The notes: a model not told the origin generated them from the sequence alone. DNA of 64,000 bases from Polyangia bacterium (GCA_030427835.1 JAUICN010000005.1:130496-194495); one strand, 5' to 3'. Positions 1-64,000 are shown, numbered from the stretch's first letter. A program made the numbers and translations.

Positions 1-1554
1 GGGACCGTATCCAAACTGGACGCCAGAACCAACCGGGAGGTGGCCCGCTACCCCTCGATCCATGGGCCCGTGACCGGTGCCTACACCTGGAACACCACAT
101 GCGTGCAGGGTAGCGCGGGCAACTGCCCCTCTCGAACGGCGGTGGACCAGCGGTTCGATGCCTACGTGGCCAACCGCGCCTTCAACGGCCAGGGTAGCGT
201 CACCAAGTTTGCCTCCAACGAATCGGATTGCGTGGACCGCAACTCCAACGGAACCATCGAGACGAGCCAGGACCTCAATGGGGACGGATCCATCGACATG
301 ACCGACAGCAACATGGATGGGGACGTGAACGCCCTGGACTCTGGGGAGTTCATTGGCGAAGACGACGAATGCATTCTTTGGACCACGCCCGTGGGTGCAA
401 GCAACGGGGTTCCCCGGGGCCTGGCCGTGGGTGTGGCGGCACTTGATTCCGCCGTGGGCGACGTGTGGGCGGGGTTGTTCCACGAGGGCAAGGCTTGCCC
501 CATTAACGCGGATACCGGCGTACTTGGCACCTGCATCGATCTGGACATTGGTGGCGGCAAGCTACTGAAGCCCTACGGTGGTGCCGTGGATTCCCAGGGC
601 CGCCTGTGGTTCAGCGACAAGAGTGGCGACGGCACCCACCAAAAACGTTTGGGCTACGTGGACACGGGGCTCGGCACCTTTGTGGCCGCCGCTGACATGC
701 CCGTAGGAACCGGAAGCTCCCTTGGTGCCTGCGCCGTGGGGGCATTGCAGCCCTACGGTATTGCCGTGGATGGGGATGACAACGTCTATTTGGGCGGCCC
801 CGTGAGCTGTGGTTTTGGGCTCTACCAATACACGCCCGGCACCCAGACCTGGACGGGTTACGCCATTACCAACGCAACCGTCACCAACCGTGGTTACCCC
901 CGGGGCATCGCGGCCGGCGAGGATAGCCTGTGGATGGCCATCAGCCATGAAACCACGACACCCTCCTGGGGTGCCACCAGCAAATACATCTTCCGTTTCG
1001 ATCTGGCCAACCTGGCTGCCGGCCCCACCCAGGAGCCCACCATGCCCTCCTGCCGTGAACCGGTGGGCGTTGGCGTGGCCTTTGACGACTCCGTATGGGC
1101 GGTGTGCCAAAACAACAACGTGGCCGCACGCCTGGACCCGGTCACAAACCTCTGGGAAGAGCGGGTGGTGGGCGCACGACCCTACACCTACAGTGACTTT
1201 TTGGGCTTTGGGCTCAACGCGCTTGCCAATCCATCGGGGAGCTACCGGTTTGTGGTGGAGGGTTGCAGCGGCGTGGACACGGAGTGGCAAGCCATCGACG
1301 TGGACGCCACCGTGCCCACCAATACGACACTGGGCGTGTACGCCCGTACCGCAGATACGGTGATGGGCCTGAACTCTGCCACATGGATCGGCCCATTTGT
1401 GGGGTCCCCGGCGGACCTCACGTCGGCGCCCGGCCCCCTGGGTGACGAAACCTTCATGGAAGTGGACCTTCGGTTGGAAAGCCAGGATGGCCAATCCACG
1501 CCGCGGGTAGACAGTGTCGCGATTGCGCATGAGTGTGACGAGATCCTGTTGTAG
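1..1554 (+). CDS. Secreted repeat protein, 5'-truncated by the window edge (beta-propeller/NHL-like repeats plus an Asp-rich Ca-binding-like segment); function unknown
   Basis: Frame 1 is open from nt 1, and the listed ORF begins at an internal GTG at 40. Stop at 1552-1554. Motifs GIAVDGDDNVYLGG and DLNGDGSIDMTDSNMDGDVNALD. Confidence 0.6.
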   Translation, partial: GTVSKLDARTNREVARYPSIHGPVTGAYTWNTTCVQGSAGNCPSRTAVDQRFDAYVANRAFNGQGSVTKFASNESDCVDRNSNGTIETSQDLNGDGSIDMTDSNMDGDVNALDSGEFIGEDDECILWTTPVGASNGVPRGLAVGVAALDSAVGDVWAGLFHEGKACPINADTGVLGTCIDLDIGGGKLLKPYGGAVDSQGRLWFSDKSGDGTHQKRLGYVDTGLGTFVAAADMPVGTGSSLGACAVGALQPYGIAVDGDDNVYLGGPVSCGFGLYQYTPGTQTWTGYAITNATVTNRGYPRGIAAGEDSLWMAISHETTTPSWGATSKYIFRFDLANLAAGPTQEPTMPSCREPVGVGVAFDDSVWAVCQNNNVAARLDPVTNLWEERVVGARPYTYSDFLGFGLNALANPSGSYRFVVEGCSGVDTEWQAIDVDATVPTNTTLGVYARTADTVMGLNSATWIGPFVGSPADLTSAPGPLGDETFMEVDLRLESQDGQSTPRVDSVAIAHECDEILL

Positions 1555-1563
1555 CCTCATGGC

Positions 1564-1965
1564 ATGATCCGTCAGGTTCCGGTGGTATTGGGTGCGGTGT
1601 GCGGCCGTGAACCCAACGAGGTAGAGGCGCGCGCCCTCACGGATGCATGGTCGATCGTCGCTCAACGGTCCAACCGGCTTGCCCGTTGGGGCATGGCGCT
1701 TGCGTTGGGGTTTGCCTGGTGGTCACCATTGTTGCTGCAAGGCACACCGCGCACCCTGCGACGGGTTTCGCCCCAACGGCGGGAAGCGCTACTCGTGCGC
1801 ATGTCTCAACATCGGTGGCCGGTGCTGCGTGAGTTTGTACTGCTATTTAAGTTCGTGGCGGCCCTTGCTCGGTTTCGGGAGGAGCAGGCGGTGCAGGCCA
1901 GTCACTTCAAGGTGGGCGATGCCTCCGGACCCACAGGGCTTGGAGACCTCCGGAGAGCCCCATGA
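1564..1965 (+). CDS. Small hypothetical protein translationally coupled to the downstream GMC oxidoreductase
   Basis: Its stop overlaps the next start (ATGA at 1962-1965). Hydrophobic segment WGMALALGFAWWSPLLL. No family recognised. Confidence 0.45.
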   Translation: MIRQVPVVLGAVCGREPNEVEARALTDAWSIVAQRSNRLARWGMALALGFAWWSPLLLQGTPRTLRRVSPQRREALLVRMSQHRWPVLREFVLLFKFVAALARFREEQAVQASHFKVGDASGPTGLGDLRRAP

Positions 1966-3455
1966 GGCCTGTGCAGGAATCCAGCGCTGATGTGGTGGTG
2001 GTGGGCACGGGCGCGGGGGGCGCCACTGCCGCAAAGGTGTTTACGGATGCCGGTCTTGAGGTGGTATTGCTGGAGGAAGGGCCGCGCATCAACCGCGGCG
2101 CACAGCCACGTGCCCTGCTCGATGCCATGGCGGGCGCCTTTCGGAACATGGGATCCCAGGCGACCGCCCGTGTTCCACCCATCGTGTTCCTGCAGGGATG
2201 TGTGGTGGGCGGAAGCACGGCGATCAACTCGGGGATCATCTGGCGCATGCCCGAGGACGTGCGGCGGGATTGGGAAACCCGGTTTGGGCTGCACGACCTG
2301 GTGAGTGATGCTGTGTTGGATCAGGCCTTCGACACCCTGGACCGTGATTTGGGCGTTGCACCCGTCGCGCGGGAACTGCTTGGAGGCAACGGCCTTCTCA
2401 TGGAAAAGGCGGCCATGGCCATGGGACTTCCCGGGGAGGTTATCTCCCGCAACGCCCCCGGCTGCAAGGGCAGCGCGCGATGTTTGCAAGGCTGCCCCAA
2501 CCATGCGCGGCAGAGCATGGATGTGTCCTACGTGCCCCAGGCGGAATCCAGGGGCGCACGTGTCTTGCCGTTGCACCGCGCACAACGGGTAGTCCTGAAA
2601 AGAGGTCGTGCCCAGGGCGTGGAGGGCACCGTGTTGGACCGTGTGACTCGCCGGGTTTGTGGGCGGTTTCGCATCCATGCGCGCCGGGCGGTGGTGGTAA
2701 GCGCTGGCACCATTCACAGCCCGCTACTTTTGGCCCAGTCGGGCGTTCGCCACGGGCTGCTTGGGCGACGGCTGCAATCCCACCCTGGTTGCGCCGTGGT
2801 GGGCCGTTTTACCCACCCGGTGGGCATGGGCACGGGGGCCACCCAAACCTACGAGGTTCCCCAACGGTCCAGGGGCTACAAACTGGAATCCCTGTCCCTT
2901 CCGCCGGAGTTGCTCACGGTACGCATACCGGGTGTGGGCGCTGCCTGGCGTGAGCGCACCCAGGATCTCTCCAGGTACGCCCAGTGGTGTGTGCAGGCCC
3001 GCATGGAAGCCCAGGGTCGCGTGCGGGGGAGGCTCGGTTCACCACGCATCACCTACACACCCACCCCAAGAGATGTGGCCCGATCGACGGAGGCCCTTGG
3101 TGTTCTCTGTGAAATGATGTTTGCGGCGGGCGCTGAGGAAGTGTACCCGGGGGTATCCGGTGTTCCACCCATTGTACGATCCGTGGACGAAGCACGGGCG
3201 CTCAAGGGGGCGCCGCTTCGTGCCGGGGATTTTCATTTTCTGGCGTCCCATCTTTTTGGAACGGTGTGTGCTTGCACTGACCCACGGCATGGGGTTGTGA
3301 ACGGGGAACTCCGTTGCCATGAAACCGACAACCTGTACGTGATGGACGGCAGCGTGTTTCCCACCAACATGGGGGTCAACCCACAGCACTCGATCATGGC
3401 GGTGAGTATGTTGGCGGCGCAACGTGCAGCCGAACGCCTGCGGTCCACGGAGTAG
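1962..3455 (+). CDS. GMC-family FAD-dependent oxidoreductase
   Basis: N-terminal FAD-binding fold VVVVGTGAGGATAAKVFTDAGLEVVLLEEG. C-terminal GMC signature LYVMDGSVFPTNMGVNPQHSIMA. Confidence 0.85.
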   Translation: MRPVQESSADVVVVGTGAGGATAAKVFTDAGLEVVLLEEGPRINRGAQPRALLDAMAGAFRNMGSQATARVPPIVFLQGCVVGGSTAINSGIIWRMPEDVRRDWETRFGLHDLVSDAVLDQAFDTLDRDLGVAPVARELLGGNGLLMEKAAMAMGLPGEVISRNAPGCKGSARCLQGCPNHARQSMDVSYVPQAESRGARVLPLHRAQRVVLKRGRAQGVEGTVLDRVTRRVCGRFRIHARRAVVVSAGTIHSPLLLAQSGVRHGLLGRRLQSHPGCAVVGRFTHPVGMGTGATQTYEVPQRSRGYKLESLSLPPELLTVRIPGVGAAWRERTQDLSRYAQWCVQARMEAQGRVRGRLGSPRITYTPTPRDVARSTEALGVLCEMMFAAGAEEVYPGVSGVPPIVRSVDEARALKGAPLRAGDFHFLASHLFGTVCACTDPRHGVVNGELRCHETDNLYVMDGSVFPTNMGVNPQHSIMAVSMLAAQRAAERLRSTE

Positions 3456-3480
3456 GTTGCCCACCTCCACATTCCGCGGA

Positions 3481-4629
3481 TCAATCCGCAATCCAGGCGT
3501 CAAAATCCTGCTTGGCCTGGCCAAACCCGAGTAGGTCCGGAAGGCTTTTGGGGCGCGTGGGTTTTGGGGGAGTGTTCAGGAGACCGGCGGCGGGTTCAGG
3601 CGTGAAGGCGTGGTTCAGGGCACGTCGAGTGGGCGGGGAGACCGCGAGCGCACGCTTGCGGAGCCGGTACACACGAATGTCCGGCCGGCTGAGCGCCCGT
3701 TCATCCAGGCCGTCCTCCTCAAGTAGCTCCACTAGGGTTTGCCAGGGATCCCTGCGCTGCACGTTTCCTGGGGGATCTTCTTGCTCGGTGCCGCTGTCAG
3801 GGGTGCGGCTGTCAGGGGTGCCGCTGTCAGGGGTGCGGCTGTCAGGGGCCATGGCTTCGGGTAGCCGGTAGCGCCACACGCCCTTGCGTTCAAAGCCGAT
3901 ACCCATGTCCTGGGGCGTGAGGCGTACGAGGGCGGGGCTCGGCGGATGAATCGTACCCTGCTCCTCCAGTAGAGACACCTCGACCTGCAAACGGGGCAGC
4001 TGAACGGACAGGCTTCCACCCATGGACGAGCTTCGTTCGGTCCACCGTTGGCGGGCCACGTTTGCCGCAGTCATGAGGCCCCGGGCCACGGAACTGGCCC
4101 TGGCCGAACGCCAGAGGCGGGCCACCTCACCGTCGCGAAGCAATACCATGACCTCCACTTCCTGGATTTCCCGAAGGGGCGTGGGAAAGGATCGGATCTG
4201 GGGGATGGGTTCACCCGCCAGGATCCTTCGCGCCGTTTGCGCCAGGGCTTCGGAAAGCGGTTCGGGGAGGGAAGCACGCCGCTCTGGCACCTGAAACTCA
4301 AGCGGTTGCCGGGTGCGGGGGTGGGTGCCCACCAATAGGGTTCGCTTGGGTTGGCTTGGATTGGAGGGGGCCACCCAACGGGTGCCTGGGATGGGAGGGA
4401 GCCCTTTGATCCCACCCAGAACTTCCACGGGGCCCTTGCCGGTAAGGAGCTCCAGTTGTTCAGGGGCCCACCGGGGCCGGTGAAGGAATAGCGCCACGCC
4501 TGTGCCCATCAGCAGGATGAGCAGCACGCCCGTGCCACGCTGCAACCGACGCCGCCGGGTGCGAAGGCGCCGTTGATCTGCCCAGTAGTGCGCCCACCCC
4601 TGGGCCGGGATGATGTTGGATTGGGACAC
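3481..4629 (-). CDS. Membrane-anchored hypothetical protein with a PDS[RG]T tandem repeat
   Basis: Arg-rich N-terminus followed by a TM helix (GVLLILLMGTGVALFL). Repeat PDSRTPDSGTPDSRTPDSGT. Divergent from ald. No family recognised. Confidence 0.55.
   Translation of the reverse strand: MSQSNIIPAQGWAHYWADQRRLRTRRRRLQRGTGVLLILLMGTGVALFLHRPRWAPEQLELLTGKGPVEVLGGIKGLPPIPGTRWVAPSNPSQPKRTLLVGTHPRTRQPLEFQVPERRASLPEPLSEALAQTARRILAGEPIPQIRSFPTPLREIQEVEVMVLLRDGEVARLWRSARASSVARGLMTAANVARQRWTERSSSMGGSLSVQLPRLQVEVSLLEEQGTIHPPSPALVRLTPQDMGIGFERKGVWRYRLPEAMAPDSRTPDSGTPDSRTPDSGTEQEDPPGNVQRRDPWQTLVELLEEDGLDERALSRPDIRVYRLRKRALAVSPPTRRALNHAFTPEPAAGLLNTPPKPTRPKSLPDLLGFGQAKQDFDAWIAD
3788..3847. repeat. In-frame 15-bp tandem repeat x4 (alternating gtgccgctgtcaggg / gtgcggctgtcaggg)
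   Basis: Read directly from the sequence. Encodes PDS[RG]T x4 on the minus strand. Confidence 0.9.
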
Positions 4630-4765
4630 CCCCCGACTATGCGTGGGTTACGCCCAGGATCCAGTGGATCCGGGGTATCCTCGCGACGCGATCCCTCATC
4701 TGCTTTCTTTGAAGCGGTTTCTGCAAGCGTTTCGGTGTGCAGGGAAATCAGGCTATCATGGCGCC

Positions 4766-5914
4766 ATGATCGTTGGTGTGCCGAAGGAAACCAAATCCAG
4801 TGAATACCGCGTGGGCATGTCGCCGTCGGGAGTGCGCGCGTTGGTGGACGCGGGTCACGAGGTCCGGATTCAGCGGGAGGCCGGCCAGGGTGCGGGGATC
4901 TCAGACGCTCAGTATTCCGCCCAGGGGGCAACGGTGGTGGCTGACGCCCAGAGCGCCTGGGCGGCCCACCTGGTGGTGAAGGTCAAGGAGCCCACCCCGG
5001 CTGAGTACGATTTCTTTAGGGACGACCTCACTCTGTTTACTTACTTGCATCTCGCGGCAGACGTTCCGCTAACCCGGGCCCTGTTGGACCGTGGAGTGAC
5101 CGCGGTGGCCTACGAAACGGTGCAGTTGGCAGATCGTACATTGCCACTATTGCAGCCCATGAGTGAAGTGGCGGGCAGGCTGTCGGTACAGGCCGGCGCC
5201 CATTGCCTGGAACGCAACCAGGGGGGCAAGGGATTGCTGATGGGCGGTGTTGCGGGCACACGGCGTTGCCGGGTGGGCGTTCTGGGCGCCGGGGTGGTGG
5301 GCCAGCAGGCCGTTCGAATGGCCGTGGGTATGGGTGCCGATGTGACGGTGCTGGATCTGGACCGCAGCAAGCTTGTGGCCTTGGATGCCCAGTACCAGGG
5401 CCGTGTGGAAACCTGGATGTCGAGCCCGCTTCAGGTGGAGGAACTCTGCCAGGCTTCGGACCTGGTCATCGGTGCTGTGCTTGTGCCGGGAGGACGGGCA
5501 CCGGTGCTGGTGACCCGGGGTATGTTGCGTCGCATGGAACCCGGGTCTGTGGTGGTAGACGTGGCGGTGGATCAGGGGGGCTGTTTTGCCACCACCCGGG
5601 CCACTTCCCACGATGCTCCCACGTTTGAGGAGGAGGGGGTAATCCACTATTGCGTGAGCAATATGCCGGGCGCCGTTCCCCAGACGAGCACCCTTGCACT
5701 CACGAGTGTCACCCTGCCCTACGTGCTGAAGCTCGCCAACCAGGGAGCCCAACACGCGGCGGCGGACGACCCCACGCTCGCGCCGGGGGTGAACTGCTTT
5801 AAGGGCGTGTGCACCCATAGGGAGGTGGCCCAGGCCGTGGGCGTGCCCTTCCGATCCCTGGACGCCCTGTCCAGCGGGACCCTAGTGGCACACCGCCGGG
5901 CCGAAGACTTCTAG
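4766..5914 (+). CDS. ald: Alanine dehydrogenase
   Basis: MIVGVPKETKSSEYRVGMSPSGVRALVDAGHEV matches the canonical Ald N-terminus. NAD-binding site VLGAGVVG. The ORF-track start at 4610 is a 52-codon over-extension; the ATG is at 4766. Confidence 0.9.
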   Translation: MIVGVPKETKSSEYRVGMSPSGVRALVDAGHEVRIQREAGQGAGISDAQYSAQGATVVADAQSAWAAHLVVKVKEPTPAEYDFFRDDLTLFTYLHLAADVPLTRALLDRGVTAVAYETVQLADRTLPLLQPMSEVAGRLSVQAGAHCLERNQGGKGLLMGGVAGTRRCRVGVLGAGVVGQQAVRMAVGMGADVTVLDLDRSKLVALDAQYQGRVETWMSSPLQVEELCQASDLVIGAVLVPGGRAPVLVTRGMLRRMEPGSVVVDVAVDQGGCFATTRATSHDAPTFEEEGVIHYCVSNMPGAVPQTSTLALTSVTLPYVLKLANQGAQHAAADDPTLAPGVNCFKGVCTHREVAQAVGVPFRSLDALSSGTLVAHRRAEDF

Positions 5915-6053
5915 TATTCCTAGCGATTGAGAACGTGTGGAATTTGGTTTGAGCGCGAGCGCCCCGGCAGCGCAGGAGTGGGGGACGTACAAAAGGTACT
6001 TCCCCCCGACGAGCAGGGGAGGTAAGCCGCGATCAGGCCAGATTCAGCGCGTT

Positions 6054-6659
6054 CTAGGCGAAGCGGGCGTTGACTGCGTCCCAGTTGACCACGTTCCACC
6101 AGGCCTTGAGGTAGTCGGGGCGACGGTTTTCATAGGTGAGGTAATAGGCGTGTTCCCACACGTCATTGACCATCACCGTCTTGTATCCCTGGGATACGGG
6201 GCTGTCCTGGTTGGCGGTGGTCATGATCTCTAGCGCGCCCTGGGGGTTCACCACAAGCCATACCCAACCGCTGCCAAACTGACCCGCGCCGGCGGCGTTG
6301 AACTGTTCTTTGAAGGCCTCGAAGCTTCCGAAGGCCTCGTCGATTTTACCGGCGATGGCACCGGTGGGGTTGCCGCCGGCGCCTGGCGCCATGATGCTGA
6401 AGTAAAGGTTGTGGTTTACAAACCCGCCACCGTTGTTGCGAACGGCAGTGCGGATGTCTTCGGGGATCGCATTCAGATCCTTTAGGATGTCCTCTGCGGT
6501 TTTTCCTGCGGCCACCTCGGGATGCTTTTCCAGGGCTGCGTTGAACTTTGCAAGGTACGCTTTGTGGTGCAGGCCGTGATGGACCTCCATGGCGCGCGTG
6601 ATGATGTGGGGCTCCAACGCATCGTAGGCGTAGGCAAGGGGTGTCATTTCAAAGGCCAT
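6054..6659 (-). CDS. sod: Fe/Mn superoxide dismutase
   Basis: YAYDALEPHI, HHGLHHKAY and DVWEHAYYL motifs. SD GGAGGAGG upstream of the ATG. Confidence 0.9.
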   Translation of the reverse strand: MAFEMTPLAYAYDALEPHIITRAMEVHHGLHHKAYLAKFNAALEKHPEVAAGKTAEDILKDLNAIPEDIRTAVRNNGGGFVNHNLYFSIMAPGAGGNPTGAIAGKIDEAFGSFEAFKEQFNAAGAGQFGSGWVWLVVNPQGALEIMTTANQDSPVSQGYKTVMVNDVWEHAYYLTYENRRPDYLKAWWNVVNWDAVNARFA

Positions 6660-6782
6660 CGTATTTTCCTCCTCCAGGAGCGCTTGTCCTAGGGGCCGAT
6701 GGCGTTGCTGTCAATCCTGGGAGGGCAACAACCCCACGCGCGATGCGGACCACCTGGTCGGACGCTCCGCAAACCGTTGGTG

Positions 6783-7949
6783 CTAGAACGTGAAGCCGAT
6801 ACCCGCGTTGACCGTCCATTGCAGGGTATTGGCGAGTTCCGCATCGGTGTTCAGGTCGGCGGTGGTGGCCACGTCCATGGCCCAGGAAAGGCTGGCGCTG
6901 AACGCGTTGTACTGGCCCTGCACACCGATGGCGGCGCGGGCGCGGGTGGCGCGAACGCTACCAAAGGAAACATTGTTGTTCAGATCCTGGCCGGGGTAGC
7001 GCCCATCGGGAAGCGCATCGGACTGGGGCCGGGTGCAGGTGGCTTCTGCTCCCACAGCGCTGGGCCTGCATTCCTCAAAACCGTCCACGTCAGGGGTCAG
7101 ATCCACGATGGCACTGTCGGCCAATACCCAACCAAACTGCCCCGCCACGAAGGGTGTGAGTGTGCCCATGCCACCCATGACAAAAGGTTTCGACACAATG
7201 AGATCTAGAGACGGTAGTGTGAGGTTGAACTCGCGATCCCCCAATACCGTTTGCACTGCACCCTTCACCGCCACGTCGGGCAGCACGCCCAGGCCCGTAC
7301 GGAACCCCTCAAACAACGCCCACTTTACCTCGGCACCCACAGCCCAAAGGGTGGTGTTCGCGAGGTAGCCCACGTTCGTGCCCAGCTCGAAACCCAACGG
7401 CAAACCCTTGCGGACGTGGACTCGACTCCACAGGAGGCTTGAGTTTGCAAAGCGGTTGCACCCAAGCCCCGTTCCACCGTCACAGGTTTCGGTGCCGGCG
7501 TTGGCGTCGCCTTGGGTACCCAGGGTCCAGGCCTGGCTGTTTACGTTGATGTTCGTCAACGACATCTCGAACCCCACCTGAAAACGACCGGGGCCCACCG
7601 TATGCGCAGGGCTATTGAGCGTGGGCAAGGTGGCGCCGCCAAGTTCGCTCATGAGTTGCGTCCAATTTTCTGGGTGCGCACAGTAATCCCGGAGGTTCGG
7701 ATCGTCTGGGGGGTTGTGCCCTGAGAGCGTGCTTGGGCAGGACGTGCCATCGACCGCAGCCACACGTAACCGTGAGACCGCGGGATCCATGGGCCCAGCA
7801 AGGGCCACACCGTGGATCCCCACTATCTGGACAGTCACAAGGATTGTCACAAGGGCGGTTAGGACGCTCAACGCGTTGTTCGGGGCCCATGCGCTTGAAA
7901 AAAGCGCGGGGAGCTTGGAGCACTTAGGGAAAGGAGGATGGGAGTGCAT
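6783..7949 (-). CDS. Outer-membrane beta-barrel protein (hypothetical)
   Basis: Signal-peptide-like N-terminus. Alternating beta-strand pattern. C-terminal GIGFTF ending in Phe, typical of OMPs. Start is either ATG 7949 or TTG 7961. Confidence 0.55.
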   Translation of the reverse strand: MHSHPPFPKCSKLPALFSSAWAPNNALSVLTALVTILVTVQIVGIHGVALAGPMDPAVSRLRVAAVDGTSCPSTLSGHNPPDDPNLRDYCAHPENWTQLMSELGGATLPTLNSPAHTVGPGRFQVGFEMSLTNINVNSQAWTLGTQGDANAGTETCDGGTGLGCNRFANSSLLWSRVHVRKGLPLGFELGTNVGYLANTTLWAVGAEVKWALFEGFRTGLGVLPDVAVKGAVQTVLGDREFNLTLPSLDLIVSKPFVMGGMGTLTPFVAGQFGWVLADSAIVDLTPDVDGFEECRPSAVGAEATCTRPQSDALPDGRYPGQDLNNNVSFGSVRATRARAAIGVQGQYNAFSASLSWAMDVATTADLNTDAELANTLQWTVNAGIGFTF

Positions 7950-8010
7950 GTGAGAGGCCAACTTAGTCAGTGGGCGGTTTACCCGTCAAGGCGACCCCGT
8001 AGAACCGCCT

Positions 8011-8034
8011 GCCACATGCCACATGCCACATGCC
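8011..8034. repeat. Heptanucleotide tandem repeat gccacat x3.4 in a divergent intergenic region
   Basis: gccacatgccacatgccacatgcc read directly. Lies between the OMP gene and trmL. Confidence 0.9.
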
Positions 8035-8114
8035 GATTCGGCCCGTCTCGAAAAGATGGATTGAAAGCCAAAGGTACCGGGACCAGGAGGACCGGGTTGT
8101 GCTAGGTAGGAGCC

Positions 8115-8651
8115 ATGCCAACCGGGCCCAAGCTCAGGTTTTCACCTTTAGAATCACCCTTTGATGTGGTATTGGTAGAGCCGGAGATCCCGCCCAATAC
8201 CGGGGCCGTGGCACGGACCTGCGCCGCCACCCGATCGCCCCTTCACCTGGTGGGAACCCTCGGTTTCTCCATTGACGACCATGCGGTCCGCCGAGCAGGG
8301 GTCGATTACTGGCACCTTGTAGAAGTACACCGCCATGCAGACCTGTCGGTATTCCGACAGTCTAGATCGACGGGTAACCGACACTATTTCTCTGCCAACG
8401 CGGTTCGCCCTTTTACGGAGGCTCCGTTCCAATTTGGGGACGCCCTTATTTTTGGTTGTGAGTCCACCGGATTGCCACCGGAGATGTTGGAAGCGGAGCC
8501 CGAGCGTGTTTGGGGCATTCCTACCTGCGGTGGGGTTCGGAGCCTGAACCTTTCCAACGCGGTTTCCATCGTGTTGTACGAGGCCCTGCGCAAGGTGGGT
8601 AGCTTTACCTCTACGTACGTTGAAAAAAGTGGAGAGGCGCCGACACCGTGA
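8115..8651 (+). CDS. trmL: tRNA (cytidine/uridine-2'-O)-methyltransferase TrmL (SpoU/TrmH family)
   Basis: VLVEPEIPPNTGAVARTCAAT, RRAGVDYWH and SLNLSNAVSIVLYEA align closely with YibK/TrmL. Confidence 0.85.
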   Translation: MPTGPKLRFSPLESPFDVVLVEPEIPPNTGAVARTCAATRSPLHLVGTLGFSIDDHAVRRAGVDYWHLVEVHRHADLSVFRQSRSTGNRHYFSANAVRPFTEAPFQFGDALIFGCESTGLPPEMLEAEPERVWGIPTCGGVRSLNLSNAVSIVLYEALRKVGSFTSTYVEKSGEAPTP

Positions 8652-9574
8652 GACCGATTGCGGTGCAGCCCTGCTTTGTGACCGGCAAGGGTGGCGTGGG
8701 GAAAACGCTGTTTTCTGCTGGGCTGGCGGCCGCCTGGGCGCGCGAGTTCGGAAGCGCGTGCTTGGTGGAGTTTGGGGACGGCGCACCCGGACAGCGTGCG
8801 TTGAAGGGATGCCACGGGGTGCACCATGTGGTGGTCGACCCGGAGGTGGCCATGCAGGCCATGGCCACCCACCTTCTTGGTTCGGCATGGCTTGCTCGGA
8901 TTGTGACGGGCAACTTTGCCATGCGAAAGATGTTGCGCGCGGCGGCGGGGTTGCGTGAGCTGGCGCAGTTGTTTGCCGTGCAATCTGCGGTGACTCACGC
9001 GGACCGTACGGGCGACGGAAACATACCCGTGGTGGTGGACATGCCTGCTTCGGGACACGCGGTGCCCTGGTTGCGCGCACCACGGCAGCTTTCGGGCCTG
9101 CTGCGATCGGGGCCGTTGTACGAGGTGAGCCGCACGTTGCGCGACGAACTGCTTTCAGCGGATCGTTGCTCGGTGGTGGTGGTATCCCTTCCGGAGCAAC
9201 TTGCGCTTCAGGAATCCATGGAGCTGGTACATCGCTTACGATCTGAGGTGGAGCTGTCGCCCTCCCACATTGTGATCAATCATTTTCCTCGGGAGGTGGG
9301 TGCCGATGTACTCGCGGCAGTGAACGCACTTTGGGATCCACAGGACACGACTTCGGCCCTGGGAACCGCGGCGAATGCCTTTCGAGCCTGGTTGGGGTAC
9401 CAACACGAGCTGCGAGAACAATCCACCCATTTTCTAGAACACCTTATCCATGGGCAGGGCACGGATCGCGCGCCGCAGTGGATCACCATGGATAGGCAGG
9501 TGGGAGACCCCACCACGGAACAGTGCGCCCAGTGGATCAGGGATCGGGCGTTGATTGCAGGGGTGGCCCCGTGA
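8648..9574 (+). CDS. ArsA/Get3-like P-loop ATPase, first of a pair
   Basis: P-loop VTGKGGVGKT. GTG 8648 overlaps the trmL stop (GTGA). Confidence 0.65.
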   Translation: MRPIAVQPCFVTGKGGVGKTLFSAGLAAAWAREFGSACLVEFGDGAPGQRALKGCHGVHHVVVDPEVAMQAMATHLLGSAWLARIVTGNFAMRKMLRAAAGLRELAQLFAVQSAVTHADRTGDGNIPVVVDMPASGHAVPWLRAPRQLSGLLRSGPLYEVSRTLRDELLSADRCSVVVVSLPEQLALQESMELVHRLRSEVELSPSHIVINHFPREVGADVLAAVNALWDPQDTTSALGTAANAFRAWLGYQHELREQSTHFLEHLIHGQGTDRAPQWITMDRQVGDPTTEQCAQWIRDRALIAGVAP

Positions 9575-10701
9575 CAGAGGGGGCGCCTGGCACACCGCGC
9601 GTGATTGTGTGCACCGGTGGAGGGGGCGTGGGCAAGACCACAACCTCGTGCGCGCTTGCCATGGCGCTTGCACAACAGGGGCATCGCACGCTGGTGGTTT
9701 CGGTGGATCCCGCACGGCGGCTGGCGCAGGCGTTGGGCATCGAGGTGAGTTCCCGCCCCCAGCAGGTGCCGCTACCTTCGGGAACGGACGGTAGGGAAGG
9801 TACACTGGTGGCCCTGATGCCCGAGCCCCGGGAAGCGGCTTCGGTGTTTGTGGACATGTTGTTTGAAGAGGACGAAGAAGCAAAGCGGAGGGTGCTGGAC
9901 AACCGCTTCTACCAAACCCTTTCCAATGCCCTGGCAGGGATCCACGAGATGGTTTCCCTGATGATGTTGGCCCATGAGGTGAGGGGCGGCCGCTACGATT
10001 GCGTGGTGCTGGATACGGCGCCCTCTAGAAACGCGGTGGACTTGCTGACTTACCCGGGCCGGCTGGCGACGCTTGTGGAAGGCCGGGCATTGCAGTGGTT
10101 TGCTAGCCTGGGGTTCGGCGGCGGTGGGTCTGGAAGGACCGGAACAAAAAAGCGGCCCGGGTGGTTGGCGCTTGGACGCAAGACCGTGGAGGCGGCGGTG
10201 GGTCGCTTGCTCGATCCGGCGACACTGGACTCCATGGCGGAACTTTTTGCTGAATTGTTTGGTGTGCGAGAACGGTTTGTGGACCTGGCGAGCCGCTGTC
10301 AGGCGTTGGTTCTCGGCCCGACGTCAGAACATTGGGTAGTCACCGCGCCTACGGGCTCGGCGGTTTCTGACGCGGAGTACCTGGGCCGAAAGTTGCGGGC
10401 CATGGGAGTGGAAGTGCATACGATCGTCCTGAACCGTGCCGACGTGCGCCTGCCTGAGTGGATCACTACGTTGCGCGCTGCGGAAACCCACATGCCTGAA
10501 TCCCTGGGCCCGTGGCTTACGTTGGCGGAGCAGGAGGCTCAGCATCGCGTTGTTGCGGGGGACCGCGCCGCTAACCAATTGTCGTCTTCGGTACCTGGGG
10601 CCCGGCCAGTCCGCTTGCCTGCGGTGCAGGATCCCGACCCAACGGCGGTCGTTCGGGCGCTTTCCAGGGAACTCGGTGTCTTTGTTTCTCTGCAGCAATA
10701 G
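9571..10701 (+). CDS. ArsA/Get3-like P-loop ATPase, second of a pair
   Basis: VCTGGGGVGKTTTSCALAMALA...VSVDPARRLAQALG. The likely start, GTG 9571, overlaps the upstream stop (GTGA). The ORF-track start at 9523 would overlap the upstream gene by 52 nt. Confidence 0.75.
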   Translation: MTEGAPGTPRVIVCTGGGGVGKTTTSCALAMALAQQGHRTLVVSVDPARRLAQALGIEVSSRPQQVPLPSGTDGREGTLVALMPEPREAASVFVDMLFEEDEEAKRRVLDNRFYQTLSNALAGIHEMVSLMMLAHEVRGGRYDCVVLDTAPSRNAVDLLTYPGRLATLVEGRALQWFASLGFGGGGSGRTGTKKRPGWLALGRKTVEAAVGRLLDPATLDSMAELFAELFGVRERFVDLASRCQALVLGPTSEHWVVTAPTGSAVSDAEYLGRKLRAMGVEVHTIVLNRADVRLPEWITTLRAAETHMPESLGPWLTLAEQEAQHRVVAGDRAANQLSSSVPGARPVRLPAVQDPDPTAVVRALSRELGVFVSLQQ

Positions 10702-10735
10702 AGTGTTCTAGGGAACTCAAGGGCGGATTCATTCA

Positions 10736-10752
10736 TGGGTACGCTTCTTGCT
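10736..10752 (+). promoter_or_regulatory. Sigma-54-type -24/-12 promoter-like element (tGGGTACG-cttc-TTGCT)
   Basis: GG at 10738-39 and GC at 10750-51 are separated by exactly 10 nt. The element lies 21 nt upstream of the ATG at 10773. Confidence 0.45.
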
Positions 10753-10772
10753 GCGGGGGCTCACAGCTCCCC

Positions 10773-12194
10773 ATGCAACCTTACTTCAAGCTTTCAACGT
10801 CCCCCATTCTCCCGCTGCTGAGCACACTTTGTGTGGTGGGTGGGTGTTCTTTCGGCTCTGGGAACCCGCCTCGCGGTCAAAAGGGCAACCGTGGTACGAA
10901 CACCACGGAAGCCGCGAGCTATGAAGTCAAGTGGGCGGCTGTCCCTGCGTCGGAGTCCTACGGCCAGCCTCGCTTAGTGGTACGTGCGGGAATTCACAAG
11001 GAGGGTGGAGGGTTTCTCCCAGAGGAGGAGCGCAGCAGAGTTCAGGAACTGGGCCTATGGAGCTCGTTTGGTCCCGGTGGGGACGTGTACTTGCTCGATA
11101 CGCGAGTCATGCGAGCGGATCCGCGCTCAACATCTCCGGTAAGTTTGGCCCAGGTGCTGCAAGGGCACGCAACAAAAGCACAGACCCCTGAAGAATACGA
11201 ATGGAACGTACGCCGTGTGGATGTGGTGCAACTTCCATTGCAACGTCGTCACCGGATCCGACCAGAACCCGTAAGATTCTTTGTGGGGCCCCTCACGGGC
11301 ACCCGATCCAACTCCGATCTCATGGGAATGGACCCCGCGCCTGCACAACTGGGCACCGTCACGATTCCGATTCGGGACCAGGAGCTGCAGCGGATTTGGG
11401 TGTTTCTGGAACGAGCTTCCCACGCGTACCAAACTGCGCCCTGGCATACCCGTGTGGCCACACCTGGCGTGTTTCCCGAACGTGTTCCACTGGAGGCCCA
11501 ACAGGAGTTCGCCGAGCGCATTCTTCAGAGCATCCTGGAACTCATTCCACCGCCTACAAAAATCAAGGACGGCATCATGGAAGTCCTGGAGGAAGCCAAA
11601 GAGTTATTTGAGGCCCATGGCCGCACGGATTCCTTTGACCCATGGGTTACCCGCATTCATGAGTACGCATCGCTTCCGGATCAGGGCGTGGGGCGTGTCT
11701 GCCTGGAACACGTGCTTGAACTTGAACTGCTGTACGGAAAGATCGCCGCGCTGGTCTTGGACGGCGGTACGTACCGGCATTTTGAGAATGACCTTCGTAC
11801 CATGCTTGGGGGCGCCATGGTGGGGCGCATCGTGTCCCTCTCCATCATGGTGGGCTACGATCCGAGACTGCCCTACTACACACAGCGGGCATGGGCTTCT
11901 ATTCCCAACCAGTTTCATTTTGAGTGTATTCGCGACCCAGGGAGTTCCCAAGCGATGGGGTCGCGAACACGAAAAGAAATCACGGCCCATTTGAAATGGT
12001 TCGAACAACAAAACTCGGGCGTGGTCTACCACCCAGCTGTGGAGCAAATTCAACTTGAGGGTTTCCTAATGGAGATTCTCGATGCCTATTTTGAGTTTCG
12101 CCGCGACAACGGGGACTACGAGACCCTGCTGGATCGTTTGGAGAAGATGTGGAATCCGACCACCGACAACCCTGACTTGGGTCAGGAGGAATAG
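10773..12194 (+). CDS. Hypothetical lipoprotein, paralog 1 of a tandem pair (family C)
   Basis: Signal peptide with lipobox LCVVGGC. Shares ASYEVKWAAVPASESYGQPRLVV and other blocks with the next gene. Confidence 0.7.
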   Translation: MQPYFKLSTSPILPLLSTLCVVGGCSFGSGNPPRGQKGNRGTNTTEAASYEVKWAAVPASESYGQPRLVVRAGIHKEGGGFLPEEERSRVQELGLWSSFGPGGDVYLLDTRVMRADPRSTSPVSLAQVLQGHATKAQTPEEYEWNVRRVDVVQLPLQRRHRIRPEPVRFFVGPLTGTRSNSDLMGMDPAPAQLGTVTIPIRDQELQRIWVFLERASHAYQTAPWHTRVATPGVFPERVPLEAQQEFAERILQSILELIPPPTKIKDGIMEVLEEAKELFEAHGRTDSFDPWVTRIHEYASLPDQGVGRVCLEHVLELELLYGKIAALVLDGGTYRHFENDLRTMLGGAMVGRIVSLSIMVGYDPRLPYYTQRAWASIPNQFHFECIRDPGSSQAMGSRTRKEITAHLKWFEQQNSGVVYHPAVEQIQLEGFLMEILDAYFEFRRDNGDYETLLDRLEKMWNPTTDNPDLGQEE

Positions 12195-12200
12195 GTCGCT

Positions 12201-13745
12201 GTGAACTCCTCGACTGCAATCCCCCTAGGTGGTTGGCTTTTCCTTGGCCTTGCCAGTTGTGCTGTTGGCTGTGTTGCCCGTTCTTCTGCGCCTGCAACCG
12301 CAAAGACGCCATTTGAAACAGCGTCATCAGAAACCGCACCCTACGAAGTGAAGTGGTCGGTGGTGCCGTTTGAGGAGTCTTACAATCAACCACGGCTGTT
12401 TGTGGTGCCGACGATCGAATCCTACGGCGGGGATATCGAACGTCACCAGGCGCGAGGGTTCTGGCATCGCCACGGGCTTGTGGGCACCATGGCGACCTAC
12501 CTGGGTCCCGAGGAAACGGGCATCTCCACACCTGGCGCGAACGAACCCGGTTTTTATCGGGTGCAGCTACAGCACAACAGGTTGGACACCCCTGAGCCGG
12601 GCCAGACCGCAAAAGAGTTGAGTGAAGTGGCTGGCAAACAGGCCACTTTGAATGCCACCGCGGATGCGGTGCCACTGCCGCTTCAGCGGTGGTACCAGGC
12701 GGGGTATCCTGCGGTTCGCTTTCTCGCCACCTCCGTCTGGGGTGGCCCCAGTGCGGCGACCCACTTCTCGCCCAGGGAACCGAGTCCAGTACAATTGGGC
12801 ACCCTACGCCTGTGTCCTACTCCCGACGGTTGTGAAGATGTTTGGGTGTTTGCGGAACGGGTGACCCCCATCTACCTGACCCACGCTCGCCACCTATCGC
12901 CGATGCTTGCTCCAGGGTCAGTACCTGCTGAGCATGTTGCAGCTGTGAATCCTGCCACAGGCAGTATCCGCGACGTGGAACAAGCAGGGATCCGGTACGC
13001 GCAACAGGTGCTGAGTTCGATGGCACGGGCAATCCAAGTGCAAGGCGATGGAACTCGTGATGACTCCCCGGGAGGCCGCCTATTGACACGACTTTCGCAG
13101 ATCGCTGAAGCCACCGAGGTTTGGAACCGGCGCAACATTTTTGGTGGCTGGGGAAGTGCCCGCCGATTGGACGTGCGCAATCTTCGACCGGAAGTACTTG
13201 CACTCGACGCACCCGGCATGAAAAGGTGCCAAGCCCATGCCCTGGAACTCGTGATGCTTTTTCACCAGGTCACGGAGTTCGTGCTGGGGGGGTCGGTTGA
13301 GTTGCGCGATGCGCTGACCACACGGCTGGGAGAAGACGTGGCGCACCGCTTGCTCATTCTTCTGTTGAATGGCCAGGGCCTCAAACTCGCCAACGATTCT
13401 AGCGCCACCCTCAAGGACTATTTGTATTCGGTGAGCAATTCGATCCCCTGGGAGTTTGATCAGAAGTGCAAAAACATGGGTGGCATGGGCGACCCGATAC
13501 ATTCGGATCTATTGGAGAAAGCCCTCGAGGAGCTGCGAATACGGGCGACTGTGTACCGTTCCATCCTGAGCCACGCTTCGGTCCGAAACGCCCGGGCCAT
13601 GACATTGATGGAGGATATCTTTCTGCTCTATCTAGAGGGTTGGAATGCCTGGTACGGAGGAAACCACGGAGGCTCCGGCGAGATGGCTACGGCGCTGGAC
13701 ATCCTGGAGGCACACTGGGGTGTCTCACCGCCTTTTGATGGATAG
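12201..13745 (+). CDS. Hypothetical lipoprotein, paralog 2 of a tandem pair (family C)
   Basis: GTG start 6 nt after the upstream stop, with AGGAGGA 12 nt upstream. Lipobox GLASC. APYEVKWSVVPFEESYNQPRLFVV is paralogous to 10773-12194. Confidence 0.7.
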   Translation: MNSSTAIPLGGWLFLGLASCAVGCVARSSAPATAKTPFETASSETAPYEVKWSVVPFEESYNQPRLFVVPTIESYGGDIERHQARGFWHRHGLVGTMATYLGPEETGISTPGANEPGFYRVQLQHNRLDTPEPGQTAKELSEVAGKQATLNATADAVPLPLQRWYQAGYPAVRFLATSVWGGPSAATHFSPREPSPVQLGTLRLCPTPDGCEDVWVFAERVTPIYLTHARHLSPMLAPGSVPAEHVAAVNPATGSIRDVEQAGIRYAQQVLSSMARAIQVQGDGTRDDSPGGRLLTRLSQIAEATEVWNRRNIFGGWGSARRLDVRNLRPEVLALDAPGMKRCQAHALELVMLFHQVTEFVLGGSVELRDALTTRLGEDVAHRLLILLLNGQGLKLANDSSATLKDYLYSVSNSIPWEFDQKCKNMGGMGDPIHSDLLEKALEELRIRATVYRSILSHASVRNARAMTLMEDIFLLYLEGWNAWYGGNHGGSGEMATALDILEAHWGVSPPFDG

Positions 13746-13968
13746 ACCTTACGGCACGCAGCTTGCTGTGGGTGCGCAGGTATGGATCTTGTGACGACGG
13801 CGAGTTGGACACGTTTTGGATGCACCGCAGTCTTGGCAGGCCTGTTCTCGCTGGGGTGCACGACTGGCCCGGGGTCCTGAAGACTACCGAGGATCTATTT
13901 AGGGACGTGATGGAAGCCCACATCGCCACCCTTGGGGGGTGAGGACGATGAATCCCAACGGCCGCGGC

Positions 13969-14008
13969 ATTATTCTGCACATTCTACCGCGCAGATAATA
14001 TGCAGAAT
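13969..14008. promoter_or_regulatory. AT-rich inverted-repeat operator-like site (ATTATTCTGC ... GCAGATAAT a TGCAGAAT)
   Basis: Half-site ATTAT(T)CTGC occurs in both orientations. Both arms recur at 42745-42766, upstream of dnaK. Confidence 0.4.
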
Positions 14009-14062
14009 GAGTGGATGGGAGCAGGGCTTGCCTTTGGGGGCCGGGGCGGCGATGATTCGGCC

Positions 14063-16540
14063 ATGCATACTTCTTGGCGGCTTTTTGTGGGTGCAGTGGT
14101 TCTTTTTCCCCTGTCAGGGGCCTGTGATTTTGGGCTGGGGGCCTCGGGTCTTGGCGCGGGCAAGGGGGTGGCGGAGGCCTGCTCCAGCTCGGGCGACTGC
14201 CGTGAGGGGTTGAGCTGCGACTCGGCTACCAAGACATGCCAACCCACGGGGAGCACCGCGGCTGGGGGCAGTTGTACGCTCACCGCCGAATGCGCCGATG
14301 GACTCTACTGCGCTACGGAACGCACCTGTGCGACCGCGGGAGACAACGCCGAAGGCTCCTCCTGTGACAGCACCGGGGATTGCGAAGCGGGGCTTGTGTG
14401 CATGGTGGAGGGCTTTGGTTCGGTGTGCCGTGCGGGCGGGGACAGCGACCTGGGTGTGATGTGCACCGGCACCCTGGATTGCTTTGCGGGGCTTACCTGT
14501 TCTGCGCTCACTTCGTTGTGTGCCGAGCCAGACGCCACCAGCGGCACCACCACCCTCCCCGGCTTTTGGTCTGGAGAAACCTGTGGCGACGAGGACGAAC
14601 ACGCCGTGGCCTACTTCCGTGTTCCCGGAGCCCACGACGGGGACGACGAAGGGGACGGAGACAAGGATTTCTACCGCCTGCCCTTCCCCAACGACGTACG
14701 CAGAACCTCTACCGGCTTGAACATGTCAGGGCACCCCACTCCGGGCACGGTTCTCCCTGTGGATGTGATTGGCCGTTACGTGGAAGCCAGCGAAGAGGAT
14801 CTGGATGGCTTTGCCACCAACCCCGTGGTGCTGTTCCGTTTCTCCAAGCCCTACGACTGGGGCACCATTAGCGGCAACGTGCAGCTCGTGAACATCACGG
14901 CGGCGTCCTCCCAGTACAACCAGAGCTCCGGCGCCTCTTGGCTCACCACCGCAGGCTCCCTTTCTAAATACGTTTGTGAGGATTGGTTGGCGGTGCGCAC
15001 CCCCCACGGTTCACCCCTGTTGCCCGCCACCACCTACGCCTTGGTGCTTTCCAATGGCATCACACCGGAGGACGGCGGCACCTTTGCGCGGGACAGCGAC
15101 TTGACCGCCCTGCTCGATGGCACAGCCCCAAGCAACAGCCAACTGCAGGACGGTTGGAACGCCTACGCACCGCTTCGTACCTGGATTTCAGACCAAGGCG
15201 TCGACGCGGCCACCATCCTGAACGCCACGGTGTTCACCACCCAGGATCCCGAGGCACCCATCCAGGGTTTGCGGGATGCGGTGCACGCCCAGGCCATGCC
15301 CACGGTAAGCAACCTCACCCTTTGCGACGGCGTGAATACATCGCCCTGCGATGACGGAGACCAACGTGCCTGTGGATCCGTGCAAAGCGAGTACCACGAA
15401 ATCCACGGCAAGATTTCCCTTCCGATTTTCCAACAGGGTACAGCCCCCTACCTGAACCCTGAGGACGGCGGTGGTTTTGTGTTCAACACCATGGGCGTGC
15501 CCCAGGTGCAGCGTACGGAAGAGGTGTGCTTTGCGCTCACGGTTCCCAAGGCGGGCACCATGCCAAGCGCGGGTTACCCTGTGATGCTGCACGCCCACGG
15601 TACGGGAGGAAGTATGCGCAGCGGAATCAACGCGGGTCTTGCTCGCGAAATGGCTTCTGGGACGGTCGGGAGCACCACCGTGCAGGCCGTCACCATCGGT
15701 ATTGACCTACCACAACACGGGTCGCGCCGTGGCGACAGTACCGAGGATGCTTCTGTGTTGTTCTACAACTTTGCAAACCCCAGGGCCGCACGGGACAACG
15801 TGGCCCAGGGCACAGCCGACCTGATGTCTGTCATTCGTTGGGCCGGCCAGTTGAGTTTGACGGCCATGGAATCCCCCACGGGTTCGGCCATCGACCTGGA
15901 TGGAGACCATATGGTCATGTTTGCCCATTCCCAGGGCGCCACCCACGCCTCGCTCCTACTGCCGGAGGAGGACGGGCTCCAGGGCATTGTGCTCAGCGGC
16001 AATGGCGGTGACCTCACCGAGTCCCTGCTCAACAAAACCGAACCCGTAAACATTGCCGGAGTATTGCCCTTTGCCCTGCTGGATGTGGCAAGCGACGGTA
16101 GCCTTGTGGCCAAGAACTTCCACCCGGCATTGGCGCTGTTCCAGAGCTACTTTGAGCGCGTGGATCCCGTGAACGTGGCCCGGCGGTTGAACCGTTCCCC
16201 CCTTTCCACCTGGCCGGGCATGCACGTGTTGATGACCTACGGCCCGGGCGACTCCTACTCGCCGGACGCCACCATGGAGGCCTACGCGAAGGCTGCGCGC
16301 TTTGATCTTGTGCGCCCACTTAAGACGGACAATTTTGGTCTCAACGAAGTGGACGGGCCATTGAGTCTCAACGAAACCATCATGGGCACCCCGTTCACCC
16401 AGGGGATTCGCCAGTACGAGCCCGACGATGCTTCCGTGGATGGCCATTTTGTGTCCACTCGCAGCACCGATGGCCTGGCCGACGTGCTGCGCTTCATGCG
16501 GCAAATCCTTGCAAGCATCGACCCCACGATCGGTTCCTAG
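14063..16540 (+). CDS. Secreted protein: four N-terminal Cys-rich repeats plus a C-terminal alpha/beta-hydrolase (esterase/lipase-like) domain
   Basis: Signal peptide MHTSWRLFVGAVVLFPLSGAC, giving ATG 14063; the ORF track uses ATG 14000. Repeats C-x3-[DE]C-x2-GL-x-C x4 at 14180-14521. Hydrolase motifs LHAHGTGGS (oxyanion HG) and FAHSQGA (nucleophile elbow). Confidence 0.7.
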   Translation: MHTSWRLFVGAVVLFPLSGACDFGLGASGLGAGKGVAEACSSSGDCREGLSCDSATKTCQPTGSTAAGGSCTLTAECADGLYCATERTCATAGDNAEGSSCDSTGDCEAGLVCMVEGFGSVCRAGGDSDLGVMCTGTLDCFAGLTCSALTSLCAEPDATSGTTTLPGFWSGETCGDEDEHAVAYFRVPGAHDGDDEGDGDKDFYRLPFPNDVRRTSTGLNMSGHPTPGTVLPVDVIGRYVEASEEDLDGFATNPVVLFRFSKPYDWGTISGNVQLVNITAASSQYNQSSGASWLTTAGSLSKYVCEDWLAVRTPHGSPLLPATTYALVLSNGITPEDGGTFARDSDLTALLDGTAPSNSQLQDGWNAYAPLRTWISDQGVDAATILNATVFTTQDPEAPIQGLRDAVHAQAMPTVSNLTLCDGVNTSPCDDGDQRACGSVQSEYHEIHGKISLPIFQQGTAPYLNPEDGGGFVFNTMGVPQVQRTEEVCFALTVPKAGTMPSAGYPVMLHAHGTGGSMRSGINAGLAREMASGTVGSTTVQAVTIGIDLPQHGSRRGDSTEDASVLFYNFANPRAARDNVAQGTADLMSVIRWAGQLSLTAMESPTGSAIDLDGDHMVMFAHSQGATHASLLLPEEDGLQGIVLSGNGGDLTESLLNKTEPVNIAGVLPFALLDVASDGSLVAKNFHPALALFQSYFERVDPVNVARRLNRSPLSTWPGMHVLMTYGPGDSYSPDATMEAYAKAARFDLVRPLKTDNFGLNEVDGPLSLNETIMGTPFTQGIRQYEPDDASVDGHFVSTRSTDGLADVLRFMRQILASIDPTIGS

Positions 16541-16541
16541 T

Positions 16542-17468
16542 GTGGGAGATGTCTTGGAAGGTACGCTCTCGGCCTACGACTTCGACGAAGATGCGTTTCA
16601 GGCGCTGCTCGACGTGATCATCGAGGCGGGGGATGGTGCCCTGGAACTTTCCCGGGAGGGAAAACTGGCAACGGTTCGCAAGGGCGACGAGAGCCCGGTC
16701 ACGGTCGCAGACCGGCAGGTGGAGGCCGCCATTCGTGCCTGCATTGAAACCCATTTCCCCGGCGTGGGTTTTCTCGGGGAGGAATCCGGCACCCGCGACG
16801 CTGACAACCGGGTGCGTTTTGTGGTGGACCCCATCGACGGCACGCGCGCGTTTGTGCGCGGCATGACCAGTTGGTCCGTACTGGTGTCCATGGAAGAGGA
16901 CCAGGTTCCAGTGTGGGTGGTGGCGTACATGCCGGCATTGGACGAGGTGTACATGGCTCAGAAGGGCCAGGGCGCACAGATGCAACACACGGTGACGGGC
17001 AAACAACAGGTGCTGCAAGTCAGCCAGGTGGATTGCTTGCCCAGCTGTGCGGTAAGCCATGGGGCCCTGGCCCAGTTCACCGACGCGGGCCTGGGGAACG
17101 TGCTTCTTTCGCTTGCCGAGCACACGGATACCCAGCGGGGCTTTGGCGACTTTGATGGCTACCGAAACCTGCTGCTGGGAAGGGTGGACGCCGTGGTGGA
17201 TCCCGGGGTGAAACGCTGGGATGTGTCGGCCGCGGCGCTGTTGGTGACCGAGGCCGGTGGTCAGGTCAGCACCTTTCGAAAGCAGAGCGCCCAGTTGGGG
17301 AGCCCGCCGTTGGAAAGCTCGCAATTGGAAAGCTCGCGGTGGAACCACGCGTGCGATCTCTCCTTGCTGGACGGCACGGCAGGTGGGCCCCACGATCTCG
17401 CCTATGGACTGATCGCCAGCAATGGCACCCCGATTCACGGGAAAATCCAGGGGCTTATCGGTCGCTAG
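16542..17468 (+). CDS. Inositol monophosphatase family protein
   Basis: FLGEESG, VVDPIDGTRAFVRG and WDVSAAALLVTEAGG motifs. The GTG at 16542 lies 1 nt after the upstream stop. The ORF-track start at 16428 overlaps the upstream gene. Confidence 0.8.
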   Translation: MGDVLEGTLSAYDFDEDAFQALLDVIIEAGDGALELSREGKLATVRKGDESPVTVADRQVEAAIRACIETHFPGVGFLGEESGTRDADNRVRFVVDPIDGTRAFVRGMTSWSVLVSMEEDQVPVWVVAYMPALDEVYMAQKGQGAQMQHTVTGKQQVLQVSQVDCLPSCAVSHGALAQFTDAGLGNVLLSLAEHTDTQRGFGDFDGYRNLLLGRVDAVVDPGVKRWDVSAAALLVTEAGGQVSTFRKQSAQLGSPPLESSQLESSRWNHACDLSLLDGTAGGPHDLAYGLIASNGTPIHGKIQGLIGR

Positions 17469-17561
17469 CCCCGGATTCGGCTTGCGTGTTTCCCCATTGC
17501 CGACGATGGTTAGCGGGTTTGCGGCGCTCGATGTGAAGGGCGACGCCAGGAGGAAGCAAGG

Positions 17562-19934
17562 ATGGCCAGGATTCGACGGGTAGGTGTCATTGGTTCGGGA
17601 GTCATGGGTAGCGGAATCGCCGCCCACATGGCGAATGCGGGCCTTCAGGTGGAACTGCTGGACATCGTGCCGCCCAACCTGCCAGAGGACAAAAAGGGGG
17701 ATGCCTCCGCCCGGAACCAGATCCCGGCCGAGGCCCTGAAGGCCACACTGAAGTCCAAGCCGGCTGCCTTCTACCACAAGTCCCGTGCGGCCCTGGTGCG
17801 CGTGGGCAACCTGGAGGACCACTTTGATCGCCTGGCCGAATGCGACCTCATCATAGAGGCCATCATTGAGCGGTTGGATATCAAGCAGCAGTTGTTCACC
17901 CGGCTGGAAAACACCATCAAACCCACCACCATCGTTGCGTCCAACACGTCGGGCCTGCGCATTGTGGACATGACGGAGGGTCGGTCCGACAGCTTCAAGT
18001 CCCGCTTCCTGGTCATGCACTTCTTTAACCCCGTGCGTTACATGAAGCTGCTGGAATTGGTCACCGGCCCCCGAACAAGCGACGTGGTTCTGGACACCAT
18101 TTCCAAGTTTGGCCGCGACGTACTCGGCAAGGGCATTGTGGTGGGTAAGGACACCCCGAACTTCGTGGGCAACCGCATCGGTGCCCACTCCCTCATGGTC
18201 ACCATCCATGAGATGTTGGCCCAGGGCTTGAAGCCCGAGGATGTGGACGCCATTTCTGGCCCGCCCATGGCCCACCCCAAGACAGCCAGCTTCCGCACCG
18301 CAGACCTGGTGGGTTTGGACACCTTCATGCACGTGGTGGACAACTGCTACGACGTGCTCACCGAAGACGAGGACCGTGAGGTCTTCAAGGTCCCACCCTT
18401 TGCCCGCAACATGGTGGAGAAGAAGTTGCTTGGAAACAAAACCGGGGGAGGCTTCTACAAGAAGATAAAAAAGCCCCGCGACATTCTGGTGTACGATCCG
18501 ACCACGGAGGACTACCGGCAAAAGGACCCCACCCCGGAAATCAAGTCCGCCGCCAAACAAATCAGTGCGGTGGACGACCCCAGGGAGCGCGTTCGTCAAG
18601 CCGTGGCGGCTGAAGGTGCCACGGGGGCCTTTGCCTGGAGTGTGTTCTCCAAATCCCTGGCCTACTCCGCACGCCGTGTGGGGGAAATCACCGACCGTGT
18701 GGACGCCATCGATGACGCCATGAAGTGGGGCTACAATTGGGAGCTCGGCCCCTTTGAGGTCTGGGATGCCCTTGGGTTCAAGGAAACCGTGGACCGCATG
18801 AAGGCCGATGGTATTTCCTTGCCGGAATCCATCGACCGGATGGTCGCTTCTGGAGCCAAGGGCTTCTACAGGGACGACGAGGTGTTTGATCTCCAGGCGG
18901 GGGACTACGTTGCGCGCAACGTGGACTCCAGGGACGCAAGCCTTGAAATCCTACGGCGGGGCGAAGCGCCTGTGCTTTCCAACGGAGGTGCAGAGGCCTG
19001 GGACATTGGCGACGGTGTGTTGGCGGTCACTTTCAAGACCAAGGCCAATAGCCTGGACGACGACGTCATCGCCATGCTGGGTGAGGCCACCGAACGGGCG
19101 GAACAGGACTTCGACGCCATGTTGCTTGCCAACGAAGGGGAACACTTCTCGGTGGGAGCCAACCTGTTGGCCGTCGTGATGGCCGCCAACCAACAACAGT
19201 GGGGCGAAATCGAGGGCGTGGTTCAGCGTCTTCAGACGTCCCTTCAACGCATGAAATACAGTCAAATCCCTGTGGTCGCGGCCCCCTACGGCATGGCCCT
19301 TGGCGGGGGCCTGGAAGTGTGCCTGGCATGCGACGGCGTACAGGCGGCGGCGGAAACCTACTCGGGCCTTGTGGAAGTGGGCGTGGGCCTGCTGCCTGGC
19401 GGTTGCGGCAACCTGAACCTTCTGTGGAGGGCGCTGGAAGGCACACCGGAGGGCACCAAGATCAGCCTCTACGAACACGTCACCCAGGTTTTCAAGAACA
19501 TCGCCATGGCCAACGTGGCCACCAGCGCCGAAGAGGCCAAGCAGTTTGGCTACTTCCGGCAGGCCGATGGGATCTCCTTTGACCGTGCTCGGCAGTTGAC
19601 CGAAGCCAAGGCCAAGGCCCTGGGCATGGCCCGGTCCGGCTACCACCCACCGGTACCACGGGCCCACAAGCTCCCTGGCGAAGACGGCATCGCGACCCTA
19701 AAGATGATGGTGCAAACCCTGGTGGACGGGGGTTACGCCACCGAGCACGACGCCCTCATTGCGGGTAAGGTGGCGACCGTGCTTTGCGGTGGGCCAGGCG
19801 GTGCATCCCGGGAGATCACCGAACAGGAAATCCTGGATCTGGAGCGAGAGGCCTTTGTCAGCCTCTGTGGAGAACAAAAGAGCATCGAGCGCATGCAGTT
19901 CATGCTGATGAAGAACAAACCCCTACGTAACTAG
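17562..19934 (+). CDS. Fused 3-hydroxyacyl-CoA dehydrogenase (N-terminal) / enoyl-CoA hydratase (C-terminal), beta-oxidation
   Basis: RRVGVIGSGVMGSGIAAHMANAGLQVELLDI Rossmann fold. Crotonase-like C-terminal half. AGGAGGAAG SD. Followed by the thiolase gene. Confidence 0.85.
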   Translation: MARIRRVGVIGSGVMGSGIAAHMANAGLQVELLDIVPPNLPEDKKGDASARNQIPAEALKATLKSKPAAFYHKSRAALVRVGNLEDHFDRLAECDLIIEAIIERLDIKQQLFTRLENTIKPTTIVASNTSGLRIVDMTEGRSDSFKSRFLVMHFFNPVRYMKLLELVTGPRTSDVVLDTISKFGRDVLGKGIVVGKDTPNFVGNRIGAHSLMVTIHEMLAQGLKPEDVDAISGPPMAHPKTASFRTADLVGLDTFMHVVDNCYDVLTEDEDREVFKVPPFARNMVEKKLLGNKTGGGFYKKIKKPRDILVYDPTTEDYRQKDPTPEIKSAAKQISAVDDPRERVRQAVAAEGATGAFAWSVFSKSLAYSARRVGEITDRVDAIDDAMKWGYNWELGPFEVWDALGFKETVDRMKADGISLPESIDRMVASGAKGFYRDDEVFDLQAGDYVARNVDSRDASLEILRRGEAPVLSNGGAEAWDIGDGVLAVTFKTKANSLDDDVIAMLGEATERAEQDFDAMLLANEGEHFSVGANLLAVVMAANQQQWGEIEGVVQRLQTSLQRMKYSQIPVVAAPYGMALGGGLEVCLACDGVQAAAETYSGLVEVGVGLLPGGCGNLNLLWRALEGTPEGTKISLYEHVTQVFKNIAMANVATSAEEAKQFGYFRQADGISFDRARQLTEAKAKALGMARSGYHPPVPRAHKLPGEDGIATLKMMVQTLVDGGYATEHDALIAGKVATVLCGGPGGASREITEQEILDLEREAFVSLCGEQKSIERMQFMLMKNKPLRN

Positions 19935-20001
19935 CCACTTGGTTGCTGGTAACGTAGTCGTTTGCGTGAGTTAAGGATTTTAGAAAAGTAAGGAGCAGGA
20001 C

Positions 20002-21168
20002 ATGAAGGACGTTGTCATTGCAGATGCGGTTCGAAGCCCGGTTGGAAAAGCCCTCAAGGGCTCCCTTTCCCTACGACGACCGGATGACTTGGCGGGAGAA
20101 GTGATTCGAGGCCTCATGGCTCGAGTTCCCCAGGTAAAGCCCGAGTTGGTGGAGGATCTCATCCTCGGATGCGCCATGCCCGAGGGGGAACAGGGCCTTA
20201 ACGTCGCCCGCCCCGCCGCGTTGCTTGGAGGACTTCCCGAAACCGCCGGCGGGCTCACCGTGAACCGGTTCTGCTCCAGTGGTTTGCAAGCCGTGGCCCA
20301 GGCCGCCAGTGCCATTGCCTGCGGTTGGGCAGATGTGATGGTCGCCGGTGGTGCCGAGTCCATGACCATGGTGCCCATGACCGGCAACAAGCTGAGCGCC
20401 TCCCCGGAGGCCATGGTCACCTGCCCGGACGTGTACACGCCCATGGGCATCACGGCAGAAAACGTGGCGAACCGCTACGAGATCTCCCGTGAAGACCAGG
20501 ATAAGTTTGCCCTTTGGAGCCAGCAGAAGGCGGCCACCGCCATTGAAAACAAAGTATTCGAGGACGAAATTGTTCCTGTGACGGGAATCCGTTTTAAGGG
20601 TCAGGAAAAGCAGACGTTTTCCTTCACCCAGGATGAACTTCCTCGCCCACAGACGACGCTTGAAGGCTTGAACGGCTTGAAGCCCGTATTTGCGACCACG
20701 GGCTCCGTGACCGCCGGCAACGCCTCGCCCCTTTCCGATGGCGCCGCGGCGGCCCTCGTGATGAGCAAGGAAAAAGCCGATAGCCTAGGGGTGACCCCGC
20801 TTGGTTATTTTCGATCCTTTGCCACCGTGGGCGTGGACCCGGCGGTCATGGGTATCGGTCCAGTCCCCGCAGTACAGAAGCTACTGGCGAAAACAGGGCT
20901 CAAGATCGGCGACATCGACGTCATTGAACTCAACGAGGCGTTTGCGAGCCAAGCCGTCTACGTGCAGCGCACACTTGGCATCTCCGATGAACAACTGAAC
21001 GTACACGGGGGTGCCATCGCGTTGGGCCACCCCCTGGGCTGCACAGGGGCTAAACTCACCGCGACCGCCTTGCATGAGCTCAAGCGACGCAAGGGCCGCT
21101 ACGCCATCGTCACCATGTGTATCGGTGGCGGCCAGGGCGCAGCCGGTCTGTTTGAAAGAGTTTCGTAG
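20002..21168 (+). CDS. fadA: Acetyl-CoA C-acyltransferase (thiolase)
   Basis: [13 protein letters not shown] (active-site Cys), NEAFASQ and [15 protein letters not shown] motifs. AAGGAG SD. Confidence 0.9.
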
Positions 21169-21196
21169 TTAGACAAAAGGGACAACAGGAGACGAC

Positions 21197-22603
21197 ATGG
21201 CGAACGAATACGATGTGATTGTCATTGGTGGGGGGCCGGGCGGTTACGTGGCGGCCATTCGGGCACGTCAACTTGGGTTGACCGCGCTCTGTGTGGAAAA
21301 GGAATCCGTGGGAGGCGTGTGCCTCAATTGGGGTTGCATTCCTTCCAAGGCATTGATTGCTGCCACGGGGCTGGTTGAAAAACTGAAACATGCCGAGGTC
21401 ATGGGCGTACAGAGCCAGGGCGTGTCCATCGACGTGGCCAAAATGCAGGAGTGGAAGGGTGGCATTGTCAAAAAGCTCACCGGCGGTGTAAGTAGCTTAC
21501 TCAAGGGCAATGGCGCGGACATCGCCATGGGCACAGCACAACTTACGGGATCCAACACTCTGAAGGTTACTGGCAACGACGGAAACACAACCGACTACCG
21601 TGCCAACAAGGGCATCATTGTGGCCACGGGTACCGAGGTCATTCGTATCCCCGGGTTTGAGCCGGACGGCAAAACCGTCATCACCGCCCGGGAAGCCGTT
21701 AGCCTCACCGAAGCCCCCAAGAACATGGTGCTCATTGGCGGCGGCATCATTGGCCTTGAATTGGGCAGCGTGTACCAGAAACTCGGGACCAAGCTCACCA
21801 TTGTGGAGCTCACAGACAACTTGCTTCCGGGAACGGACCCTGACCTGGTAAAGGTCGTGGAAAAGAAGCTCAAGAAGGGTGGCGCCGAAATCCTTACCGG
21901 TGCGAAGGCCACAGGTTGCAAGGTTTCAGGAAAAACCGCCACCGTCACTGTGGACATTGGCGGCAAAGAAAAATCCTTCAAGGCAGACAAGGTCCTGGTG
22001 GCAGTTGGCTTCAAACCCAACTCCAAGAACCTGGGTCTGGAGAAGGTGGGGGTAGCCCTGGACGAACGTGGCCACATCCAGATCGACAACAAGTTCCAAA
22101 CCAACGTTGCAGGTATCTACGCCATCGGCGACGTGTGTGGCACTCCCTACCTTGCCCATAAGGCCTCCAAGGAGGGTGAGATTGCCGCCGAGGTGATCGC
22201 CGGTCACGCCTCTGAACGGGATTGGAAAGCCATGCCGGCGGCTATCTTTACCGACCCGGAAATTGCAACGGTGGGCCTGAGCGAGACTGAAGCCAAGGCA
22301 CAGGGCAAAAAGGTGCAAATCGGAAAGATGCCCTTTGCGGCCTCCGGCCGTGCCATGTCGGTACTGGAAACCGATGGCTTTGTGAAAACCATCATCGACG
22401 CCGAAGACCACCGTGTACTTGGGGTGGCCATTGTGGGTCCGGAAGCCAGTGACCTCATCAGCGAATCTGCCCTGGCCATGGAAATGTGCGCCTTTGCAGA
22501 AGATGTGGCCCTGACCATCCACCCCCATCCCACCCTGGGTGAGGCTGTCATGGAATCCTTCAAGCATTCGCTCAAGGAAGCCATCCACGTCATGAATCGG
22601 TAG
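21197..22603 (+). CDS. lpdA: Dihydrolipoyl dehydrogenase
   Basis: VIVIGGGPGGYVAAIRA, redox-active GGVCLNWGCIPSK, and C-terminal HPHPTLGE. Confidence 0.9.
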   Translation: MANEYDVIVIGGGPGGYVAAIRARQLGLTALCVEKESVGGVCLNWGCIPSKALIAATGLVEKLKHAEVMGVQSQGVSIDVAKMQEWKGGIVKKLTGGVSSLLKGNGADIAMGTAQLTGSNTLKVTGNDGNTTDYRANKGIIVATGTEVIRIPGFEPDGKTVITAREAVSLTEAPKNMVLIGGGIIGLELGSVYQKLGTKLTIVELTDNLLPGTDPDLVKVVEKKLKKGGAEILTGAKATGCKVSGKTATVTVDIGGKEKSFKADKVLVAVGFKPNSKNLGLEKVGVALDERGHIQIDNKFQTNVAGIYAIGDVCGTPYLAHKASKEGEIAAEVIAGHASERDWKAMPAAIFTDPEIATVGLSETEAKAQGKKVQIGKMPFAASGRAMSVLETDGFVKTIIDAEDHRVLGVAIVGPEASDLISESALAMEMCAFAEDVALTIHPHPTLGEAVMESFKHSLKEAIHVMNR

Positions 22604-22612
22604 CGGCTGCAC

Positions 22613-23224
22613 TTGACCACCCGCGACATCCAAAGCCTAGAGAACATTCGGTGGCACCGCACGGAGGTTTCCCGCAAGGACCGGGAGACCTTGCACGGGC
22701 ACCGGGGGCTGGCGGTGTGGTTCACGGGCCTGTCTGGATCCGGTAAAAGCACCATCGCCAACGCATTGTGCGCGCAGCTACACGCGAGGGGGATCTCCAC
22801 CTACCTGCTGGATGGAGACAACCTCCGCCATGGGTTGAACTCAGACCTCGGTTTCTCTATGGAAGACCGGGAAGAAAACATGCGCCGTGTTTCCGAGGTG
22901 ACTGGGTTGATGGTGGATGCGGGTCTGGTCGTCATCACGTCGCTCATCTCTCCCCTGCGCCAGCAACGGGAACAGATCCGAACAAAACTCAACCGAGATG
23001 AGGCGAATCGATTTGTGGAGGTGTTCGTGGACACCCCCCTGGAAGTTTGTGAACAGCGTGACCCAAAAGGCCTCTACGCAAAGGCCCGCAGCGGAGAGAT
23101 TGAAGATTTTACGGGCATCTCATCCCCTTTTGAGCCACCTCTGCACCCGGAAGTACACGTAGACACCACCGTGATGGACGTAGACACCTGTGCGCAGCAC
23201 ATCCTTACCAAGCTTCCAGTCTAG
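22613..23224 (+). CDS. cysC: Adenylylsulfate (APS) kinase
   Basis: [18 protein letters not shown]-loop, [11 protein letters not shown] and [13 protein letters not shown] start at 22613. Confidence 0.85.
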
Positions 23225-23269
23225 ATAGCCTACGTCGACGGCAAAGCCCAAGGGCGGTACATTGTCGTC

Positions 23270-24001
23270 ATGAACAGTCAGCCCAAGTGGCTACAACAGG
23301 CGGGAGCATGGACCACAAGCCTCGTGCGTTCCGGCGCCAAAACCCTTGGAACCGGCCTACTGTCCGGCCCACCCCAGGAGCTTTGGGACGCCCTGAAAAC
23401 CAAGGTGAGCACCTTGGGGCCCGTGATCACCATCTCCCCCCAGCAGCTTCGAACCTGGGTCCTTTCCCACGACCAGGTCACCGCCGGTACCGTAGAAATC
23501 GACCACACCGGTATCCGCGTGGACGCAGACCTCACCCACGGACAAAAAAGCACTTCCCACCCGGCCCCCTTCTCCCAGTTCCTCATCCATCCCACACCCT
23601 GCTCCTTCGCCCCAGGCGGCTCGAAGGAAATGGGGTTCGAGCTCGAAACAAACAGCGAAACTGCATATTCAGCGTACTTCCCCCTAGCCACGCACCTCAT
23701 CCAAAACATCCTCGCCCATACTGCCAAAGAAGTAGGACGCATACTCGCCATCCCCCACCCCCCCTCTCACAACGTCCAACCTGGGACAATCGATATTCAT
23801 CGTCACCACACCCCTATCGCCATCACAGGAGACCTCCGCACTTTCCCCCCCCTAAGGAACCTCGCAGGCCCAAGAGCTCAACTCTTCGACTCATTGGTGA
23901 TCGCTGGCCAAAATATCAATCCGCAAGGCCTCACCCTCCGCCTAACTCCAGCATGGCTCCACCATCACAAAACACCCAGCTCCAAGAATGACCCAGGTTG
24001 A
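23270..24001 (+). CDS. Hypothetical protein (C-rich coding strand)
   Basis: 243-codon ORF with strong C-ending codon bias. A second same-strand frame (23287-23991) is also open but encodes P/R/H-rich low complexity. The stop lies inside a copy of the dispersed motif. Confidence 0.5.
   Translation: MNSQPKWLQQAGAWTTSLVRSGAKTLGTGLLSGPPQELWDALKTKVSTLGPVITISPQQLRTWVLSHDQVTAGTVEIDHTGIRVDADLTHGQKSTSHPAPFSQFLIHPTPCSFAPGGSKEMGFELETNSETAYSAYFPLATHLIQNILAHTAKEVGRILAIPHPPSHNVQPGTIDIHRHHTPIAITGDLRTFPPLRNLAGPRAQLFDSLVIAGQNINPQGLTLRLTPAWLHHHKTPSSKNDPG
23990..24001 (+). repeat. Dispersed motif copy GACCCAGGTTGA
   Basis: Exact 12-mer. Overlaps the stop codon of 23270-24001. Confidence 0.8.
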
Positions 24002-24153
24002 GTCAGATCTAGCGGCCACATAGCCAGCCAGTAGCAGCAAACTCCCAACCCCAACATCGAGGTCGCTCGGCCACCTCTTACGCCAAAACCGGATCGTAGT
24101 TTCAATCCTGCGTCGCTTGAAGGATACACAATTGGGCAGTCGTTTCGCCCTTT

Positions 24154-24165
24154 GACCCAGGTTGA
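24154..24165 (+). repeat. Dispersed motif copy GACCCAGGTTGA
   Basis: Exact 12-mer, 3' of the Y1 transposase gene. Confidence 0.8.
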
Positions 24166-24373
24166 TTTGGATTGGAGAGACATAATAGTACGAAACACGT
24201 TGTGTCTTTTTCCAAACAAGCGAAGGGCCTACGTTTTTCCCCGACAGGTGGAGAGGCCTTTTTGGCCGCCTCAGCGTGGAAATACTGCTTTGTTTTCCTT
24301 CAAGCTCGGCAAAAAGCAGATCGGTGCACTAGCGACGAATCGCATCTGGAAGAATGCTGTACGAAGGAAGCGG

Positions 24374-25252
24374 CTAGGTTGCCACTACGGCGCCGCCGTA
24401 GTGAACCATCCACCAAGTCCCTTCAGGAAAGGGGGTGGAGAAATGACCGTCTCGAAAAAGAAGCAGTGCAGTGCGATACGCGCGCCGGAACCCACGAAGC
24501 GCGACCTGGGCCTTGAGATAGAGCTCCCGGTGTTTGGTGGAGAATGTGGGTATCCGTTGGGGTGTGGGCGATGGCTCAGTGGTGGGGCAGGAAGTGACGG
24601 GAGTCTGTCGGACACGCTCCATACCTTGGAAAGGTCCGCGTACCTGGCGGCGCCGAGTTTCGATGAGGCGCTCTAGGGTCGAGACGACCTCATCACGATC
24701 CCAATCCCGGAGCGCTGGGGGCATGGTGAGTACGAGCCGTGCAGGAATAGGCCAGGTCACTTTCTTGAAAAAGGAGGGGACCTGCAGCCCCTCTGCGAGC
24801 ACAGTTCCCAACTGCTCGGGTGTCGTAGAAAGACCGTCCCATTGCTCAGGACGGGCAACAAGCCCTGCGGTCACGGGATTGAGGGTCATGTAGGAAAGCT
24901 TGTCGAGCACGGCTTCCGGGGTGAGTAGCGGCATGGCGTGATAGGAGACACTCGGGTCAAACACGGTGCCCCCAATCCGATGGTAGAACTTCGTTGCGAG
25001 CGCCAGATGTCGGTTGAAGCGCCTCATGAACTCGGGAAGTCGGCCAGAAGTGTCGGTAATCATCAGGTGGTAGTGGTTACTCATGAAGGTGAATCCGTGG
25101 ACTTCCATGCCGCACATATGGGCAAACACAGCCAGTAAAAAGAGAGCCACAGTATTGAGCCAGGTGCTTGGGCGCAGGTAGAATCGCCGTTCCGTACAGC
25201 GGCGGCCGACCATGTATGTGGTGCCGGGAAGGATTTGACGGGGCATTGTCAT
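24374..25252 (-). CDS. HUH/Y1 tyrosine transposase-like protein (IS200/IS605 TnpA-like, REP-associated RAYT-type) with a C-terminal extension
   Basis: HUH motif in FMSNHYHLMI. Tyr-helix region LSYMTLNPVTAGLVARPEQW is typical of COG1943/Y1_Tnp proteins. Confidence 0.75.
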   Translation of the reverse strand: MTMPRQILPGTTYMVGRRCTERRFYLRPSTWLNTVALFLLAVFAHMCGMEVHGFTFMSNHYHLMITDTSGRLPEFMRRFNRHLALATKFYHRIGGTVFDPSVSYHAMPLLTPEAVLDKLSYMTLNPVTAGLVARPEQWDGLSTTPEQLGTVLAEGLQVPSFFKKVTWPIPARLVLTMPPALRDWDRDEVVSTLERLIETRRRQVRGPFQGMERVRQTPVTSCPTTEPSPTPQRIPTFSTKHRELYLKAQVALRGFRRAYRTALLLFRDGHFSTPFPEGTWWMVHYGGAVVAT

Positions 25253-25296
25253 GACCCCTTATCGGTCACAGCACCCTCCCAGTTGCTTCCTTTTTT

Positions 25297-25308
25297 CAAC
25301 CTGGGTGG
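25297..25308 (-). repeat. Dispersed motif copy (reverse orientation) CACCCAGGTTGA
   Basis: tcaacctgggtg on the plus strand, between the transposase start and the hemH start. Confidence 0.75.
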
Positions 25309-25373
25309 TTTTCAACCGTTGGTTTCTACACTTGAGCTTGCGAAGTTGCTGGCGGCATCCCAGATATCCTGCA

Positions 25374-26459
25374 GTGAATACGTCTGCTGATTCGATTCTA
25401 TTGCTGTCTTTTGGGGGGCCAGAACGCTCCGAGGAAGTCATGCCCTTTTTGCGCAATGTGGTGAAGGGGCGGGATGTTCCGGAAGAACGGCTCCAGGAGG
25501 TGGCAAAGCACTACATGCGCCACGGGGGAAGTAGCCCGATCAACGAACGAAACCGATTGTTTAAGAAAACACTGGGGGCGGAGCTCAGAAAGTACGGCAT
25601 CGAGCTTCCGGTCTATTTGGGGAACCGAAACTGGCATCCGATGCTCGCTGATACCCTGGCATCCATGTACACTGACGGCTGCCGAAATGCCCTAGTGTAT
25701 GTCACGTCAGCCTACGGTTCTTATTCGGGTTGCCGGCAATACAGCGAGGATATGGTCAAGGCACAGCAGGAACTTGTGGACCGTCAACCTGGGTCGAATC
25801 TCGAGCTTCGCAAACTGCGCATATTTTACGATCATCCTGATTTTGTCTCCGCCACGGTGTCTCGGGTGCACGATGCGTTGCAGCTCGCCACACCACGCAT
25901 CCCAACGCGGTTGGTATTTACCGCCCACAGTATTCCCTGTGCCATGGCAGAGAGTTCTCCCTATGTGGCCCAACTTGAGGAAACCGCGGGCCTCGTGTCC
26001 AACGCGATTTTGAGCAATTCTTCGATTATTCTGCGAGATTGGGATCTGGTTTTTCAGAGCCGTAGTGGCCCTCCGCAGGTACCCTGGTTGGAACCCGACG
26101 TGACCGATCATATCCGCATTCTCGCTGATCAAGGAGTCAAACAGATCGTACTTTGCCCACTGGGCTTCTTAACTGACCATATGGAAGTGATTCACGATCT
26201 CGACACAGAAGCCCGTGAAGTGGCCGAGAGTTTCGGGCTTAAGTTAGTTCGGGCCAAAACCGTAGGCGCACATCCTCATATGGTCCGAATGGTCCGAAAG
26301 TTACTCCAGGAGCAACTGCAAGGTGCCCCAGCCGAACGCGCGAGTGATCTTCACACGAGACTTCCACACTGCACACCCACATGCTGCTCTCCCCCGAGGC
26401 GCCCGCGGCTACCGACTGGAACTTCCGATCCTAGCAGGCCAGTCTCTGCCCTTAACTAA
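25374..26459 (+). CDS. hemH: Ferrochelatase
   Basis: ILLLSFGGPERSEEVMPFLRNV, NRNWHP, FTAHSIP and HMEVIHDLD motifs. The likely start is GTG 25374. The ORF-track start at 25251 would abut the transposase start. Confidence 0.85.
   Translation: MNTSADSILLLSFGGPERSEEVMPFLRNVVKGRDVPEERLQEVAKHYMRHGGSSPINERNRLFKKTLGAELRKYGIELPVYLGNRNWHPMLADTLASMYTDGCRNALVYVTSAYGSYSGCRQYSEDMVKAQQELVDRQPGSNLELRKLRIFYDHPDFVSATVSRVHDALQLATPRIPTRLVFTAHSIPCAMAESSPYVAQLEETAGLVSNAILSNSSIILRDWDLVFQSRSGPPQVPWLEPDVTDHIRILADQGVKQIVLCPLGFLTDHMEVIHDLDTEAREVAESFGLKLVRAKTVGAHPHMVRMVRKLLQEQLQGAPAERASDLHTRLPHCTPTCCSPPRRPRLPTGTSDPSRPVSALN
25784..25795 (-). repeat. Dispersed motif copy (reverse orientation) GACCCAGGTTGA inside the hemH coding sequence
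   Basis: tcaacctgggtc is an exact reverse complement of the 12-mer. Confidence 0.6.
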
Positions 26460-26496
26460 AAAATGCTATTCTATGCCAACGATTTAGGGGCGTCCC

Positions 26497-27399
26497 CTAG
26501 ACCCGTACGGAGTTGCGAATACCCACAAGACGTTCACAGGTTTCCCAGAGTTGCCTTCCCAACTCTCGATCGTGAACAAGAGGCGCAGGCTCTTGCCGCT
26601 CCAACCCTCGGAAATAAAGGCCGGTTTCATTGGTGAGGGCGGGGGAAGTCGCAACGTGGACAGGACCCTCAGCGGCCACTCGCGGGGAGCGATAGATGGG
26701 CCGCAACACAGTGCGGGCAACGGCTCGAGCGAGCAACGATGCATGTCGCAGGCTTTCTGTACGCACAAGCCCAGGGTCCACGCAATGGGCTGTGACACCA
26801 CTTCCCCGAAGTCGCCGAGCCAGCTCCATGGTGAACAGTACGCGGCCAAGCTGAGCCTGTTCAATTGCTTGCTTTGCTGAATAGGCGCGTCGCTCAAAGC
26901 TCAGGTCCTCAAAGTCGACCACGCCGCTGCGATGCTTCTGGCTGGTGACGACTACCACTCGTGATGGGGTCGCGCCCCTCAGTAGGTCAAGCCACAGATG
27001 GGTGGCCAAAAACGGCCCTAGCAAGTCGATCGCAAGTGTCCGCTCGTGCCCCTCATCGGTAATGGTTTTCTCGCTCGGGGCGGAGCCCGTACAATGCACA
27101 AGCACGTCCAGGCGGGCAAATGTGCTGTCCAATTCCTTGCAGGCGGTTCGTACAGAAGCCATGGAGGAAATATCGCATTCCAAAATATGTACACGATGGT
27201 TCCCTGTGCGTCGTACGATCGATTCGCGAGTTGCCACAGCCGACCGAACATTGCGACAGGCGAGTACGACGATTGCACCCATGGAAGCAAGGTCGTTGGA
27301 AATGGCTCGGCCCAAACCACGGTTGCCCCCTGTGACTACGCATACTCGCCCTCGCATCGACGCCTGACCCCGTTTCGGCTTTGCCATCATGTCCTTCAT
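26497..27399 (-). CDS. Short-chain dehydrogenase/reductase (SDR) family oxidoreductase
   Basis: VCVVTGGNRGLGRAISNDLA (TGxxxGxG). ATG 27399 (MKDMMAKPK) was chosen because the longer ORF would overlap trpS. Confidence 0.8.
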   Translation of the reverse strand: MKDMMAKPKRGQASMRGRVCVVTGGNRGLGRAISNDLASMGAIVVLACRNVRSAVATRESIVRRTGNHRVHILECDISSMASVRTACKELDSTFARLDVLVHCTGSAPSEKTITDEGHERTLAIDLLGPFLATHLWLDLLRGATPSRVVVVTSQKHRSGVVDFEDLSFERRAYSAKQAIEQAQLGRVLFTMELARRLRGSGVTAHCVDPGLVRTESLRHASLLARAVARTVLRPIYRSPRVAAEGPVHVATSPALTNETGLYFRGLERQEPAPLVHDRELGRQLWETCERLVGIRNSVRV

Positions 27400-27439
27400 T
27401 TCACACGAGTTCGCGATGGGCCCGCCATGGGGGTACGGC

Positions 27440-28561
27440 CTAGGAACCCTGTTGCTTGCTGCCTGGGCGGCGGGAGGTTTTGCGGCGCATGTTTTCAGTG
27501 GTTTTTCGGGCACCAGATCCACCAATGCCCCTACGGCTGACACCCACGGCGAAACGTACGCGCTCCATGGTCTCAAGCGCGATGGTCCGAGCACGTTCGG
27601 CACCGTCTTGCAGAATCTCGTCGATCACTTCGGTGTTGGTGCGTAGTTGATGGTAAGTGTCTCGAAACGGGCCCAGTTCCTGTTCAAGTAGATCTGCTAA
27701 CTCCTGTTTAGCGTGGCCCCAGCCATACCCTCCTTCGGCCAACTTCTGGCGCATGGAAAGGGCATCCTCGGGGGTGGCCATGAGTTTGTAGAGTTCAAAA
27801 ACGGTATTCCCGACCGCCTCTTTCGGTACCTCCAGAGGTTCTGAGCCAGTCTTGATACCGCCCAGTACCTTACGGGTGGCCTTGGGTTGAGAAAAAAGTG
27901 GAACCGTGTTTCCACGGCTCTTACTCATCTTTTCTCCATCGGTTCCAGGAACGACGGGCGCGTCAGTGATTAGCCCCTCCGGCACCACAAGGATGTCGTC
28001 CTGAAACGTATGGTTGAAGCGAATTGCCACGTCACGTGCCACTTCTAGGTGTTGCTGTTGATCCTTTCCCACGGGTACCACATGGGCACCGTACAAAATG
28101 ATGTCCGCTGCCATCAGCAACGGGTAGTTGAACACACCAGCGTTGACGGTACCCCCTTTTGTTGGACCGTCCTTGGTCGTACTCCCTTTGGCCTGAGCTC
28201 CTTTGGCCTGAGCTCCCTTGGCTAGGGCGTCCTTGTAGGCATGGCCCCGTTCCAACTGGCCCGTGGCAACAAGGCACGAGAAAATCCAAGCCAGTTCGAA
28301 CACCTCCGGTATGTCCGATTGCCGGTACAGCATCGTGGTGCGTGGGTCCACCCCGCACGCAAGCCAGGTCGCGGCCACATCGTAGACGTATTGGGTAAGC
28401 AGATCTGGGTCCCGGAGGCTTGTGAGCGCATGGTAGTCTGCGATGAAAAACAGGGTTCGGTAGGATTCCGTAAGCCTTACGGCGGTACGGATCGCGCCAA
28501 GGTAGTTTCCAAGGTGAGGAGTTGCGGTGGGTTTGATCCCGGTAAGTGCTATCTGGGGCAC
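27440..28561 (-). CDS. trpS: Tryptophan--tRNA ligase
   Basis: [16 protein letters not shown] (HIGH-type), YPLLMAADI and KMSKSRGN motifs. The GTG at 28561 gives the N-terminus [12 protein letters not shown]. The longer ORF overlaps the divergent gene. Confidence 0.85.
28186..28223. repeat. In-frame 15-bp tandem duplication (ctttggcctgagctc x2.5) inside trpS
   Basis: Read directly. Encodes [13 protein letters not shown] within a low-complexity insertion. Confidence 0.85.
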
Positions 28562-28651
28562 GGTGCTCCAGTGTGGCGCCAAGCCCCCCCGGATGGCAAC
28601 CCTCCACCGGCGACTTGGTCCACCCGCAGGTTGTTCTGCTACGTTCTTGCC

Positions 28652-29116
28652 ATGAGCGAATCTCGACCTTTTCGTATTCTCGGTATTCAACAAATTGCGG
28701 TAGGGAGCCCGGACAAATCCCACCTCCGTACCCTTTGGATAGATTTGCTTGGGCTCACTCAAGAGGGGCAATTTAGGGAGGAAAGCCAAAATGTGGACGA
28801 GGACATCCTCGTGGTAGGGGAGGGCTCCGCTCGGGTGGAAATCGACCTAATGCAGCCCATCGACCCGGAAAAAAGCCCCAGAGTAGACAAGCCCGCGCTC
28901 AATCATGTCGGCCTATGGGTAGATGACCTTCGAAAAGCCGTGTCGTGGTTGCAAAGCAAGGGCGTTCGTTTCACTCCTGGCGGAATTAAGAAGGGAGCTG
29001 GCGGCCACGAGGTCTGTTTTATTCACCCCAAGGGCAACGAACAATCCCCCCAGGGCGGGGAAGGGGTGCTGATTGAGCTTGTCCAAGCCCCCAAACGGAC
29101 GATCGACCCGGGTTGA
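28652..29116 (+). CDS. VOC (glyoxalase/bleomycin-resistance/dioxygenase) family protein, methylmalonyl-CoA epimerase-like
   Basis: [17 protein letters not shown]...[11 protein letters not shown]...[10 protein letters not shown]. The ATG is at 28652; the ORF-track start at 28241 is antisense to trpS. Confidence 0.7.
29105..29116 (+). repeat. Variant dispersed motif GACCCGGGTTGA (one mismatch)
   Basis: Overlaps the stop codon of the VOC gene. Confidence 0.5.
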
Positions 29117-29145
29117 ACAAGTTTGAACGCAGGGATTCGTACGTT

Positions 29146-29157
29146 GACCCAGGTTGA
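29146..29157 (+). repeat. Dispersed motif copy GACCCAGGTTGA
   Basis: Exact 12-mer in the convergent intergenic region. Confidence 0.8.
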
Positions 29158-29212
29158 ATCGCGTTGATGGCCTAGATAGGCGTTTTTGCCTGTTTTTGTC
29201 CCTATCTGGATT

Positions 29213-29224
29213 CACCCAGGTTGA
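29213..29224 (+). repeat. Dispersed motif copy CACCCAGGTTGA
   Basis: Abuts the stop of the TPR lipoprotein gene at 29225. Confidence 0.75.
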
Positions 29225-31528
29225 TTACGGATCAGGGATGTGCAGGGCCTGGGCCATGGCGTATTCGTAAAAATTGACCATTTGGGTCTCTAACACTTGG
29301 GCGAAATACTGGTTGGCGGTTTGGGTTTCGTTATTTTGGAGGGCTGCGAAGGCGGCGTAGCAGTAGGCTTCTGCCCGTTCTCCGCGGTTTGAGGCTTCTC
29401 CAACCAGGGTTTCCACGGTTGTTTCACCTAGGCCGAGTCGTGCAAGGCTGCCCCACCAGGCGGCGTCGGTGCGGTGCTGTTCCAGTGCGTACAGGGCGTC
29501 TCCCTGCAGCGGTAACCCGGCCCGGGCCTGAATCGCGGCCACCCACAGGGCGAAGTACACACGCCATTCGGCTTGGAGGGCCAGTCGACGTTGGGCCTGG
29601 CGAAACACTTCCTGGGCCAGCTCTGGATCGGGCTCCGCCATTACCAGGTAGGAAAGGATCCGAGCATAGACGTCCCGGGTAGGTTCTGGGGATTGTGCGG
29701 CCACGCGAATGACGTCCCTGGCTGCCTTATGTTCACCAAGCCTGTGCAAAATAACCCCCCGCTGGGCGTGGAGTTCGGGGCTGCCGCTTGCCCCGGGAAT
29801 CTTTGTCAACGTGTTCAGGTGCTCCAACGCGATCCGGTAGGAGCGCACCGCTTCCTCCTGTCGATCTGCCAAATCCAGACTCAGGCCCATTTCCCATTGG
29901 AGGTCCGCGTTGATGCTCACCTGGGAAATACCGGTGCCTGGCATCCGGGTGGCCTGGTGGAGATATCGAAGGCTACCCTGTGCGTTGCCAAGCAATCTCT
30001 GAAGCCGTGCCATTTGCAGAACGGCGGGTAAGCTTGGTTTTTCTTCGATGCTCCGCGTGTACCACTGGATGGCTCCTTCAGCGTTGCCAGCGTTGGTTTC
30101 AAGCAAACCGAGCAGGTAGTGCAACTCCTCAGGTGCGACGGCCGGAGAAGAATCAGGCCACAGTCGCAGTCGCTCCTGCAGTATGGCTTCCGCCTTGGAC
30201 GCCAGTCGGCGCGACATGGTCGGATCTGAATCATACAAGCCCTGGGTCAACATGAGTTCCATGGCCTGCAGCGCCTCGTCGTATCCCGATTGTTCCTCGG
30301 GCATGCGTTGTACGGCCTCCATGTACCACTCTGTAGCCTGTGCAAAGTCCCGCTCCTGAGCGGCGGTGCGGGCAAGGCAGGTTACAAACCGAACGTCCCG
30401 GTCAAAGACGCGGTAGCCGTAACGGCACAGGCCCCGCCGAACGTCCAAGTGGGGTGCGTCAAACGCCTGTGCGAGTTCCAGAAGAGCCCCTGGACTTTCA
30501 CCGCTCACTTCCTTCAGCACCTGTTGCAATTCGCGCCCCCCAGGGAGGTCGTCAATGGCGGTTGCCGCAAGGTCGATCTCTCCCACCCGCAAGTAGGGAA
30601 TCGCAATACTGAGTGCCACCTGGCGCTGCAGTTGCGCGGATGGGCCGAACTCCCGGGACCGAAAAAGGCGAAAAGCACCACCACGACTTTGCATGGCTTC
30701 CATGAATAGGTTTGCACGTAGGGTTTGCAGTTCCGCGGCGTGTTCCAACACATCCATTCCAGGGGTGGCTGCCGCATGGTTGTCCCAAACGTCGGCCAGT
30801 CGAGACACGGCGCTAAACTGGTCTGGAAAGGCCTGGCGCGCTTCTACGCTCCACTCTGCCAGATGCTCGTAGCGCGTGACCCAGGGCAGCTGTGCCGGGC
30901 CCAATCGTTCGAAACGATCTGGCCTCGGTTTGGTCCGGGGCTTGTTGTTTGCGGATTCACCACCTTCAGTAGCCTCTTGCGCACGCACCAAGCTCAACAC
31001 ACGCAGGGCGGACAGCGCCCGTGCCTCGTTGCCAGACTTGGCGGCATCCAACCAGACCCGGTGGGCCAACGGGTACAAAGTGGAGGAGCCAACAAGCACG
31101 CCCGCGTACCGTTTGGATCCACGGCTCTCTGCCACATCGAGATCCGGCAGGCTAAAGTCTGCAACTCCATACCACTGGGTAGCTTCCTGAAACCAATGCC
31201 AGGTGTCTTCGATGGCCTCCCCATCCCGAACGCCACCACCACGGGTGTTGTCCAATCCACGATCCACACAATAACGCACCAGCCCATCCCGCAGAATTTC
31301 GCGAGAGCGATGGCCAACCGGCATGCCCAACCACGTGCGTGAGGACTCCAGGTAGTTGGAAGACGTGACTTCGGAACCCGCTGGGCCTAAATTCGGGTGC
31401 TCGGCACCGCGGTCCCTGCGGCCGCCACAACCGGCGGCCACGAGCAGGTGAACAGGTAGCTGAACAAGCAGCACCGCAAGTGGTACCCATCCCCTAATCA
31501 AACGAAAACGAATATTGGAAGCGCACAT
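29225..31528 (-). CDS. Large TPR-repeat lipoprotein
   Basis: ATG 31528 gives the signal peptide MCASNIRFRLIRGWVPLAVLLVQLPVHLLVAAGC. The body is helical-repeat (TPR-like) throughout. The ORF-track start at 31870 would overlap the divergent gene by about 340 nt. Confidence 0.7.
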   Translation of the reverse strand: MCASNIRFRLIRGWVPLAVLLVQLPVHLLVAAGCGGRRDRGAEHPNLGPAGSEVTSSNYLESSRTWLGMPVGHRSREILRDGLVRYCVDRGLDNTRGGGVRDGEAIEDTWHWFQEATQWYGVADFSLPDLDVAESRGSKRYAGVLVGSSTLYPLAHRVWLDAAKSGNEARALSALRVLSLVRAQEATEGGESANNKPRTKPRPDRFERLGPAQLPWVTRYEHLAEWSVEARQAFPDQFSAVSRLADVWDNHAAATPGMDVLEHAAELQTLRANLFMEAMQSRGGAFRLFRSREFGPSAQLQRQVALSIAIPYLRVGEIDLAATAIDDLPGGRELQQVLKEVSGESPGALLELAQAFDAPHLDVRRGLCRYGYRVFDRDVRFVTCLARTAAQERDFAQATEWYMEAVQRMPEEQSGYDEALQAMELMLTQGLYDSDPTMSRRLASKAEAILQERLRLWPDSSPAVAPEELHYLLGLLETNAGNAEGAIQWYTRSIEEKPSLPAVLQMARLQRLLGNAQGSLRYLHQATRMPGTGISQVSINADLQWEMGLSLDLADRQEEAVRSYRIALEHLNTLTKIPGASGSPELHAQRGVILHRLGEHKAARDVIRVAAQSPEPTRDVYARILSYLVMAEPDPELAQEVFRQAQRRLALQAEWRVYFALWVAAIQARAGLPLQGDALYALEQHRTDAAWWGSLARLGLGETTVETLVGEASNRGERAEAYCYAAFAALQNNETQTANQYFAQVLETQMVNFYEYAMAQALHIPDP

Positions 31529-32495
31529 GATCGAGAAGCCCACACTAGCGCATGCCGGTGACAAGCACGAACAACCCGACTTGAAGGTGTCATCGGCCGG
31601 ATTTGAGTTGCCCTGGTGGTCCATCATCATGCTTCCCTGGGCGGCCATTCTCGGCACACAGATGGTGGGCCTTACGTTGAGGTTGCTAGAGTTCGCTCCT
31701 GGGGCAAACCATCCGGCGTACAAGCTTGTTCTCGCCATGTCGCAGTTGGTGGCGTGGTCGGTGGTTGCCGCTTTTGGCCTTTGGCTCTCCCAACGGGAGC
31801 CCGCAAAATCGGTGGAGCCCACCGTGAGCTTGCAACGGATGCTCAGGGGGCTTTTTGCGCAGCCCACCAACGTCGCCGTTGTTGGAGTGGCTGTACTGAC
31901 CGGTTTTGCGTTGCAGTTTCCCCTCTCAAGGCTGAGTCACCTGATGCTGCCCTGGTCTTCGGCGTCCCTGGAAGATCTTCAGTTCAGGCAGCAGCTTGTC
32001 ACCTACCGCACGCCCGCAGAAGCTGTGGCCACATGGTTTGCCTTTGTGGTTGTGGCCCCGCTTGTGGAGGAGCTGCTCTTTCGCGGGGTACTTTTACGTG
32101 GGTTGCAGTCCAGGTTGGGGAGCACCGTGACACTTGTATTGACCAGTGTGGCATTTGGCGTGGTTCATGGGGCTCTGGACGCAGTCGTGTACGCCACACT
32201 CGCGGGGCTCACATTCGGGAGGGTGATGCAAAAGCAGGGCAATCTTGGGGTCACCATGGCCATGCACGCAGGTGTAAACGCAGTGCCATTGGTTCTGCAG
32301 GCTCGTTGGTGGCTCATACCCGGGTTTAACGAGCCACTGGGGCCCAGTGGCGCCCAGGACATTGCTGAAGTGTTAGATAGTCTTGAGCCCCTAGCCCCAG
32401 TGGTTTGGGTGCCGGCCACAGCCTTGGCCGTAGCTGGGATTATGTTTCTTGTAAGAAACCCAACACGTCCGACACGTCCTCTGAACTCCCAATAA
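31527..32495 (+). CDS. CPBP-family intramembrane glutamic endopeptidase (CAAX protease/Abi-like)
   Basis: VEELLFRGVLL and FGVVHG motifs with multiple TM segments. The start is uncertain: ATG 31527 sits head-to-head with the TPR gene, and ATG 31629 is an alternative. The 3' end overlaps the fbp 3' end by 56 nt. Confidence 0.6.
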   Translation: MIEKPTLAHAGDKHEQPDLKVSSAGFELPWWSIIMLPWAAILGTQMVGLTLRLLEFAPGANHPAYKLVLAMSQLVAWSVVAAFGLWLSQREPAKSVEPTVSLQRMLRGLFAQPTNVAVVGVAVLTGFALQFPLSRLSHLMLPWSSASLEDLQFRQQLVTYRTPAEAVATWFAFVVVAPLVEELLFRGVLLRGLQSRLGSTVTLVLTSVAFGVVHGALDAVVYATLAGLTFGRVMQKQGNLGVTMAMHAGVNAVPLVLQARWWLIPGFNEPLGPSGAQDIAEVLDSLEPLAPVVWVPATALAVAGIMFLVRNPTRPTRPLNSQ

Positions 32496-33465
32496 ATAGG
32501 GGTGTTCGTTGGTGAAGTACCTCGGGTTCCACATCCAGAATTCGTTGGGATCCGTCGGAAGCCGCACCGCCTGCGGCCTCCACAAGAAACGCAAACGGCG
32601 CCGCTTCGTACAGAAGCCTGAGCTTGCCCTCGGGCTTGTCTTCGCTGCCGGGGTAGCAAAACACCCCTCCCCGAAGCAGGGTGCGGTGAAGGTCCGCCAC
32701 CATGGCCCCAATGTACCGGTGGCCATAGGCCTTCTTGCCCTCCTCGGGCTTCTTTATCCAGTCTGCCCACCGACGCATGCCCGGGACCCAGGAGTGGTAG
32801 TGGCCTTCGTTGATGGAATAAATGGAACCCCGTTTTGGGATGCGAATGTTGTCGTGGGACAGAAAGAACTCGCCCACCGATGGATCGAACGTGAACCCAT
32901 AGACACCGTTGCCGGTGGTGTACACAAACATGGTGGACGAACCGTAGATGGCGTATCCGCTGGCGACCAAGTCACGGCCAGGTTGCAGGCAATCTTCCAG
33001 GGTGCCTCGCCCCTCGCCAGGTGTGCGGCGTTTGTAGATACTGAAAATCGTGCCGATGGAAGCGTTTACATCGATGTTGCCGGAGCCGTCCAGGGGATCA
33101 AACATGAGCACGTACTTTCCGGCGGGCTCTTCCAACGGAACGGGGATCACCTCTTCCACTTCTTCGCTTGCCATGACGCACACGTGGCCGCCGCTCTCCG
33201 CGCACTTGACCAAGGTATCGTTGGAGAACTGGTCCAGCTTAGCCACCATCTCGCCCTGCACGTTGGTTTCACCCGTGAGCCCCAACACACCCGCAAGCCC
33301 TGCGCGGTGCACACGGCTGTGAATGATTTTCACCGCAAGCGCGATTTGCTGAAACAGGCCCGTAAAATTCCCTGAGGCACCAGGTGATGCGCGCTGCATG
33401 TCGAGCACGTGCCTTGCAAGGCTACTCCCCGGTTGAACGGGCCCCGCAGGCCGCCACGAGGCCAT
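32440..33465 (-). CDS. fbp: Fructose-1,6-bisphosphatase class 1
   Basis: FDPLDGSGNIDVNASIGTIFSIY, GYAIYGSSTM and YIGAMVADLHRTLLRGGVF motifs. ATG 33465 gives a 341-aa product, typical for this family. The ORF-track start at 33786 is an over-extension. Confidence 0.88.
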   Translation of the reverse strand: MASWRPAGPVQPGSSLARHVLDMQRASPGASGNFTGLFQQIALAVKIIHSRVHRAGLAGVLGLTGETNVQGEMVAKLDQFSNDTLVKCAESGGHVCVMASEEVEEVIPVPLEEPAGKYVLMFDPLDGSGNIDVNASIGTIFSIYKRRTPGEGRGTLEDCLQPGRDLVASGYAIYGSSTMFVYTTGNGVYGFTFDPSVGEFFLSHDNIRIPKRGSIYSINEGHYHSWVPGMRRWADWIKKPEEGKKAYGHRYIGAMVADLHRTLLRGGVFCYPGSEDKPEGKLRLLYEAAPFAFLVEAAGGAASDGSQRILDVEPEVLHQRTPLFIGSSEDVSDVLGFLQET

Positions 33466-33583
33466 TGAATCCCTTGCCACTGAGTTTCTACCCGCCGAGC
33501 GTTCCATGATCCGCGGTTTAGCAGGTCTAGCGCGCTTTGCCCGGATGCCAGCCTCCCGGACGCCAGTCCAGCCGAGTACCAGT

Positions 33584-35422
33584 CTAGGAAGCGTCGCGGC
33601 TGTACCGAACCTCGGCGGACAACGCGTCGCCCGACCAGGTGAGCTCGGTGATGCGCACGACCCTAGAATCAGAATCTGGGGTTTGCTCCAGTTCCACCAC
33701 AAACCGCATGGAGTTGGAAAGCAGTCGCTCCGCATTCCTATCCTGACCCGCCGCGCCCACACCCATGCGGGCCACAAGGCCAGCAATCAGAGATTCCTGC
33801 GAACCCAATCGCAGGGCCATGCCTGCCACGTTACCGTCGGCAATACCGTCCAAGAACGTCAGCGCGTGAAGCAAATCATCAGACTGCAATCCATCCACAA
33901 TGAGCCGCTTTGCCCCAAACCGTTGGGATTCCGTGAGTACCTGCCGAAGTGCGGTGCCCGGGCGCCCGTCTCGGCAAAAGCCCAGCGTAATCATCTCCTT
34001 GCCAGAGCGGACCGAACCTGGATTTCCACTTACACAGAGCCAGGGGTCACTGGGATTCGCCAGGTTTGCAAGACCACCCACCACCGTGGATACCCCCGTT
34101 CCCGAGGGGCCCAGCACCATCACCGACGCCCGATCCTGGACCGCCTGTTGCAGCACGCCCCGGGCCTTATCATCCCAAATGCCCCGGCGTTCCATTTCAG
34201 GCACGGTCATCGGATCCCCAACAGCCCGCACGTGCAGTACTGGGCCGTCATAGGCCACAGGTTCACGGATGAACGTCACCCGAAGGCCCGGAGCCACCAA
34301 GGCTTCCTGCACTGGAGCCTCTCCAGAGAGGACACGCCCTGCCCGTTGAAAAAGGCGTTCTGCCACGATTTCCAAGGCGCGATTGGAGGAAAACCGAGTG
34401 GATTGGGCTTCCGGGCCCTTGCCCCAGTCCACCGTGAGGCGGCGTGTGCCCTCTGCGGTGGCTTCCTTGAGACCATCCTTGGCCAACATCGGATCCAATG
34501 GGCCAAGCCCCACGGCCTCCCGGAGGGCCGCTCCAAGCAATTGGTTGGGGTCCTCCCCGTCCAGGCGCCCTTCGCTTTCAAGTCGTTGCACCGCCTGCCG
34601 AATGGACTGCTTGATACTCTCCCGGACCGAGGTGGTCTTCAGGGCGGCCGTTGCGTGAAGGTTGTGAAAATGGGAGACGTACTCCAGTACACCCGCCAGT
34701 CCACGCCCGGTGATCTCCACGGGCCCCTCCGGGGGAATACTGGAGGTCGCGCTGCTGTTGGCGTGGGCCACATCGCCGGGGGCGTCTGCAGTTCGTACGG
34801 GGCGAACGGTTGCGCTGGGCCCACTTGCAGAACTGGGTCCACTTGCGGAACTGGGTCCACTTACAGAACTGGGCCCACCCGCGGAAGCGCCGGGGCGTGA
34901 CACCCCTAAGTTTGAGACAGGAGACCGCGCCGGGGGTGCAGCCGTCATGGCGGGTGCGGGGGGTGGCGCAGAAGGCCGACCCGGAGGTGCGGAACCGGGG
35001 CTTCCCGGGCGTACGGCGCCAGGTCGCGCAGACCCAGGGGCACCGTAGGAAGCGGAGCCCTCGGGGCCCCCTTGTCTACGCACCGGCGCGTTGGGCGGAG
35101 CCTCCGATGGTGGGGAAGGCCGCTCGCTTGCCACGCCCTCTTCGATGGTGAGAACAAAATCTCCGATGTAAACCTTGTCGCCTGCCTTCACCACAAGGGG
35201 GGAGGTGATGCGCCGACCGTTGACGTACGTACCGTTCGTGCTTTTGAGGTCCACGACGATGAAGCGGTCATCCTTGAGCACAATGCGGGAATGGCGCTTG
35301 GAAACGTTGCCCTTGGGCAGGATCACGTCGTTGCCCTGGACACGACCGATCGTCACTTCCGACTTGTCAAAGTCCAAGCGCCGTTGGGCACCGCCCTTTT
35401 CCGTAATGATCACCGCGTACAT
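33584..35422 (-). CDS. FHA-domain protein fused to a CpaF/VirB11-like (T2SSE) ATPase-fold domain with degenerate nucleotide-binding motifs
   Basis: N-terminal FHA domain (TIGRVQGNDVILPKGNVSKRHSRIVL...STNGTYVNG), then a Pro/Ser/Gly linker. The C-terminal domain carries LGPLDPML. Its Walker A-like GPSGTGVST (34085-34111) lacks the invariant Lys. Confidence 0.75.
   Translation of the reverse strand: MYAVIITEKGGAQRRLDFDKSEVTIGRVQGNDVILPKGNVSKRHSRIVLKDDRFIVVDLKSTNGTYVNGRRITSPLVVKAGDKVYIGDFVLTIEEGVASERPSPPSEAPPNAPVRRQGGPEGSASYGAPGSARPGAVRPGSPGSAPPGRPSAPPPAPAMTAAPPARSPVSNLGVSRPGASAGGPSSVSGPSSASGPSSASGPSATVRPVRTADAPGDVAHANSSATSSIPPEGPVEITGRGLAGVLEYVSHFHNLHATAALKTTSVRESIKQSIRQAVQRLESEGRLDGEDPNQLLGAALREAVGLGPLDPMLAKDGLKEATAEGTRRLTVDWGKGPEAQSTRFSSNRALEIVAERLFQRAGRVLSGEAPVQEALVAPGLRVTFIREPVAYDGPVLHVRAVGDPMTVPEMERRGIWDDKARGVLQQAVQDRASVMVLGPSGTGVSTVVGGLANLANPSDPWLCVSGNPGSVRSGKEMITLGFCRDGRPGTALRQVLTESQRFGAKRLIVDGLQSDDLLHALTFLDGIADGNVAGMALRLGSQESLIAGLVARMGVGAAGQDRNAERLLSNSMRFVVELEQTPDSDSRVVRITELTWSGDALSAEVRYSRDAS
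34817..34888. repeat. In-frame 18-bp tandem repeat x4 (gggYccacttRcRgaact)
   Basis: Encodes the GPSS[VA]S repeats in the FHA-protein linker. Confidence 0.85.
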
Positions 35423-35685
35423 GCGTTACCAAACCGTGTCACAACGTGGCCCCCCAGGCCATCCCCAGGCAAACCACACGCAACGGCCCGCAGTCTCCCC
35501 CAGAACCCCCCCAGGAGTCCAAAAACATTCATATGCCTGAGATAACCCGGTATCTCCGTTCTACCGGTTATTGCAGCAATTCGCTTCGCGCGGTTCTCAA
35601 GGGAGCACTTTGGCCACAGCCCTCCTAAGAACACACTCTGAAAACGTACGATTTGCTTGTCTCGAGAAAGGTCGACAGCCGAAAA

Positions 35686-36594
35686 TCAACCGCCGTGCTG
35701 TGGGGGCAGGTCGCCTGAGGGCAGGTTGCTGGAGGAGATGCCGGCAGCTGGAAGGTCGGCGGTGGCGAGGTCTGGGTTGATGAGGTGACCGGTGCTCTGA
35801 CTGGGTGGCGGCTGGCTGGGCAGTGACAACGCAGCTTCCAGTTTTTCCAGGCGTGTGGCGAGCCGTTCGTTCTCAGCCCGCAGGTGGCGGATCATTTCGG
35901 AAACGGGGTCTGGCAAGTTTGCGTGATCCAAGGTCACGTCGAAGGACGAGCGGGTTTCGCCAGCGCCCTTTACCACGCGGCCAGGTACCCCCACCACGGT
36001 ACCGTTTTGTGGCACGGGGCGAATGACCACAGAGCCCGAACCGATACGTGCGCCATCCCCTACCTGGATGTGGCCCAGGATGCAGGCGTTGCTTCCCACC
36101 ACCACCTTGGCGCCCAGTTCCGGGTGCCGGGCTTCGCGGCCCATGGAGGTTCCTCCAAGCACCACCCCCTTGTACAGCACACAGCCATCTCCAACCTTTG
36201 CGGTCTCCCCAATCACGACACCCATGCCGTGGTCGATGAACACACCCTGGCCGAGCTTTGCACCTGGGTGAATCTCCACCCCAGAAAGAAAACGGTTTGC
36301 GTGGGACACCATCCGCGCCGGAAGCCCCAGCTCACGCTTCCAAAGGCTGTGCGCTACCCGGTGCATCCAAATGGCATGTAGGCCAGGGTAGGTCAGCACG
36401 ATCTCGAGCTTGCTGCGGGCAGCCGGGTCGTGTTCCAACACCGCATCCACATCGCGCACGTAGCAACGTAGCCGCGCGCGCAGCTTGCCCCAGGGGGTCT
36501 TCTTTGTGGAAGCTTCCGCACAGTCCGGGGTGGGGGGGGTGACATGAACCGGGTCCATGGGGGAGAACCTAGCAACCCGGGGTCCCAATGTCAT
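35686..36594 (-). CDS. cysE: Serine O-acetyltransferase with a long C-terminal extension
   Basis: LEHDPAARSKLEIVLTYPGLHAIWMHRVAH and the hexapeptide region IHPGAKLGQGVFIDHGMGVVIGETAKVGDG. ATG 36594 is preceded by GGGAGG. There is a tail of about 95 aa with a coiled-coil-like segment. Confidence 0.85.
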   Translation of the reverse strand: MTLGPRVARFSPMDPVHVTPPTPDCAEASTKKTPWGKLRARLRCYVRDVDAVLEHDPAARSKLEIVLTYPGLHAIWMHRVAHSLWKRELGLPARMVSHANRFLSGVEIHPGAKLGQGVFIDHGMGVVIGETAKVGDGCVLYKGVVLGGTSMGREARHPELGAKVVVGSNACILGHIQVGDGARIGSGSVVIRPVPQNGTVVGVPGRVVKGAGETRSSFDVTLDHANLPDPVSEMIRHLRAENERLATRLEKLEAALSLPSQPPPSQSTGHLINPDLATADLPAAGISSSNLPSGDLPPQHGG

Positions 36595-36642
36595 CGTTTG
36601 CGCCTCCCTTGCTCCCGTGCCTGGGGCTGTTAGCGTTTGGAA

Positions 36643-37491
36643 ATGTGGCAAGAACGGTTGGAAATCGCGACACGGCTAGCCCGTACCGCCGGTGACATTT
36701 TGATGTCGATCTACGACACGGACTTTTCCGTGGAGATGAAGGGCGAGAGCGATCCCGTCACCCTGGCGGACAAGAAGGCCAATGCGTACCTGGTGGGCGA
36801 GCTACGGAAACTATTGCCCGGGGATGGGGTGGTGGCCGAGGAGAGCCCGGACCTGTCCGATGCCATTGGCAAAAAGCTGTGTTGGTATGTGGACCCCCTG
36901 GACGGTACCAAGGAGTTCATTGCCAAGAACGGGGAGTTCGCCGTCATGCTGGGGCTAGCGGTAGAAGGCAAGGCCAAGGTTGGGGTCGTGTACCAGCCCG
37001 TGCACGACAAACTCTACCAAGGCATCGTGGGTGACAGGGGCACCGCCGGCGGTGCCTGGCTTGAACACAGGGGTGAACGCAGGCCGCTACAGGTATCCAA
37101 TAGGGAAGACACTTCACAACTGCGTTTGGTGGCTTCCCGTTCCCACCGGCCCCCAGAAATCGACGCCCTCGCAGCTGAACTGGGTACAGACGACATCGTG
37201 CAAAGCGGCTCGGTCGGGCTAAAAATAGGAATGATTGCCGAACAGCGGGCCGACCTCTACGTGCACCCGAGCGACAGGTCTTCGCAATGGGATTGCTGCG
37301 GCCCCGAAGCCATTCACGTGGGAGCCCGCGGAGTGTTTACCGACGTGACCGGGGCACCCTACCTGTACGGTGGAGAAGACATGCGAAACCGCCGGGGCAT
37401 CACCGCCTGCAACACCGCCGCATGGGAAAAGGTAAAACCCTCCGTACTCGCCATCGCCGCCCAACTGGGCTGGTTTGGCGAGAAGAACTGA
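36643..37491 (+). CDS. cysQ: 3'(2'),5'-bisphosphate nucleotidase CysQ-like (IMPase family)
   Basis: VAEESPD, WYVDPLDGTKEFIAKNGEF and SVGLKIGMIAEQRADLYVH motifs. Divergent from cysE. Confidence 0.65.
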   Translation: MWQERLEIATRLARTAGDILMSIYDTDFSVEMKGESDPVTLADKKANAYLVGELRKLLPGDGVVAEESPDLSDAIGKKLCWYVDPLDGTKEFIAKNGEFAVMLGLAVEGKAKVGVVYQPVHDKLYQGIVGDRGTAGGAWLEHRGERRPLQVSNREDTSQLRLVASRSHRPPEIDALAAELGTDDIVQSGSVGLKIGMIAEQRADLYVHPSDRSSQWDCCGPEAIHVGARGVFTDVTGAPYLYGGEDMRNRRGITACNTAAWEKVKPSVLAIAAQLGWFGEKN

Positions 37492-37541
37492 CAATTCCGG
37501 CCTTGGTAGCGTGATTTCCCTAAAGATTGTAGACTGGGAGA

Positions 37542-37778
37542 ATGACAGCCACTGCAAAGCAAGTGCTGGAAGATGCTCTTGCCCTTCCGGAAGAAGATCG
37601 CGAGAAGGTGGCCGAACTTCTGTTGGTGAGTCTTGACAGGAACCATCTGCAAAATGTTGAAAAAGAATGGAATGCGGAAGCCATGCGGCGCCTCCGTGAT
37701 GCCGAAGAAAACCCTGAAAATGGAAGGGAATGGTCAGAGGTTTACGGAGAGTTGAAGGCTAGTTTTTCTTCTCAGTGA
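37542..37778 (+). CDS. Putative addiction-module antitoxin component
   Basis: 78 aa, with LALPEEDREKVAELLLVSLD...EKEWNAEAMRRL. Precedes the ParE/RelE toxin gene and overlaps it (GTGA). GGGAG SD. Confidence 0.7.
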   Translation: MTATAKQVLEDALALPEEDREKVAELLLVSLDRNHLQNVEKEWNAEAMRRLRDAEENPENGREWSEVYGELKASFSSQ

Positions 37779-38089
37779 GGGTTCGATTCAAAACAGAAGC
37801 TTTAGACGAACTTGAGCGAGCTGCAGAATACTATGAGGACAAACAGCCTGGACTGAGTTTACAGTTTATTGACGCGATCCACGAAACGATTCGGTTCGCG
37901 GTTGAACATCCACGACTAGGTATTCGGGTAGGGGTATCTCCAAGATCCAATATGCTCAGAAGGTATCCTGTAAACCGGTTCCCGTTCATGGTTTACACCA
38001 GTCTGATCGGTGAAGTTCTAGAAGTTCTAGCCGTTGCCCACACGTCAAGGAGACCCGGATATTGGGGCGGCAGACTAGGCGGCTCTTAG
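37775..38089 (+). CDS. Type II toxin-antitoxin system ParE/RelE-family toxin
   Basis: 104 aa. AEYYEDKQPGLSLQFIDAIHETIRFAVEHP...RRYPVNRFPFMVYT...VLAVAHTSRRPGYW is typical of plasmid-stabilisation ParE-like toxins. Confidence 0.75.
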   Translation: MRVRFKTEALDELERAAEYYEDKQPGLSLQFIDAIHETIRFAVEHPRLGIRVGVSPRSNMLRRYPVNRFPFMVYTSLIGEVLEVLAVAHTSRRPGYWGGRLGGS

Positions 38090-39660
38090 AACTCCACGGG
38101 TGTGGCGGGGAATTCCTTGGAGGCGCGGGCGCGCTCTTCGATGGCTTGCATCACCGTGAGCACGCGGTTTTCCTGCCAAGGGTAGCCAATTACCTGTACG
38201 CCCACGGGTAGCCCCGTGGCGCGACCAAGAATGGCCTGGGCACGTCGTTCGAAACGATCTCCCTGTCTGGGATTGGCCGCGTTGGCTTCCTGCTCACGCA
38301 CACGCGTCACAGGGATCACGCCCGCAGGCCGATTCAACACGTTGGCGCGCACGGCATAGGAAAAGGCGATGGAAAAGTCGTTCGCTTCCCCCAAGGGTGC
38401 CGCTGGCGTGGCAAGCAGTGGGCACACCACCGCATCCAAGCCCAGCTTTTGCCAATGGGTCTGTTCATCAAGCATCAACTGATTGCGGCGGGTGGTCATC
38501 TTCCAGAGTTGGTCGATGGGTTTTTCGCCCAGGTTAGAAAGCAACGTGGAAAGTCGCTCCTCGCCCATCATGCGCGCGGCACGGGCCATCCCCATGCGTG
38601 CCACCCTCGGCAGATGGGCCACCCGCCGCATCAGCTTCAGTGAATCGATGACCGTTTCTCCCTCGAGCAGTTCATCCAGGGTGCGCCCCCCGTCGCTGCT
38701 CATCACCGCGATCATCAGGTAGGTCATTTCCCGCGCGTAGTCCGGCGTGAACTCCACCATCGTAGCTCCCGCGTCCTTCAGGTAGGCCACCGCCTCGCGC
38801 ACGGCACGCCGACAGGGTTCCGTGGGCCCAAAGAAGCCATCCTCCTCGTAGTAGCCCACACGCACGCCAGACAGTTCCACACCGGGCCCAAAATTCTCAA
38901 GGCCCAAGGGGATCGGCGGCACCCGCGGATCCAGTTGGGCTTGCCTCACGGGATCGAGTGCTTGCATGTACAGGGCCACGTCCTCGGTGGTGCGTGCCAT
39001 GGGGCCACATTGGGCAGCCACCACTTCCTGACCGCCCAGGGCGGTACCCACACCCGCATTGGACCAACGGGGCGTGGTCGGCTTAAGCCCCACGGTTCCG
39101 CAAAACCCGGAAGGTATGCGCACCGAGCCACCGATGTCCGAACCGATGCCGAGGGGGCTTTGCCCGCTTGCCAATACCACGGCCTCCCCACCGCTCGATC
39201 CCCCAGAACCGTGCGTTTTTGCCCAGGGGTTCTTGGACGAACCCCAAATCGGATTGGTGGATTCCATGGGCGACAACAGCGTCTGTGGAACATTGGTTTT
39301 GCCTAGAACGATGGCACCGGCCTCCTTGGACAGGCGCACCACCACCGCGTCCTTCTTTGCCGGGCGCGTGAGTTTGGACTCCACACCGAGGGTGGTGGGT
39401 GTGCCCTCAGTGTCGATGTTTTCCTTCACCGAAATGGGTAGGCCGTGAAGAGGCCCCTGGGCGTCACCCTTGGCCCGGGCCTGGTCCGCCTTGCGAGCGT
39501 CAACAAGTACCTGTTCACGAAACTGGTAAACGAAACCCGTGAGCTTGCCATCCACTTCGTCGGCACGTGCATGCAGGCCCTTCACCACTTCTTCACTTGA
39601 AAGCTCCCCCTGCTGGAGACTCTTGAGAATGGCCCTGGCGGACAGCTCGTGGATTTTCAT
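38086..39660 (-). CDS. Amidase (amidase-signature family)
   Basis: GGSSGGEAVVLASGQSPLGIGSDIGGSVRIPSGFCG signature. The 3' end overlaps the toxin gene's 3' end by 4 nt. Confidence 0.85.
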   Translation of the reverse strand: MKIHELSARAILKSLQQGELSSEEVVKGLHARADEVDGKLTGFVYQFREQVLVDARKADQARAKGDAQGPLHGLPISVKENIDTEGTPTTLGVESKLTRPAKKDAVVVRLSKEAGAIVLGKTNVPQTLLSPMESTNPIWGSSKNPWAKTHGSGGSSGGEAVVLASGQSPLGIGSDIGGSVRIPSGFCGTVGLKPTTPRWSNAGVGTALGGQEVVAAQCGPMARTTEDVALYMQALDPVRQAQLDPRVPPIPLGLENFGPGVELSGVRVGYYEEDGFFGPTEPCRRAVREAVAYLKDAGATMVEFTPDYAREMTYLMIAVMSSDGGRTLDELLEGETVIDSLKLMRRVAHLPRVARMGMARAARMMGEERLSTLLSNLGEKPIDQLWKMTTRRNQLMLDEQTHWQKLGLDAVVCPLLATPAAPLGEANDFSIAFSYAVRANVLNRPAGVIPVTRVREQEANAANPRQGDRFERRAQAILGRATGLPVGVQVIGYPWQENRVLTVMQAIEERARASKEFPATPVEF

Positions 39661-39727
39661 GGGGTTCTAGATAGTGGGTGTTGGTAACGCTCTCAACCCG
39701 AGGGTGTTTCAGGTTTACCGGGGGCTG

Positions 39728-40072
39728 TCACTCCTTCCTGGGGAGCACTCGCACCGGATCGCCCTCGTTTAGGGTTCCCGAGCCCTTTGCCACGAGGTGC
39801 AGCATGCCTGCTGTGATCTCCTGAACCAGCACCGATAGGGAGCCTATCTGGAGCACACAGCCAATGGGCTCTTCCTCAGGCTCCCAGCCGTGGATCACCA
39901 GGGCCGCCCCCTTTTCACACCACCGCCGTTTCACTTCCTCCATGGGGAGCATGGGATACTGCTTCAACCACCAGGATTCGTTGGCGGCAAGAATGGTTGT
40001 GCCGGGCGCAACGTGAGTGGAGTTGTTCGCCGTACAGGAGATACGGGCAGACGGGGTGGGGCGCTTCCACAT
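39728..40072 (-). CDS. Hypothetical small protein
   Basis: ORF with coding-like composition. No family confidently recognised. Start is ATG 40072 or GTG 40090. Confidence 0.4.
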   Translation of the reverse strand: MWKRPTPSARISCTANNSTHVAPGTTILAANESWWLKQYPMLPMEEVKRRWCEKGAALVIHGWEPEEEPIGCVLQIGSLSVLVQEITAGMLHLVAKGSGTLNEGDPVRVLPRKE

Positions 40073-40233
40073 GGTTTTGCGGTGTTCCACGGAAATAGAA
40101 AGCTGCCAACCCCCTGATGCAGAAGAGAAGAAAATTCTACCTAACAGTCAATGAAAGTGAAATATTAAAGTTAAGAAGGATTCATAGGACATGTGGCGTT
40201 TGACCGGCTGGCCTGTTTAATCACAATAGGTTG

Positions 40234-40611
40234 ATGCAACTACGTAGTCTTCTCTTAGCCCTTCTCCTTATCGTCGTTTCTGCCTGTTCCGGTTCTGGTT
40301 CCTCCAGTGGGGCCAACGACAATGGCGACACTGGATTGAACAACCCCGACACGGGAGTCGTTGCTGATACGGGCGTGGTGCCCGATACGGGCGTCACTCC
40401 AGACACCGGCATGGCGCCGGACACCGGCGTGGACGCGGGTCCGATCGGTGAATGCAACACCAACAGCGACTGCACACGCCACTCACAGATCCCGTACTGC
40501 CTTGTCAAATCGGACCCTGCCGACAACGAATGCGTAGAGTGCCTTCGCAACTCCCATTGCGACTACCCCTTGTTTTGCCTCAACAACACCTGTGATTCCT
40601 ACGACCGTTAG
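40234..40611 (+). CDS. Small lipoprotein with a [VTA][PA]DTG[VM] repeat and a C-terminal Cys-rich domain
   Basis: Signal peptide/lipobox LLLIVVSAC. Repeat PDTGV x5. Six-Cys domain ECNTNSDC...CVECLRNSHCDYPLFCLNNTC. Confidence 0.7.
   Translation: MQLRSLLLALLLIVVSACSGSGSSSGANDNGDTGLNNPDTGVVADTGVVPDTGVTPDTGMAPDTGVDAGPIGECNTNSDCTRHSQIPYCLVKSDPADNECVECLRNSHCDYPLFCLNNTCDSYDR
40344..40433. repeat. In-frame 18-bp tandem repeat x5
   Basis: Encodes the xPDTGx hexapeptide repeats. Confidence 0.8.
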
Positions 40612-40652
40612 ACACATGCAGGTTTCCCGCTGAAGCAGCTCCGCCCGTGAAC

Positions 40653-40692
40653 AAAAAAGCCCAGCCTGGGAATCCCTGGCTGGGCTTTTTTT
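40653..40692. terminator. Bidirectional rho-independent terminator between the small lipoprotein gene and dnaK
   Basis: aaaaaa-AGCCCAGCCTGGGA-a-TCCCTGGCTGGGCT-ttttttt: a 14-bp stem with one mismatch, flanked by an A-run and a T-run. Confidence 0.85.
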
Positions 40693-40726
40693 CAACGTTC
40701 CAAGAACGTCATCGGTTCGTAGGAAG

Positions 40727-42634
40727 CTAGCGGGCTTCCTCGAACTCAGCGTCGATGACTCCGTCGTCCTTCTTTGTGGATCCACCATCCGCAGGTGCCT
40801 CTGCCTCAGAAGTGGCTCCATTGGCTCCATCGGGGCCGGCGGCTTGGTACGCTTCGGTAGCCACCGCTTGCATGGCGGTTTCCAGGGCTTCCATGTTGGA
40901 CTGGATCGCCGCATCGTCCTGGGCGTCCACAGCATCCCGAAGGCTCTTTAGCTTCGCTTCAAGATCCGAAACCTTATCGGCCTCGAGCTTGTCTTTCATT
41001 TCGCCTAGGGTCTTTTCCACGCTGTAGCAAAGCTGGTCGGCCTTGTTTCGGTTTTCCACGGCCTCCCGGCGTTTCTTATCTTCCTCCTCGTGGGCTGCGG
41101 CATCGTCCACCATCTTTTGGATTTCGTCTTCCTTCAAACCACTGTTGGAGGTGATGGTGATTTTTTGGTCCTTGCCTGTGGCCTCATCCTGGGCAGTCAC
41201 CGAAAGAATACCGTTGGCATCGATGTCAAAGATCACCTTGATCTTCGGCACGCCACGGGGTGCGGGCATGATGCCCTCCAGGTGGAACCTGCCTAGTACG
41301 CGGTTGTCCTTGGCCTGGGCCCGCTCGCCCTGAAGCACCAGGATCTCCACCTTGGTCTGGTTGTCTTCCGCGGTGGAAAAGGTTTGATCCGCGCGGGTGG
41401 GAATCGTTGTGTTCCGTGTAATCAAAGCCGTCATGACGCCACCCAGGGTTTCCACACCGAGGCTTAGCGGAGTCACGTCGAGTAGCACCACGTCCTTTAC
41501 CTCACCGGAAAGAACGCCCGCCTGAATGGCAGCACCGATGGCCACCACCTCATCGGGGTTCACGCCCTTGTGCGGCTCCTTGCCAAAGAACGCTTTGACC
41601 CGATCCTGCACCATGGGTGTTCGGGTCGAACCGCCCACCATCACCACTTCGTCAATGTCTGAAGTCTGCTTGCCAGCGTCCGAAAGTGCCTTCTTACAGG
41701 GCTCCAGGGTGCGCTCCACCAGGGGCTCGATCATGGATTCGAATTTTGCCCGGGTAACCCGGATGTTCATGTGTTTCGGTCCGGAAGCATCGGCCGTCAA
41801 GAACGGAAGGTTCACTGTGGTTTCGAGCTTCGAACTCAGTTCAATCTTGGCCTTTTCCGCCGCATCCTTCAGGCGTTGAATCACCATCTTGTCCTTGGAG
41901 ACATCGATGCCCTGATCCTTTTTGAACTCATCCACCAGGTAGTCGATGACCACCTGATCCACATCGTCGCCGCCCAGGTGGGTGTCGCCATTGGTCGCCA
42001 CCACCTGCACCACGCTGTCGCTCACTTCCAGAATAGAAACGTCGAACGTTCCGCCACCAAAGTCGTACACAGCGATGAGCTGGTCTTCCTTCTTGTCCAA
42101 CCCGTACGCCAACGCCGCCGCCGTGGGCTCGTTGACGATGCGCTTCACATCAAGACCAGCAATACGCCCGGCATCCTTGGTGGCCTGGCGTTGGGAGTCG
42201 TTGAAGTAGGCCGGCACCGTAATCACGGCCTCGGTCACCTCGGCGCCCAGGTAGTCCTCTGCCGCCTTCTTCAATTTACGAAGTACGTGGGAGGAAACCT
42301 CCGGGGGAGAAAGCTTCTTGCCCCGCACCTCAAACCCAACGTCTCCATTTTCACGGCGTACGCACTTGTAGGGTGCCCGGGCCATTTCCCGTTCGGCCTC
42401 TTCAAAGCGCAGGCCGATGAACCGCTTGGACGAGAAAATGGTGCCCTCAGGGTTGGTAATGGACTGACGCTTGGCGATTTGCCCGACCAGCACCTGGTCC
42501 TGGTCGTCCCAGGCCACCACGGACGGAGTAATACGATCCCCTTCCTCGTTCACCAGTACCTTGGCCTCCTTGCCCTCCATCACGGCAACAACAGAGTTTG
42601 TGGTTCCCAAATCAATCCCAATCATCTTACCCAT
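40727..42634 (-). CDS. dnaK: Molecular chaperone DnaK (Hsp70)
   Basis: [33 protein letters not shown] and [10 protein letters not shown] motifs. AAGGAGAG SD. The ORF-track start at 42670 is 12 codons too long. Confidence 0.95.
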
Positions 42635-42659
42635 CGCGTCATCTCTCCTTCGTCCACCC

Positions 42660-42687
42660 AACCTAACCACCCCCCCAAATGGGTCAA
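42660..42687 (-). promoter_or_regulatory. Possible sigma-70-type promoter for dnaK (TTGACC-N16-TAGGTT)
   Basis: On the minus strand the -35 is at 42687-42682 and the -10 at 42665-42660, about 25 nt upstream of the ATG. This is pattern matching only. Confidence 0.3.
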
Positions 42688-42744
42688 CCGTTGGAAATTA
42701 GGTGGGGGCTGGCGAACCACCTGGGACTGTGTGTTAAAAACAAA

Positions 42745-42766
42745 ATTATCTGCGCGGCAGAATAAT
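42745..42766. promoter_or_regulatory. AT-rich inverted repeat ATTATCTGC-gcg-GCAGAATAAT (operator-like), upstream of dnaK
   Basis: Near-palindrome. Both arms also occur at 13969-13999. Confidence 0.4.
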
Positions 42767-42856
42767 ATTTTGTTCTTGAAAGGAAATTTTCATATTGATT
42801 TCAAATGTTTAGTGGAAAGCCACAGACGGTAGTCGCAGCAATGTGTGTCTGTGTTC

Positions 42857-42881
42857 CGCCATTTTTCCAGGAAATATGGCG
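42857..42881. promoter_or_regulatory. 25-nt palindrome CGCCATTTTTCC-A-GGAAATATGGCG (candidate enhancer/UAS)
   Basis: 11 of 12 positions pair. Centred about 109 nt upstream of the -24 element at 42977. Confidence 0.35.
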
Positions 42882-42912
42882 AAACCAGTGCCAAAATTTC
42901 AGATCCTGAAAC

Positions 42913-42924
42913 CAACCTGGGTAA
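42913..42924 (-). repeat. Degenerate dispersed motif copy (TACCCAGGTTGG, reverse orientation)
   Basis: ccaacctgggta on the plus strand. The 9-nt core CCCAGGTTG is conserved. Confidence 0.4.
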
Positions 42925-42976
42925 CTCCGTCATGGCGTTGGTGGAAACAGAGCGAACGCGGGGCACGATGATCGCA

Positions 42977-42992
42977 TGGCATGTGAATTGCC
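42977..42992 (+). promoter_or_regulatory. Sigma-54-type -24/-12 promoter-like element (TGGCATG-tgaa-TTGCC)
   Basis: GG at 42978-79 and GC at 42990-91, 10 nt apart. The element lies 20 nt upstream of ATG 43012. Confidence 0.55.
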
Positions 42993-43011
42993 CATAGTGC
43001 TCGCATTTCCA

Positions 43012-44796
43012 ATGAAATCACCACAGGACAAGTTGAGGCGCTCCCTCCTCCGTATGGGTTTCCCTTTTTCGTGGCTCCTATCTTGCGCATTCGCTACGCA
43101 ACTCACTGGCTGCGGGGCGCGCCAGGAACGCACGCACCAGAAATCGGTGGAAGCAGGGTTCGTCGACGAAGTATCGATCGCCTTCGATTGGCCGGAACTG
43201 CACCCCTGCCAGCGGAGAAGGACTATCACTCTGGGTGGAACCGAGGGCAACACTTCGCAGCGAGAGGTGGTGCCCGCTGCTTGGGTTCCTCTCGTGCTCA
43301 AGTACCGACCGAACAATGAAACTCGAACACTATTTCTAGTGTGGGCCCTGTCTGGCGGCCTAGGCAGGGAAGCGTTTGCTCGAGGGTTTCATTTGGAACG
43401 GCCCTCTCCTGAAGAGGAGCCTCCAAAGTGTGAGGGGGTCCGCAGTTCGCTGCACCAGGGAAGTCAAACGGCATCGGATTTGAATCGCCTTATTCAGCAC
43501 CTTTTGGGTGAAATGATCCTTCCGAGTGCACTGGTTGTGTGGAACGCTCCCTCCACGTACGGCAAAACCATTCCTGGGGTAGGGCACCAGTATCGTGCGC
43601 TCGAAGACGCGATCCCCAGCAGTTGGTTGAACCAACTCGACCAACCATGGTTTGAGAACTTACCGGATAGGATGCAGTTGGCATCGGACAAAGAAGACGA
43701 GACCTTAGCAACACTTCGTGGGTGGGAGGAACAATGGAAACCAACCGTAACTAAGTTAGAACATCGGCTCAGGGCGTACGCCCTAATCCGGCACTACATC
43801 GATTTGCGACGAGCACAGCTTCCCAAAACCTGGAGGGGGAAAACACCTCCGGCCCAACTATCTCAAGCCGAATACGCCGGGATGTGGATGCTTGCCGAAC
43901 TAAAAGCAAACTACAGCGCTCCAAAATATCGTAGATGGTTGGAATCGATCGGAAAATTTGATGGAAAGCATTTTTCTATCGGAAAATCATTTGAATCTAC
44001 GTGTGTTGGATTTTCTCCCCCATTCAAGGGCGTACTGTTACCGACGCGAGGTTCATTGGATGGACCGGCACCGATTCTGGAGGAGGAGTTTGCCGCCTTT
44101 TGCAGGGGTTATCAGTCCAACCTTGGCTTGAGATTCACGACCAAAGGCTCTGACAGTGCGAATGAGGTGCGGTCCCTCGCCACCGCCTCAAGCACTGGTT
44201 ACCTTCAGGACTATTTTGATCCCAGCAGGACCCCGAAGAAATATCCGTGGCACATCTCCCAAGGGCATTGGGCCCTTGGCACGCAGGTTACGCCAGTGTT
44301 CGACGGTCATGTTGCGATTCAGCCGCCTGAACCCATTCAATGTCGTTCTGGCGGGGCCTACGTGGGTGGGGCGGAGGATTCGCCACCTTGCTACCGAACG
44401 CACATCGCGTTCTTCGACCCAGGTACAAGTGCTCACCGCGGGTCGCACCCCGATTTGGTGCTCCACATCGACGTCCAGTACGATCGTAAACCCAACCCGG
44501 GTACGGACAACCCCGTGTCACCGGACGACCTCGCGGGAAACTTTTTCATCGCCTACCCGTCTCACCTCAACCCGAACAACCATTGCCCGCAAACCTTCAA
44601 CGCACCGCCGCCTGGTGAGCACCCAAACTTGGCTGAGTGCGTGGTGCAGCGGCACACCATGAACGAAGCCATCGACGACGTGGTCACCCTGCTTGGCATC
44701 CACCGCGGCCTCCCCACATCCGATGTCACCGATTCCAGCTCTGAAACCAACGTCCTCAAACTCCTTCTAGCTAGCAACCAGTACCGAAGGCGCTAG
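43012..44796 (+). CDS. Hypothetical lipoprotein (595 aa), orphan
   Basis: ATG 43012 gives MKSPQDKLRRSLLRMGFPFSWLLSCAFATQLTGC (lipobox LTGC). No family recognised. GC is visibly lower than in flanking genes. Confidence 0.65.
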   Translation: MKSPQDKLRRSLLRMGFPFSWLLSCAFATQLTGCGARQERTHQKSVEAGFVDEVSIAFDWPELHPCQRRRTITLGGTEGNTSQREVVPAAWVPLVLKYRPNNETRTLFLVWALSGGLGREAFARGFHLERPSPEEEPPKCEGVRSSLHQGSQTASDLNRLIQHLLGEMILPSALVVWNAPSTYGKTIPGVGHQYRALEDAIPSSWLNQLDQPWFENLPDRMQLASDKEDETLATLRGWEEQWKPTVTKLEHRLRAYALIRHYIDLRRAQLPKTWRGKTPPAQLSQAEYAGMWMLAELKANYSAPKYRRWLESIGKFDGKHFSIGKSFESTCVGFSPPFKGVLLPTRGSLDGPAPILEEEFAAFCRGYQSNLGLRFTTKGSDSANEVRSLATASSTGYLQDYFDPSRTPKKYPWHISQGHWALGTQVTPVFDGHVAIQPPEPIQCRSGGAYVGGAEDSPPCYRTHIAFFDPGTSAHRGSHPDLVLHIDVQYDRKPNPGTDNPVSPDDLAGNFFIAYPSHLNPNNHCPQTFNAPPPGEHPNLAECVVQRHTMNEAIDDVVTLLGIHRGLPTSDVTDSSSETNVLKLLLASNQYRRR

Positions 44797-44887
44797 CGGG
44801 TTGGGTCCCATTTTCGCTCCACAACGCTTCGGTTCCCAAGCTCAGGCCGTCTGGTGCGTCAGCTCCGTCTGCTGCTAAAGCTCCCCC

Positions 44888-45988
44888 ATGTCGCGTCCCC
44901 ACAACTTCCAACCGGGCCCCGCAGCCCTGCCCCTGTCCGTTCTTGAACAAGCTCGGGAAGATATGGTTGAGTTCGGTTCCACGGGCATGTCCATCGCCGA
45001 ACTGGGGCACCGCGGGCCCGATTTCAGGGTCGTTCACGAAGAAGCCTTGGCCCTACTGCGGTCTGAGCTCGCCATTCCAAGCGACTACGAGGTACTGCTC
45101 ATGCAAGGGGGAGCCCGGGCCCAATTCGCACTGGTACCCATGAACTTTCTCTCGCCGGATCGTTCAGCCGACTACATTGTCACCGGCACATGGTCGGTCA
45201 ACGCGTTGGAAGAAGCATGCGTTATCGGCACTGCCCGTGCCGCCGCGAGCAGCAAAGACAAGCAGTTTCAGGCCATTCCCACTGGAGCTGAAACCGATTG
45301 CGACCCGGACGCCGCCTACCTGCACATCACTTCCAACAACACCGTGTACGGCACACGGTTCAAGCAACTGCCACCCCAGCAATCCGGCAAGTACGGCCCA
45401 GTACCGCTCGTGAGTGACATGACCAGCGACCTGGCTGCCGTTCCTGTGGACGTCTCCGCCCACGGCCTCATCTACGCGGCCGCCCAAAAGAACCTGGGCA
45501 TCACTGGGGTCACCGTGGTCATCGTGAAGCGCAGCTGGATGGAGCAGGCCCGCACGGACATCCCCCACATCTTTCGCTACGGCACCATCGCTGCGGCCGA
45601 ATCCCTCTACAACACAGCCCCCACCGTAGCCATCTACTTCCTGCGAAACATGTTGCAATGGACCCGCGACCAGGGCGGTGTGGCCGAAATGGGGCGCCGC
45701 ACCCAACAAAAAGCACAGGCGGTGTATGGGGCCGTGGACGCCCACCCAGGGTTCTACCGCTGCCCTGTTGCCATGGATTCCAGATCCCCGCTCAACGTGG
45801 TGTTTACCCTGCCAGATGAATCCACAGAATCTGCATTTATTGCTGAGTCCAAAGCCGCTGGCATGGTCGGACTAAAAGGTCACCGATCCGTGGGGGGCAT
45901 TCGGGCTTCCATGTACAACGGCACTTCAGTTCAGGCAGCGCTGGATCTCGCCCAGTTCATGAATGAGTTTGCACGTACCCGGGGTTAG
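44888..45988 (+). CDS. serC: Phosphoserine aminotransferase
   Basis: HNFQPGPAALPLSVLEQA, SIAELGHRGPDF, LLMQGGARAQF and AAQKNLGITGVTVVIV motifs. Confidence 0.9.
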   Translation: MSRPHNFQPGPAALPLSVLEQAREDMVEFGSTGMSIAELGHRGPDFRVVHEEALALLRSELAIPSDYEVLLMQGGARAQFALVPMNFLSPDRSADYIVTGTWSVNALEEACVIGTARAAASSKDKQFQAIPTGAETDCDPDAAYLHITSNNTVYGTRFKQLPPQQSGKYGPVPLVSDMTSDLAAVPVDVSAHGLIYAAAQKNLGITGVTVVIVKRSWMEQARTDIPHIFRYGTIAAAESLYNTAPTVAIYFLRNMLQWTRDQGGVAEMGRRTQQKAQAVYGAVDAHPGFYRCPVAMDSRSPLNVVFTLPDESTESAFIAESKAAGMVGLKGHRSVGGIRASMYNGTSVQAALDLAQFMNEFARTRG

Positions 45989-46004
45989 GCCCTAGGTCTT
46001 GTCC

Positions 46005-48137
46005 ATGCCCTTCGAACTTGTCAGCCACATGGCCCCCAAGGGCGACCAACCCAGAGCCGTGGAGCGCCTTGGAAAGTCGCTCGCGGATGGGCAACGCAGC
46101 CAGGTTCTTCTGGGCATCACGGGAAGCGGAAAAACGTTCACCATTGCCAACGTGATTGCGGCCCACGGGCGTCCAGCACTCATCATGGCCCCCAACAAAA
46201 CCCTAGCGGCTCAGTTGTTCGCGGAGATGAAGTCTCTCTTTCCCAACAACGCGGTGGAGTACTTCGTCAGCTACTACGACTACTACCAACCGGAAGCCTA
46301 CATCCCCACCACAGACACCTTCATCGAGAAGGACGCCATGATCAACGAGCAGATTGATCGCATGCGCCACAGCGCCACACGCTCCCTGCTCGCCCGTGAC
46401 GACGTCATCATCGTTTCCAGCGTTTCCTGCATCTACGGCATTGGCTCCGCGGAGTGGTACCGGGAAATGCTCGTGAATCTCAAGGTAGGTGAAGAGTTCC
46501 GCCGCGACGACCTGCTCATCCGGCTGGTGGACGTTCAGTACAATCGCAGCGACGCGGACTTCCATCGAGGAACCTTCCGTGTGCGAGGAGACGTGGTGGA
46601 GGTGTACCCCGCCCACGCCGAAAAAAGCGCCATTCGAATCGAGTACTGGGGCGACGAAATCGAACGCCTCCGTGAGATTAATCCCGTCACAGGTTCGGTC
46701 ATCTGCGATTTGGATGAATACAGCATCTTCCCCGGATCCCACTACGTCACGCCAGAAGAGCAGCGCCGAAAGGCCATCAGCAACATTCGCGAAGAACTGC
46801 AGCCGCGCCTACAAGAGCTGGAGGCGCAGGGCAAACTCCTGGAACGCCAGCGCCTGGAACAGCGCACCATGTTCGACCTGGAAATGCTGGAAGAAGTGGG
46901 TTTTTGCCACGGCATCGAAAACTACTCCCGTCACCTTTCCAAACGGTCTCCCGGCGAGCCTCCCCCCACGCTGCTCGACTACTTCCCCAAGGATTACCTG
47001 GCCATCATCGATGAATCCCACATCACCGTCTCCCAGATCGGCGGCATGTTCCGTGGGGATCGCGCCCGTAAGGAGGTGCTTGTCGAACACGGGTTTCGCC
47101 TTCCCAGCGCCCTGGACAATCGGCCCCTACAGTTTGACGAATGGAACGAACGGGTACACCAGGTCATCTTCGTGAGCGCCACCCCCGGGGACTACGAATT
47201 GGAACAGACCCAGGGTGAAATCGTGGAGCAGGTCATTCGCCCCACGGGCTTGCTCGACCCCGTCATCCACGTGCGTCCCGTGAGCCATCAGGTCGACGAT
47301 CTACTCAAGGAAATCCGCGTGCGCGTAGAACGCAACGAGCGGGTGCTTGTGACCACTCTCACCAAGCGCATGTCCGAAGATCTCACCGAGTACATGACCG
47401 AGGTCGGGGTCAAGGTGCGCTACCTGCACAGTGACATCGACACCCTGGAGCGCATCGAAATCCTCCGTGACTTGCGCACGGGTGAGTTCGATGTGCTCAT
47501 CGGCATCAACCTCCTGCGGGAGGGCCTGGACCTCCCAGAAGTTTCGCTCGTGGCCATCTTGGATGCCGACAAGGAGGGGTTTCTGCGTTCCGCCCGTTCC
47601 CTTGTGCAAACCATTGGCCGCGCCGCACGGAACGTTCACGGTGAAGTCGTCATGTACGCCGACCGAATCACCAAGGCCATGGACTACGCCCTGAGCGAAA
47701 CCCAACGTCGCCGGGCAGTGCAGCAGGCCTACAACACCGAACACGGCATCACCCCGGAGACCGTGCAGAACAAACTCAAGCACATGGAATTCGACGCCAC
47801 CTCCGGTCAACGTGACTACGTGGACGTGGCGCCTCGACTCAGTATGGCCGCGGACGGTGGGGCACTTCGCGGATTGGATGTAAACGGCCCCTCCGATCTC
47901 CAGGCAAGGATCCAAACGCTCCGGGCAGAGATGCTCGCCGCCGCAGAGCAATTGGACTTCGAAAAAGCAGCTTCACTTCGTGATGAACTTGAATCCATTC
48001 AGCAGGGCGCCTCCCAGGAGGAATCACCAAAACCAAAATCAGGGGGAGCCAAGGGCAAGGCCGCCCGCAAGAACACGGCACGCCGCAACGCCCGTTCCAA
48101 ATCCAAACCCCTCATCCAAGCCAGCCGCAAACGCTAG
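46005..48137 (+). CDS. uvrB: Excinuclease ABC subunit B
   Basis: [30 protein letters not shown] and the C-terminal UVR motif [11 protein letters not shown]. The ATG is at 46005. Confidence 0.95.
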
Positions 48138-48162
48138 ACCCAACGGGCCTAGGCGCGTTCGG

Positions 48163-49128
48163 CTAGGCGCCCTTAAACTCTTCTTCGGCGATCCAGCGCT
48201 CTGCGGACATGGCAGCCATGCAGCCCGTGCCTGCTGCAGTCACCGCCTGGCGCCACAACTTGTCCTGCACGTCACCACAGGCGTACACACCCGGAATGTT
48301 GGTCTCCACCGTGCCAGGCTTGGTCACAAGGTACCCGAGCTCGTCCTGATCCAGGATCCCCTTGAATACCTGGGAGTTCGGCACGTGACCAATGGCCACA
48401 AACAGCCCCTCAGTGGGGTGCAAGGTCTCTTCGCCAGTTTTCAGGTTCCTGAGCTTAAGTCCGTTCACCGTGCCCGCTTCCACGTCGAGCACATCTACCA
48501 CTTCCGTGTCCCAGATGAACGAAATCTTCTCATGCGCCTTGGCCCGAGCTTGCATGATCTGTGATGCGCGCAGCGTATCCCTACGGTGAATTACGGTGAC
48601 ACTCTTGCAAAGGCCGGCCAGATAGAGCGCCTCCTCCATGGCGGTGTCTCCACCTCCCACCACGCACACATCCTGGTTCCGGAAGAAAAAGCCGTCGCAG
48701 GTGGCGCATGCGCTCACACCCTTGTTCTGGAGCTTCTGTTCATTCTCCAACCCCAGCCACTTTGCGCTGGCCCCGGTGGAAATAATCACGGTTTGAGCAC
48801 GGTATTCCTTGCCGTCGGCCCACACGCCGAAAGGCTTCGATGAGAAATCCACCCGATCCACATCCTGGGTCACAAAACGGGTCTTGAAACGTTCCGCCTG
48901 ATCCCGAAACTTCTGCATCATCTCCGGGCCCTTGATCCCCTCCGGAAATCCGGGGTAGTTCTCCACCTCCGTGGTGATCATCAGCTGCCCACCAGGAATG
49001 CCGCCCACCACCAGGCCTTCAATACAGAGTGGGTTCAGGTTGGCCCGCGCCGCGTAGACCGCCGCAGTAAGCCCTGCAGGGCCAGAACCAATAATTAATA
49101 CCTTTTCGACTTCCGCGCTCATTGTCAT
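48163..49128 (-). CDS. trxB: Thioredoxin-disulfide reductase
   Basis: VLIIGSGPAGLTAAVYAARANL, redox-active CATCDG, and GGGDTAMEEALYL. Confidence 0.92.
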   Translation of the reverse strand: MTMSAEVEKVLIIGSGPAGLTAAVYAARANLNPLCIEGLVVGGIPGGQLMITTEVENYPGFPEGIKGPEMMQKFRDQAERFKTRFVTQDVDRVDFSSKPFGVWADGKEYRAQTVIISTGASAKWLGLENEQKLQNKGVSACATCDGFFFRNQDVCVVGGGDTAMEEALYLAGLCKSVTVIHRRDTLRASQIMQARAKAHEKISFIWDTEVVDVLDVEAGTVNGLKLRNLKTGEETLHPTEGLFVAIGHVPNSQVFKGILDQDELGYLVTKPGTVETNIPGVYACGDVQDKLWRQAVTAAGTGCMAAMSAERWIAEEEFKGA

Positions 49129-49182
49129 CCCCTCTTAGGGCAATCCTGGTCGGTTGCCCAACACCCTTAACTCCCCAATTTG

Positions 49183-49206
49183 AAAAAAAAACTGAGCCGG
49201 GCTCAG
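49183..49206 (-). terminator. Orphan minus-strand rho-independent terminator upstream of trxB
   Basis: On the minus strand, CTGAGCCCGGCTCAG is followed by T9. No annotated minus-strand gene ends here. Confidence 0.55.
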
Positions 49207-49567
49207 TGACACAGCCGTTTACACCGCGCAAGCGCGCCCAGCGCGCCCAGCGCTCCCTACTTGCAAAGCCTTCGATCCAAGGGATCCAAACAACTTGTCC
49301 CTCGCAAGCATTGCGTCTGCCCTGGCAGAGGTGTCCGGATTGGAAAATAGTGACGAAACTAACTTTTCTAACCCCAATTTCTGCTTCACAATCGGGAACT
49401 TCGTGATTGGGGGGTCCCGAATGGTAACTTTTTTCTCAAGGTTGGGGCCCCTTGATCCGAGTACCTAAATGAGGGACCGAAAATAGGGACTTCCGTAAAA
49501 GGAATCCCCATTGGATGATGGGAACAGGGTAACCAAAAACCGCACAACGTGCGACAGGGGGGGAAAT

Positions 49568-50218
49568 ATGAGAACAAGCATACTGGAAGTGGCAGAGGAC
49601 CTATTTGAACTGGACCCAGTTCAGGGATATCCACAACGTGGCGCAGAGCTCGTGGCCCGTGTGGCCGGCGCAACCAGCTTTCGGCTACGGTTGGCTGAGG
49701 ACGGCCGGGAGGTTTTTAGCGACCCCAAGCCCCCCTGGGACGCCATTCACATGACGTTGCCACTTCGCAACGGTCGTCAGGTCGTGGGGGAAATCGACCT
49801 TTACACCGCAGAGGGCGCCAGCCCCTGGGCAGAACAAATCGAGCAAACCCGTTGGGCTGCAGGGCTCTTTGCACGCGGCTTGGGTTACCTACAGCGCCTC
49901 GGTTCCGACCAAAGTCGTCGCATGGGTGAAAACGTGGAGGCTGCGCTTGCCCGTGCTCCACTTACGCCCCGCGAACGGCACGTCGTGTCGCTACTCGTAT
50001 CGGGTGCGTCCACCCGTGACATCGCCGATCGCAGCCAGCTCACCGTAGCGACTGTGAACACCTACTTGAAGCGAATCTTCTCCAAGCTTGGGGTCCACTC
50101 CCGCGTGGAGCTTGTGGCGCGCATGGCCGGCACAGAAGGAATGCCTGCTATTTCATCCACGCCGCGCGCTCGCACACAGGCCGCGGCATCCCCAATGGCG
50201 GAGTCCAGTCCCTCCTAA
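49568..50218 (+). CDS. LuxR-family transcriptional regulator (N-terminal sensor-like domain plus C-terminal HTH)
   Basis: LTPRERHVVSLLVSGASTRDIADRSQLTVATVNTYLKRIFSKLGVHSRVELV. ATG 49568 is preceded by a G-rich SD. Confidence 0.75.
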   Translation: MRTSILEVAEDLFELDPVQGYPQRGAELVARVAGATSFRLRLAEDGREVFSDPKPPWDAIHMTLPLRNGRQVVGEIDLYTAEGASPWAEQIEQTRWAAGLFARGLGYLQRLGSDQSRRMGENVEAALARAPLTPRERHVVSLLVSGASTRDIADRSQLTVATVNTYLKRIFSKLGVHSRVELVARMAGTEGMPAISSTPRARTQAAASPMAESSPS

Positions 50219-51802
50219 TTAGGAGCGTTTCCTAAACAACCCACGAACCCTTGTCAGGTCCTCCTGTCCAAGTTCGCGGGTCACCACCAACACGCCCAGG
50301 TAGGTAAACGTGGCAAGAGCCATGGTCCCAAGGGTGTGCAAGGGGTGGCCCGTGGGCAGGAGCACGGCCGTCCAATAGGCCGTGGTGCCAGCGAGCAGCA
50401 TGCGAGCAGTGGTCTTCCAGGTAGGGAGCGCGCCGAAACGCAGGTGCACCGCGAGCAAGCTTGCGCCAAGGGCCGTGGCCACCCCAGCCATGCTCCCAAG
50501 TGCGGTTCTCAGCAACGCTTCTTGCCCGTTCTCTGCTCCCCACAGCATGAACCGCACACCAAATACCAGTACACCCAGGCCAACCCCCGCCATGACAGCT
50601 GCGCTTCGGGCGTGTCCAGCCCCGCTCAGGGCGGTGGCGCACAGAACAAACACGGCGAGACCCGCCGCTGAAAATGCAAGCACCCGAAGAACACCCGCAC
50701 CGGCAACATAGGCGTCAGGGTAGGCAAGCCCCATCACGCCCTCGGCTGCCCCAGCCAATACGCTCGCCACCCCCGCAAGAAGCAGCAATGAAATCCGAAA
50801 CGCTGCCCGCAGCGTGTTTCGGGCCACGGCTTCATCGCCGGACCGTGTAGCCCTGGAGATCATGGGAAACACCACAAACGTCAGGCTCAACATCAGCTGG
50901 TAGGGCACAAACGCAAACTTTTGCCCAGCCGCGTAGTAGGCCGCGTATTCAGAAGCCTGCTGCGCCGCAAGGTTGCTCCTCAAGCCCCGTTCCAACAGTT
51001 GCTGCGTCCAGCCTGATTTGAACACCAAAACGTCGCTCAGCAAAAGGCCATTGAGGGCCAGCTGGTACAGGGCCAGGGGCACAAAGAGCCCCTGCCATGC
51101 CCCAAACCCCACCCCTGAGAACCCATCTTCTGGGGGTTCCACCGTTGAGGCATCCACTAAAGCTCCGTTGTGGCGGCGGCGCAGTCCACGCACCACAAAA
51201 ACGGACACCCCCAGGATCAATAGGGCCGCAATTGAAAACCCCATCACAGCTCCCAGGGCACCCCGGTGTTCTCTGATCCCGTAGGCAGCCATCCAGGCGG
51301 CGAGTCCCAGAACCAGTGCCGTACGCAGGGTTGAGAACGTCATGTCCAGCCGGGCCTGCACACCGAACGCCATACTGCCATTCACCGTACCCACCATCAC
51401 GGCGTACATGGAATAGCTCCACACAAGCAGCCCCACCCAGCGCAACAAGGGCACCAGGCTATCGTCCCGAAGCACGGTAGATGCCCACAACGTAGCTCCG
51501 CAGGTAAACAGCAAACCAAGCGCCGTGCCCAGCGTGCCGTGCCGCAACACCAGTTGGCGAACCCCCTTCCACGTAAACCCGTGCCGCTCACTCACCAACT
51601 TGCTCACGGTTTGCACAGTGGCCGCGATAAGCACGTTGTTCACAATCGAAGCAAAGCTCACAACGATGGAATACCTGCCAAAATCTTCCGCAGAGAGAAG
51701 CCTGGGAAGCACCAAGTGCACCGCGTAGCTTGAGACCACAAAATAGGCCTTTGCCACCGCAATTGTCAGCGCCCCCCGCCCCGCTGCCTTCGCGGTGACC
51801 AT
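50219..51802 (-). CDS. Polysaccharide biosynthesis/MOP-superfamily flippase-like membrane protein
   Basis: About 12-14 predicted TM segments in a Wzx/MurJ-like pattern. ATG 51802 lies 2 nt after the upstream gene's stop. Confidence 0.55.
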   Translation of the reverse strand: MVTAKAAGRGALTIAVAKAYFVVSSYAVHLVLPRLLSAEDFGRYSIVVSFASIVNNVLIAATVQTVSKLVSERHGFTWKGVRQLVLRHGTLGTALGLLFTCGATLWASTVLRDDSLVPLLRWVGLLVWSYSMYAVMVGTVNGSMAFGVQARLDMTFSTLRTALVLGLAAWMAAYGIREHRGALGAVMGFSIAALLILGVSVFVVRGLRRRHNGALVDASTVEPPEDGFSGVGFGAWQGLFVPLALYQLALNGLLLSDVLVFKSGWTQQLLERGLRSNLAAQQASEYAAYYAAGQKFAFVPYQLMLSLTFVVFPMISRATRSGDEAVARNTLRAAFRISLLLLAGVASVLAGAAEGVMGLAYPDAYVAGAGVLRVLAFSAAGLAVFVLCATALSGAGHARSAAVMAGVGLGVLVFGVRFMLWGAENGQEALLRTALGSMAGVATALGASLLAVHLRFGALPTWKTTARMLLAGTTAYWTAVLLPTGHPLHTLGTMALATFTYLGVLVVTRELGQEDLTRVRGLFRKRS

Positions 51803-51804
51803 CC

Positions 51805-52578
51805 CTACCCTGCAGGTCGTCGATGGGTCTTGTACACAGAAAGGACCCACTTCCCCGCAGGGTGTTGGCGGAACTCGTTCATCCTGTCCCGAAGCCCATC
51901 GGGCAGCTCATCCACGTGAGGTAGTGAATAACCCTGGGGCGGAGGTGCCTCATTTGGGGGCAGAACCAAGGGCGCAGAAAGGGCCGCAAAAGTCAGGTCC
52001 GCAGTTGTAAACGCCTCACCCCCAATAAACGGGCGTCCGTCTTCTAGCAGTCGAGCCACATCGTCAAAGGTTTCCATGATTGCATCCCTGGCTCGAAGCG
52101 CATTGTCCTCGCTTAGGTTGAAAGCCTTAGAAATCACTTGCCGTATCACAGGTTTCCCAAGATACAGAAGTGTTCTTTCGTGCCACGGAGCGCCCACGTT
52201 GTTGTACTTCATGAGCAACGACATCTCCGGTAGGAACCACCAGTAGGCCAGGTTGCGCACCTTCTTGCCGTACCGATCCGCAAGGCGTGAATCCCAGGAT
52301 TCGACAAGCTCCAACGCCTGGGGATCGGTGGGCAGCAACTTCCGATCCGCCGGGGCCTGCTCACTTGCAAATCGCACGATGTCCCTGGAGTCCGTCAGCG
52401 ATTCGCCCGAGTCCATCACCAGCACGGGCACCGTTCGTTTCCCCCCCGCTCGCCGCACATGGGGGATCTGAAAAAACTGCAGGTGCCGTTCCTCCTTAAA
52501 AGGAACGCCGCAGTACTCCAGCGCCCACCGTGCCCGCTCACTGTAGTGACTGATGGGAAAGGTAATCAATCGATGCAT
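51805..52578 (-). CDS. Glutathione S-transferase family protein
   Basis: MHRLITFPISHYSERARWALEYCGVPF...VPVLV shows a thioredoxin-like GST N-domain. GGAG SD before ATG 52578. Confidence 0.6.
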   Translation of the reverse strand: MHRLITFPISHYSERARWALEYCGVPFKEERHLQFFQIPHVRRAGGKRTVPVLVMDSGESLTDSRDIVRFASEQAPADRKLLPTDPQALELVESWDSRLADRYGKKVRNLAYWWFLPEMSLLMKYNNVGAPWHERTLLYLGKPVIRQVISKAFNLSEDNALRARDAIMETFDDVARLLEDGRPFIGGEAFTTADLTFAALSAPLVLPPNEAPPPQGYSLPHVDELPDGLRDRMNEFRQHPAGKWVLSVYKTHRRPAG

Positions 52579-52617
52579 GAAAGTCTCCATACACCAATCC
52601 ACACCGAACCGCGAACA

Positions 52618-53532
52618 TCAAAGCCCCAGTAGGCCAAGTGCGTCACTTTCCCAGGGCTTCCAATCCGTTACGCTTGGATCGTTGTTGAGCTCCTGCAGTA
52701 GGCCACTTAGGAGTGCCTTGGGATCCTTTCTAGCACTCCGCAGTTCTGCCAACGTGGTGGCCTGTTCACGTTTGGAAAACTTGCGTCCGTCGCCGTTCCG
52801 CAGAAGGGGAACATGCATGTATTTGGGTGATTTCGCGCCAAGAGCGGCAAACACTGCCCGTTGTCGTGGCGTGGACGGCAGTAGATCCTCTCCCCTCACC
52901 ACTTCCGTCACACCCAGTGCAAGATCATCGACCACGGTGGCAAGCTGATAGGCCCAAAGCCCATCGGTCCGTTGCAGCACAAAGTCACCACCCCACTCCG
53001 CGCCATCCACGTTTCCAGCCCAGCCGTCCACAAACGCCTCCACGGGTTCGCGCATCATGAACCTCCAGGATGCGCCATCCTGGGGTACGTACGCTGGCAA
53101 GGTTGATCCCCTATTTGTATCCCTGGGCCGGCAGGTTCCCGGGTACCGAACGCCAAGCCCCTCCACCCCATGGGGTGCGGTCGCCGCCTGTTCAATATCC
53201 TTCCGTGAGCAGGTGCAAGGGTAGGTCCAGCCCTTCGCGGTCAACCTTTGCAGCGCCTGCGCATAGATCTCAAAACGTTTGCTCTGGTACACGGGAGCAC
53301 CATCCCAGGTGAGGCCGAGCCATTCCAGATCCCGAAGTGTTTCGTCCACATAGGCCTGCCGTACCCGTGGCCCATCCAGATCATCCACTCGCAGCAACAG
53401 CGAGCCCCCGGCTTCCCTGGCGCGCAACCAAGCAAGCAAAAACGTCCGCCCGTGCCCCCGGTGCAGACCCCCGGATGGCGTTGGCGCCATCCGCCCCACG
53501 TACTTCACAGCGTTCGTCACATCGAGCTCCAT
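52618..53532 (-). CDS. gluQ: tRNA glutamyl-Q(34) synthetase (GluQRS)
   Basis: GRMAPTPSGGLHRGH, RVDDLDGPR, YPCTCSR, LATVVDDLALGVTEVVRGEDL and KFSKR motifs. Confidence 0.85.
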   Translation of the reverse strand: MELDVTNAVKYVGRMAPTPSGGLHRGHGRTFLLAWLRAREAGGSLLLRVDDLDGPRVRQAYVDETLRDLEWLGLTWDGAPVYQSKRFEIYAQALQRLTAKGWTYPCTCSRKDIEQAATAPHGVEGLGVRYPGTCRPRDTNRGSTLPAYVPQDGASWRFMMREPVEAFVDGWAGNVDGAEWGGDFVLQRTDGLWAYQLATVVDDLALGVTEVVRGEDLLPSTPRQRAVFAALGAKSPKYMHVPLLRNGDGRKFSKREQATTLAELRSARKDPKALLSGLLQELNNDPSVTDWKPWESDALGLLGL

Positions 53533-53540
53533 CCGTGTCC

Positions 53541-53556
53541 TGGCACGATCCCTGCA
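53541..53556 (+). promoter_or_regulatory. Sigma-54-type -24/-12 promoter-like element (TGGCACG-atcc-CTGCA)
   Basis: GG at 53542-43 and GC at 53554-55, 10 nt apart. The element lies 28 nt upstream of ATG 53584. Confidence 0.55.
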
Positions 53557-53583
53557 AAACCATATCAGCAAAAGGCCCCCCCA

Positions 53584-55458
53584 ATGCCAAACCCCCCAAT
53601 TGCCCTCATAAAACTCACACGGGTCGCCCTCGCTGCGACATTTTTCACCGCCTGCCTGGGGCCCACAGACCTGAGTGAACAGATTAAGAACGTCGACTCC
53701 ATGGCCGCAGCGCCGGCACCCATGGGGATCATGGTCCTGGCAGACCCGTCTGAACTAGCTGCCCTAAATGGCGTTGGAAAACGCCCAGAGTTTTCAGCGG
53801 CGGAGTTTCATCGCCAAACCATGGAACAGGCGTTTGTTCCTGAATCCACTTCCCGGCAGTACAACCCGGAGGTCGTCCTAGTCAGCAAAGCCTGTGCAGA
53901 CCCGCAATCGCTCAAGTGCATTGCCTACGGCTTGCAGCGCTTCATGGGCATGTACCCCGAATCGGTCACCCAAGAGACCCTAAGCGAGCTCAATCGCCTG
54001 TACCACAAGCAACATCAAGCATTGACAACCGACCTCAATAGCAGCGCGCAGTACATCGCAGCCAAGTATGGAACAGCCCCACGGATGGAAGAACTTCGGG
54101 AAGAACTCGGCCGGCTCACCCTGGCGCACCACACAGGAAAGCTCGACGAGATGGCGGTGCCCTACAGATCCCTGTCCGAGCTATCGAACAACGAACCCAC
54201 CATGGACGACGTGGCCTTTTTGTTTGGCGCCATCCAGGACCTATCCAAGTTGCACGCGAAAATCCTTCGCGCCGATAGCAACGCAGAGCTTCGGGCGCTT
54301 TGGGACCTGGTGAACATCACAGGCTTTGTGATCCCCTTTGAGGCACCGGTATTGGCCGCAGCTTCTGAGGCGTGGCGATGGCTTCGTTTGACCGCAGAAC
54401 TTGCGGGTGAGCTCATTCCCCTGGGGGTCACCCAATCCATCAAGACAGGCGTCGGTCATATGGTCTACGCCACCCGGAAATCCATCAACACCCTAGGGCG
54501 CATCCGCGTCACCTGGGATCAGGAGGTCTTTCACCGCCTCCACATGGGCCTACCCATCCCCTTCAAGCTCACCCTCAAACCGGCTGCCATGGGCAGGGGC
54601 CGTTTCAGCGACGCCTACAAACGGTTTGCACAGGAGGCGCAAATGGCCTCCAGTCGTGATGATTTGATCCGTATTGCTGAAACGCACAACAACCCGATCG
54701 CAAAGGGCTCCTATTCCATCGTGGTGCCGCGAGGAAACGGCACGGTCATCAAGATTGCGACCGACAGCCGGTGGGACGGCCAGGCCGCAAGGGCACTGGA
54801 AACAGCGGTACAAGGTTTGAAGATCAGTGCTGAGATGGGCTACCGGGTTCCCGCCAAAGTCAGCAAGGTCACCCACTACCTCATGCGGGCATCCAACGGC
54901 ACGCAAACACCCGCGGCATCCATCACCATGCAAGAGATCATCTCCACCGGAAACCCCATCTACGGGGCAGGTCGCAACCCCGTGCTCGGTGCCATCCACC
55001 AGGCGTACCACCGCGGAATTCACGAAGCGCTTGTGGAGCCCCTGGCCAAGGAACTTTCACGGCGAGGTTTTGAACCCGATCTATGGCCTCGAAACACCAT
55101 ATTCGCAGGCAACTTCAAAAAGTATTTACAGCAAGTGGCCGACCTGTTTTCGAGCACCACAAACTCCCTTTGGTACTTCAAACCCACGGTCGAGTCCCCA
55201 CTTCGCAATATGGGCACGTCCACTGGGGATAGGCTCCTAAAAAATGTTCAGACCTTCGTTTCAGGAGGCCGCCTTTCGGCCGCGGAAGAAAGGTGGGTGG
55301 TGAACCAATTTGGAGATCGCTACTGGACCAACGATGCCGCTGAAATCCTTCTCAACGTCATGACGCGGGAGGTCTACGTCGCTCCCACCAACATCCCGCC
55401 AACGCTCTTCAAGGAACTCCGTGATGCCTGGGTCATCGTGGACCCTGTCGTGCCATGA
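53584..55458 (+). CDS. Lipoprotein, family B paralog 1, with a C-terminal protein-kinase-like motif set
   Basis: ATG 53584 gives MPNPPIALIKLTRVALAATFFTAC. The C-terminal region carries KGSYSIVV..GTVIKIA, ALETAV, FEPDLWPRN and VADLF motifs. The ORF-track start at 53248 lies antisense inside gluQ. Confidence 0.7.
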   Translation: MPNPPIALIKLTRVALAATFFTACLGPTDLSEQIKNVDSMAAAPAPMGIMVLADPSELAALNGVGKRPEFSAAEFHRQTMEQAFVPESTSRQYNPEVVLVSKACADPQSLKCIAYGLQRFMGMYPESVTQETLSELNRLYHKQHQALTTDLNSSAQYIAAKYGTAPRMEELREELGRLTLAHHTGKLDEMAVPYRSLSELSNNEPTMDDVAFLFGAIQDLSKLHAKILRADSNAELRALWDLVNITGFVIPFEAPVLAAASEAWRWLRLTAELAGELIPLGVTQSIKTGVGHMVYATRKSINTLGRIRVTWDQEVFHRLHMGLPIPFKLTLKPAAMGRGRFSDAYKRFAQEAQMASSRDDLIRIAETHNNPIAKGSYSIVVPRGNGTVIKIATDSRWDGQAARALETAVQGLKISAEMGYRVPAKVSKVTHYLMRASNGTQTPAASITMQEIISTGNPIYGAGRNPVLGAIHQAYHRGIHEALVEPLAKELSRRGFEPDLWPRNTIFAGNFKKYLQQVADLFSSTTNSLWYFKPTVESPLRNMGTSTGDRLLKNVQTFVSGGRLSAAEERWVVNQFGDRYWTNDAAEILLNVMTREVYVAPTNIPPTLFKELRDAWVIVDPVVP

Positions 55459-55591
55459 GTCGCGTGATCGGCTTGAGAGCATCGAGAAACCGGTCGAGTG
55501 GTCTGGGCCGCAGTGGCCACCGGGTTGCAATATGGCTCCGCCGAGCCTGTCCCTGATGGGGAAATCTTCCAAAGGTCCGTGGTTTTCCGCT

Positions 55592-55607
55592 TGGCATGAA
55601 GGGTGCT
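55592..55607 (+). promoter_or_regulatory. Sigma-54-type -24/-12 promoter-like element (TGGCATG-aagg-GTGCT)
   Basis: GG at 55593-94 and GC at 55605-06, 10 nt apart. The element lies 15 nt upstream of ATG 55622. Confidence 0.45.
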
Positions 55608-55621
55608 TGGGCATCCTTCCC

Positions 55622-57055
55622 ATGCATCAACGATTTCTGTATTTCCTTGGGAGCCTGGCCCTTGCGGTCCTTGCCGCATGCAGCCTAGGCCCCACTCCTG
55701 ACCGTTCATCCAAGGGTCATCTCTCCTCGGCGCTGCAAGACACATTGTTTGTCATGGCGAAGTTTCCAAGGTTCGGCTGCGTGGTCGATCCACAGACGGT
55801 GGTCACCCATCCCTTTCAATCGCCCGCCTTTGCGGTGCGCTGCCCCCAGCGTTCCGGGGGCCCAAGCGGCATTCAATGCAAGGGCCCCCAGGGAAACCAA
55901 AGCTGTGTGGTGGATGGCCTTTTCGCCACCTCAAGTGAGTTAGCCTCCGTGCAACGCACGCCCCAGTCCTACGAACAATGGGTAGCCCAACAGCATGCCC
56001 TAGCCAACGGGGCCCTACGGGGGTCAGGCCACGTGCCCACCAACATATTCGCCGAGGCGACTCCCGATGACGAGGGCAACCTGGAAACATGGTCCCTACT
56101 TGCCATCTACGATCCCCACGCCATGACCCTCGCCGCCCTGGAAAACGGCGAAGACATCAACGATGTTGATCTGGGTGAGGCCGAAGCGCTCGGAATGCCG
56201 TTGGAGCTAGCAGAACAACCCGGTATTCGTTGGGGTGGCGGCCTGGGATACGTGGCCATTGCAGGCTCCTCTGTACAGCTACTGAGCACCCAAGCCATCA
56301 CGTGGAGGTCCCTCCGTCACCTGGTCAAGCGAACCATCGCCAACGCCATCATGACCGCCACCCTCATGGTCGACGTGGCCACCGAACTGGTGAGCCTGGA
56401 CGGAGCCCGGGAATATCAACTGCGCCGCGGCTACCACACCGCCTCCGGCATCACACTCCCTGTGCCCCCAGAGCACCAGGTATTCCGATCAGGCACCTGG
56501 CGCGAAGTGGATCTCGCACTCGGCCCGGCCGCCATCGCCCTTACGTGGGAGCGCCTGTCTGAGCCCTCCTCCGGGTCCACTTCCGGCAAGGTACTCACTG
56601 TGGGGTTGTCGGACATCATCCAGCGGGACGGCACCTTGGTGATGTTCCCCGAGTACAGCGACAAACTTAACGCATACAAATCCAGTTTTCGGCAAGACAG
56701 GTTCGACCGCTGTGGCATGGGCTATCTCGGGGTGTCCGGTACCTGCTACCAGATGGCCGGAACAGACCACCTTCTTTGCAGTGAAGCCGCGACTGTGTTT
56801 GCCGCCGCCTGCCTTCTACTCGACACGGCGCAGGTGTGGGACCCATCCTCTAAATGCGGAACAAGCCGAAGCCTGTGCAATGGCTTCCTTGTCTTCGACA
56901 GTGTGGCGGGTCGGCACGGGCTTTTGGTGAAGACCGCCCAAAGCCCGCCCGACGTGGTGCTGCAAAATGCCGCCAATCAGTTCAATCTCACCCACATGTG
57001 CAGCAACGGCTACGAATCCTGCATGCAGCGAAAAGAAATCACAGAGATCCCCTAG
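55622..57055 (+). CDS. Lipoprotein, family A paralog 1
   Basis: MHQRFLYFLGSLALAVLAAC. Shares the GGPSGIQC and GMPLELAEQP blocks with A2/A3 and a Cys-rich C-terminal module with A2. Confidence 0.7.
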   Translation: MHQRFLYFLGSLALAVLAACSLGPTPDRSSKGHLSSALQDTLFVMAKFPRFGCVVDPQTVVTHPFQSPAFAVRCPQRSGGPSGIQCKGPQGNQSCVVDGLFATSSELASVQRTPQSYEQWVAQQHALANGALRGSGHVPTNIFAEATPDDEGNLETWSLLAIYDPHAMTLAALENGEDINDVDLGEAEALGMPLELAEQPGIRWGGGLGYVAIAGSSVQLLSTQAITWRSLRHLVKRTIANAIMTATLMVDVATELVSLDGAREYQLRRGYHTASGITLPVPPEHQVFRSGTWREVDLALGPAAIALTWERLSEPSSGSTSGKVLTVGLSDIIQRDGTLVMFPEYSDKLNAYKSSFRQDRFDRCGMGYLGVSGTCYQMAGTDHLLCSEAATVFAAACLLLDTAQVWDPSSKCGTSRSLCNGFLVFDSVAGRHGLLVKTAQSPPDVVLQNAANQFNLTHMCSNGYESCMQRKEITEIP

Positions 57056-57197
57056 ATAGATCTGCCAATCCGGAATCAATTTCGGCTTCACAGCCTGGGC
57101 GGGGGTAGCCAGTAAGTGAGTGAAGTGGGGCCTACAGCCCACAGGAATCGCAGTTCCTACCACGTGTGCATCGTGCATTTGTGGCGCGATTGTTGTG

Positions 57198-57213
57198 TGG
57201 CACGGGACCTGCT
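57198..57213 (+). promoter_or_regulatory. Sigma-54-type -24/-12 promoter-like element (TGGCACG-ggac-CTGCT)
   Basis: GG at 57199-200 and GC at 57211-12, 10 nt apart. The element lies 64 nt upstream of ATG 57277. Confidence 0.55.
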
Positions 57214-57276
57214 TTACGGGGGGGTATGTTGTACCCCACCCCCCCAAATACAAAACTGAATCACCTGGCCGAATGC

Positions 57277-58659
57277 ATGTCGTGGCTCGGCTTGCTTGCC
57301 CTTACATCAACCGCCTGTGCCGTCGCGCCTGCGAACACAGCAGAGCACGTATTCGCCAACAAGCGAGCTGTAACCAACACTACAGAGCTCTCCGTGGTCG
57401 TGGCGGCCAAGTCCCAGCGGCACGATTGCTTGCCTGCACAACACGTGCGACCCGCGGATGACCTGCACCCCACCGCTTGGTACCCTGTCGAGTGCAAGCG
57501 CGGCAACCCCGGCCCCAGTGGCGTCGATTGTCACACCCGAGGATTGGACATCTATTGCACCATCTCCAACGCGTACGTTCCTGACGACGGCTCCCCTGAA
57601 ATTAGTGAAACACAACTCACCTCTGGAACATTCAACGATTGGCTCTCTCGCCAAATCGCAAGTGCACGTAGCCATCTGAAAAGTGGGCAGGCCCTGGCAG
57701 GATCCGGCGAAGTGTTTGCCTGGGGCGGACCCCAAAAATCCCCATGGCTCCACAACAGTGTAGTTGGAAAAGCCAAGTACAGCCTCACCGTCTACAACGT
57801 CATGGCGGTGGCGGATGCCCCTGCGTTTACGGCAGCTCTGGTGAACAACCACCCAGAATACGAACTGGATGAAGCCAAAGCTCAAAAAGCAGGGATCCCA
57901 CTGGAGTGGGTGGCAGCGCCTGCGATACTCTATGGCGAGTTTGGTTTCACAGCCGTACAGGCCAGTGCGCTTGAGGCCAGCGCGGGTGGTTGGATCATGT
58001 CGGCTGAAACCCTAAGCATGCTTGCCAGGGGCACCATCGCAAGAACCGCTTCCGCCTCGTTTCAGATTCACGGCCTGCTCACCTGGCTCTTCCCACCGAA
58101 AAACGGCGCCATCGCCTACCACGTGCTCGACGCCTACACCTACGGCGACACCACCCACATCACCCCCGCCACCCCACAAGACACCATCACCTCCGGCGAC
58201 TGGGACGACGTCCTCCCCCAACTCGCCACCCACGCCCTAGAACTCACAAACGCCATCTATGCAACCTCGACGACCAACATGCTTGTTCCTGACGCAAACG
58301 GCATCGTAGCCTACCCTGAAGAATTTGCCGCTGACATCGAGGCGGCCAAAACGGAGAGCGCATCGGCGAACTGTCACCGCGGGTATCGAGGGGTACGCGA
58401 CACTTGCAACGCAACTCACGGTGGCGATCTGCAAGACGACACGCGCCAAGCCTACTGCGACTACCTGGCGGCGGGATTCTTGAAAGGCTGTCGAATGGCG
58501 CAGTCCGCAGGAAACGCCCCATTCGCCTGCCAGGCTGGTTTCTCCAGTTGCAATTTTTACAGCATGATAACGCCAACGCGAGACACGTTTTGGGAGAGCG
58601 CCCCAACAGACCCGAGAACAACTGCCATCTGTGCTGAGGGTATGAACAAGTGTCAATAA
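57277..58659 (+). CDS. Lipoprotein, family A paralog 2
   Basis: MSWLGLLALTSTAC. Colinear with A3 over about 330 aa, through VECKRGNPGPSGVDCH, KSPWLH, AGIPLEWVAAPAILYGEFGF and ASASFQIHGLL. Confidence 0.75.
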   Translation: MSWLGLLALTSTACAVAPANTAEHVFANKRAVTNTTELSVVVAAKSQRHDCLPAQHVRPADDLHPTAWYPVECKRGNPGPSGVDCHTRGLDIYCTISNAYVPDDGSPEISETQLTSGTFNDWLSRQIASARSHLKSGQALAGSGEVFAWGGPQKSPWLHNSVVGKAKYSLTVYNVMAVADAPAFTAALVNNHPEYELDEAKAQKAGIPLEWVAAPAILYGEFGFTAVQASALEASAGGWIMSAETLSMLARGTIARTASASFQIHGLLTWLFPPKNGAIAYHVLDAYTYGDTTHITPATPQDTITSGDWDDVLPQLATHALELTNAIYATSTTNMLVPDANGIVAYPEEFAADIEAAKTESASANCHRGYRGVRDTCNATHGGDLQDDTRQAYCDYLAAGFLKGCRMAQSAGNAPFACQAGFSSCNFYSMITPTRDTFWESAPTDPRTTAICAEGMNKCQ

Positions 58660-58711
58660 GCAAAAGAATCCTGTGGGCGACAGGGAGGAAGCAGCCTGCT
58701 AACACCCCCGG

Positions 58712-59482
58712 GTGCGCTCCAACCTAGATACACTTTGCGGCTGCTTTCCCACGGGCAGGCACTACCCTGGGATTGCGGATTTGATCGCCAAATCCGTAGT
58801 CAAAGTGGATGGTTTGGCGGGTTCCTACACCCCGGATCGGGTTTGGAAGCGCCTTCCCCTGGTGGTCATCGACTTTGAAACCACGGGGCTGAACCCGGAA
58901 AACGATCGTGTGTTGGAAATGGGCCTGGTCTTCTTTCGGGACGGCAAGTTTGAGGATCGCCACAACTGGCTCATCAACCCTGGCATGCCCGTTCCCAAGG
59001 AATCCAGCGACGTCCACGGCATCACCGATGAACAGCTGGCAGACGCTCCCTTCTTTGAACAAATCTTTGATGAAGTCCTGGGCCACCTCAAGGATAGGGT
59101 GCCCGTGGCCTACAACGCCCCCTTCGACCGTAAGTTCCTCCACGCCGAAGCCGCACGCTTGGGCTATGGAGGGCTAACCCAACTGGGTGATGTGCCACCT
59201 GCGCTCGACACGGAAGCGGTGTGGATCGATCCCCTGGTGTGGGTACGTGAACTGCAAAAGTTCGAGAAGGGAAAAAAGCTCACCGACGTGGCCGCCCGCA
59301 TGAACATCCCGCTGGATAACGCCCACCGCGCTTCTGGCGACGCCGAAGCCACGGGCCACGTACTCATGGCACTCGCCAAGGACATGCCCGAATCCTACGG
59401 AGAGCTCGTTCGCATCCAGGGCCGCTACAGCGCCCAGCAGGAAGCCGAGTTCGCCGCCTGGCGCGCCAAGAGAAAGGGCTAG
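58712..59482 (+). CDS. DEDDh 3'-5' exonuclease (DNA polymerase III epsilon-like)
   Basis: Exo I VVIDFETTG, Exo II YNAPFDRKFL, Exo III HRASGDAEAT. The start is uncertain: GTG 58712 or GTG 58805. Confidence 0.8.
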   Translation: MRSNLDTLCGCFPTGRHYPGIADLIAKSVVKVDGLAGSYTPDRVWKRLPLVVIDFETTGLNPENDRVLEMGLVFFRDGKFEDRHNWLINPGMPVPKESSDVHGITDEQLADAPFFEQIFDEVLGHLKDRVPVAYNAPFDRKFLHAEAARLGYGGLTQLGDVPPALDTEAVWIDPLVWVRELQKFEKGKKLTDVAARMNIPLDNAHRASGDAEATGHVLMALAKDMPESYGELVRIQGRYSAQQEAEFAAWRAKRKG

Positions 59483-59486
59483 AGCA

Positions 59487-60557
59487 TTGTCGTCCACAGC
59501 AAAGCGATCCCTTCCATGGAGACAGGGGCTCGGCCTGCCCTGGTCCCCCAAGCGAAAGATCCTCGTATTCAGCGCCCTGACCGCCGCCGCAAGTTGGGGC
59601 GTTGTACTCATGTTCACGGCCCTGGGCGGCAAGGGTGGCACACCCGCATCTGCCGCGGTCTGGAGGCTCTACACCCTTTGCCCCGCCATGATGGCCCTGC
59701 TTGTGCGGGGAGCCATTTCCCAACAGCCCCTGCTCGGCCCCCTGGGCCTTTCCCTCAAACTCAACCGCTATTGGATGGTCGCCTGGCTGCTACCCATCGG
59801 CCTCACCGCCGCATCCTGGCTGCTTAGCGGTCTCGTACCTGGAATCAGCGTTAGCACGGACATCCAAACCTTTTTGGATCATTTCCAATCCCGTGCCGGT
59901 GCGGATCCAGAGGCCTATGCCACCTTTGAAAAACAGGTGCGTGAATCCATCGCCGACGGCCCCCACCCCGCGTTTCGCATGCTGCTCCAAGCCATGGTGG
60001 CAGGCATGACCCTCAACGCGCTAACAGCCCTGGGAGAAGAACTGGGCTGGCGCGGTTTCCTTTCGCACGAACTCGCAGCCCATAAAAACGCAGCCCACGC
60101 CGCGAGCAACAAGCGCAATGCCGATCAGTCGCAAGCGGTCGGCTCTGGAAACGTGGATAGGGCGTTTTGGAACCGCTCCTGGATCGTGGGTGGCGCCTGG
60201 GGCCTCTGGTACCTGCCCTTCGCGCTCACCGGCTTTCCCTTTCCCGGTGCGCCCGTCACCAGCGCCTTCCTTCTGCCCCTGTGGTGCCTCGCCACCGGCC
60301 CCCTGTTTGCGTGGTTGCGTGTACGCAGCGGCTCCATCTTCGCCGTGGGCATCCTGCACGGAACCTGGTTCGGTCTTATTGAATTGCCCCACCTCGTCAC
60401 CCGAGTAGCAGAAGGCACCCCCGCCTGGATGAACCACCTCGCCATCGGCCCCCAAAGCCTCATCGGAATCCTCCTGGCCGCCACAGTCTCCCTCTACCTA
60501 ACCACCCGCCCCCCACCCACTCCCCAGGGCTCAGAGCACCGCACAAACGTGGCCTAG
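59487..60557 (+). CDS. CPBP-family intramembrane glutamic endopeptidase (Abi-like)
   Basis: GEELGWRGFL and VGILHG motifs with multiple TM segments. The TTG start lies 4 nt after the exonuclease stop. Confidence 0.7.
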   Translation: MSSTAKRSLPWRQGLGLPWSPKRKILVFSALTAAASWGVVLMFTALGGKGGTPASAAVWRLYTLCPAMMALLVRGAISQQPLLGPLGLSLKLNRYWMVAWLLPIGLTAASWLLSGLVPGISVSTDIQTFLDHFQSRAGADPEAYATFEKQVRESIADGPHPAFRMLLQAMVAGMTLNALTALGEELGWRGFLSHELAAHKNAAHAASNKRNADQSQAVGSGNVDRAFWNRSWIVGGAWGLWYLPFALTGFPFPGAPVTSAFLLPLWCLATGPLFAWLRVRSGSIFAVGILHGTWFGLIELPHLVTRVAEGTPAWMNHLAIGPQSLIGILLAATVSLYLTTRPPPTPQGSEHRTNVA

Positions 60558-60784
60558 GCCCCGGTTTTCAGCTCAAATTTCGCGTCAACGCGCGTCCCAC
60601 TGGGGTTCAGTCACCCCAGCCAGGTGGCGGAACCGGTTGTGTTCCAAGGAACATTCGCTGTTCCCTCAGAACGACTCAGAATCACCTTGATATCAAACGG
60701 TATTCACATTTTTGCAGAGCAATACAGGCCCGCTGTCTGGAACACTTGCTGCTCCAGTTCTTAAGAAATCACGTGCTTTTTTGA

Positions 60785-60800
60785 TGGCACGGGCTGTGCA
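60785..60800 (+). promoter_or_regulatory. Sigma-54-type -24/-12 promoter-like element (TGGCACG-ggct-GTGCA)
   Basis: GG at 60786-87 and GC at 60798-99, 10 nt apart. The element lies 41 nt upstream of ATG 60841, which has a GGAGAA SD. Confidence 0.55.
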
Positions 60801-60840
60801 TCCATTTCTGCCAGACTCTCAGTTTTATTGGAGAAACCCC

Positions 60841-62493
60841 ATGCCCAGTCAGCTCATTCACAAATCCATCGCCCTAACCACCCTAGGCCTACTCGCCTGC
60901 GGCACTCCTTCTCAAGCGAATCGTACAAAATCCACATCTCCCGGGCACAGCATGGAGTTGTCCGGTGTTGTGGTCGGAAAATCGGTACGTCACGGTTGCC
61001 GGCCAACGGAAGAGATCTTTCCTTCAGACGATGACCACACCACAAGCTGGCATGCCGTCGAATGCAAACGAAGTAATCCAGGGCCCAGTGGTGTTTCCTG
61101 TCACTCAAGTACGTTTGGAGACCGGTATTGCACCGTCGGTAATATTCATATACCGGCAGACGGAACACCCGACATCACGGAGGCTCAGTTAACGGGACAG
61201 AGCTACGACGCATGGATCGTTCGGCAAGTCAGCAAGGCCCGGAAACGATTGAGAGATGGTCAGTCCATGGCAGTACTAAGCGAGGTTTTTGCCCTTAGCG
61301 GGCCCGAAAAGTCTCCGTGGTTACACCAAGATCCAATTCGCAGAAACAAGTACAGCATTAAGATAGCCAACGTAATGGGCGTGACCGACGCGCCTGGTTT
61401 GTCTGTGGCTGTAGCCAGGAACAACGAAGATATTGAACTCGACGAACAAGAGCTAGCCCGGTCAGGCATTCCCTTGGAACTCGCAGGAGCCCCTGCTTTA
61501 TTTTGGGGCGAGTTCGGTTTTGCGACGGCCGAAGCGTCGTCGATCGTGGTTACAGCGTCGTCTGGAGTGGGTAGCATTGGTATTGAGGCGCTTAGTTTCC
61601 TAGCGAAAGGAGCAATCGCCCGTGGAGCAGCAGCATCGTTTCAGATCGCTGGGATACTTGAGTTTTTCTTCCCCATTTTAGATGACGCGGAAGCGTATTT
61701 CGTTCACGAGGTGCGGCAGATAGACGGTGTGACCTCTGTGGAACCCGCGACTCAGCAGAATACTGTGGTGTCCGGTGAATGGAGTGAGGCACAGGCGCTT
61801 CTAGTGCGTCGTACGCTGGAACTTGCAAGCGCACACTACGGAGCGGACACGCTCGATAGAGAAGCAGTGGAAAAACACCTTGCTGGTCTTGATCTTCCAG
61901 AAACAGCGCTCGATGACGCTATCCGGCTTGCTCCATTGAATGCGGATCGACTAGAGGAAATCGCAGAGACCTATGGCAAGGGTGATGGATCGAGCATCTG
62001 TGAAGTCGTCGGTGCTGAAAACAGGGCAGAAGGAAGTGCCAACAACCACGTGATGTGTGAAAGAGGTCGAAAAGCCATTAGACCATCCGCTTCTGCCAGC
62101 TATTCCATGATGACCCTGCGGGCTAGAAATGGAAATCCCACACGCTTTATTATGGGCAAACTCCATTACACATATGGACCACGCCGTCTTCTGACTCAGT
62201 TCCCAGTGCCCATGGGCGATCGTCTGAGCGCCGGTGCCCATGGAGACTATTCGGTGACGCCAGGATTCCTACGAAGTCGAACAACAGACGTCCTTGTTGC
62301 CTTGGATGTGATTCACGCAGTGTACTCAGCCGCAAAGTGCCGCGAGCATCTGACCTACATGGTACCGATCTCCGCTACGGGTGCTCGATTCAGCTCGTTT
62401 GGTGATAGCTATCTTGTACAGTTCCCATCAGGTGGAAGCGTTCAGCTTGAAAAGTGCCTACCGAATACCCTGTCTGATGTCGGTCGTCTGTAG
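60841..62493 (+). CDS. Lipoprotein, family A paralog 3, with a distinct C-terminal module
   Basis: MPSQLIHKSIALTTLGLLAC. Homologous to A2 up to about nt 61850, then about 215 aa unrelated to A1 or A2. GC is visibly lower. Confidence 0.75.
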   Translation: MPSQLIHKSIALTTLGLLACGTPSQANRTKSTSPGHSMELSGVVVGKSVRHGCRPTEEIFPSDDDHTTSWHAVECKRSNPGPSGVSCHSSTFGDRYCTVGNIHIPADGTPDITEAQLTGQSYDAWIVRQVSKARKRLRDGQSMAVLSEVFALSGPEKSPWLHQDPIRRNKYSIKIANVMGVTDAPGLSVAVARNNEDIELDEQELARSGIPLELAGAPALFWGEFGFATAEASSIVVTASSGVGSIGIEALSFLAKGAIARGAAASFQIAGILEFFFPILDDAEAYFVHEVRQIDGVTSVEPATQQNTVVSGEWSEAQALLVRRTLELASAHYGADTLDREAVEKHLAGLDLPETALDDAIRLAPLNADRLEEIAETYGKGDGSSICEVVGAENRAEGSANNHVMCERGRKAIRPSASASYSMMTLRARNGNPTRFIMGKLHYTYGPRRLLTQFPVPMGDRLSAGAHGDYSVTPGFLRSRTTDVLVALDVIHAVYSAAKCREHLTYMVPISATGARFSSFGDSYLVQFPSGGSVQLEKCLPNTLSDVGRL

Positions 62494-62617
62494 TTGTTGT
62501 CCATCGAACCACCAGGCGCTTCTGCGAACAATGCGGTATTCCGGGCGCCTGTTTCCGGTTGAGCAAACCCGCTGTGCTATTTGATGGAACTAGTCGAGCG
62601 TTCATAGTGGTGAGCTG

Positions 62618-64000
62618 TTGTACCGTCTAAGCAACATCGCTCTGGTTCGCGCAACCCTTTTGGGATGCATGTGCCTACTCGCAGCATGCAGTGCGCCTGA
62701 CGCAGCAAGCATCAAGCGCACCACAAATCAGGCGCCCACGTCCGTTCAGGTTTTGTACAGTCCGGAGCAGCTTGCTCAGGTTCAGAAGCTGCAGGAGGAA
62801 ATGCGGGATCCGAACTCCCTGTTCTACCAGAAGACAACGCAGCTCCATGCAACTGCAGCCGTGCACCACCAATACAGCAACCAACACTTTGCCGCCCCGG
62901 ACGCCACCCAAACCCAACCCGTGTTCATTCCAAGCGAGCTTTCCAGGGCATGCAAAAACCCGCTCACAGGAAAATGCACCGCGGCACGCCTGAAAGTGCA
63001 GTTCGGCATGGAGCACATCGATGCTGGTACCGTCGTCGCGTTGGAGTCTGCGTACAACATCACTCGAGCGGATGTCGGAGCCTTTGTGGGCGTCAGAGAG
63101 GCGAAGTCCTACGGGTATTCCCTGCCCAATATGCTCGCCAACGGCGACATGGTGAAACTGCTCAAGGAATACGAGGCGATCGTCACTCAACACAGCCAGG
63201 GAAAGCTGTACAACCAACCTTTGCTCGAGCAAACCGCACATCAACTCGCCATGATCGAACGGGGCGAATATCTCTTGGCCGACGCCCATTTCCACCTGCA
63301 CGCCATCGAAGAGCTTCTCGCCTTCCGATCCCGGGTGGATTCCGCGTGGTCCTGGCGCCACGTGTCTGCCGTGGGTGAGGCACTCTTGCTTGCAGGCTGG
63401 GTGTTGCCCTACCACCTGATCCTTTTCGAGGCCTTTACTTCCATCCCCCTGGGTGCCGCCATCACGGCTGGCACTCGACACGGATTGCACTTGATTTCCC
63501 TGGGTACCTCCAGGGTTGTTACCGCCGCAGGCCAGGTAGTCCAAAAGCAGGTCTACGCCACCCTCCGCTATCTCAAGAACACAGGTGTTGTACGTTTGCT
63601 CAACGGCACCGGGCGCCTTCGAATCGTATTCAATCCAGCCGCCCTCTCCCGCATCTATGTCGGCGTTCCTGGTTCGCCCCTTAGGTTCGTGGTCGATCAT
63701 GTCGCCGATGTTCAAGTGGGCCCCAGGGTGTTCACCGCACTATCCGCGTTGGATGATGTAGCCTTTCGCAGCTTTGACGAAGTTCTCCTGTGGTTGGAAA
63801 GCCAACTCGACAACACCGTTAAGGTACTGGGTACCGATCGCCGCATCGGCGCCGCCACCCTCCGCATCACGGACGATGGTGCCTTTCTCATCCTAGGTAG
63901 GGATGCTGCCGCTTCCGGTAAGATTCTGAGTTCCCTAGAATCCGCGGCACCCAAACTCAAGCTGGGAAAACCTATTGCCACCATACTTTCAAACGGTGCA
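62618..64000 (+). CDS. Lipoprotein, family B paralog 2, 3'-truncated by the window edge (not in the ORF track)
   Basis: The frame is open from the stop at 62591-93 to nt 64000. TTG 62618 gives MYRLSNIALVRATLLGCMCLLAAC. Shares SRACKNPLTGKC, AWSW and VYATLRYLKNTG blocks with 53584-55458. Confidence 0.65.
   Translation, partial: MYRLSNIALVRATLLGCMCLLAACSAPDAASIKRTTNQAPTSVQVLYSPEQLAQVQKLQEEMRDPNSLFYQKTTQLHATAAVHHQYSNQHFAAPDATQTQPVFIPSELSRACKNPLTGKCTAARLKVQFGMEHIDAGTVVALESAYNITRADVGAFVGVREAKSYGYSLPNMLANGDMVKLLKEYEAIVTQHSQGKLYNQPLLEQTAHQLAMIERGEYLLADAHFHLHAIEELLAFRSRVDSAWSWRHVSAVGEALLLAGWVLPYHLILFEAFTSIPLGAAITAGTRHGLHLISLGTSRVVTAAGQVVQKQVYATLRYLKNTGVVRLLNGTGRLRIVFNPAALSRIYVGVPGSPLRFVVDHVADVQVGPRVFTALSALDDVAFRSFDEVLLWLESQLDNTVKVLGTDRRIGAATLRITDDGAFLILGRDAAASGKILSSLESAAPKLKLGKPIATILSNGA

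Follow-up and report, generated by a model that had tools for sequence, protein, structure and literature searches.

The three family-A lipoproteins (A1, A2, and A3) are, judged by sequence, most likely modular, disulfide-bonded proteins of the cell envelope, to which we assign no role. We hold it about evenly probable that they represent a lineage-restricted, selected family of lipid-anchored envelope lipoproteins, shaped by ancient domain shuffling and apparently not forming a toxin–immunity system. The relevant features of the window, i.e., the whole 64,000-nt stretch of DNA analyzed, are listed below; the host is an uncultured Myxococcota (Polyangia bacterium).

53584..55458, + strand: B1 lipoprotein, 624 aa, first gene of island 1
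55622..57055, + strand: A1 lipoprotein, 477 aa, signal peptide MHQRFLYFLGSLALAVLAAC
57277..58272, + strand: A2 signal peptide, lipobox, and family-A N-domain (aa 1-332), four conserved Cys
58273..58659, + strand: A2 C-terminal linker and Cys-rich module (twin Cx10C and twin Cx6C)
58712-59482, + strand: RNase_T-type 3'-5' exonuclease
59487-60557, + strand: Rce1/CPBP-like membrane protease
60558..60840, unstranded: low-GC spacer (GC 0.51) upstream of A3
60841..61851, + strand: A3 signal peptide, lipobox GLLAC, and family-A N-domain (aa 1-337), 46% identical to A2
61852..62493, + strand: A3 alternative tail, 213 aa, 4 Cys
62618..64000, + strand: B2 lipoprotein, 669 aa from TTG 62618, running past the window end, signal peptide MYRLSNIALVRATLLGCMCLLAAC

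The whole A2 gene spans 57277-58659 and the whole A3 gene 60841-62493. For A2, the gene caller has an alternative start at 57226, which would give a longer signal peptide. The lipoboxes read VLAAC in A1, TSTAC in A2, and GLLAC in A3, and the residue at +2 is never Lys (an outer-membrane rule from PMC5562445, which may not transfer to Polyangia). Cys counts are even throughout, with four in the N-domain, eight in the Cys-rich module, and four in the A3 tail. For the N-domains of A2 and A3, we obtained a pN of 0.35 versus a saturated pS of 0.80, and identity amounted to 0.6-0.7 at first and second codon positions and ~0.3 at third positions. This pattern indicates that A1–A3 are real coding genes under purifying selection, and the saturation of synonymous sites marks the split between A2 and A3 as ancient.

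BLASTP aligned A2 and A3 with 46% identity over aa 34-332 and 36-337 (E 3.9e-94) and found no further match beyond, the alignment stopping at nt 58272 (A2) and 61851 (A3). This agrees closely with the sequence-only reading, which had described both proteins as colinear to ~58270 and ~61850. The most divergent N-domain of the family belongs to A1, which carries a Cys-rich tail and is 22-25% identical to either A2 or A3. A1 and A2 could be aligned end to end (aa 8-467 and 3-459, 22% identity, E 4e-20), and the alignment of A1 with A3 reached only aa 300 and 321, respectively (E 1.9e-18). The tails were further compared by Smith-Waterman alignment against 500 shuffles. The A1 and A2 tails gave a z of 6.4, a score reached in 0 of 500 shuffles, and hold eight Cys at identical spacing, as expected if the Cys-rich tail is common to both, which had been the claim. 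The A3 tail showed no significant similarity to the A2 tail by BLASTP or Smith-Waterman (z 1.7, with 31 of 500 shuffles reaching the score) or, in the same shuffle comparison, to the A1 tail (z -0.5), and an HMM of the Cys module scored below zero bits on A3. The description of the A3 C-terminal domain (213 aa) as unrelated to the Cys module is thereby confirmed.

The Cys module comprises eight conserved Cys with fixed spacing (Cx10C...Cx10C...Cx6C...Cx6C), located in A1 at positions 364/375/386/397/412/419/460/467. It recurs in C1 (L001:17871-19325), a fourth lipoprotein encoded just outside the window, on an unrelated N-terminus (z 9.4 between the A2 and C1 tails, z <= 1.5 between the N-termini). 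One tail is hence reused on different scaffolds, i.e., an A-type N-domain (A1 and A2) and C1, within one genome only. Family B repeats the family-A pattern, as B1 and B2 share the front half and differ in their tails: the N-terminal ~330-415 aa of B1 are homologous to B2, and its last ~200 aa are unrelated to it. Remote kinship of the A, B, and C N-domains was rejected (hhalign probability 0.08, Smith-Waterman z <= 1.5). Module swapping, first proposed for one A-type N-domain with two unrelated tails, is therefore wider than originally noticed, since it includes C1 and family B.

The claim that A2 and A3 diverge completely after the junction holds for the tails, which lack significant similarity, but the decay is gradual: amino-acid identity slides from ~0.5 to 0.33 ahead of the junction without a sharp break. 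A recent recombination breakpoint was rejected, with third-position identity at random level throughout. Furthermore, A3 has the sequence CERGRKAIR (aa 406-414) at the point that corresponds to the start of the Cys module in A1, A2, and C1. Across 22,120 aa of local proteins, the underlying pattern, C-x-x-G-x-x-x-[IV]-[RS], was found just four times, 4/4 at the module start. This finding is post hoc and its alignment is not significant, and CERGRKAIR is a possible vestige of the module; as A3 keeps it, the wording "diverge completely" may be slightly overstated.

Database searches returned no relatives of family A. With A3 as the query, a word-indexed search over 5.8 billion clusters retrieved only A3 itself. 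A HMMER search with a profile built from whole A3 and the A1/A2 N-domains, run against 1.84 billion representative proteins, retrieved only A1–A3, with no detectable relative of the A3 tail. Scanning GTDB genomes, JGI metagenomes (also with the Cys module), and IMG/VR by pattern and by tblastn yielded nothing, and tblastn gave no match in plasmids and phages. The word-indexed search with the Cys-module alignment is only a weak negative, since it missed even A1 and A2 themselves. The N-domain had no match in Pfam and NCBIfam, and the tails had none in Pfam, NCBIfam, and PDB sequences at E <= 10 or in PADLOC and PHROGs at E <= 1. A similarity between the A3 tail and the N-region of C1 was taken as chance, since its z of 2.9 was accompanied by a BLAST E of only 0.067 across 26 residues. 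Structure prediction by AlphaFold2 gave a mostly poor model for A2 (pLDDT 49), in which only the Cys tail was moderately confident and predicted to be all-helical (pLDDT 60-88 over aa 350-460); the A3 model, built from a 3-sequence alignment, was unusable (pLDDT 33.9). Comparing the A2 model with the PDB in Foldseek recognized no fold (best E 0.44). Structure prediction and remote homology searches, suggested earlier for both tail types, gave a predicted helical Cys module, no fold for the A3 tail, and no match for either.

The RNase_T and Rce1-like genes form a conserved backbone between two lipoprotein islands, the second consisting of A3 with its partner B2. In three Polyangiales relatives (L082, L083, and L084), GluQ-RS adjoins RNase_T, followed by the Rce1-like gene, with GloB nearby; in L082, the Rce1-like gene is without a Pfam match, and RsmD, CoaD, and PhoH are also retained. 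None of the three (0/3) carries A, B, or C genes, and in L083 the slot behind the Rce1-like gene is occupied by an unrelated lipoprotein. By gene order, the A, B, and C genes are lineage-specific insertions that form three islands in a conserved housekeeping block. RNase_T and the Rce1-like CPBP protease were rejected as A2 immunity genes, because both are conserved by GluQ-RS in three relatives that lack A and B. No convincing flanking repeats or mobile-element scars were found around the islands.

Within the second island, base composition sets A3 apart. GC is 0.52-0.545 over ~60.6-62.8 kb versus 0.58-0.65 in the flanks, and the ~2.06-kb low-GC tract (60558-62617) takes in the spacers flanking A3, its edges falling at the stop of the Rce1-like gene and at the start of B2. 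The GC3 of A3 is 0.508 (0.537 in the N-terminal part, 0.463 in the tail) versus 0.64-0.74 in neighboring genes, and is the lowest among the 53 ORFs of the 72.5 kb covered (mean 0.677, sd 0.061), in line with the earlier impression that A3 and its upstream region are lower in GC than their neighbors. As the whole gene and not the tail alone is odd in composition, acquisition of a complete gene fits better than an in-place tail swap; given the discrete tract, A3 looks like a later, separately acquired copy.

SitA proteins are Myxococcus lipoprotein toxins that are encoded in sitBAI/sitAI cassettes and act as outer-membrane-exchange cargo (PMC5562445, PMC8546572). The architecture of family A, as read from its sequences, resembles theirs, but does not make A1–A3 members of SitA. 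Nonetheless, A1–A3 could be SitA-like or other polymorphic lipoprotein effectors, in which the N-domain would serve as an escort and the tails as toxic or prey-directed modules. Delivery would proceed by outer-membrane exchange, vesicles, or contact, with immunity being unlinked or, if the targets are prey-specific, unnecessary. We consider this explanation rather unlikely. Its favorable points begin with the myxobacterial host, traAB being known beyond the Cystobacterineae (PMC6372800), and with a type II signal peptide with lipobox, present in A1, A2, and A3 as in SitA, that precedes a short unstructured tether. The family-defining, conserved N-region (~300-330 aa; ~375 aa in SitA escorts, PMC8546572) is followed by unrelated C-terminal modules, as the SitA escort is by modular toxins; three mutually non-homologous N-families (A, B, and C) are clustered in the genome, compared to six in SitA; a single tail module recurs on two N-families, as with SitA toxin domains; and the genes lie in accessory islands, A3 being of atypical composition. 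Against this, no candidate immunity ORF follows A1, A2, or A3, and neither a sitI-type immunity gene, which in SitA cassettes directly follows the toxin gene within one operon, nor a sitB-like gene lies beside them. The A1-A2 gap (221 nt) holds only a 47-codon GTG ORF, the A2-RNase_T gap is 52 nt, the A3-B2 gap (124 nt) is without an ORF, and the next genes are large lipoproteins or the conserved backbone. In addition, family A has no HMMER-level homology to any protein among the 1.84 billion representatives, all SitA families included. SitA tails are usually recognizable nucleases, whereas the family-A tails match no nuclease or other toxin domain even at permissive thresholds, and a predicted helical module of the disulfide type, with eight Cys, sits poorly with a toxin that needs entry to the cytoplasm. 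Finally, the variation lies between ancient paralogs of one genome and not between strains, the junction is gradual, and no mobile-element context or flanking repeats were detected.

A broader version, by analogy with SitA, is that A, B, and C might be Polyangia-specific lipid-anchored effectors with non-homologous escorts, shuffled tails, and no linked immunity. One payload would then be the disulfide-stapled helical module, and the aim would be prey, reached via vesicles or contact, and not kin. We regard this as quite unlikely. Polymorphic toxin systems, for which PMC8546572 cites Zhang et al. 2012 (Biol Direct 7:18), likewise combine a conserved N-terminal trafficking part with a variable C-terminus and place one tail on different scaffolds. 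They differ from A1–A3, which have no immunity gene and no orphan tail–immunity cassettes (tblastn of all tails against 72.5 kb found an extra copy only in C1), no conserved pre-toxin junction motif or sharp identity break between A2 and A3, and no tail shared with another delivery system in public data. Of the sequence-only view that family A is a polymorphic effector family, the conserved head with variable tail stands; an immunity gene beside the A genes, a recognizable toxin fold, a sharp junction, and orphan cassettes are missing.

The A3 tail could also be what is left of the Cys module after degeneration or a frameshift, that is, de novo sequence after a lesion in a decaying A3, which we find improbable. 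The retention of CERGRKAIR at the expected position, the lowest regional GC3 (lowest of all in the tail), consistent with weak selection, and the lack of a relative of the tail among the 1.84 billion representatives would all fit such a decay. However, a 213-codon open frame is, by our estimate, unlikely without selection, no Cys-module remnant was found in any frame of the tail DNA, which led us to reject a frameshift origin, and the Cys count of the tail is even. Moreover, the N-domain is well conserved relative to A2 despite saturated synonymous sites, which indicates that the gene as a whole is maintained. That spurious ORFs or an assembly chimera produced the apparent mosaic is highly implausible: although all sequence of this genome comes from one assembly lineage (a 261,744-bp NCBI contig and one Logan contig), the Logan contig (run ERR3428547), a separate record, encodes an identical A3 and is base-identical to the window over the compared stretch, the paralogs show a clear coding-type substitution pattern, and the low-GC tract edges fall on gene boundaries.

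In the preferred reading, family A consists of shuffled envelope lipoproteins. Each protein starts with a type II signal peptide and its lipobox, continues through a short tether rich in Pro, Ser, and Thr into the ~300-aa N-domain with its four conserved Cys, and ends, after a linker, in the C-terminal module. Lipid anchor and N-domain together would position the protein in the outer membrane, the periplasm, or vesicles, and what it binds or acts on would depend on the interchangeable tail. The Cys-rich module is most likely the ancestral tail: A2 and A3 are 46% identical and the Cys tail is found in A1 and A2, so that, with A1 as the outgroup and A2 and A3 as sisters, the module was most likely lost or replaced on the A3 branch, a direction that rests on three sequences. 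There, it would have been swapped, just after the first Cys motif, for an unrelated sequence of ~135-175 aa, and it would separately have been joined to another lipoprotein N-terminus (C1). The module itself may form two helical hairpins with two disulfides stapling each (twin Cx10C and twin Cx6C). With spacings of i/i+11 and i/i+7, the two Cys of a pair would lie on the same face of their helix; the pairing is predicted from the Cys spacing together with a model of medium confidence. The residue types that never vary in the module are Cys, Gly, Val, Asp, Ala, Phe, Asn, and Tyr, which leaves no obvious conserved catalytic set, and two stapled hairpins would point to a stable module for binding or structure, not to an enzyme. 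Disulfide-stapled helical hairpins are known from the CHCH (twin Cx9C) type fold, which the module resembles in that successive predicted helices carry Cys pairs at constant distances (Cx10C/Cx10C and Cx6C/Cx6C), the setting being extracytoplasmic and oxidizing. It differs in its spacings of 10 and 6, not 9 or 3, its bacterial lipoprotein context, its lack of a sequence or fold match, and its disulfide pairing, which is a predicted one. Like ordinary myxobacterial paralogous lipoproteins, family A is tandem or nearby, fast-evolving, unannotated, and located in variable slots between conserved genes; unlike them, it shows explicit reciprocal exchange (a single N-domain type bears two tails, and a single tail occurs on two N-domains) and has no detectable relative among ~15 billion proteins.

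If A1–A3 were delivered effectors, the SitA-type logic of lipid anchor, escort, and swappable payload would extend to a distant uncultured branch of the Myxococcota, with entirely new parts and payloads absent from any database. At the same time, the locus cautions that a polymorphic toxin cannot be recognized by a conserved head and a variable tail alone. It provides a clean, small case of reciprocal domain shuffling among orphan envelope lipoproteins and shows how variable lipoprotein islands settle in fixed slots of a conserved housekeeping block.

Five lipoprotein genes and two backbone genes lie on the forward strand towards the 3′ end of the window:

53584-55458, + strand: B1, a family-B lipoprotein
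55622-57055, + strand: A1, a family-A lipoprotein (lipobox VLAAC)
57277-58659, + strand: A2, a family-A lipoprotein (lipobox TSTAC)
58712-59482, + strand: RNase_T-type exonuclease, backbone gene
59487-60557, + strand: Rce1/CPBP-like membrane protein, backbone gene
60841-62493, + strand: A3, a family-A lipoprotein (lipobox GLLAC)
from 62618 past the window end (L001:11778-13787), + strand: B2, a family-B lipoprotein

In A1, A2, and A3 alike, a lipoprotein signal peptide with its lipobox opens the protein, and a short tether rich in Pro, Ser, and Thr comes next. Public gene calls place the start of A1 at 55424 (543 aa, overlapping B1) and that of A2 at 57226 (477 aa). The lipoprotein signal peptide of A1 favours 55622 over 55424; for A2, 57226 and 57277 are both possible. 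A 346-aa minus-strand ORF (62675-63715) lies wholly within the B2 gene and, in this GC-rich region, most probably represents a shadow ORF, not a gene. Elsewhere in the window, two adjacent paralogous lipobox-bearing genes (10773-12194 and 12201-13745) share 25% identity over their full length (E 1e-23), and neither had a Pfam match.

BLASTP aligned A2 and A3 with 46% identity (aa 34-332 and 36-337, E 4e-94) and returned no further alignment past aa 332/337. These ends correspond to nt 58272 in A2 and nt 61851 in A3, in agreement with the sequence-only reading, which had described the two as colinear to about 58270 and 61850 and divergent thereafter. A1 and A2 aligned over their whole length (22% identity, E 4e-20), and the alignment of A1 with A3 stopped at aa ~300/321. 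Smith-Waterman scores were further compared to those of 500 shuffles. The A1 tail resembled the A2 tail (z 6.4, a score reached by 0/500 shuffles), bearing out the proposal of a Cys-rich tail common to A2 and the more divergent A1. The pairwise alignments recommended in the same reading showed the A3 C-terminus to be homologous neither to that of A2 (z 1.7) nor to that of A1 (z -0.5), and an HMM of this Cys module scored A3 below 0 bits. Identity drifts from ~0.5 to ~0.33 across the final 50 shared residues with no sharp break at the junction. A3 keeps the motif CERGRKAIR at the Cys-module start, so that "diverge completely" may be a slight overstatement. Its counterparts are CGMGYLGVS (A1), CHRGYRGVR (A2), and CSQGATAVR (C1, a fourth lipoprotein with the module). 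The pattern C..G...[IV][RS] occurs four times in 22,120 aa of the region's predicted proteins, exactly at these sites, with the motif set post hoc and the A3 alignment at it not significant. This hints that the tail replacement in A3 may have begun a few residues inside the Cys module, and not where the N-domain ends.

The Cys module contains eight cysteines with strictly kept spacing (Cx10C...Cx10C...Cx6C...Cx6C). The A2 model was poor overall (pLDDT 49), with predicted helices in the Cys tail (pLDDT 60-88), structure predictions being limited by three-sequence alignments. Since predicted helices coincide with Cys pairs at i/i+11 and i/i+7, the module may consist of two helical hairpins held by two disulfides each; in the A2 tail, the predicted pairs are C366-C405, C377-C394, C418-C459, and C425-C452. 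Such hairpins would suit an oxidising compartment outside the cytoplasm. As the module has no invariant polar catalytic set, binding or a structural role would fit them better than enzymatic activity.

Module exchange extends beyond family A. The Logan contig L001 (run ERR3428547), which spans the locus, reaches 8.5 kb beyond the window and encodes C1 (484 aa, L001:17871-19325, lipobox VSVAGC) ~4.7-6.2 kb past the window 3′ end. C1 bears the twin-Cx10C/twin-Cx6C module with identical Cys spacing (A2 tail versus C1 tail, z 9.4), and its N-terminal 330 aa lack similarity to A and B (z ≤ 1.5); its GC3 (0.57) lies under the local mean. B1 and B2, whose genes flank family A, are homologous over the first ~330-415 aa (24% identity, E 1e-10) and unrelated in the last ~200 aa (z 0.1). 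The N-domains of A and B were unrelated in a profile-profile comparison (probability 0.08). Each of the two A/B islands joins a B gene to one or more A genes (B1-A1-A2 and A3-B2). As a single N-domain is found with two tails, and a single tail with two N-domains, this is genuine domain shuffling; the "module swapping" noted earlier was justified and is wider than first described, through C1 and B1/B2. The B1 tail (54574-55458) had no Pfam or PDB sequence match; by eye, GSYSIVV...GTVIKIA, then DLWPRN, and ADLF ~20 residues on are reminiscent of a protein-kinase-like fold. A moderately hydrophobic stretch 235-280 aa from the N-terminus was seen in five of the six lipoproteins, across three unrelated families (A1 aa ~239-257, A3 ~235-280, B1 ~242-260, B2 ~238-268, C1 ~259-277). 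A2 has no hydropathy peak above threshold there and a model helix at 243-271; the A2 and A3 models, both of low confidence, place a ~29-residue helix in this region.

Regarding age, A2 and A3 are identical at ~0.3 of third codon positions and at 0.6-0.7 of first and second positions. This pattern, together with Nei-Gojobori values of pS 0.80 (saturated) and pN 0.35, shows that they are real genes under purifying selection and that their split is ancient. No DNA-level recombination scar was seen between them, and none is expected given such a split. A2 and A3 are sisters, with A1 as outgroup (22-25% identical); because both A1 and A2 have the Cys module, it would by parsimony be ancestral and replaced on the A3 branch. 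A simple frameshift origin of the A3 tail is unsupported, as no Cys-module remnant was found in other reading frames of its DNA, a test weakened by divergence.

The remark that A3 and its upstream region are lower in GC was borne out by a discrete dip to 0.52-0.545 over ~60.6 to 62.8 kb, versus 0.58-0.65 on both sides. GC3 of A3 is 0.508, versus 0.64-0.74 in neighbouring genes, and is the lowest among 53 ORFs in 72.5 kb (mean 0.677, sd 0.061). The low-GC tract is bounded by the Rce1 stop and the B2 start, so both spacers lie inside it. Since the entire gene and its spacers deviate, and not the tail alone, A3 looks like a complete gene acquired separately rather than a resident gene whose tail was exchanged in situ. 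At the left edge of the tract, a 16-nt overlapping palindrome (AAACGTGGCCTAGGCCCCGGTT, 60545-60566) falls right on the Rce1-like stop codon; it may be a terminator or mark the boundary of an insertion.

The host represents an isolated lineage of Myxococcota, because its UvrB reaches at most ~71% identity over full length with orthologues in MAGs of this phylum (Polyangiales, Sandaracinaceae; 74% in one partial match). RNase_T orthologues in Myxococcota MAGs are 60-64% identical. On contigs of three Polyangiales relatives (L082, L083, and L084), GluQ-RS directly adjoins RNase_T, the Rce1-like gene (without a Pfam hit in L082) comes next, and GloB lies nearby; RsmD, CoaD, and PhoH are also kept in L082. 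In this genome, three islands of orphan lipoprotein genes interrupt the conserved housekeeping block (52618-60557 in the window). As the relatives keep the block without A-, B-, or C-like genes (0/3), B1-A1-A2, A3-B2, and the C1 group are three lineage-specific insertions into it. The islands showed neither flanking repeats nor remnants of mobile elements. In one relative (L083:11850-12887), an unrelated lipoprotein that has two internal repeats occupies the slot after the Rce1-like gene, and slots in the block seem to gather variable envelope genes.

Searches for relatives of A1, A2, and A3 gave no match in Pfam, NCBIfam, PHROGs, or PADLOC, and scans of genomes, metagenomes, viruses, plasmids, and phages were empty for the family. 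In 1.84 billion sequences representing ~15 billion proteins, a HMMER profile of the N-domain and A3 tail recovered A1-A3 only. The word-indexed search with the Cys module was also empty, but missed the module's own members and was weaker than that for the N-domain and A3 tail. No part of family A appears to have a detectable relative, with the Cys module searched less well. Of the suggested structural and remote-homology checks, the A2 model yielded the helical Cys tail and nothing in Foldseek against PDB; the A3 model (pLDDT 34) was unusable, and no fold or family match emerged.

The lipoproteins known as SitA toxins in Myxococcus combine an escort domain of ~375 aa, specific to each family, with modular nucleases at the C-terminus; they form six non-homologous families, are delivered in a TraAB-dependent manner, and always have adjacent sitI immunity genes (PMC8546572; PMC5562445). 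The locus resembles them in architecture, host phylum, the presence of several non-homologous N-families together, and tail reuse across families. As traAB is also present outside Cystobacterineae (PMC6372800), outer-membrane exchange is conceivable. However, A1-A3 show no homology to any SitA family (HMMER, 1.84 billion representatives), no immunity ORF follows A1, A2, or A3, and their tails contain no recognisable toxin domain, so that SitA membership fails on three tested features. RNase_T and the Rce1-like gene were rejected as immunity genes, being backbone genes kept in three relatives without A, B, or C. The sharp junction and orphan cassettes of polymorphic toxins are likewise absent, and these tests do not support the step from module swapping to a polymorphic effector family. 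That A1-A3 act as effectors is an unlikely, minority possibility. We instead favour, at about even chances, family A as orphan modular, disulfide-bonded envelope lipoproteins that arose in accessory islands when genes were anciently duplicated and domains replaced, with A3 as a copy acquired later.
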